The position numbers were made by a program, and so were the translations under genes. A stretch of DNA of 6,925 nt from a virus. Its lineage: Duplodnaviria > Heunggongvirae > Uroviricota > Caudoviricetes. Location of the stretch: IMG/VR virus record IMGVR_UViG_2713896900_000005, positions 1 through 6,925 of that record. The stretch is one strand, 5' to 3'. The first letter of the stretch is position 1, and every line of letters starts with the position of its first letter. The notes under the pieces were generated by a model, which was given only the letters and a program-made list of their open reading frames with translations, was not told where the DNA came from and searched no databases. Below, one piece after another: positions 1 to 6,925 of this stretch.

Positions 1-70
1 GTACAGTTTTGTATCGGCTTACCTGCACCATCTTTCAGTACACCTGAAATCTGTACTGCCATACTCACTC

Positions 71-101
71 CACAAATAAAAAAGGCGCCATTTCTGGCGC
101 C
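71..101 (-). terminator. Rho-independent terminator downstream of J
   Basis: Perfect GC-rich inverted repeat GGCGCCA / TGGCGCC (84-90 and 95-101) with a 4-nt loop (TTTC). Read on the minus strand it is followed immediately by a T-run (plus-strand aaataaaaaa at 74-83 gives TTTTTTATTT). It lies about 20 nt downstream of the J stop codon (122-124). On the plus strand there is no U-tract after the stem, so it looks unidirectional. Confidence 0.75.
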
Positions 102-121
102 CGTTACGGGTTATAAATATT

Positions 122-3100
122 TCAACGGATACTGATGCCGGAAGCCGCTTTTTTGGTCACAATCACCGTACAGTCGGTGATATTGCCTGCCCCCTGATTC
201 CCTTTCTGGAAAATCTTAAACTCCAGAGTGACGCTTCCCCTGCCACCCAGCATATCAATAACCGCACTGTAACTACCGGGAATGGCCCCTTTAGTTTCTC
301 TGGATGCGATTAATACGCCGTTTTTGCGAACTTCAAAACCATAACCCGTGTATCGCGTGCCTCCGGGGTTATTTCCGCTCCCCGGATCGGTATACGCTAT
401 ACCGTTAAAAATAATGGGCGGAATAATAATCTGACGGTCAAAGTTATGATCATCGCTGATGGTGACTGTAACCGTCCCGTCTGGCGTTTCCGTGTTACCC
501 CACGTACCGACTTTTTTCGGGAAGGCTTTTGATACAGCTTTAACGAAATCCCCTCTGACCTGGGTCGCCTCCAGCATGCCCTTAATCGTACAGTTCTCAC
601 TTATCGTGACATTGTTGAGCGTCCCGGAGTTCGCATTCACGTTACCGCTGATATCAGCGTTTTTCGCCGTCAGCCGCCCGTCCGGTGTCAGGGAAAATGC
701 CGGAGGATTGCCGCCGCTGGTGATGGTCGGGGCCGTCAGACGCTTCAGGAACACGTCGTTCATGAATATCTGATCGCTCTGACCAACAAACATTGGTCGT
801 GTGTTGCCATTAGACGGATCAATAAACGCAATACGGTTAGCGGCGACAAGAAACTGGCTCAGCTTGCCTTCCTCCGTGTCCTCCATACTGAGGCCAATAC
901 CCGCGACATAATGTTTGCCGTCTTTGGTCTGCTCAATTTTGACGCCCCACATGGCATTCCACTTATCGTTGGCGTCCTGCCACTCTTTCGAAAACTCCTC
1001 CAGTTTGCTGGCGTTATCCTCCGTCAGCTCGACTTTTTCCAGCAACTCCTTGCCGAGATGGGATTCGGTTATCTTTCCTTTGAAAAAATCCAGGTAACCT
1101 TCCGCATCATCGCTCGCCCGACCGACGGCCTCCACGAACACCGATTTGCCAACGGTGTTCACACTGCGGATATAAAAGTAATAATCATGGCCCGGTTTGA
1201 TATTGATACTGGCGGCTATCCAGTACATCCCCGTACCAAGATAGCGGGCTGTGGTTTCAACCTGCCGGATATCGGCAATCCGCTTTTCCGAAAACCAGAA
1301 CTCAAACTGTACCGTCGGGTCATAAACCGCAAGATGCGGCGTGGCGGTTATCTGAAAATAACCCGGCGTCAGCTCAATCTGTGACGGCGCTGCCGGTGCG
1401 GCAATCCTGAACGATACCGACGCCGGGTCACCCTGCTGTCCCCACGCATTTACCGCCCGGACTGTCAGCCTGTAGTTCCCCGGCGCCAGTTGCCTGAAAC
1501 GATATTCGGTTTCCGTCGTCCGGGCCGTGCTGACCAGCCGCTCACTGCCGTCATCCGCTGCCACGGTCAGGCGAAGCATAAAGCTCACGCCCTTCACCAC
1601 CTTCGGCGTGTCCCATCGCGCCAGCACCTGATATTCCCCGCTGTCTGCCGAGACTTCGGCGGTCAGGTGCTGCACTGCTGGCGGCGTGACACCATTCACC
1701 GTGCCGCTCTGGTCGCCGTCAAAGTGCGCCCCGTTATCCACGATGGCCTCTTTTTCCGGTACATGCTGCACGGCGGTGATGGCATACGTGCCGTCGTCGT
1801 TCTCACGGATACTCACGCAGCGGAACAGGCGCTGGCGCAGCGTCGGCAGCTTCAGCCCCCACACGCTGTATTCGGCAACGCCGTCAGGGACCCGACTCAC
1901 TTTCACCTGCACGCCATCGGTGACAGACTGAACCTCCACGCTGACCGGATTGCCGCTTCCGTCAACCAGGCTTATCAGCGTGGTACCGGAGGCTGGCAGC
2001 ATGATTTCACGGTCGAGCGTCAGCGTCCGGGTCTGGCTGTTCACCGCAAGCACGCGCCCGCCGGTGCTGATACCGGCATAGTCATCATCGCAGATTTCAA
2101 TGACATCGCCCGGTACATGGCGAAGCCCTTCTGCGCCCACGCTGAAGTCCACGGTCTGCGTTTCCAGCAGTTCTGTTTTAATCAGCCACAGCCCGGCTCG
2201 GTGTGCCTGCCCCCGGCTGGTACAGCCAAAGGCATCCATCTTCGTGACGTTACGACCGTAACGGGCAATGGCCTGCGTGTCCTCCACAAGCTCTGTTGCC
2301 GTCTCCCAGCCGTTGTCCGGGTCAATCCAGTTCACCTCAACGGCATTATGGCGGTCCTTCAGGGCGCTGAAGCTGTAGCGGAACGGCGCGCCATCATCCG
2401 GCATCACCACATTACTGCGGTTATAGGTCCACACCTTATCCGATGGCCGGTCCTGCACGAACGTCAGCGTCTGCCCGTTCCATACCGGCATACAGCGCAT
2501 CGCCGAGCAGAAATCACTGAGCACATCCCACGCCCGGCGCTGCGTGGTCAGGTACGCATTACAGGTGATGCGCGGCTCCGTGCCACCAGAGCCATCCGGT
2601 ACCGACTGGTCGCAGTACCGACCGATGGCATACAACGCCCATTTATCCACATCCGCTGCACCAAGACGTTTCCCCATGCCGTAGCGCGGGTGGGTCAGCA
2701 TGTCCCACAGACACCAGGCCATGTTGTCGCTGTACGCTGGCTTGAACGTTCCGTCCCAGATACCGCTGTATTGCCTCGTCTGCGGGTTATAGTTCGACGG
2801 CACCTGCAGAATGCGCCCGCGAAGATGATAATTACGGCTCACCTGCTGACTGCCGAACTGTTCCGAGTCCACCTGCACGCCGACCAGTGCCGTGTTCGGG
2901 TAGCACTGTTGCACATCGATGATTTCGGTGTATGACGACCAGAGCGTTTTGTTCTGCAGCTGGTCTGTGGTGCTGTCCGGCGTCATCCTGCGCATCCGGA
3001 TATTAAACGGGCGCGGCGGCAGGTTACCCACCACCACCGAGGCCAGATACTGCGAGGTGGTTTTGCCCTTAATGGTGATGTCTTTTTCCGTCACCCAGCC

Positions 3101-3535
3101 ACCATTACGTTGTATCTGAACCAGCAGGCGAACTTCCGACGGATTCCGGTCCCCCTTTGAAGTGGTTTCCACCAGTGCCTGCACACCGAAGGTAAAGCGC
3201 AGACGGTCGATGTTTGCCGATGTGATGGTCCGGGTAATCGGCGTGTCGTACTTCACCTCCGTACCCAGCACCGTCTCGGAGCCGGAGGATTCAAATCCCT
3301 CCGGCGGTGTCTGCTCCTGCTCACCTGCCCGGAACACCACCGTGACACCGGAGATATTGGTATTCCCCTCACTGTCCAGCACTGGCGTACTGTTCAGCAG
3401 CACACTTTTCAATCCATCCACCGGACCTTCAATCGGCCCTTCACTGATGGCATCGAGCACACTCAGCAACTGCGTGGATTTCAGGTTGTCCTTCGCTTCG
3501 CGCGGGGTATGCCCCTTACTGCCACCTTTACCCAT
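122..3535 (-). CDS. J: Phage tail tip host-specificity protein J (central tail fiber), 1137 aa
   Basis: Single 3414-nt ORF. The translation is recognisably collinear with lambda gpJ over most of its length (N-terminus [24 protein letters not shown]..., internal motifs such as [39 protein letters not shown] and [15 protein letters not shown]). Length is close to lambda J (1132 aa as I recall). It sits after H-M-L-K-I as in lambda. The last ~150 residues look diverged (see findings). Confidence 0.95.
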
Positions 3536-3668
3536 AGATAATTCCCGAAACAGTAATCAATTTTATGCGAACCATATAACGACCGCTTGCAACAAAAATG
3601 CATCTGTTGTATTTCATTTGTTAAAACTTAAATCACCTTGATTAACAACACGAAATGACGGGGTATTT
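3536..3668 (+). promoter_or_regulatory. AT-rich intergenic region upstream of sodC; probable site of the sodC promoter and RBS (also holds the J translation initiation region on the minus strand)
   Basis: A 133-bp AT-rich non-coding spacer between the divergent starts of J (minus, ATG at 3535) and sodC (plus, ATG at 3669). A weak purine/G-rich stretch (gacgggg, 3657-3663) lies 5 nt upstream of the sodC ATG. Possible -35-like hexamers (TTGCAA 3587-3592, TTGTTA 3618-3623) have no convincing -10 partner at 16-18 bp, so no specific promoter is called. Confidence 0.3.
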
Positions 3669-4190
3669 ATGATAAAAAAAATACTTGCTGTAACTGCGCT
3701 ACTTAGTGGAGCCGTAATGGCTGATACAATGACGATCCCTGTAAATCTCGTTTCCTCAGAAGGAGTAGGGGAAAATCTAGGGGAAATAACTATTTCAGAA
3801 ACCAGCTACGGATTGCTGTTCACTCCTCATCTGAAAGAACTGCCACCAGGGTTACATGGCTTTCATATCCATGAAAATGCCAGTTGTAATCCCGGTCTGA
3901 TTAATGGAAAAAAAGTGCCAGCTCTTGCTGCCGGTGGGCATTATGATCCTGAACAAACAAATAAACATCTTGGGCCGTACAATCCGGAGGGCCATCTGGG
4001 TGATCTACCAGCACTCTATGTCAACTCAGAAGGAAATGCAGAAAACCCGGTTCTGAGTCCAAAAATAAAAAAAATAAGCCAGATAAAAGAACGGGCGATC
4101 ATGATTCATGCCGGAGGGGATAATCATTCCGATTCACCTGCTCCTCTGGGGGGTGGTGGCGCAAGACTGGCATGCGGAATAATTAAATAA
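3669..4190 (+). CDS. sodC: Periplasmic copper/zinc superoxide dismutase, 173 aa, phage moron
   Basis: The translation has an N-terminal signal peptide (MIKKILAVTALLSGAVMA, predicted cleavage before DTM) and the hallmark bacterial Cu,Zn-SOD motifs: metal-ligand histidines in GFHIHE, GGHYDP, HLGDLP, IHAGGDNHSD, and the C-terminal GGGGARLACGII with the disulfide cysteine. It matches E. coli chromosomal SodC in length (173 aa) and motif order but not in sequence identity. The gene is on the opposite strand to all flanking tail genes and is visibly more AT-rich (about 38% GC in the first 60 nt by hand count, against about 58% in a J sample). Confidence 0.93.
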   Translation: MIKKILAVTALLSGAVMADTMTIPVNLVSSEGVGENLGEITISETSYGLLFTPHLKELPPGLHGFHIHENASCNPGLINGKKVPALAAGGHYDPEQTNKHLGPYNPEGHLGDLPALYVNSEGNAENPVLSPKIKKISQIKERAIMIHAGGDNHSDSPAPLGGGGARLACGIIK

Positions 4191-4205
4191 CAAACAGCCT
4201 AAAGC

Positions 4206-4231
4206 AATCACCGTCATAGCTGGCGGTGATT
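4206..4231. terminator. Candidate weak hairpin between convergent sodC and I
   Basis: Inverted repeat AATCACCG (4206-4213) / CGGTGATT (4224-4231) with a 10-nt loop. It lies 16 nt after the sodC stop (4188-4190) and directly abuts the I stop codon (4233-4235, minus strand). There is no clean U-tract on either strand, so if functional it is at best a weak or leaky terminator. Confidence 0.3.
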
Positions 4232-4232
4232 A

Positions 4233-4874
4233 TCAGCGACCAATAACCACAACCTGACCACCATCCCCCTCGTCTGCCGTGCTGATCTCCTGAGAGACCA
4301 CACGTGACCCCACGCGCATTTCACCGTACAGAACAGGCAGAACATTGCCCTGGGCAACCATGTTGTCCAGTGACGAGAAATACGTGTTCTGCTTACCGTT
4401 ATTCGTTGTCTGTGTTCGGGGAGTTTTGGGTCTGGGGGCCAGCATCTGTGCCACACCGCCAAGCGTCATACTGGCACCGAGAGAAAACAGCAGATTACTT
4501 GCCATAATTCCCACCCCAGGCATCCATATAGCAACCGCCATAACAGCTGCGCCCAGCACGGCCTGAAACACGCCGCCACTTTTGGCTCCCGCCAGGCGCG
4601 GCACAATATGGATCACGGCACCATTTGCCAGCGGTTCATTAAGACGGGCTGATAATTCAGTTTCACCTGTATCACGCCCGGCAATGCGTACCTGATACCA
4701 GCCGTCGCTCAGTTTCTGACGAAACGCCGGGAGCTGTGTGGCCAGTGCCCGGATGGCTTCAGCCCCCGTTTTCACACGAAGGTCGATGCGGCGGCCAAAT
4801 CGTTGTAAATCCCCGTAAAGGCAGATGCGTGCCATGCCCGGTGACGCCAGAGGGAGTGTGTGCGTCGCTGCCAT
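4233..4874 (-). CDS. I: Phage tail tip assembly protein I, 213 aa
   Basis: ORF immediately downstream of K and overlapping it by 103 nt in a different frame, which is the K/I overlap length I recall for lambda. It contains a hydrophobic, glycine-rich segment (VFQAVLGAAVMAVAIWMPGVGIMASNLLFSLGASMTLGGVAQMLA) typical of gpI-family proteins. It is about 10 residues shorter than lambda gpI as I recall it (223 aa). Confidence 0.88.
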   Translation of the reverse strand: MAATHTLPLASPGMARICLYGDLQRFGRRIDLRVKTGAEAIRALATQLPAFRQKLSDGWYQVRIAGRDTGETELSARLNEPLANGAVIHIVPRLAGAKSGGVFQAVLGAAVMAVAIWMPGVGIMASNLLFSLGASMTLGGVAQMLAPRPKTPRTQTTNNGKQNTYFSSLDNMVAQGNVLPVLYGEMRVGSRVVSQEISTADEGDGGQVVVIGR

Positions 4875-5515
4875 TTGTCGGTATACCTCTCTCGTTTGCT
4901 CAGTTGTTCAGGAATATGGTGCAGCAGCTCGCCGTCACCACAGTAAATGGCGGCATGATTCGGCACCGATGAACCAAAACAGCACAGCAGCACATCACCC
5001 GGTTGTGCTGATGACAACGGCACCTGATACAGCCCTGTGGCCTCCAGATTATCCAGATAGAGATTCTGGCCGTTACGCCACCAGTCATCCTCACGATGAA
5101 AATCCGGCATCTCAATCCCCGCCAGATGATAAGCATCCCGGAACAGCGTGTAACAATCTGTCACCCCGTGCTCAAAGTGCCGCCCGGTGAGATGCGGCAC
5201 ACAGCGGAATTTATGAATCTCACCCCGGCAGACCAGCCACCACGGCAAATCACTCTGCACCTGCATCCGCCGGTCGGCCTCACTCAGCCAGGGCAGACCA
5301 CCGGGGTGGCTGTGGACCAGCGCCACAATCTCACCCTGCATCTCTGCCTGCAGCCAGTCTTCCGGCGACATACGGAAATACGCCTCCGGCTCACCGGAGA
5401 TATTCACGCAGGGGAAATATCTTTCCCCCTCCGGCGTGCTTACCACGAAGCCGCACGACTCCGCTGGCGCACATCGCCGGGCGTGCGCCAGAATCGCTGA
5501 TTCTGTCTCTGTCAT
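4772..5515 (-). CDS. K: Phage tail tip assembly protein K, 247 aa as the longest ORF, with an N-terminal JAMM/MPN metalloprotease-like domain and a C-terminal NlpC/P60 cysteine-peptidase-like domain
   Basis: JAMM motif read directly from the translation: E19 in AESCGF (E-x-x-G), then H68-S-H70-x7-S78-x2-D81 (HSHPGGLPWLSEAD). NlpC/P60-like catalytic candidates: C121 (GVTDCYTLF), H187 (VPNHAAIY), H199/H200. Position after L and overlapping I matches lambda. The classical 199-aa lambda K would correspond to initiation at internal Met49 (ATG at 5369-5371), which has a GGAGG 11 nt upstream; the long ORF starts 5 nt after the L stop. Confidence 0.9.
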   Translation of the reverse strand: MTETESAILAHARRCAPAESCGFVVSTPEGERYFPCVNISGEPEAYFRMSPEDWLQAEMQGEIVALVHSHPGGLPWLSEADRRMQVQSDLPWWLVCRGEIHKFRCVPHLTGRHFEHGVTDCYTLFRDAYHLAGIEMPDFHREDDWWRNGQNLYLDNLEATGLYQVPLSSAQPGDVLLCCFGSSVPNHAAIYCGDGELLHHIPEQLSKRERYTDKWQRRTHSLWRHRAWHASAFTGIYNDLAAASTFV

Positions 5516-5520
5516 GGGAT

Positions 5521-6219
5521 TTACTGCGAAAGTTTGTTAATGGAAAGGAAGCCGCCAAAGTTGCCGACGTTATTGCGAAACTTACAGCCACTCAGGCATT
5601 TGCTGCATTTATCCTTCGTGATATCGGACGTTGGCTGGTCATATTCATCCGCGACCGCCGGACCGTGATAACCGCACTCATCGCCGCGATAGGTCCAGGT
5701 GCAGGTGTTGGCCAGCATGATACGTCCCGGAAAAACAGCGCCATCCGTTTCCGTCGGCGTGGACAGTACAAAGGAGGCACTCACCGCGCTCAGTTCGCTG
5801 CACTGCTCGATGCGCCAGCGGCTGATCACCTCCTGCTCCGGGTCTGCCTCGATGTTTCCGTTGACGAAGTTCACCGCATCCAGAAAACGGGCGTAAACCT
5901 TACGCCGGACCACCGTTCCGCCGACCAGACTCTGCATATCTTCCACCATGCCGGTGACCATACCGTACAGGTTAGAAACCGTCAGCGTGGGGCGCGTACT
6001 GGTGCCTTTGCCATTCAGTTCAAAACCACTCCCCTGAATGGGATACGGCTGATACTGTCGCCCCTGCCAGGTGACCGGCTCACCTTTTTCGTTCTGCTCA
6101 TTGCAGAAAAAATAACGTTCTCCACCGACCTCTGTCAGGTCGATTTCCCAGAGCACCACGCTGGCCGACTGCTCCGCACGGGTGCATTCATTCAGTGTTT
6201 CCTGCCGGATATCCTGCAT
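5521..6219 (-). CDS. L: Phage minor tail protein L, 232 aa
   Basis: Exactly the length of lambda gpL (232 aa). Its start codon overlaps the M stop (TGATG on the minus strand at 6217-6221). There is a C-terminal cysteine cluster (C173, C182, C205, C208, C212; CTWTYRGDECGYHG...CSKCLSGCKF) consistent with the iron-sulfur cluster reported for gpL. Confidence 0.93.
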   Translation of the reverse strand: MQDIRQETLNECTRAEQSASVVLWEIDLTEVGGERYFFCNEQNEKGEPVTWQGRQYQPYPIQGSGFELNGKGTSTRPTLTVSNLYGMVTGMVEDMQSLVGGTVVRRKVYARFLDAVNFVNGNIEADPEQEVISRWRIEQCSELSAVSASFVLSTPTETDGAVFPGRIMLANTCTWTYRGDECGYHGPAVADEYDQPTSDITKDKCSKCLSGCKFRNNVGNFGGFLSINKLSQ

Positions 6220-6548
6220 CAGTTCACCACCTGTTCAAACTCTGCGCTGAACTCAACACGCAGCATACTGACCCGCGACGACCATTTTGCGCAGGTCACC
6301 TTTATCTGTCGCCACTCATAAGGCGGCGTCCACAGAAAGGCTTTCCAGCCCCCGTGCTCAGCCAGAAACGACTCCAGTACCGTGGCCTCCTCACGGGGGA
6401 CAGAAAGCGTCACGCTGTACGTTTTCAGGTTGGCATTCAGCCCGGCAGGCGCTCGCTGGGAATAGCCATCACCAAAGCGCACCTTTCTTACAGAAGGGAC
6501 CGAAGCCACATCCATACCGGGTTTCACTTTCCAGCGGAAGGTTTTCAT
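6219..6548 (-). CDS. M: Phage minor tail protein M, 109 aa
   Basis: Exactly the length of lambda gpM (109 aa). Its start overlaps the H stop (ATGA on the minus strand at 6545-6548). Position between H and L as in lambda. Confidence 0.9.
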   Translation of the reverse strand: MKTFRWKVKPGMDVASVPSVRKVRFGDGYSQRAPAGLNANLKTYSVTLSVPREEATVLESFLAEHGGWKAFLWTPPYEWRQIKVTCAKWSSRVSMLRVEFSAEFEQVVN

Positions 6549-6925
6549 CGCCCACCTCCGGAGAACAGACCACCATCGCGCATCTGCCCGGTCACAACAT
6601 CCATTGCTGCCTTACGGGCTACGTCATAAACAGCCTTCAGCGCCTGTGGCCCTATCTGCCCGTTCGTGCCGTCGTTCTGAATCACCACGTGATTGTTCTG
6701 ATTAAAATTAATGCCTTCCGCCCGCCGCATCTGCGCCGGACTTCCGGCACCGCCCACATAACCACCTTCCGCATAGCCCCGCATCAGGCGGTACAGGTTG
6801 CTGACACCAATCCGGCTGGTTGCCTCCTTCGTGAAGACAAACTCCCCGCGGTGGACAATCCCCGCTGGCTCATATTTGCCACCGGTTCCCGTAAATCCCC
6901 CGGTCGCGAAATGGAAGTTCGCCGC
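6545..6925 (-). CDS. H: Phage tail tape measure protein H, C-terminal 126 codons (partial; 5' end lies beyond the right edge of the window)
   Basis: I translated the minus strand by hand from the window edge in the frame that ends at the stop at 6545-6547; it is open throughout: AANFHFATGGFTGTGGKYEPAGIVHRGEFVFTKEATSRIGVSNLYRLMRGYAEGGYVGGAGSPAQMRRAEGINFNQNNHVVIQNDGTNGQIGPQALKAVYDVARKAAMDVVTGQMRDGGLFSGGGR. This resembles the C-terminus of lambda gpH as I recall it. The supplied ORF track shows only 6545-6784 because it starts at an internal Met. Confidence 0.85.
   Translation of the reverse strand, partial: AANFHFATGGFTGTGGKYEPAGIVHRGEFVFTKEATSRIGVSNLYRLMRGYAEGGYVGGAGSPAQMRRAEGINFNQNNHVVIQNDGTNGQIGPQALKAVYDVARKAAMDVVTGQMRDGGLFSGGGR

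Follow-up and report, generated by a model that had tools for sequence, protein, structure and literature searches.

The C-terminal end of the tip attachment protein J encoded on the analysed DNA (residues 986-1137) very probably represents the exchangeable receptor-binding domain of lambda-like tail tips in the form known from phage 434 ('h434'), with OmpC as its most probable receptor. The domain starts at a sharp sequence break relative to lambda J, is nearly identical to its counterpart in phage 434, and belongs by family and fold to the C-terminal receptor-binding domains of gpJ. The feature as such is already known: the h434 host-range allele was described long ago and is part of an established modular system, and exactly the same J protein has already been deposited at NCBI (WP_059274998.1, "phage attachment tail tip protein J [Escherichia albertii]"). 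Beyond annotation its significance is small: OmpC and not LamB is indicated as the probable receptor of this E. albertii prophage, and the window J adds one more case of the exchange of J specificity regions as cassettes, which is known from lambda-like Escherichia phages.

Gene J and its domain architecture

The window, i.e. the whole stretch of 6,925 nucleotides that was analysed, corresponds to the entire contig BBVK01000042.1 of assembly GCA_001514685.1. On its minus strand, the last part of the tape-measure gene H is followed by M, L, K, I, J and the first 21 codons of stf. The tail gene order H-M-L-K-I-J-stf was found by gene calls and Pfam searches on the contig and also in complete E. 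albertii genomes. Gene J is the sole long open reading frame over the region flagged in the initial annotation; its residues 986-1137 are encoded by positions 125..580, while 122..124 represent the stop codon. Two short open reading frames on the plus strand or in other frames (397..600 and 459..773) are located inside J and lack support as genes. The following features are referred to below:

1..62, minus strand: first part of stf, the side tail fibre gene, truncated at the contig end; gene call with a match to PF08400 phage_tail_N
83..102, minus strand: intrinsic-terminator-like hairpin and T run directly past the J stop codon; 8-pair stem with 6 G-C pairs, tail TTTTTATTTG
122..3535, minus strand: gene J, tip attachment protein/central tail fibre; intact open reading frame of 1137 amino acids
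125..580, minus strand: 434-type receptor-binding domain cassette, J residues 986-1137; defined by identity to 434 J, Pfam and predicted fold
248..250, minus strand: CTG codon of Leu1096, which replaces the proline of the DMPxGxG motif in this sequence only; seen in an alignment of 41 domains
584..595, minus strand: mosaic joint, codons N-C-T-I, the last stretch that lambda shares before the cassette; from the three-way DNA alignment of window, lambda and 434
585..851, minus strand: distal shaft segment, J residues ~896-984, unlike lambda and 434; from the same three-way DNA alignment
3669..4190, plus strand: sodC, Cu/Zn superoxide dismutase of 173 amino acids (Pfam Sod_Cu), in the I-J spacer 3536..4232
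4233..4874, minus strand: gene I, tail protein I, intact; from comparison with 434 I

The Pfam families FNIII-A_GpJ, Phage-tail_3, Ig_J, Ig_J_second, Phage_Tail_Tip and Ig_GpJ_C were found in this order along J, all above their cut-offs. Hence, J shows the full lambda-type gpJ domain order that ends in the C-terminal receptor-binding domain. The last of these families, PF12421 Ig_GpJ_C, comprises the C-terminal receptor-binding domains of J and matches residues 1001-1136.

Break between the window J and lambda J

In global alignments with lambda J (NC_001416), 939 of the residues 1-985 are identical (95.3%), whereas identity drops to 57 of 158 aligned columns (36.1%) for residues 986-1137. The contrast between the two parts is highly significant (Fisher test, p = 1e-66), and over the whole protein the identity amounts to 87%. 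From residue 901 onwards, consecutive blocks of 50 residues are 88%, 76%, 44%, 28% and 30% identical to lambda J. On the DNA level, 94.7% identity over the first 470 alignment columns compares with 47.5% past column 741. The break is situated at window positions ~584-595 in the codons for NCTI-K-G, because columns 727-737 of the DNA alignment are conserved in the window, lambda and 434, and from about column 738 lambda departs from the other two. Moreover, the GC content is 0.50 in the cassette compared to 0.58 in the remaining J. The domain is therefore not closely identical to the LamB-binding type represented by lambda J residues ~980-1132, from which it is also separated by four indels.

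The initial annotation had described J as lambda-like with diverged last ~150 residues, a picture that is borne out by the drop in identity at exactly the coordinates flagged there; the 152-residue string it gave is the exact translation of 125..580. Where more than 90% identity to the lambda C-terminus had been named as counter-evidence, 36% was measured.

Upstream of the cassette, the distal shaft segment (585..851) is 83.0% identical to lambda and 82.6% identical to 434 on the nucleotide level, while lambda and 434 share 91.9% with each other in this part. Matches of at least 95% were found in only 10 E. coli records. The segment represents a separate mosaic patch adjoining the cassette.

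Identity to the phage 434 domain

Residues 986-1137 align without gaps to the J protein of phage 434 (OL657226) and are identical at 145 of 152 positions (95.4%). The cassette DNA is likewise 95.4% identical to 434, and the two complete J proteins are equal in length (1137 amino acids) and share 96% identity in a gap-free alignment. The 434 sequence leaves lambda at the same joint between NCTI and KG as the window J, and the four indels relative to lambda are identical in both proteins. The high gap-free identity, the same recombination joint and the same indels assign the domain to the 434 type (h434). The binding-domain allele different from that of lambda, which had been suspected initially, is thus the allele of 434. 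[quoted passage not shown] Furthermore, it has been reported that indels at lambda residues 1012, 1048-49, 1077-78 and 1107 define natural J lineages, and that the J "specificity region" (lambda 960-1132) recombines as a module of its own (Maddamsetti et al. 2018; PMC6646904). The four indels that distinguish the window J from lambda fall at these four sites.

The seven differences from the 434 domain (window residue first) are T1049D, L1096P, G1097S, R1099G, I1108V, Q1110H and G1115R. Six of these positions, namely 1049, 1097, 1099, 1108, 1110 and 1115, vary within the 434 class. At position 1096, proline is present in all 40 other aligned receptor domains, which belong to several classes, and leucine occurs only in the window; proline is also found there in 434, lambda, A8 and two syntenic J genes from complete E. 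albertii genomes. The Pro1096Leu change is the sole unexplained detail of the domain.

Fold of the domain

When the domain was used as query in a PDB sequence search, only gpJ chains were retrieved, with A8 gpJ 713 (9wca, E 9e-49) as best match and lambda gpJ (8xcj, 8iyk) at about 1e-41 to 2e-41. An AlphaFold2 model of residues 946-1137, calculated for the monomer from a 41-sequence alignment, is nearly all beta strand (mean pLDDT 79.7). The top Foldseek matches of this monomer model are the lambda central fibre in its closed (8xck) and LamB-bound (8xcj) states and A8 gpJ in the closed state (9wca) and bound to EDL933 OmpC (9wcb), with E values from 4e-16 to 6e-14 and query TM-scores of 0.63-0.64. 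The next match after these four gpJ structures has an E value of 9e-4. The information on the A8 gpJ-OmpC pair is taken from the PDB titles of 9wca and 9wcb and from the Eligo preprint (bioRxiv 10.1101/2022.09.30.509847). The domain is predicted to be the Ig-like receptor-binding beta-sandwich at the C-terminus of gpJ, superposable as a monomer on the solved gpJ domains. Structure prediction, proposed as a check by the initial annotation, has thus yielded the gpJ receptor-domain fold with lambda and A8 gpJ as closest structures. The A8-type OmpC-binding domain (9wca) was also considered as the identity of the window domain and was rejected, because only 62 of 154 columns (40%) are identical.

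Prevalence of the cassette

Megablast matches to the 459-base cassette are present in 2112 of the 5426 complete E. coli genomes (39%), mostly with 90-99% identity, whereas the equivalent segment of lambda was found in 98 of the 5426 genomes, always with at least 99% identity. The five genomes listed with the lambda segment all belong to laboratory strains (K-12, B or DE3). The 434-type allele is far more common than lambda's own among E. coli genomes, a point that was absent from the initial annotation. Given the rarity of the lambda domain, a J that differs from lambda represents the normal and not an unusual situation.

A translated search with the 152 residues against 50,697 phage records gave 74 matches with 90-99% identity and 169 below 60%, but none between these values. 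This bimodal distribution indicates that the domains exist as discrete cassettes. The group with 90-99% identity includes 434, lambda h434 imm21, mEp460, cdtI, phage 2851 and many Stx1a- and Stx2-converting phages; the domains of lambda, phage 21 and Fels-1 are 36%, 40% and 45% identical to that of the window, respectively. The best protein matches (99%) are named Escherichia albertii, and the 434-type class was found across E. coli, Shigella and E. albertii.

Genes around J and syntenic prophages

The region 1..121 between J and stf harbours no lom gene, unlike the situation in lambda, 434 and Stx2_EH1846. On the other side of J, sodC separates the tail genes I and J, is encoded on the other strand and has a low GC content (0.44). 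The gene is found in the same slot and orientation in the Salmonella phage Fels-1 and in the Stx2a phage Stx2_EH1846, whose products show 64% and 57% amino acid identity to that of the window, respectively; SodCI of Gifsy-2 is 62% identical. With the DNA of the I-J spacer and sodC, no megablast match was obtained among the 5426 complete E. coli genomes; relatives appeared at the protein level only, and the exact sodC protein occurs on 16 contigs named E. albertii. Tail protein I is 10 residues shorter than the 434 protein, whose length (223 amino acids) equals that of the lambda protein. Its ends are identical to 434, while its middle part (~68-135) is diverged, resulting in 80% overall identity.

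Complete E. albertii genomes have a gene for a 437-aa fibre protein and a Phage_fiber_C gene after J. In CP117620 and CP030781 (1588..6394 of the locus), genes for side tail fibre, fibre assembly, an NleG-family protein and a large protein with pentapeptide/SopA domains were found 3' of J, and CP030781 has in addition a Peptidase_M85 gene. On the basis of this gene content, the prophage appears to carry type III effectors, like those of EHEC and EPEC. In E. albertii CP117556 (4173..9867 of the locus), J ends after residue 1083 and is directly followed by HTH_Tnp_1, TnpB_IS66 and DDE_Tnp_IS66.

Receptor and proposed mode of action

Outer-membrane protein Ib is the porin now called OmpC. Phage 434 uses protein Ib, according to the account of Hantke 1978 as cited in bioRxiv 10.1101/2022.09.30.509847, and OmpC is also bound by lambda when it carries J of 434 (PMC11101478). 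Because the 434 domain is 95% identical to that of the window, its use of OmpC makes this porin the most probable receptor of the window domain as well, and close homology to 434 likewise supports the initial suggestion of a receptor different from that of lambda. The receptor is unreadable from the class alone, since the classes of 434, A8 and phi330 are mutually only ~35-40% identical and all use OmpC. The nearest relatives among sequenced phages, namely mEp332, the PhiR series, ev243 and Kati, are 97% identical; a literature search for their receptor assignment did not find the source papers.

In lambda, four distal loops per trimer domain insert into LamB, whereupon the distal ends spread, the fibre twists and the tail tip opens (PMC11101478). 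We propose that recombination at the conserved NCTI motif has joined a 434-type domain to a J that is otherwise lambda-like. In analogy to the solved lambda gpJ-LamB and A8 gpJ-OmpC complexes, three copies of the Ig-like beta-sandwich would then be located at the end of the central fibre. Their distal loops might enter a porin trimer, most probably that of OmpC, and the binding would be relayed up the fibre until the tail tip opens for DNA ejection. Hence, it might well be possible that the same receptor-triggered opening mechanism applies to the window domain.

As the strands in the model alternate, successive loops should point to opposite ends of the domain. The four loops rich in indels (window residues 1010-1015, 1051-1058, 1081-1086 and 1112-1116) are predicted to be situated at the distal end, while the DDHNFD and DMPxGxG loops would face the fibre; strand alternation in the model, conserved motifs and published indel hotspots form the entire basis of this orientation. 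Residues 1049 and 1115 probably lie in or beside the receptor-facing loops.

Alternative explanations

Small changes in J can shift the receptor, as has been shown for lambda towards OmpF (PMC6646904). It is conceivable that the domain belongs to the 434 class but has acquired a shifted specificity, either for a particular E. albertii variant of OmpC or for another porin such as OmpF. In this regard, T1049 and G1097 set the E. albertii allele apart from most E. coli members, and both residues belong, like those at 1099, 1108, 1110 and 1115, to the variable spots within the class. Moreover, G1115 of the window aligns with lambda H1104 in the indel-rich loop near lambda 1107 that is important for receptor switching, and the engineered gpJ chimeras A8 and 1A2 accept different OmpC variants (bioRxiv 10.1101/2022.09.30.509847). 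However, the domain is 95% identical to 434 with changes that are conservative or at loop edges and include no indels, and the same class is distributed across E. coli, Shigella and E. albertii, which makes such a shift unlikely. Divergence from lambda alone is no proof of a changed receptor, because phage 21 natively uses LamB with a domain that is 40% identical to that of the window, and it can shift to OmpC and OmpF (PMC11336670). Binding of the window domain to LamB despite its divergence is nevertheless hardly credible, since the nearest characterised relative (95%) is the OmpC user 434 and the LamB users are found at 36-40%. Phage 21 had also been considered as an OmpC-using relative and was rejected, because LamB is its native receptor and the use of OmpC is an evolved trait.

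The remaining explanations concern Leu1096, which replaces an otherwise invariant proline, so that the window copy could be impaired. J might be a decaying prophage gene with a non-working receptor domain, in which the damaging Pro1096Leu change would survive because the cargo of sodC and type III effectors ensures that the prophage is retained. Such a view is consistent with the uniqueness of Leu1096 among the 41 aligned domains, given that proline is present in lambda, A8 and the syntenic E. albertii genes, and with the NleG and SopA-like effector genes and sodC carried by the syntenic prophage in complete E. albertii genomes. The J gene of CP117556 is moreover cut by an IS66-family insertion, indicating that the loss of the receptor domain is tolerated in a resident prophage. 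On the other hand, the reading frame of the window J is intact and full length, M, L, K and I next to it are intact as well, with I still 80% identical to 434 I and identical at its ends, and one substitution is no evidence of inactivation, so that decay has to be regarded as quite improbable. The exchange might instead change the way the tail tip works. As judged only from strand alternation, the DMPxGxG loop, which does not vary in any other aligned J receptor domain, would face the fibre, and Pro1096Leu might influence how the trimer packs or how receptor binding signals the opening. In combination with T1049 and G1097, the residues specific to E. albertii, it could then lead to a changed host range or trigger threshold, a scenario to which we assign only a very small probability. 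A 434-type domain that most probably binds OmpC remains the preferred interpretation.

Comparison with known systems

The diverged stretch of the window J lies inside the module defined by Maddamsetti et al. 2018 and represents one more instance of it without any difference. Phage 434 is the closest known system. Its J resembles that of the window in length, joint and indel pattern, and a terminator is annotated at the same place 3' of the J stop codon. The two differ in seven substitutions within the receptor domain and in the shaft at ~896-984, which is only ~85% identical. Furthermore, the window lacks lom after J and carries sodC before J, unlike phage 434, and the host is E. albertii in the case of the window J but E. 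coli in the case of phage 434. The lambda gpJ domain (PDB 8xcj, 8xck, 8iyk) belongs to the same Pfam family, has the same fold and the DDHxFDRQ and DMPxGxG motifs, and likewise ends a nearly identical fibre; however, it is only 36% identical, differs by four indels in inter-strand loops, and uses LamB as receptor. Finally, the A8 gpJ chimera (PDB 9wca, and 9wcb with EDL933 OmpC) shares the fold and probably also the receptor with the window domain, but its receptor domain, with 40% identity, belongs to a different class.

Follow-up and report, generated by a model that had tools for sequence, protein, structure and literature searches.

A Cu,Zn superoxide dismutase gene as probable lysogenic-conversion cargo between tail genes I and J of a lambda-like Escherichia albertii prophage

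Introduction

Prophage-borne SodC superoxide dismutases are established fitness and virulence factors in Salmonella and in enterohaemorrhagic Escherichia coli (EHEC). In the prophage Fels-1 of Salmonella Typhimurium LT2, sodCIII (STM0924) lies on the plus strand of a lambda-like tail-tip operon, between J and I, which are both on the minus strand. The EHEC genes sodC-F1 and sodC-F2 (prophages of the CP-933R/V and Sp4/Sp10 type, and also Stx2a phages) occupy the same I-J slot, again antisense, and follow an upstream spacer of 133 nt. Gifsy-2 sodCI (STM1044) is also prophage-borne and antisense inside a lambda-like tail operon, in another slot, namely between L and lom/M. High expression of sodCI (TPM >100) alongside silent lytic genes is reported for Gifsy-2 lysogens (PMC7067206). 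Regarding the EHEC proteins, one report (PMC2569942) describes SodC-F as a dimeric, stable periplasmic SOD, more stable than the chromosomal SodC, which is detectable in log phase and in anaerobic culture, unlike the RpoS-controlled chromosomal enzyme, and is found in growing and starved cultures; the same text mentions the construction of a lacZ fusion with 299 bp upstream of sodC-F.

The locus considered here lies in a stretch of 6,925 nt, called the window throughout, whose sequence is that of Escherichia albertii contig BBVK01000042.1; the names and accessions of the other loci that bear the same cassette are likewise those of E. albertii. The carrier of the cassette is a lambda-like prophage of this species, an emerging attaching-effacing pathogen. 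This prophage also carries genes for NleG and SopA/NleL-like type III effectors, and lom is absent downstream of its J gene. An earlier note on the window had proposed that a Cu,Zn superoxide dismutase gene is inserted as a moron between tail genes I and J. The literature search returned no paper on E. albertii sodC.

Extent and composition of the cassette

The features of the locus are collected in Table 1. With J at 122–3535 and I at 4233–4874 in the ORF listing, both on the minus strand, the I-J interval is 697 bp long, where the lambda spacer has 60 bp; the earlier note had put it at about 700 bp, and all of its coordinates and descriptions hold. Nucleotide homology to lambda (93.4% and 91.5%) stops exactly at the ATG of J and restarts at 4232, 1 base before the I stop codon, which places the junctions at 3535 and 4232. 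The I-J spacer is empty (60 bp) in lambda and in the best-matching E. coli prophages, whose flanks are 94–96% identical in nucleotides; among the matches listed, these prophages span 364 bp, compared with 1001 bp in the window. Matching flanks occur in 4,263 complete E. coli genomes, but no locus in any of these covers 80% of the query.

Table 1. Features of the sodC locus, with positions counted along the window
Feature	Position	Strand	Basis and remarks
sodC cassette	3536–4232	+	697 bp in place of a 60-bp lambda-type I-J spacer; break in lambda homology, GC content, conservation
5' non-coding region of sodC, presumed promoter/leader	3536–3668	+	133 nt, GC 0.33; SD-like GGGG at 3660–3663
sodC CDS, 173 aa	3669–4190	+	Pfam, NCBIfam and PDB matches; mature Cu,Zn-SOD domain aa 19–173
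Signal peptide, putative Sec-type	3669–3722 (aa ~1–18)	+	By inspection: MIKK, then hydrophobic ILAVTALLSGAV, then VMA before D; cleavage between ...AVMA and DTMT
3' stem-loop of the sodC unit	4206–4231	+	Inverted repeat, 11-bp stem, 4-nt loop; abuts the I stop codon
J, tip attachment gene (left flank)	122–3535	−	ORF listing and Pfam gpJ domain set; start codon intact
I, tail assembly gene (right flank)	4233–4874	−	ORF listing and Pfam Lambda_tail_I (1.4e-24); intact to the stop codon

The flanking genes are close to those of lambda. The J protein is 93–99% identical to lambda J in amino acids up to about residue 900, with a divergent C-terminus; K is 97% identical to its lambda counterpart, and I is 84.5% identical in amino acids, with a nucleotide alignment that reaches the I stop codon. 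For I, the gene calls prefer the internal start at 4835, which gives 4233–4835.

The composition of the cassette differs from that of its surroundings, and the compositional break claimed in the earlier note is thus borne out by calculation. In windows of 200 nt, GC is 0.365–0.375 over 3501–3800, 0.44–0.475 in the ORF and 0.56–0.60 in the flanks, and the cassette as a whole has a GC of 0.425 versus about 0.57 for the flanks. At the level of features, sodC has a GC of 0.444 and a GC3 of 0.316, with the 5' spacer lower still (Table 1), and the tail genes M, L, K, I and J have a GC of 0.56–0.58 and a GC3 of 0.56–0.68.

An origin of the cassette as a transposon or MITE was rejected, as no terminal inverted repeats or target-site duplications are found at its ends. 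Similarly, a 9-nt inverted repeat (3481–3489 and 4249–4257) was discarded as a cassette end: it lies within the coding sequences of J and I, and about 2 such pairs per 1 kb are expected by chance. The Rfam scan of 3300–4500 found nothing, the one match (E 0.18, a Streptococcus sRNA) being far under the gathering score.

The SodC protein

Judged by its sequence, the product of the plus-strand ORF is a complete, probably periplasmic Cu,Zn superoxide dismutase of the SodC family. It matches Pfam PF00080 (Sod_Cu) with an E value of 1.8e-32 and 113 bits (cutoff 28.9) over profile positions 3–133 of 133, and the SodC equivalog NF007628 of NCBIfam with 212.5 bits (cutoff 165) over positions 5–172 of 172. 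In addition, it matches at 6e-75 PHROG 1975, annotated as 'moron... superoxide dismutase precursor' and assigned by PHROGs to the category 'moron'. The best match among solved structures is SodCI (PDB 6d52/1eqw, E 3e-68), whose crystal chain aligns from query residue 19–20, and the mature domain is 62–66% identical to Salmonella SodCI and SodCIII over its full length. The N-terminus has no lipobox cysteine on inspection. The protein scores 232 bits against the dimeric SodCI, 197 bits against SodCII (2k4w) and 191 bits against E. coli SodC (1eso), the latter two being taken here as monomeric forms.

The residues H66, H68, H91, H100, H109, D112 and H147 are invariant columns in an alignment of nine sequences that includes SodCI, SodCIII and SodC-F, and they also align with the SodCI structure (6d52/1eqw). 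By the established pattern of the family, H66, H68 and H147 hold Cu, H91 is the bridge, and H100, H109 and D112 hold Zn. The disulfide cysteine C73 is invariant across the same nine sequences, and its counterpart C169, together with the active-site R166, is present in the window protein (...GGGGARLACGII) and kept in every full-length aligned sequence. The sole loss of this kind in the alignment is that of a frameshifted E. coli homologue from RN587/1 (P0001), whose altered C-terminus no longer contains Arg166 and Cys169. The opposite-strand Cu,Zn-SOD gene of 173 aa described in the earlier note, with a product that is probably secreted, agrees with the profile and structure matches, and all the metal-ligand histidines, to which that note had tied its comparison with characterised SodC proteins, are aligned.

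Noncoding elements

The 5' region also supplies, on the opposite strand, the ribosome-binding region of J. A scan of 3400–4400 for consensus sigma-70 promoters returned 0 sites, against 1.7 expected by chance from shuffles, and a relaxed candidate (−35 CTTACT at 3515–3520, 16 nt, −10 GATAAT at 3537–3542) was dismissed as weak and half inside J. The sodCI gene is under PhoPQ control; a PhoP box candidate upstream of the window gene, TGTATTTCATTTGTTAA at 3608–3624, matches at 9/12 positions and was rejected as a chance-level match, because all 4 of the compared upstream regions score at least 9/12. Complete E. coli genomes contain nothing that matches the 5' region. Compared among the window, Stx, Fels-1 and Gifsy-2 cassettes, the spacers that precede sodC have no blastn similarity, and their global alignments reach a z of at most 2.7 against mononucleotide shuffles. 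A spacer length of 133 nt is common to the window and Stx types, which may be coincidence.

At the other end, the 3' stem-loop folds as RNA with −15.5 kcal/mol (z = −3.6). This hairpin is kept downstream of 70–72% identical sodC alleles in non-phage contexts (loci L093 and L095), and one position of its stem varies among alleles as T.G, T-A or C-G. No canonical intrinsic terminator was found after sodC on the plus strand; the stem-loop is not one, because no U-run lies 3' of the stem on that strand.

Distribution, conservation and nearest relatives

The 697-bp cassette is 98.7–100% identical in 14 independent loci, some of which belong to visibly decaying prophages. It is 99.9–100% identical in one locus where IS66-family genes lie beside a shortened J (L005) and in another where the tape-measure gene is split (L007), and its retention in these degraded prophages would support selection on the cargo. 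The window-type cassette is absent from 50,697 phage records and from 5,426 complete E. coli genomes, as searched with megablast and distant blastn, and the EHEC-type cassette is present in 547–648 of those 5,426 genomes (about 10%). Viral and genomic loci taken together, the arrangement of plus-strand sodC between minus-strand J and I recurs with the same slot and orientation in 47 surveyed loci.

The alleles nearest to the window sodC are 70–72% identical in amino acids and 73–74% in nucleotides, and they stand in plasmid-like and fimbrial contexts: one of the E. coli alleles (P0004) lies beside CcdAB, TraD and SPATE genes and another (P0002) beside a fimbrial operon, and none is in a prophage tail operon. 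These mobile, non-phage alleles share the 3' hairpin of the window, with homology that ends exactly at the cassette boundary. No remnants of I or J, such as a derivation from decayed prophages would have left, were found beside them. Regarding a donor, no relative above 65% amino acid identity appears among the matches listed in species-representative genomes, the best of which is from Pseudomonas.

In a bootstrap analysis of 45 taxa, the window allele groups with the non-phage alleles in 77% of replicates, the three I-J alleles are exclusive in 7%, the window allele pairs with that of Fels-1 in 4% and with the Stx allele in 0.5%, and in 67% all four phage alleles can be split off from the named chromosomal SodCs. 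A midpoint-rooted neighbor-joining tree of 129 taxa had interleaved phage alleles with chromosomal ones, an arrangement that was set aside; the deep structure is weak in the 45-taxon bootstrap, and therefore only the shallower groupings are used here.

Function and origin of the cassette

We consider the cassette to be, with high probability, lysogenic-conversion (moron) cargo of the lambda-like E. albertii prophage. In the manner of a moron, its site is empty in close relatives and its composition is unlike that of the neighboring phage genes. The moron reading of the earlier note is upheld by these observations together with the complete set of ligands, the PHROGs category and the break in strand: the ligands, the junctions and the GC discontinuity, any of which might have been missing, are all there. 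By analogy with Gifsy-2 SodCI and EHEC SodC-F1/F2, the host would transcribe sodC in the lysogen, where the late operon is silent, from the gene's own AT-rich 5' region; analogy is used for expression in lysogeny since the scan gave no consensus promoter. As established for SodC proteins and their characterised homologues, the product would then be exported to the periplasm and loaded with Cu and Zn, where it may dismutate superoxide arriving from outside, be it from the oxidative burst of phagocytes or from another exogenous source, making for a fitter lysogen. The antisense orientation would insulate sodC from Q-dependent late transcription, and in lytic growth the antiterminated late transcript would read through sodC to reach J. 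Given the role of prophage SodC elsewhere, a pathogenic host species and the type III effectors aboard, the window allele is plausible as virulence-associated cargo, and it could mark its prophage lineage.

Other accounts of the gene fare worse. Its position inside the operon, in a cassette that also provides the ribosome-binding region of J, would suit an ancestral, integral tail gene rather than added cargo, but this is effectively refuted by the empty sites and we give it almost no credence: the gene is on the opposite strand, encodes a putative signal peptide, has a GC3 of 0.32 versus about 0.65, is missing from lambda, and finds no locus of the required coverage in the flank-matching E. 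coli genomes; moreover, no virion role is known for SodC. SOD-like proteins that lack the ligands exist (the YojM type), and a decaying or inactive remnant with no current function might be suspected from the want of a clear promoter or terminator, the frameshifted RN587/1 homologue and the degraded state of several host prophages. However, the window allele keeps each of the seven metal ligands along with the arginine and the two cysteines, the score exceeds the curated equivalog cutoff and the near-identity of the cassette in 14 loci extends to degraded prophages, all of which makes a remnant very improbable. A similarly slim chance is left for a gene that mainly serves the phage, whether by protecting the infected cell in lytic growth or through an antisense transcript that modulates the expression of I and J and, with it, the assembly of tails or the output on induction. 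The sodC transcript would indeed run antisense into I because there is no plus-strand terminator, the cassette has replaced the native ribosome-binding region of J, and an antisense RNA within the late genes of BTP1 has a phage-directed function (PMC7067206); on the other hand, the characterised homologues are host fitness and virulence factors expressed from repressed prophages, and the cassette is kept in prophages no longer able to make tails.

As for its origin, the unit of sodC plus hairpin would most likely have come from, or been exchanged with, a non-phage source, and homologous recombination within the conserved I and J sequences on either side may later have carried it from one tail module to another. 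We tentatively propose, at slightly less than an even chance, that in lambda-like tail operons the spacer between I and J is a recurrent landing pad in which sodC was captured more than once. Three non-sister lineages (the E. albertii, Fels-1 and EHEC types) may attest to this, as they have the same antisense orientation, unrelated noncoding flanks and differing junctions, with the E. albertii cassette closest to plasmid- and chromosome-borne sodC units that share its 3' hairpin. The competing account is a single ancient I-J insertion that co-diverged with the tail modules; on this account the empty sites, lambda's included, arose by secondary loss, and the relatives on plasmids and chromosomes escaped from phages. 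Comparison of the window cassette with Fels-1 sodCIII and EHEC sodC-F shows slot and orientation, identical in all three types, to be shared, and junctions, flanks and sister position not to be. A single event would also fit the SodC identity between types (57–66% in amino acids), which is of the order of that of I (65–72%) and near that of L, K and J (66–87%), as well as the 133-nt upstream spacer of both the window and Stx types and the 67% of bootstraps that separate the four phage alleles from the named chromosomal ones. We nevertheless hold it to be unlikely: outside the coding sequence no similarity is detectable among the three cassettes, and their junctions differ, as seen in the spacer hairpin of Fels-1; the I-J alleles are rarely exclusive in the bootstraps, where the window allele goes with non-tail alleles; lambda, despite the near-identity of its K gene to that of the window, has a clean 60-bp spacer; and the non-phage alleles adjoin no I or J remnants. 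If the landing-pad proposal were true, a mechanistic or selective reason would steer sodC to this site: the spacer with its hairpin might be tolerated, for example, or the gene might be insulated there from late transcription.

Comparison with known systems

Since the I-J slot holds such a gene in Salmonella phage Fels-1 and in prophages of the E. coli O157 type as well, the find is real but ordinary. The earlier note was right to suspect a known class of prophage sodC, as the Fels-1, EHEC and Gifsy-2 counterparts attest, but its suggestion that the insertion site is worth documenting fails as regards novelty, for the antisense I-J slot is shared by Fels-1 sodCIII, the sodC of EHEC Stx2a phages and 47 of the surveyed loci. 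What appears modestly new, on sequence comparison, is that the window allele forms a distinct sodC lineage, whose nearest relatives are non-phage and share its 3' hairpin, and that the three I-J alleles seem neither to group together nor to have common noncoding flanks. It would thus be the third separate sodC lineage in the antisense I-J slot, a neat, small example of moron-slot reuse and of cargo moving between plasmids, chromosomes and phages, which should be no surprise to specialists.

The closest phage-borne allele is Fels-1 sodCIII (64–66% in amino acids), which nevertheless falls in a different clade from the window allele in the distance tree. The noncoding flanks of its cassette are unrelated to those of the window, measuring 145 and 53 nt compared with 133 and 42 nt, and the hairpin of the lambda spacer is retained next to J in Fels-1, whereas the window lacks it. 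The EHEC-type SodC is 57% identical to that of the window and, unlike the window, its cassette has its own terminators within a downstream region of 190 nt; the SodCI of Gifsy-2 is 62% identical. Finally, the concept is the same as that of the Hendrix-type morons lom and bor of lambda, extra late-region genes of different composition that are present or absent among relatives; lom itself follows J in the same orientation as the tail operon, whereas the window sodC is antisense to it.

The sodC Cassette and Its Boundaries

A six-frame ORF list and Pfam delineate, on the minus strand of the window, a tail-tip operon of the lambda type, and a complete SodC gene lies antisense within this late operon. 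The earlier note had placed an opposite-strand gene in about 700 bp between the stop of I (4233) and the start of J (3535), genes that it described as only shortly separated in lambda; the ORF list confirms the former, and the lambda spacer measures 60 bp. Alignment with lambda, which is free of the insert, gives 93.4% identity up to the J ATG and 91.5% from 4232 on, with no alignable sequence between these matching flanks, so that the junctions fall at 3535 and 4232. The frame of I may open at 4874, which would give 213 aa and, exactly as in lambda, an overlap of 103 nt with K; public gene calls place its start at 4835 (200 aa).

Coordinates of the features in the window
Feature	Position	Strand	Basis or detail
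H, terminal part only		−	ORF list + Pfam
M	6219–6548	−	ORF list + Pfam
L	5521–6219	−	ORF list + Pfam
K	4772–5515	−	ORF list + Pfam
I	4233–4874	−	ORF list + Pfam
J	122–3535	−	ORF list + Pfam
I–J interval	3536–4232		697 bp, I stop to J start
sodC	3669–4190	+	173 aa, single plus-strand ORF in the interval
Candidate −35, CTTACT	3515–3520		inside J
Candidate −10, GATAAT	3537–3542
Terminator-like site within sodC	3934–3918	−	CCGGCAGCAAGAGCTGG + CACTTTTTTT, sense direction of tail operon
3' stem-loop	4206–4231		11-bp stem, dG −15.5 kcal/mol, z −3.6
Last ~140 aa of J	122–530	−	GC 0.47–0.50
Terminator-like hairpin + T-run	~101–78	−	GGCGCC-AGAAAT-GGCGCC TTTTTT
ORF directly past this hairpin	start at 62	−	MAVQISGVLKDG...

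The cassette is foreign in composition: in 200-nt windows, GC is 0.365–0.375 over 3501–3800, 0.44–0.475 in the ORF, and 0.56–0.60 on both sides. The 133-nt spacer upstream of sodC has a GC of 0.33, and sodC one of 0.444 with a GC3 of 0.316, the GC3 of the five tail genes being 0.56–0.68. Sliding-window GC and GC3 thus agree with the compositional break, the AT-rich gene, and the AT-rich upstream spacer noticed previously, and the description in the earlier note proved accurate throughout. The cassette also replaces the native ribosome-binding region of J, now CGGGAATTATCT-ATG versus GGAGCGTGAGGA-ATG in lambda.

Identity of the Product

The ORF covers the entire Pfam Sod_Cu profile (E 1.8e-32), scores 212.5 bits (cutoff 165) against the NCBIfam equivalog NF007628, "superoxide dismutase [Cu-Zn] SodC", and matches PHROG 1975, "superoxide dismutase precursor" of the category moron, at 6e-75. 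The top solved structures are those of Salmonella SodCI (6d52 and 1eqw, E ~3e-68), with an ungapped alignment that extends from residue 19–20 of the query to 172. All these matches point to SodC, in accord with the Cu,Zn-SOD assignment of the earlier note, and the presumed metal-ligand histidines are aligned. The columns invariant among SodCI, SodCIII, EHEC SodC-F, and other homologues include H66, H68, and H147, which we take to be the Cu ligands, H91, presumably the bridging histidine, and H100, H109, and D112, presumably the Zn ligands; C73 is invariant as well, and C169 and R166 are kept in every full-length sequence. By inspection, the N-terminus, MIKK-ILAVTALLSGAV-VMA/DTMT (the slash marks the predicted cleavage), resembles a Sec signal peptide, and the end of this putative export signal coincides with the start of the mature crystal chains.

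In the 98% identical homologue of E. coli RN587/1, the C-terminus reads ...GGGGAQDWHAE versus the expected ...GGGGARLACGIIK; through this frameshift the copy loses both the catalytic Arg and the disulfide Cys, which means either inactivation or a sequencing error in the draft.

Host, Occurrence, and Conservation

The window is the entire contig BBVK01000042.1 (GCA_001514685.1). The exact protein is named as Escherichia albertii SodC at its source, and close cluster members include some E. coli drafts. The complete genomes CP117556.1, CP117620.1, and CP030781.2 have the same protein in the same J/sodC/I context, within a full lambda-like head-tail module; past J, they carry tail-fibre genes, then NleG, and then a pentapeptide/SopA-type (NleL-like) effector gene. 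This type III effector cargo, a T3SS_NleG-family gene and a pentapeptide-repeat/SopA/SopA_C (NleL-like) gene, lies in positions 1–2600 of loci L006 and L007 (the latter from CP030781.2).

The 697-bp cassette is 98.7–100% identical across 14 loci, and sodC is perfectly conserved amid signs of prophage decay. In CP117556.1 (L005 2173–7867), IS66-family genes (TnpA/TnpB/transposase) adjoin a J shortened to 1083 aa, and in CP030781.2 (L007 8565–13450) the tape-measure gene falls into two pieces (691 + 140 aa) and a shorter I is called. This is the pattern expected if the cargo is retained while the phage decays. At megablast sensitivity, the window-type cassette was found in no phage record, and it occurs in none of the 5,426 complete E. 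coli genomes (best DNA match 68%, CDS only); the EHEC-type I–J cassette is present in 547–648 of them.

Relatives Outside Phages and the 3' Hairpin

Beyond its own cluster, the closest relatives of the window SodC sit outside tail operons: P0002 (72% identity) adjoins a fimbrial usher operon, P0004 (70%) lies in a plasmid-like CcdAB/TraD/SPATE context in E. coli, and P0011 (62%) adjoins a SPATE autotransporter and IS elements. No I or J remnants were found at these three loci, and among the matches listed from species-representative genomes there were no relatives above 65%. The window allele is a distinct, uncharacterised E. albertii lineage whose nearest relatives lie outside phages, and our literature search found no paper on E. 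albertii sodC. In E. coli, mobile sodC alleles outside prophages sit next to ccdAB and traD fragments and a SPATE autotransporter (L093 and L094, plasmid-like), or immediately ahead of a SPATE gene of 1363 aa that has IS elements close by (L096–L098), which suggests that sodC also moves with virulence-plasmid or island cargo.

DNA homology with the P0004 locus continues past the stop codon of sodC as far as 4232, precisely the cassette boundary. The common segment includes the 3' stem-loop, which is kept downstream of P0002 too, with one stem position being T.G, T-A, or C-G across the three loci; owing to this conservation the hairpin belongs to the sodC unit and is no remnant of the lambda spacer. 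On its operon strand, the lambda spacer itself (L001 1637–1696) holds a hairpin, AAACCGCCUGCGGGCGGUUUUGUCAUUU, that is strong and terminator-like; the 71-nt segment folds at −23 kcal/mol (z −2.5). Fels-1 (L002 4857–4905) retains it between sodCIII and J, as AAAACCGCC...GGCGGTTT, whereas the E. albertii cassette lacks it.

Expression and Proposed Mechanism

In the mechanism proposed by analogy with the Gifsy-2 and EHEC genes described below, the lysogen would transcribe sodC from the AT-rich 5' region, and SodC would be exported via Sec and would dismutate exogenous superoxide in the periplasm. The promoter is the weak point, as a consensus scan found none for sodC and the best relaxed candidate is poor; a PhoP-box-like match was at chance level and was rejected. 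No plus-strand U-tract follows the 3' stem-loop, so sodC transcripts may continue antisense into I. Terminator-like sites numbered 2 in the scanned region versus 0.7 ± 0.9 expected; the one within sodC is probably incidental or passed by Q-antiterminated transcription.

In Gifsy-2 lysogens, sodCI exceeds 100 TPM while lytic genes are silent (PMC7067206). A study on EHEC (PMC2569942) describes SodC-F1/F2 as dimeric, with activity and stability above those of chromosomal SodC; unlike that RpoS-controlled enzyme, they can be detected during log phase and in anaerobic cultures. A lacZ fusion with 299 bp upstream of sodC-F was constructed there.

The End of J and Beyond

J is 93–99% identical to lambda J over ~900 aa, and its last ~140 aa only 30–36%; Pfam Ig_GpJ_C, a model of the C-terminal receptor-binding domain, matches aa 1001–1136. 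The end of J thus resembles a swapped module, which implies that the receptor differs from the LamB used by lambda. Downstream of J (1–121) there is no lom gene, which lambda has there. The ORF starting at 62 matches Pfam phage_tail_N and so looks like a tail-fibre gene.

Comparison with Other Phage sodC Genes

Among 50,697 phage records, tblastn with the window SodC retrieved sodC of Fels-1 (64% identity), Gifsy-2 (62%), and two Stx2a-converting phages (57%), in keeping with the suggestion of the earlier note that this is probably a known class. By annotation, Fels-1 STM0924 (sodCIII) and the Stx2a-phage sodC lie on the opposite strand between gpI and gpJ homologues, as in the window, and Gifsy-2 sodCI uses another slot, between the L homologue and lom/M. 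The insertion site, which had been thought worth documenting, is consequently not new. A survey of 80 IMG/VR loci plus NCBI loci, classified by tblastn with tail proteins, placed 47 loci, with the window, Fels-1, and EHEC types of allele, in the J(−)/sodC(+)/I(−) context; the arrangement at 16, with the Gifsy-2 type and variants, was L(−)/sodC(+)/lom or M(−), and 28, with SodC of ≤60% identity, were without lambda-like tail neighbours. The K–L interval is another cargo slot of the tail-tip operon: in a lambda-like prophage of E. coli O103:H2 strain 129 (L099 4558–6152), the I–J spacer is empty and antirepressor Ant plus two Arc-family repressor genes lie between K and L.

The I–J types were likely captured independently, although this is not proven. 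In bootstrapped NJ (152 columns, 45 taxa, 200 replicates), the window allele groups with P0002/3/4/7 at 77%, and the three I–J alleles form an exclusive group at 7%, window plus Fels-1 at 4%, and window plus Stx at 0.5%; no similarity was detected between the noncoding parts of the three cassettes. The grading reflects weak deep structure: in 67% of replicates, all four phage alleles can be separated from the chromosomal SodCs that bear names. A single ancient I–J insertion followed by losses appears rather improbable to us, yet it stays alive because flank and cargo diverged between types to a similar extent (I 65–72%, SodC 57–66%).

The only novel angle, and a mild one, is the apparent repeated use of the I–J spacer by non-sister sodC lineages. 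The feature is a real prophage sodC moron, in a slot already known from Fels-1 sodCIII and EHEC sodC-F.

Follow-up and report, generated by a model that had tools for sequence, protein, structure and literature searches.

The window analyzed here, a 6,925-nt stretch from a tailed-phage record (IMG/VR IMGVR_UViG_2713896900_000005), carries the end of a lambda-like tail operon in which a gene for a Cu,Zn superoxide dismutase, sodC, lies in reverse between tail genes I and J. Judged by its composition and junctions, the sodC cassette is a horizontally acquired low-GC moron in the I-J slot of an E. albertii lambda-like prophage, and protein comparison places the window as a diverged further member of the set of phage sodC morons already known. 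We consider it likely that this moron is expressed in the lysogen and that, after induction, late transcription of the Q type reads through it into J. The anatomy of the locus, its exact boundaries, the hairpin at its end, the lack of any good promoter, and the repeated occurrence of the arrangement in other phages are demonstrated below.

Organization of the cassette and its flanking genes

Open reading frames and Pfam matches confirmed the gene order given in a preliminary description of this DNA, namely J, antisense sodC, and then I-K-L-M-H (Table 1), and its head-on geometry of sodC transcription and the late operon is correct from the gene strands. The domains found in J are FNIII-A_GpJ, Phage-tail_3, Ig_J, Ig_J_second, Phage_Tail_Tip, and Ig_GpJ_C; the full-length homologue of H in locus L008 matches TMP_2 and Tape_meas_lam_C. 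Databases place the start of I at 4835, giving a protein of 200 aa.

Table 1. Features of the window, with positions counted from its first nucleotide
Feature	Position	Strand	Remarks
J, tail tip/host-specificity gene	122-3535	-	1137 aa, intact; ORF and six J-specific Pfam domains
sodC moron cassette	3536-4231	+	696 bp, 42.5% GC; homology breakpoints against insert-less phages
AT-rich spacer, J start codon to sodC start codon (divergent)	3536-3668	.	133 bp, 33% GC
J Shine-Dalgarno-like GGGAA	3542-3546	-	6 nt 5' of J start codon; read from sequence
sodC, periplasmic Cu,Zn superoxide dismutase precursor	3669-4190	+	173 aa; Sod_Cu, NCBIfam SodC equivalog
Stem-loop at cassette 3' end	4206-4231	+	15 nt past sodC stop; 1 nt from I stop codon
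I, tail assembly gene	4233-4874	-	Pfam Lambda_tail_I; 213 aa from first ATG
K, tail gene	4772-5515	-	Pfam Prok-JAB and NLPC_P60
L, tail gene	5521-6219	-	Pfam Phage_tail_L
M, tail gene	6219-6548	-	Pfam Phage_min_tail
H, tape-measure gene, 3' end (C-terminus)	6545-6925 (window end)	-	Full-length homologue in L008

Homology to insert-less phages (L005 and L006) reaches as far as the J start codon, breaks off there, and is found again from 4232, a single base ahead of the I stop codon; the cassette exactly substitutes for the 60-bp spacer that separates I from J in lambda-like phages without an insert. Up to its start codon, the 5' end of J shares 96 to 97% identity with the J genes of E. coli lambda-like phages that lack the insert, and I is 92 to 93% identical from 4232 onward; both genes are intact at the junctions, with the J start and the I stop preserved. 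Two marks of a moron are thereby present. The cassette adds a gene that close relatives lack (696 bp against 60 bp, between I and J genes 93 to 97% identical), and its base composition deviates from the 57% GC of J and I-H, most strongly in the spacer that had already been described as AT-rich.

Three chromosomes of E. albertii and several draft contigs carry an identical cassette, the strain of CP117620 having an intact copy, and the spacer has zero SNPs among 17 cassette copies. Megablast and blastn searches, run against 50,697 phage records and against 5,426 complete genomes of E. coli, returned no copy (0 of 5,426 in the latter), only the I/J flanks or distant sodC genes with 65 to 69% nucleotide identity. 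At its J end the cassette supplies a Shine-Dalgarno-like sequence, which should make translation of J independent of I; in the same place, the O157-type and Fels-1 cassettes carry GAGAGGAA and GAGGGAA, respectively.

The product of sodC is, by its profile matches, an intact equivalog of the periplasmic Cu,Zn superoxide dismutase (Pfam Sod_Cu, 1.8e-32 and 113 bits against a cut-off of 28.9; NCBIfam equivalog NF007628, 212.5 bits against a cut-off of 165). The nearest phage protein is SodCIII of Fels-1 (66% amino acid identity), and identity is 60% to SodCI of Gifsy-2 and 55% to the O157-type SodC-F. Residues H63, H66, H68, H91, H100, H109, D112, H147, C73, and C169 are invariant in an alignment of the window protein with SodCI, SodCIII, SodC-F, and SodC of E. 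coli SMS-3-5; from what is known of the family, we take the His and Asp residues to be metal ligands and the Cys residues to form the disulfide. The N-terminus (MIKKILAVTALLSGAVMA) resembles a Sec signal peptide by eye. Searched against species-representative genomes, the protein matched only chromosomal sodC genes (Pseudomonas, Yersinia, and others) at no more than 65% identity and outside any tail-gene context.

The hairpin at the 3' end of the cassette

The stem-loop behind sodC, already noted in the preliminary description, exceeds chance on both strands. Its arms, AATCACCGTCA and TGGCGGTGATT, form 11 pairs around a 4-nt loop; the folding energy is -15.5 kcal/mol as plus-strand RNA (z -5.7) and -12.7 kcal/mol as minus-strand RNA (z -4.7), and 0 of 200 shuffles were as good on either strand. 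The plus-strand RNA pairs better because one G.U pair turns into an A.C mismatch on the minus strand. The G+C-rich stem-loop of an intrinsic terminator is thus present, and the immediate U-tract is missing on both strands, as had been remarked before: the stem is followed by ATCAGCGACC on the plus strand and by GCTTTAGGCTG on the minus strand, where the tail (GCTTTAGGCTGTTTG) is a broken T-rich tract only. Terminator scores, computed with the formula of d'Aubenton Carafa et al. (1990) and with modern energy parameters, and usable for the relative ranking of hairpins only, are below threshold in both directions (d of -22 on the plus strand and -32 on the minus strand). A terminator scan did not report the site.

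A stem-loop stands immediately 3' of the sodC stop in every phage sodC cassette lineage, and the one in the window is probably a 3' element of the sodC mRNA, either a weak terminator or a stabiliser. As a candidate for the moron's own terminator, it is a strong stem-loop close behind the stop codon and without a U-tract. The 15 copies that cover the hairpin carry no SNPs in it, and none of the 17 cassette copies shows compensatory changes, so covariation is uninformative; an Rfam scan of 3300-4500 gave one sub-threshold chance match only. Within IMG/VR the hairpin occurs only in copies of this cassette, and a role as a mobile-element end or recombination site was dropped. A late-sense terminator-like site within sodC (3934 to 3918, plus T7) is attributable to chance (-7.3 kcal/mol, z -0.2).

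Antisense sodC in other phages

The preliminary description implied that this arrangement is special, but this is the usual position and orientation in which phage sodC genes recur. The gene is antisense to the tail genes in all 76 IMG/VR phage contigs that have recognisable tail genes, 50 times in the I-J slot and 26 times in the L/lom-M slot. Three I-J cassette lineages can be told apart, and they share no spacer homology except for the J ribosome-binding site.

The closest known counterpart is sodCIII of Fels-1 (STM0924, Salmonella Typhimurium LT2), which likewise occupies the I-J slot of a lambda-like tail operon in antisense orientation; a stem-loop follows directly on its stop codon and abuts the I stop codon. 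Between sodCIII and J, Fels-1 still has the native I-J hairpin of the lambda type, while the cassette of the window took the place of the entire spacer. The 3' hairpin of Fels-1 carries a short U-run (GTTTTAT), unlike that of the window, and the promoter spacer of Fels-1 has no detectable homology to ours. A sodCIII::neo construct of Fels-1 gives infectious transducing phage (PMC3920066). The sodC-F1/F2 genes of E. coli O157:H7 CP-933R/V and the sodC of Stx2a-converting phages (e.g., LC567829) share slot, orientation, and a 133-bp spacer with the window. They differ in a 190-bp 3' spacer with two hairpins, against a minimal 42 nt in the window, one of the two having a proper plus-strand U-tract (d of +9.8), and in the lipobox-like signal peptide reported for SodC-F. 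Expression of O157 sodC-F from the prophage state has been shown (PMC2569942).

Gifsy-2 sodCI is also antisense within the tail operon, but in a slot between the lom homologue/M and L, and the hairpin it shares is, unlike that of the window, a canonical late-sense terminator. Lysogens express it strongly, with the Gifsy-2 lytic genes silent, and antisense placement has been termed characteristic of morons (PMC7067206). The bor gene of lambda offers a further parallel, being an accessory, lysogen-expressed gene antisense within the Q-dependent late unit, which late transcription must traverse before all head and tail genes; it differs in its location between Rz and cos and in its unrelated product, a serum-resistance lipoprotein. 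P22 immI, or "ant moron," resembles the window cassette in its place, directly before the gene of a receptor-binding protein (the tailspike) with which the late operon ends. Its contents are the regulatory genes mnt, arc, ant, and sar rather than a gene for a host-fitness enzyme, and P22 is a podovirus with another gene order.

Promoters within and around the cassette

No consensus sigma-70 promoter was found on either strand of 3300-4500 (0 against 1.6 expected), and no site there reached 9/12 consensus matches. The absence of an obvious promoter for J, asserted before, is borne out by these scans. On the minus strand, position weight matrices (PWM) gave weak sites only, 4 against about 3.5 per strand expected by chance. 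One candidate, TTAACA-N18-CATTTT (3624 to 3595), scores 5.9 against a window maximum of 9.6 and is the site, at chance level, that the search of the J-proximal spacer suggested earlier turned up with these insensitive scans; another, TTGCTT-N17-AATTAT (4207 to 4179), scores 6.1. The moron's own promoter is no easier to recognize, as there is no sigma-70 match 5' of sodC, only a weak TTGCAA-N17-TATTTC at 3587-3615 that was read by eye. Because the same scans also miss the sodC promoter, the negative result for the minus strand is weak evidence. From the layout of the locus, the AT-rich spacer must hold the putative sodC promoter together with the ribosome-binding sites of both sodC and J. The promoter of O157 sodC-F lies within 299 bp upstream of the gene and is RpoS-independent (PMC2569942), in a spacer that is not homologous to that of the window.

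A promoter for J within the cassette, located in the 133-bp spacer or inside antisense sodC, would split the tail operon and make read-through of sodC unnecessary. Divergent promoters are common in AT-rich spacers, and an insensitive scan could have missed one, with the two weak minus-strand sites as candidates. The number of such sites is nonetheless that of chance, and no conserved J promoter is evident, the spacers of the three I-J lineages having only the J ribosome-binding site in common. A constitutive promoter would, moreover, make tail protein in the lysogen, and J is required stoichiometrically with the late tail proteins. We regard a separate J promoter as very unlikely.

Probable late transcription to J

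In insert-less relatives, J lies 60 bp downstream of I and belongs to one operon. Since J lacks a recognisable promoter, relatives are operonic, and phages with the same layout are infectious (Fels-1), read-through of the hairpin and of about 700 nt of antisense sodC is well supported by inference as the most economical route to J expression. To this extent the preliminary description stands in having late transcription cross both to reach J. Its explanation, that a leaky terminator without a U-tract permits the crossing, is not supported, given the barriers found in related late operons. The native I-J spacer hairpin of lambda ranks as a late-sense terminator (d of about +19), Gifsy-2-type cassettes carry the canonical late-sense terminator GCCCTC...GAGGGC plus T6 (d of about +20), and L049-type cassettes carry a bidirectional terminator. 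As these operons pass stronger barriers than that of the window, the comparison points to antitermination, not leakiness, as what accounts for the read-through. According to the Roberts laboratory, lambda Q reportedly makes RNA polymerase terminator-resistant across the whole late operon.

The genes around the cassette have the collinear, co-oriented order of a lambda-type late operon. Loci L008 and L009 carry C, D, E, FI, FII, Z, U, V, G, T, H, M, L, K, I, and J on one strand, and in the E. albertii chromosomes the complete collinear lambda-type head and tail set ends with K, I, [sodC], J, and a tail fibre gene on a single strand. In a related contig, whose D protein is 98% identical and whose sodC is of the O157 type, the genes R, Rz, Nu1, and A lie upstream in the same orientation. 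Lambdoid prophages of E. albertii have been reported to carry Q genes (PMC10673567), a report that is not specific to the prophage of the window.

The hairpin and the long untranslated antisense stretch could also act as a partial barrier, an attenuator that lets less late transcription reach J and thereby sets how much receptor-binding protein is made; such a role has been proposed for the P22 ant moron ahead of the tailspike gene. The minus-strand hairpin does fold well and is followed by its broken T-rich tail, the stretch of about 700 nt has stops in all three frames and could expose the transcript to Rho, and fewer copies of J are needed in the lambda tail than of the major tail proteins encoded upstream. 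However, the late-sense score of the window hairpin lies below threshold and, in relative ranking, below that of the native lambda I-J hairpin, which suggests that the cassette took away a stronger barrier rather than adding one. A ribosome terminating at the adjacent I stop codon should mask the hairpin, the late-sense cassette RNA is not C-rich (C/G of about 1), and Q-modified polymerase is resistant to both kinds of terminator. An attenuator is therefore unlikely in our view, its published precedent being the P22 moron, which is thought to influence how often polymerases from the late promoter reach the tailspike gene (PMC2629481).

Another reading takes the prophage as a decaying remnant in which J is neither expressed nor needed, with the cassette kept for the benefit of sodC to the host and no read-through at all. 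In attaching-effacing pathogens, many of the lambdoid prophages that carry effectors are defective. Among the copies of this prophage, an IS66 element interrupts J in one (L007) and the tape-measure gene H is split in another (L009), and variants of sodC or of the prophage with frameshifts may exist; because some copies decay in this way, J expression need not be under selection in every host. Yet in the window and in L008 the tail genes from H (3' end in the window) through M, L, K, and I to J are intact and collinear, as is the head-tail set as a whole, the cassette junctions leave the start codon of J and the stop codon of I exactly preserved, the cassette supplies J with a ribosome-binding site, and Fels-1, with the same layout, is infectious. 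We judge the remnant reading quite improbable. Lysates of LT2 induced for Fels-1 contained mostly empty heads and gave few plaques (PMC3920066), which is compatible with impaired expression of tail genes and not proof of it.

Proposed course of transcription

For this prophage, we infer the transcripts from the sequence as follows. In the lysogen, sodC would be transcribed rightward from a non-consensus promoter inside the AT-rich spacer, and its mRNA would end at the hairpin or shortly past it. Without a U-tract, termination at the hairpin would probably be inefficient, and Rho would probably finish it within the C-rich sequence antisense to I. Upon induction, terminator-resistant (Q-type antiterminated) late transcription would arrive from far upstream, running leftward through H-M-L-K-I, and would next traverse the hairpin, the untranslated antisense sodC, and the spacer before entering J, which would be translated from the ribosome-binding site contributed by the cassette. 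Since only 1 nt separates the I stop codon from the base of the hairpin, a ribosome terminating on I would mask the upstream arm on the late mRNA and so weaken the hairpin still more in the late direction. The strong head-on late transcription would simultaneously silence sodC.

Orientation of the moron and wider significance

The 76 of 76 contigs, two slots, and at least six sequence classes could also be taken to mean that the invariable antisense orientation is selected and not inherited, that the U-less hairpin is deliberately leaky in the direction of sodC transcription, and that sodC serves as a device of antisense immunity or insulation. Transcripts of sodC in the lysogen would then continue into antisense I and K as a long antisense RNA, comparable to STnc6030 of BTP1, and this RNA would block the tail genes of spontaneously derepressed phages or of superinfecting lambda-like phages, whose I is 92 to 93% identical; head-on late transcription would turn sodC off upon induction. 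We hold this extended reading to be highly improbable. If the orientation is truly selected, it would bear on how prophages prevent interference between genes of host benefit and lytic genes.

Beyond annotation, the significance of the present case is small. It adds an E. albertii lineage, with 66% identity to the nearest phage relative, junctions of its own, and a minimal 3' spacer, to the known lambdoid sodC morons of Gifsy-2, Fels-1, and the O157 prophages. Late operons of this kind, the I-J region of lambda included, appear to traverse antisense genes and terminator-like hairpins routinely, so such genes and hairpins should not be taken as operon boundaries in prophage annotation.

Gene content and comparison with other sodC phages

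The window carries an ordinary sodC moron (an accessory phage gene) in a standard slot and orientation, and its cassette, comprising sodC, a spacer, and a 3′ hairpin, is a diverged Escherichia albertii lineage of an already known type. This overall assessment is decided by comparison with other phages, in which the layout is familiar. The earlier observation is confirmed and its interpretation supported in part. The open reading frame listing and Pfam matches reproduced the preliminary map of J, sodC, and the I-K-L-M-H genes.

Coordinates and strands of the window genes and of the native I-J spacer with its hairpin in lambda (L097), an insert-less lambda-like relative (L005), and the Fels-1 locus (L002)
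Feature	Position	Strand	Evidence
J	122-3535	-	ORF listing + Pfam
sodC	3669-4190	+	ORF listing + Pfam
I	4233-4874	-	ORF listing + Pfam
K	4772-5515	-	ORF listing + Pfam
L	5521-6219	-	ORF listing + Pfam
M	6219-6548	-	ORF listing + Pfam
H (tape-measure gene), 3′ end	from 6545	-	ORF listing + Pfam
Native 60-bp I-J spacer, with hairpin	L097 746-805 (lambda 15445-15504); L005 1737-1795; L002 about 4755-4780	late sense	scores as intrinsic terminator

We examined 80 phage SodC loci in IMG/VR, of which 76 had recognizable tail genes, and sodC was antisense to them in all 76 (50 in the I-J slot and 26 in the L/lom-M slot), a descriptive count without a test, in which loci are not counted as independent insertions. 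Fels-1 carries sodCIII antisense between I and J as in the window, and the Stx2a-converting and O157-type phages share this layout; sodCI of Gifsy-2 is also antisense but lies between the lom homologue/M and L. Antisense placement has been named as characteristic of morons, and sodCI is one of the few Gifsy-2 genes with high expression in lysogens (PMC7067206). O157 sodC-F has an RpoS-independent promoter located no more than 299 bp upstream (PMC2569942). Other accessory genes also sit within the late unit: lambda bor is antisense between Rz and cos, and a related O157-type prophage has a PerC-family transcriptional activator gene in the sense orientation between Rz and Nu1 (L194, 3258-3572).

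The window is contig BBVK01000042.1 of assembly GCA_001514685.1. The same SodC protein is encoded by 16 contigs, mostly with an identical cassette, including the complete chromosomes CP117556, CP117620, and CP030781, the last of which appears in a list of E. albertii genomes (PMC10673567). These chromosomes hold a whole lambda-type head and tail gene set on a single strand, followed by tail-fibre and type III effector genes. Three E. albertii copies (L007 to L009, 1-4600) encode type III effector-like proteins (NleG, a SopA-like pentapeptide protein, and a peptidase M85 protein) downstream of the tail-fibre genes, which makes the prophage an effector-carrying lambdoid phage of the sort typical of attaching-effacing pathogens. 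Decay of the prophage is plausible for some copies, given that in L007 the 3′ end of J carries an IS66-family element (4173-6589 and 6616-9867) and in L009 the tape-measure gene H is broken into two open reading frames (12877-15450), but not for the window or L008, where all genes are intact.

Boundaries and origin of the cassette

The I and J flanks are 92 to 97% identical to many insert-less E. coli lambda-like phages and prophages. In pairwise comparison, homology extends to the start codon of J (3535), is lost, and returns at 4232, a single base ahead of the I stop codon, so that 3536-4231 (696 bp) substitutes precisely for the 60-bp I-J spacer. The GC content is 42.5% in the cassette and 33% in its 133-bp promoter spacer, against 57% in the tail genes. 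For J, the cassette supplies a Shine-Dalgarno-like GGGAA at 3546-3542, separated from the start codon by 6 nt, and similar purine runs occupy the same place in other cassette lineages. Among 17 copies, no SNPs fall in the spacer (3536-3668) but up to 10 in the 5′ end of J beside it (3452-3519); mosaic recombination in J, not constraint on the spacer, is the probable reason. The cassette was absent from 5,426 complete E. coli genomes and 50,697 phage records in nucleotide searches, and no publication on the E. albertii cassette came up in a literature search.

The window SodC scores above the NCBIfam equivalog cutoff and keeps, in alignment, all residues invariant across SodCI, SodCIII, and SodC-F. 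Its identity is 65% to chromosomal Pseudomonas SodC and 66% to Fels-1 SodCIII, the nearest phage SodC, and this near-equal closeness leaves the cassette donor ambiguous; phage sodC genes may not be monophyletic. An A8 homopolymer (3672-3679) lies within sodC codons 2 to 4 (ATG ATA AAA AAA ATA). In two IMG/VR copies (L020 and L021) the run is A7, a length that would put sodC out of frame; the cause is on/off slippage or else a sequencing error in the homopolymer.

The hairpin downstream of sodC

The hairpin at 4206-4231 has a stem of 11 pairs and a 4-nt loop, with folding energies of -15.5 kcal/mol (z, -5.7) for plus-strand RNA and -12.7 kcal/mol (z, -4.7) for minus-strand RNA, equaled by 0 of 200 shuffles on either strand. 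The weaker minus-strand fold arises because one G.U pair becomes an A.C mismatch, which slightly favors the plus-strand RNA as the relevant form. As the preliminary description stated, there is no strong U-tract: the plus strand lacks one and the minus strand has only an interrupted one, so the hairpin is probably a poor terminator. The terminator prediction proposed there points the same way, as the terminator scan did not report 4206-4231 and its d'Aubenton-Carafa-type scores (d, -22 and -32) fall below threshold on both strands, all d values serving to rank hairpins only. A P22-like attenuator is possible, the P22 moron that immediately precedes the tailspike gene being thought to affect the number of late-promoter polymerases arriving there (PMC2629481), but these scores speak against it. 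A 3′ stem-loop on the sodC mRNA is the best explanation for the hairpin. Its sequence occurs in IMG/VR exclusively within this cassette and is invariant among copies.

A stem-loop directly follows the sodC stop codon in every cassette lineage, with differing directionality: a proper plus-strand terminator in the O157 type (d, +9.8), a T6-tailed hairpin in the late (minus-strand) sense in the Gifsy-2 type (d, +20), and a bidirectional terminator in another cassette type (L049 and L050). Just past the window hairpin, plus-strand positions 4232-4311 are C-rich and G-poor (34 C versus 13 G in 80 nt; rut-like), which from composition would suit Rho-dependent termination of sodC read-through RNA. 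The segment is antisense to the glycine-rich I C terminus, and the C-richness is therefore also present in insert-less phages.

Late transcription of J

Anatomy and comparison give good support to the preliminary proposal that late transcription would reach J by passing the hairpin and sodC in antisense. Fels-1 of LT2 with sodCIII::neo was released as infectious transducing phage, so J is produced despite a still larger insert in the I-J slot (PMC3920066). A J-proximal promoter is very unlikely. The minus-strand search suggested earlier gave chance-level matches only: the consensus scan of 3300-4500 found no promoter on either strand (1.6 expected), and the position weight matrix scan of 3500-4300 found four minus-strand sites above the 99.9th percentile of the window, about the chance number, the best being 4207 to 4179 (score, 6.1) and 3624 to 3595 (5.9) against a window maximum of 9.6. 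Since the matrix scan likewise gave no convincing plus-strand candidate upstream of sodC, the method is insensitive and its negative result for J is weak evidence.

The accompanying suggestion, that the missing U-tract permits read-through, is unsupported, because lambda and related late operons cross better late-sense terminators. The native I-J spacer of lambda and of the insert-less relatives contains a late-sense terminator-like hairpin, CCGCCTGCGGGCGG followed by TTTTGTCATTT (d, +19). Crossing of this kind is known behavior of Q-modified polymerase, which is terminator resistant. The native hairpin persists between sodCIII and J in Fels-1 but was deleted by the window cassette; if anything, the cassette took away a stronger late-sense hairpin than it brought. 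In the late mRNA, 1 nt separates the stop codon of I from the base of the hairpin, and a ribosome terminating there would therefore cover the upstream arm. The cassette part of the late transcript is about 700 nt long, has stops in all frames, and is not C-rich. An alternative late-sense hairpin (4250-4226, minus strand; -9.0 kcal/mol; z, -1.95) extends across the stop codon of I and the upstream arm of the main hairpin (4231-4206), with which it would compete, although the signal is marginal.

Follow-up and report, generated by a model that had tools for sequence, protein, structure and literature searches.

Tail gene K of a lambda-type prophage: a 247-residue JAMM and NlpC/P60 protein, and a missing base as the probable source of the 199-residue lambda K

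Gene K of phage lambda encodes the tail tip assembly protein K (gpK; TIPK_LAMBD, NP_040598.1; 'TAPK' in Iyer et al. 2006), which is required for tail assembly and is not a virion component (PMC10721106, PMC12617516). Its role was described as unknown in the structural papers of 2023-2025 (PMC10721106, PMC12617516). That lambda K combines a JAB domain with an NlpC/P60 domain has already been described (PMC1779556, PMC300881), and Iyer et al. 2006 (PMC1779556) predicted that its JAMM site cleaves the tail protein I where the ubiquitin-like domain ends. Stand-alone JAMM/MPN+ proteases are single-domain enzymes whose substrates are ubiquitin-like proteins of the SAMP, ThiS or MoaD type.

The window considered here, a stretch of 6,925 nucleotides from a virus of the Caudoviricetes, probably derives from an Escherichia albertii prophage. 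It contains gene K of a lambda-type tail-tip module. The open reading frame occupies 4772..5515 on the minus strand, with the ATG at 5513-5515, and has 247 codons and a TGA stop. Its product is 240/247 identical (97%) to the intact, full-length lambda ORF. An identical protein of Escherichia albertii, WP_059275000.1, is already annotated, with 247 aa, as a C40 family peptidase. Tail genes L and I flank K in the lambda order of the H-M-L-K-I-J tail module (M, L and I were identified by Pfam), and the 3' end of K overlaps the start of I by 103 nt in a different frame (4772..4874), at the same position and over the same length as in lambda. Within this overlap the K frame has a dN/dS of 4.6, with a pS of 0.005. 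K of the window is a typical lambdoid K gene, of a two-domain architecture known since 2003-2006. It differs from K of the lambda reference, which has 199 aa and lacks the N-terminus that bears the JAMM glutamate. Taken as a whole, the locus is very probably best explained by a two-domain K of 247 residues that is translated from the long start and may function as Iyer et al. 2006 suggested, the shorter lambda K being due to a missing G in the reference.

Domains of K

K carries a complete JAMM/JAB zinc-metalloprotease domain (about residues 1-105) and, fused to it, a C-terminal NlpC/P60 cysteine-peptidase domain (about residues 111-224); the activity of each is a prediction from sequence and structural modelling. 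The first-pass annotation had proposed such a fusion, and both Pfam profiles match essentially complete and far above chance. Prok-JAB (PF14464) covers residues 4-105 (5201..5506, minus strand) with 53.3 bits (cut-off 25; E 3e-14), corresponding to profile positions 4-113 of 114. NLPC_P60 (PF00877) covers residues 111-224 (4844..5185, minus strand) with 48.9 bits (cut-off 23) over its full length, positions 1-105 of 105.

The JAMM motif, E-x(n)-H-S/T-H-x7-S-x2-D, is that of Ambroggio et al. 2004 (PMC300881). In K it consists of E19, H68-S69-H70, S78 and D81. The zinc-site part, H68-S69-H70-x7-S78-x2-D81, lies at 5273..5314 on the minus strand, where the HxHx7Sx2D signature had been noticed before, and alignment A1 shows no exception at H68, H70 or D81. 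The catalytic-type glutamate, E19, sits within AESCGF in the context P17-x-E19-x-C21-G22, and its codon is GAG (5459..5461, minus strand). Conservation was assessed on 107 distant representatives with 35-60% identity to K. Among them E19, H68/S69/H70, S78 and D81 are each 90-100% conserved, E19 being kept in 100.

Whether E19 belongs to a JAMM fold was one of the two points on which the first-pass annotation had staked its reading, and three kinds of evidence place it there. The JAB profile match begins at residue 4. In a PDB profile search with a profile of 81 homologues, the P-x-E-x-C-G of K aligned with PNEACG in 2KKS, PEEGCG in 2KCQ and VEVCG in PfJAMM1 (5LDA), so that E19 falls on the glutamate of all three. 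Lastly, an AF2 model of K, built from an alignment (pLDDT 97, pTM 0.91), has residues 1-48 as an integral part of the fold, and Foldseek matched it to PfJAMM1 (5LD9/5LDA) with a probability of 1.00 and a target-normalised TM of 0.68-0.69; AMSH-LP, CSN5 and Rpn11 were matched as well. The resemblance to the stand-alone enzymes (5LD9/5LDA; AfJAMM, 1R5X/1OI0; 2KKS; 2KCQ) thus comprises the whole E...HSH-x7-S-x2-D pattern, P-x-E-x-C-G included, and the fold (rmsd 2.5-2.7 A over about 110 columns). K departs from them in its attached NlpC/P60 domain and in the presumed substrate, a phage tail protein; its own protease activity is putative.

In the C-terminal half, the Cys and His residues had been described as arranged like those of an NlpC/P60 peptidase. 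This is borne out by the full-length PF00877 match, by the conserved residues and by the fold, for which Foldseek matched MepS/Spr, LytE and Acd33800. The catalytic-type residues, all on the minus strand, are C121 (5153-5155), H187 (4955-4957) and H199 (4919-4921), conserved to 94-95%. In the 107 distant homologues D120-C121, H187 and H199/H200 are 92-95% conserved and follow the canonical Cys/His/polar order. E. coli MepS/Spr and B. subtilis LytE (MEROPS C40) have in common with K the full-length Pfam match, the Cys-His-His arrangement and the fold. K differs from MepS and LytE in that it has neither a signal peptide nor a cell-wall-binding domain, acts intracellularly in tail assembly and is absent from virions; for these reasons it is unlikely to be a usual peptidoglycan hydrolase.

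Where translation of K begins

Two ATG codons come into question. The first, ATG1 (5513..5515, minus strand), follows the TAA stop of L (5521..5523, minus strand; L matches Phage_tail_L, PF05100, with E 1e-100) after a gap of 5 nt, ATCCC, as the first-pass annotation had stated. The second is Met49 (5369..5371, minus strand), the start of the 199-aa lambda annotation. The predicted masses of the products are 28.3 kDa for the long form and 23.0 kDa for the short one. ATG1 is the first start codon past an in-frame stop in the window, and a start further upstream was rejected on that ground; upstream candidates in some relatives were rejected as being situated deep within L.

The comparison of homologues suggests that translation most likely begins at ATG1, the start that had been favoured at the outset. 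Codons 2-48 (5372..5512, minus strand) have a dN/dS of 0.24, and their variable sites are distributed 8/7/24 over the three codon positions (chi-square p = 0.0009). Against the long reading, the rest of K has a lower dN/dS, 0.05-0.12, and dS is lower in codons 2-48. No indels occur in this stretch in 107 full-length loci. In the AF2 model the extension contributes one helix (3-15) and two strands (21-27 and 30-36) to the JAMM fold. Distant homologues align to K from residue 4-10 onwards, and in the 107 representatives P17, E19, C21, G22, N38 and F47 are conserved to 87-100%, G22 and N38 being nearly invariant. These patterns indicate that codons 1-48 are protein-coding and under purifying selection; had they evolved as non-coding sequence, the long reading was to be given up, and the retention of E19, the low dN/dS and the third-position excess all speak for coding. 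ATG1 itself is an ATG in all 79 unique close relatives. Across wider distances an ATG 15-21 codons before the glutamate, within -8 to +10 nt of the upstream stop, was found in 28/28 lambda-like loci and in 36 of the 39 distant loci that could be scored. (A scan for related loci that started from the distant homologue P0154 yielded no confirmed relative.)

What does not fit this so readily is the ribosome-binding context. ATG1 has no Shine-Dalgarno sequence, whereas GGAGG (5383..5387, minus strand) stands 11 nt upstream of Met49, as the first-pass annotation had pointed out; the anti-SD duplex energies are +0.7 and -9.5 kcal/mol, respectively. One might suppose, then, that both starts are used, and that the 247-aa protein is accompanied by a 199-aa product from Met49, an NlpC/P60 peptidase with a JAMM remnant, in the manner of other in-frame nested lambda genes. 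GGAGG is kept in 77 of the 79 close relatives, and the lambda clade may therefore make a shorter product as well; synonymous variation is slight. Even in sequences whose long ORF is intact, Met49 is chosen by several annotators and gene callers, and Iyer et al. (PMC1779556) mention phages whose K is an NlpC/P60 domain only. Nevertheless, GGAGG is part of the codons for P43-E44-A45, and the conserved P43 and E44 codons account for it; its spacing of 11 nt is above optimal. Met49 is Ile in 65 and Met in 15 of the 107 distant homologues, and in 3 of the 79 close relatives its codon is CTG or ATA, yet ATG1 is kept there. A start at residue 49 would also cost the JAMM fold one helix, two of its core strands and its catalytic glutamate. 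On balance we consider such nested initiation unlikely, although it is the alternative that survives best.

For the long start, the lack of a Shine-Dalgarno sequence together with the position 5 nt past the L stop suggests that ribosomes finishing L might re-initiate on K at ATG1. In relatives, too, the equivalent ATG abuts the upstream stop and its Shine-Dalgarno sequence is usually weak. Coupled re-initiation of this kind would suit an assembly enzyme that is needed in small amounts and is absent from the virion.

K and tail protein I

Tail gene I (4233..4874, minus strand; Pfam Lambda_tail_I, E 1e-24) encodes a ubiquitin-like N-domain, a Gly-rich linker and a C-domain, and is the predicted substrate or partner of K (PMC1779556). 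Residue 14 of I is the first of the ubiquitin-like domain (PF06805), and G96 or G100-G101 are the candidate glycines at its end. Following the prediction of Iyer et al. 2006, the JAMM site of K would cleave I behind this domain during tail-tip assembly. Virion structures resolve gpI only from about residue 134 to 223 and contain no gpK (PMC10721106, PMC12617516). This would agree with a ubiquitin-like domain that has been cut off, but the N-terminal part of gpI could also simply be disordered. A more ambitious suggestion can be made: the authentic gpK of lambda and its relatives may have 247 residues and a working, deubiquitinase-like JAMM site that clips the ubiquitin-like domain off I in tip assembly. 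We put this forward tentatively, at slightly less than an even chance. If correct, studies and clone libraries based on the 199-aa protein (e. g. NP_040598.1) have used a product that lacks the catalytic glutamate and part of the fold.

Alternatively, K might act as an assembly chaperone only. Enzymatic activity of gpK is unreported, and its absence from the virion and a role described as unknown are what one might see if one or both protease-like domains were catalytically dead scaffolds, e. g. a JAB domain of the MPN-minus type. Against this, every canonical catalytic residue, in either domain, shows 90-100% conservation among homologues whose identity falls as low as about 35%. In inactive paralogues, full retention of catalytic residues is unusual. 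We therefore regard dead scaffolds as improbable, a little more so than a second start at Met49, and keep to the reading of K as a predicted two-domain peptidase.

The 199-residue K of the lambda reference

Lambda K is annotated at 14276..14875 with 199 aa (NP_040598.1). In the lambda reference (J02459/NC_001416) one G is missing after position 14266, and the ORF found in the window is thereby broken there. Other lambda-derived sequences have the base. PV340536, OM418626, KT232076, DE3 and LC730321 all carry the G and an intact ORF of 247 codons, and the extra G is also present in about 20 stray lambda contigs from unrelated assemblies, most of which have otherwise 0 mismatches to the reference (four short ones have 1-6). 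A variant list for the lambda-gt10 of MutaMouse includes '14266 C>CG' (PMC6760142), where the base difference is given without interpretation. There is, then, a sequence discrepancy between the lambda reference and other lambda-derived sequences. Because the missing G puts the N-terminal codons, from ATG1, out of frame with Met49, lambda K came to be listed with 199 aa, and this is best explained by a single-base sequencing error in the 1982 reference. A programmed frameshift in lambda was considered and rejected, since the base is simply present in the independent lambda sequences examined. The missing G as the apparent origin of the 199-aa lambda K is the new point here: a full-text literature search found no paper stating that lambda K is N-terminally truncated through a reference error, and of the papers found the MutaMouse table alone gives the base difference.

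It follows that the old annotation gives no support to Met49. The first-pass annotation had equated Met49 with the start of the 199-aa lambda K; as a statement about the annotation this holds, but as evidence for an alternative start in the same ORF it does not, since the frame of the lambda reference is broken. This bears on the classical view, in which Met49 is the sole functional start and codons 1-48 are an untranslated or vestigial leader. The view has the lambda reference annotation, Swiss-Prot TIPK_LAMBD and the Shine-Dalgarno sequence at Met49 in its favour. It is hard to reconcile with purifying selection and zero indels in these codons, with six residues, the catalytic glutamate included, that stay nearly invariant over deep divergence, and with distant homologues that start 15-21 codons before that glutamate and mostly lack Met at position 49; moreover, the annotation it relies on depends on a one-base discrepancy absent from the independent resequencings examined. 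We think it very improbable.

Least credible of all, and only barely worth entertaining, is that the deletion was genuine in the sequenced lambda stock, with a short K sufficing for tail assembly and the JAMM domain dispensable in lambda: OR474059 and OR974322 do share it with J02459 and NC_001416, but the former is marked UNVERIFIED and the latter, over the stretch read, is 100% identical to the reference, as expected of a reference-guided consensus, while five GenBank records, the stray contigs and lambda-gt10 have the extra G, and in none of the 3,944 E. coli records with a match (7,232 places) does the best one reach 99% identity to the reference 76-mer.

With the 247-residue K as the preferred reading, some practical points arise. 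RefSeq NP_040598.1 and Swiss-Prot TIPK_LAMBD still have 199 residues, so that about a third of the JAMM domain, its glutamate included, is absent from them, and Pfam no longer calls JAB in database entries of 199 aa. For testing gpK, or for cloning from the reference annotation, the 247-residue form is advisable. With a corrected reference, '14266 C>CG' would also cease to turn up time and again as a variant when lambda is resequenced.

One further difference from lambda concerns gene content: between I and J, the E. albertii-type prophage of the window carries an inserted sodC gene.

K joins a whole JAMM domain to a whole NlpC/P60 domain

The window carries a lambda-type tail-tip module on its minus strand, comprising the final part of H (6545-6784), M (6219-6548), L (5521-6219), K (4772-5515), I (4233-4874) and J (122-3535); M, L and I have Pfam matches. 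Against E. coli genomes, the window as a whole has best matches of ~93% identity, in which roughly one tenth of it is missing. The exact K protein is already public, as the 247-aa 'C40 family peptidase' WP_059275000.1 of Escherichia albertii.

When the 247-aa K is searched with Pfam profiles, as the first-pass annotation suggested, both expected families match: Prok-JAB (PF14464; 53.3 bits, residues 4-105, profile positions 4-113 of 114) and NLPC_P60 (PF00877; 48.9 bits, residues 111-224, entire profile covered). The HxHx7Sx2D signature of JAMM enzymes reads H68-S69-H70-x7-S78-x2-D81, and the catalytic-type glutamate, E19, lies in AESCGF within the first 48 codons, both where that annotation had put them. 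In the 199-aa version of K the JAMM-type NCBIfam hit is gone, and database clusters of 199-aa proteins have NlpC/P60 as their sole Pfam call.

An exhaustive homologue search over 1.84 billion representatives (E <= 1e-10) gave 1,750 relatives. For the full-length ones (35-60% identity, 220-280 aa), the alignment begins at K residue 4-10 and at the very start of the relative. Across 107 distant homologues, conservation is 87-100% at P17, E19 (100/107), C21, G22, N38 and F47, at the zinc-site residues H68, S69, H70, S78 and D81, and at D120, C121, H187, H199, H200, S206 and R224. The NlpC/P60-like Cys/His arrangement proposed for the C-terminal half is thus borne out by the PF00877 match and by conserved C121, H187 and H199. 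These alignments show both putative catalytic residue sets to be conserved across deep divergence.

A profile from 81 of the 107 homologues, searched against solved structures, aligns the P-x-E-x-C-G of K with PNEACG (2KKS), PEEGCG (2KCQ) and VEVCG (PfJAMM1, 5LDA). This places E19 in the JAMM fold, one of the two points on which the first-pass reading hinged. The AlphaFold2 model made with the same alignment (pLDDT 97.0, pTM 0.91) has residues 1-48 as a helix (3-15) and two strands (21-27 and 30-36). With Foldseek against the PDB, the first half of K matches PfJAMM1 (target-normalised TM 0.68-0.69, rmsd 2.5-2.7 A) and further AMSH-LP, CSN5 and Rpn11; the second half matches MepS/Spr, LytE and Acd33800. 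Residues 1-48 are therefore integral to the JAMM domain and not an appendage. K thus unites two complete domains, JAMM and NlpC/P60, in one protein.

The first-pass finding on K is correct and already known. Lambda K was assigned to the JAMM family in 2003 (PMC300881), a description of the fused JAB + NlpC/P60 architecture followed in 2006 (PMC1779556), and the long K is the standard annotation for WP_059275000.1 and for clusters holding thousands of relatives. Our sole addition is a probable cause of the truncated lambda reference K, a useful erratum and not new biology.

Coding of codons 1-48 and the start of K

Codons 1-48 contain no indel in any of 107 related loci or in the window, a set with 79 unique nucleotide sequences. 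Codons 2-48 have a dN/dS of 0.24, with 8/7/24 variable sites at codon positions 1/2/3 (chi-square against an even split, p = 0.0009). The remaining JAB codons, 49-105, give 0.115 (15/6/30), and the NlpC/P60 codons, 106-213, give 0.047 (16/9/51). The low dN/dS, the third-position excess and the lack of indels agree in showing that codons 1-48 are conserved as protein.

As first described, ATG1 (5513-5515) follows the L stop (TAA, 5521-5523) by 5 nt and has no obvious Shine-Dalgarno sequence (anti-Shine-Dalgarno duplex +0.7 kcal/mol), whereas Met49 (5369-5371) is preceded by GGAGG (5383-5387) with an 11-nt spacer (-9.5 kcal/mol). The neighbouring M and L give -10.8 and -7.2 kcal/mol. We compared start contexts, for scorable cases, in lambda-like loci and in a clade ~50% identical to K. 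In 28/28 of the former, an ATG stands 15-21 codons before the catalytic Glu and -8 to +10 nt from where the upstream (L-type) gene stops, and the same type of stop-adjacent ATG is found in 36/39 of the latter. Its Shine-Dalgarno is mostly weak or absent (median duplex +0.7 and -3.2 kcal/mol, respectively). K genes thus share a conserved stop-adjacent, Shine-Dalgarno-poor start, and K is probably translated from ATG1 by termination-reinitiation coupled to L.

Could Met49 be used as well? Its strong Shine-Dalgarno and the retention of GGAGG in 77/79 close relatives make an additional, nested 199-aa product possible in the lambda clade, though we consider such a product rather improbable. GGAGG consists of the codons for P43-E44, and with the scant synonymous variation there it may or may not be under selection as a ribosome-binding site. 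That Met49 is the sole functional start is unlikely: it is replaced by CTG or ATA in 3/79 unique sequences, ATG1 is kept in 79/79, and at position 49 the 107 distant homologues have Ile (65 sequences) far more often than Met (15), Leu (13) or Val (6).

A probable reason for the 199-residue lambda K

Met49 corresponds, as the first-pass annotation had it, to the start of the older 199-aa lambda K (14276..14875 in J02459/NC_001416). At lambda reference position 14133 there is an ATG followed by 44 codons nearly identical to the N-terminus of the window K. Compared with the window, one G is absent after 14266 (GGAGGC-TATTTCC), so the upstream lambda ORF leaves frame three codons before Met49.

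A 76-nt reference probe spanning this site has exact phage matches only in J02459, NC_001416, OR474059 (flagged UNVERIFIED) and OR974322; the remaining lambda and lambda-derived phage records show a one-base gap against it. PV340536 (lambda), OM418626 (lambda imm434), KT232076 (lambda), DE3 and LC730321 (48,503 bp) all contain the additional G, and in each the 247-codon ORF is intact. None of the 3,944 E. coli complete-genome records matching the 76-mer (7,232 places) has a best match at least 99% identical to it. In the MutaMouse genome paper, '14266 C>CG' is among the constitutional differences of the lambda-gt10 transgene (PMC6760142). A scan of species-representative bacterial genomes revealed about 20 stray contigs of lambda in assemblies from unrelated organisms (L009-L020, L029, L031, L034, L035, L038, L040, L044, L051), presumably lambda control DNA, all with the extra G. 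Several measure about 48.4-48.5 kb, with a coverage of roughly 1x. In most of the contigs that single gap is the sole difference from the reference, with zero mismatches over up to 3,374 nt, and four short ones have 1-6 mismatches.

The parsimonious conclusion from these comparisons is that the 1982 lambda sequence omits one base in K, and that K stands at 199 aa in RefSeq and Swiss-Prot (TIPK_LAMBD) because of this omission. Annotations of the intact ORF differ in length: PV340536 has 247 aa, KT232076 has 211 aa with GTG37 as the start, and OM418626 and DE3 have 199 aa. A 2025 preprint still gives NP_040598.1 as the accession of the gpK expressed. Our literature search found no paper spelling out the missing base as the cause of the 199-aa K.

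Overlap with I, possible function and other observations

The ubiquitin-like Pfam domain of I begins at residue 14 of its 213-aa ORF, and its ATG at 4874 has a good Shine-Dalgarno (-9.3 kcal/mol); hence I and K overlap by 103 nt (4772-4874). The lambda records PV340536 and KT232076 annotate I from the K stop (190 aa), which would truncate this domain. In the overlap (K codons 214-247), the K-frame dN/dS is 4.6 with a pS of 0.005, and residues 229-247 are missing from most distant K homologues. Constraint here appears to sit in the I frame, and the C-terminal tail of K seems to be a side effect of the two genes overlapping.

gpK is needed for tail assembly yet absent from virions (PMC10721106, PMC12617516). 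Iyer et al. predicted in 2006 that its JAB domain frees the ubiquitin-like N-domain of gpI by a cut at the glycine that ends this N-domain (PMC1779556). Published cryo-EM of the tip resolves gpI at residues about 134-223 only, which fits such a release and is not proof of it. More speculatively, K is a candidate for the enzyme that cleaves gpH.

Between I and J, on the plus strand, lies a gene for a Cu/Zn superoxide dismutase, SodC (3669-4190; Pfam match, PF00080). A nucleotide search of the phage collection with sodC gave zero matches, and the protein is 62-64% identical to the SodC of Fels-1 and Gifsy-2. It looks like a virulence-type moron of an Escherichia albertii-type prophage.

Phage mEp332 (PV340541.1, locus 4705-4810) has another one-base deletion, of a five-G run to four near K codon 30. 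It disrupts the long ORF, and a 233-aa K is annotated from an ATG in a different frame; this may be an error in the sequence or a genuine mutation. Lambda DNA in species-representative assemblies of Neobacillus, Shewanella, Chromatium, Bradyrhizobium and others, on contigs that reach ~48.5 kb and in several cases have very low coverage, is contamination of public genomes with laboratory lambda DNA. K homologues in the complete chromosomes of E. coli ECMA0423 and Shigella SFBU1023 (L047, L048, L050) have 60-79 gap openings over ~3 kb against lambda, which suggests uncorrected long-read indel errors and not real pseudogenes.
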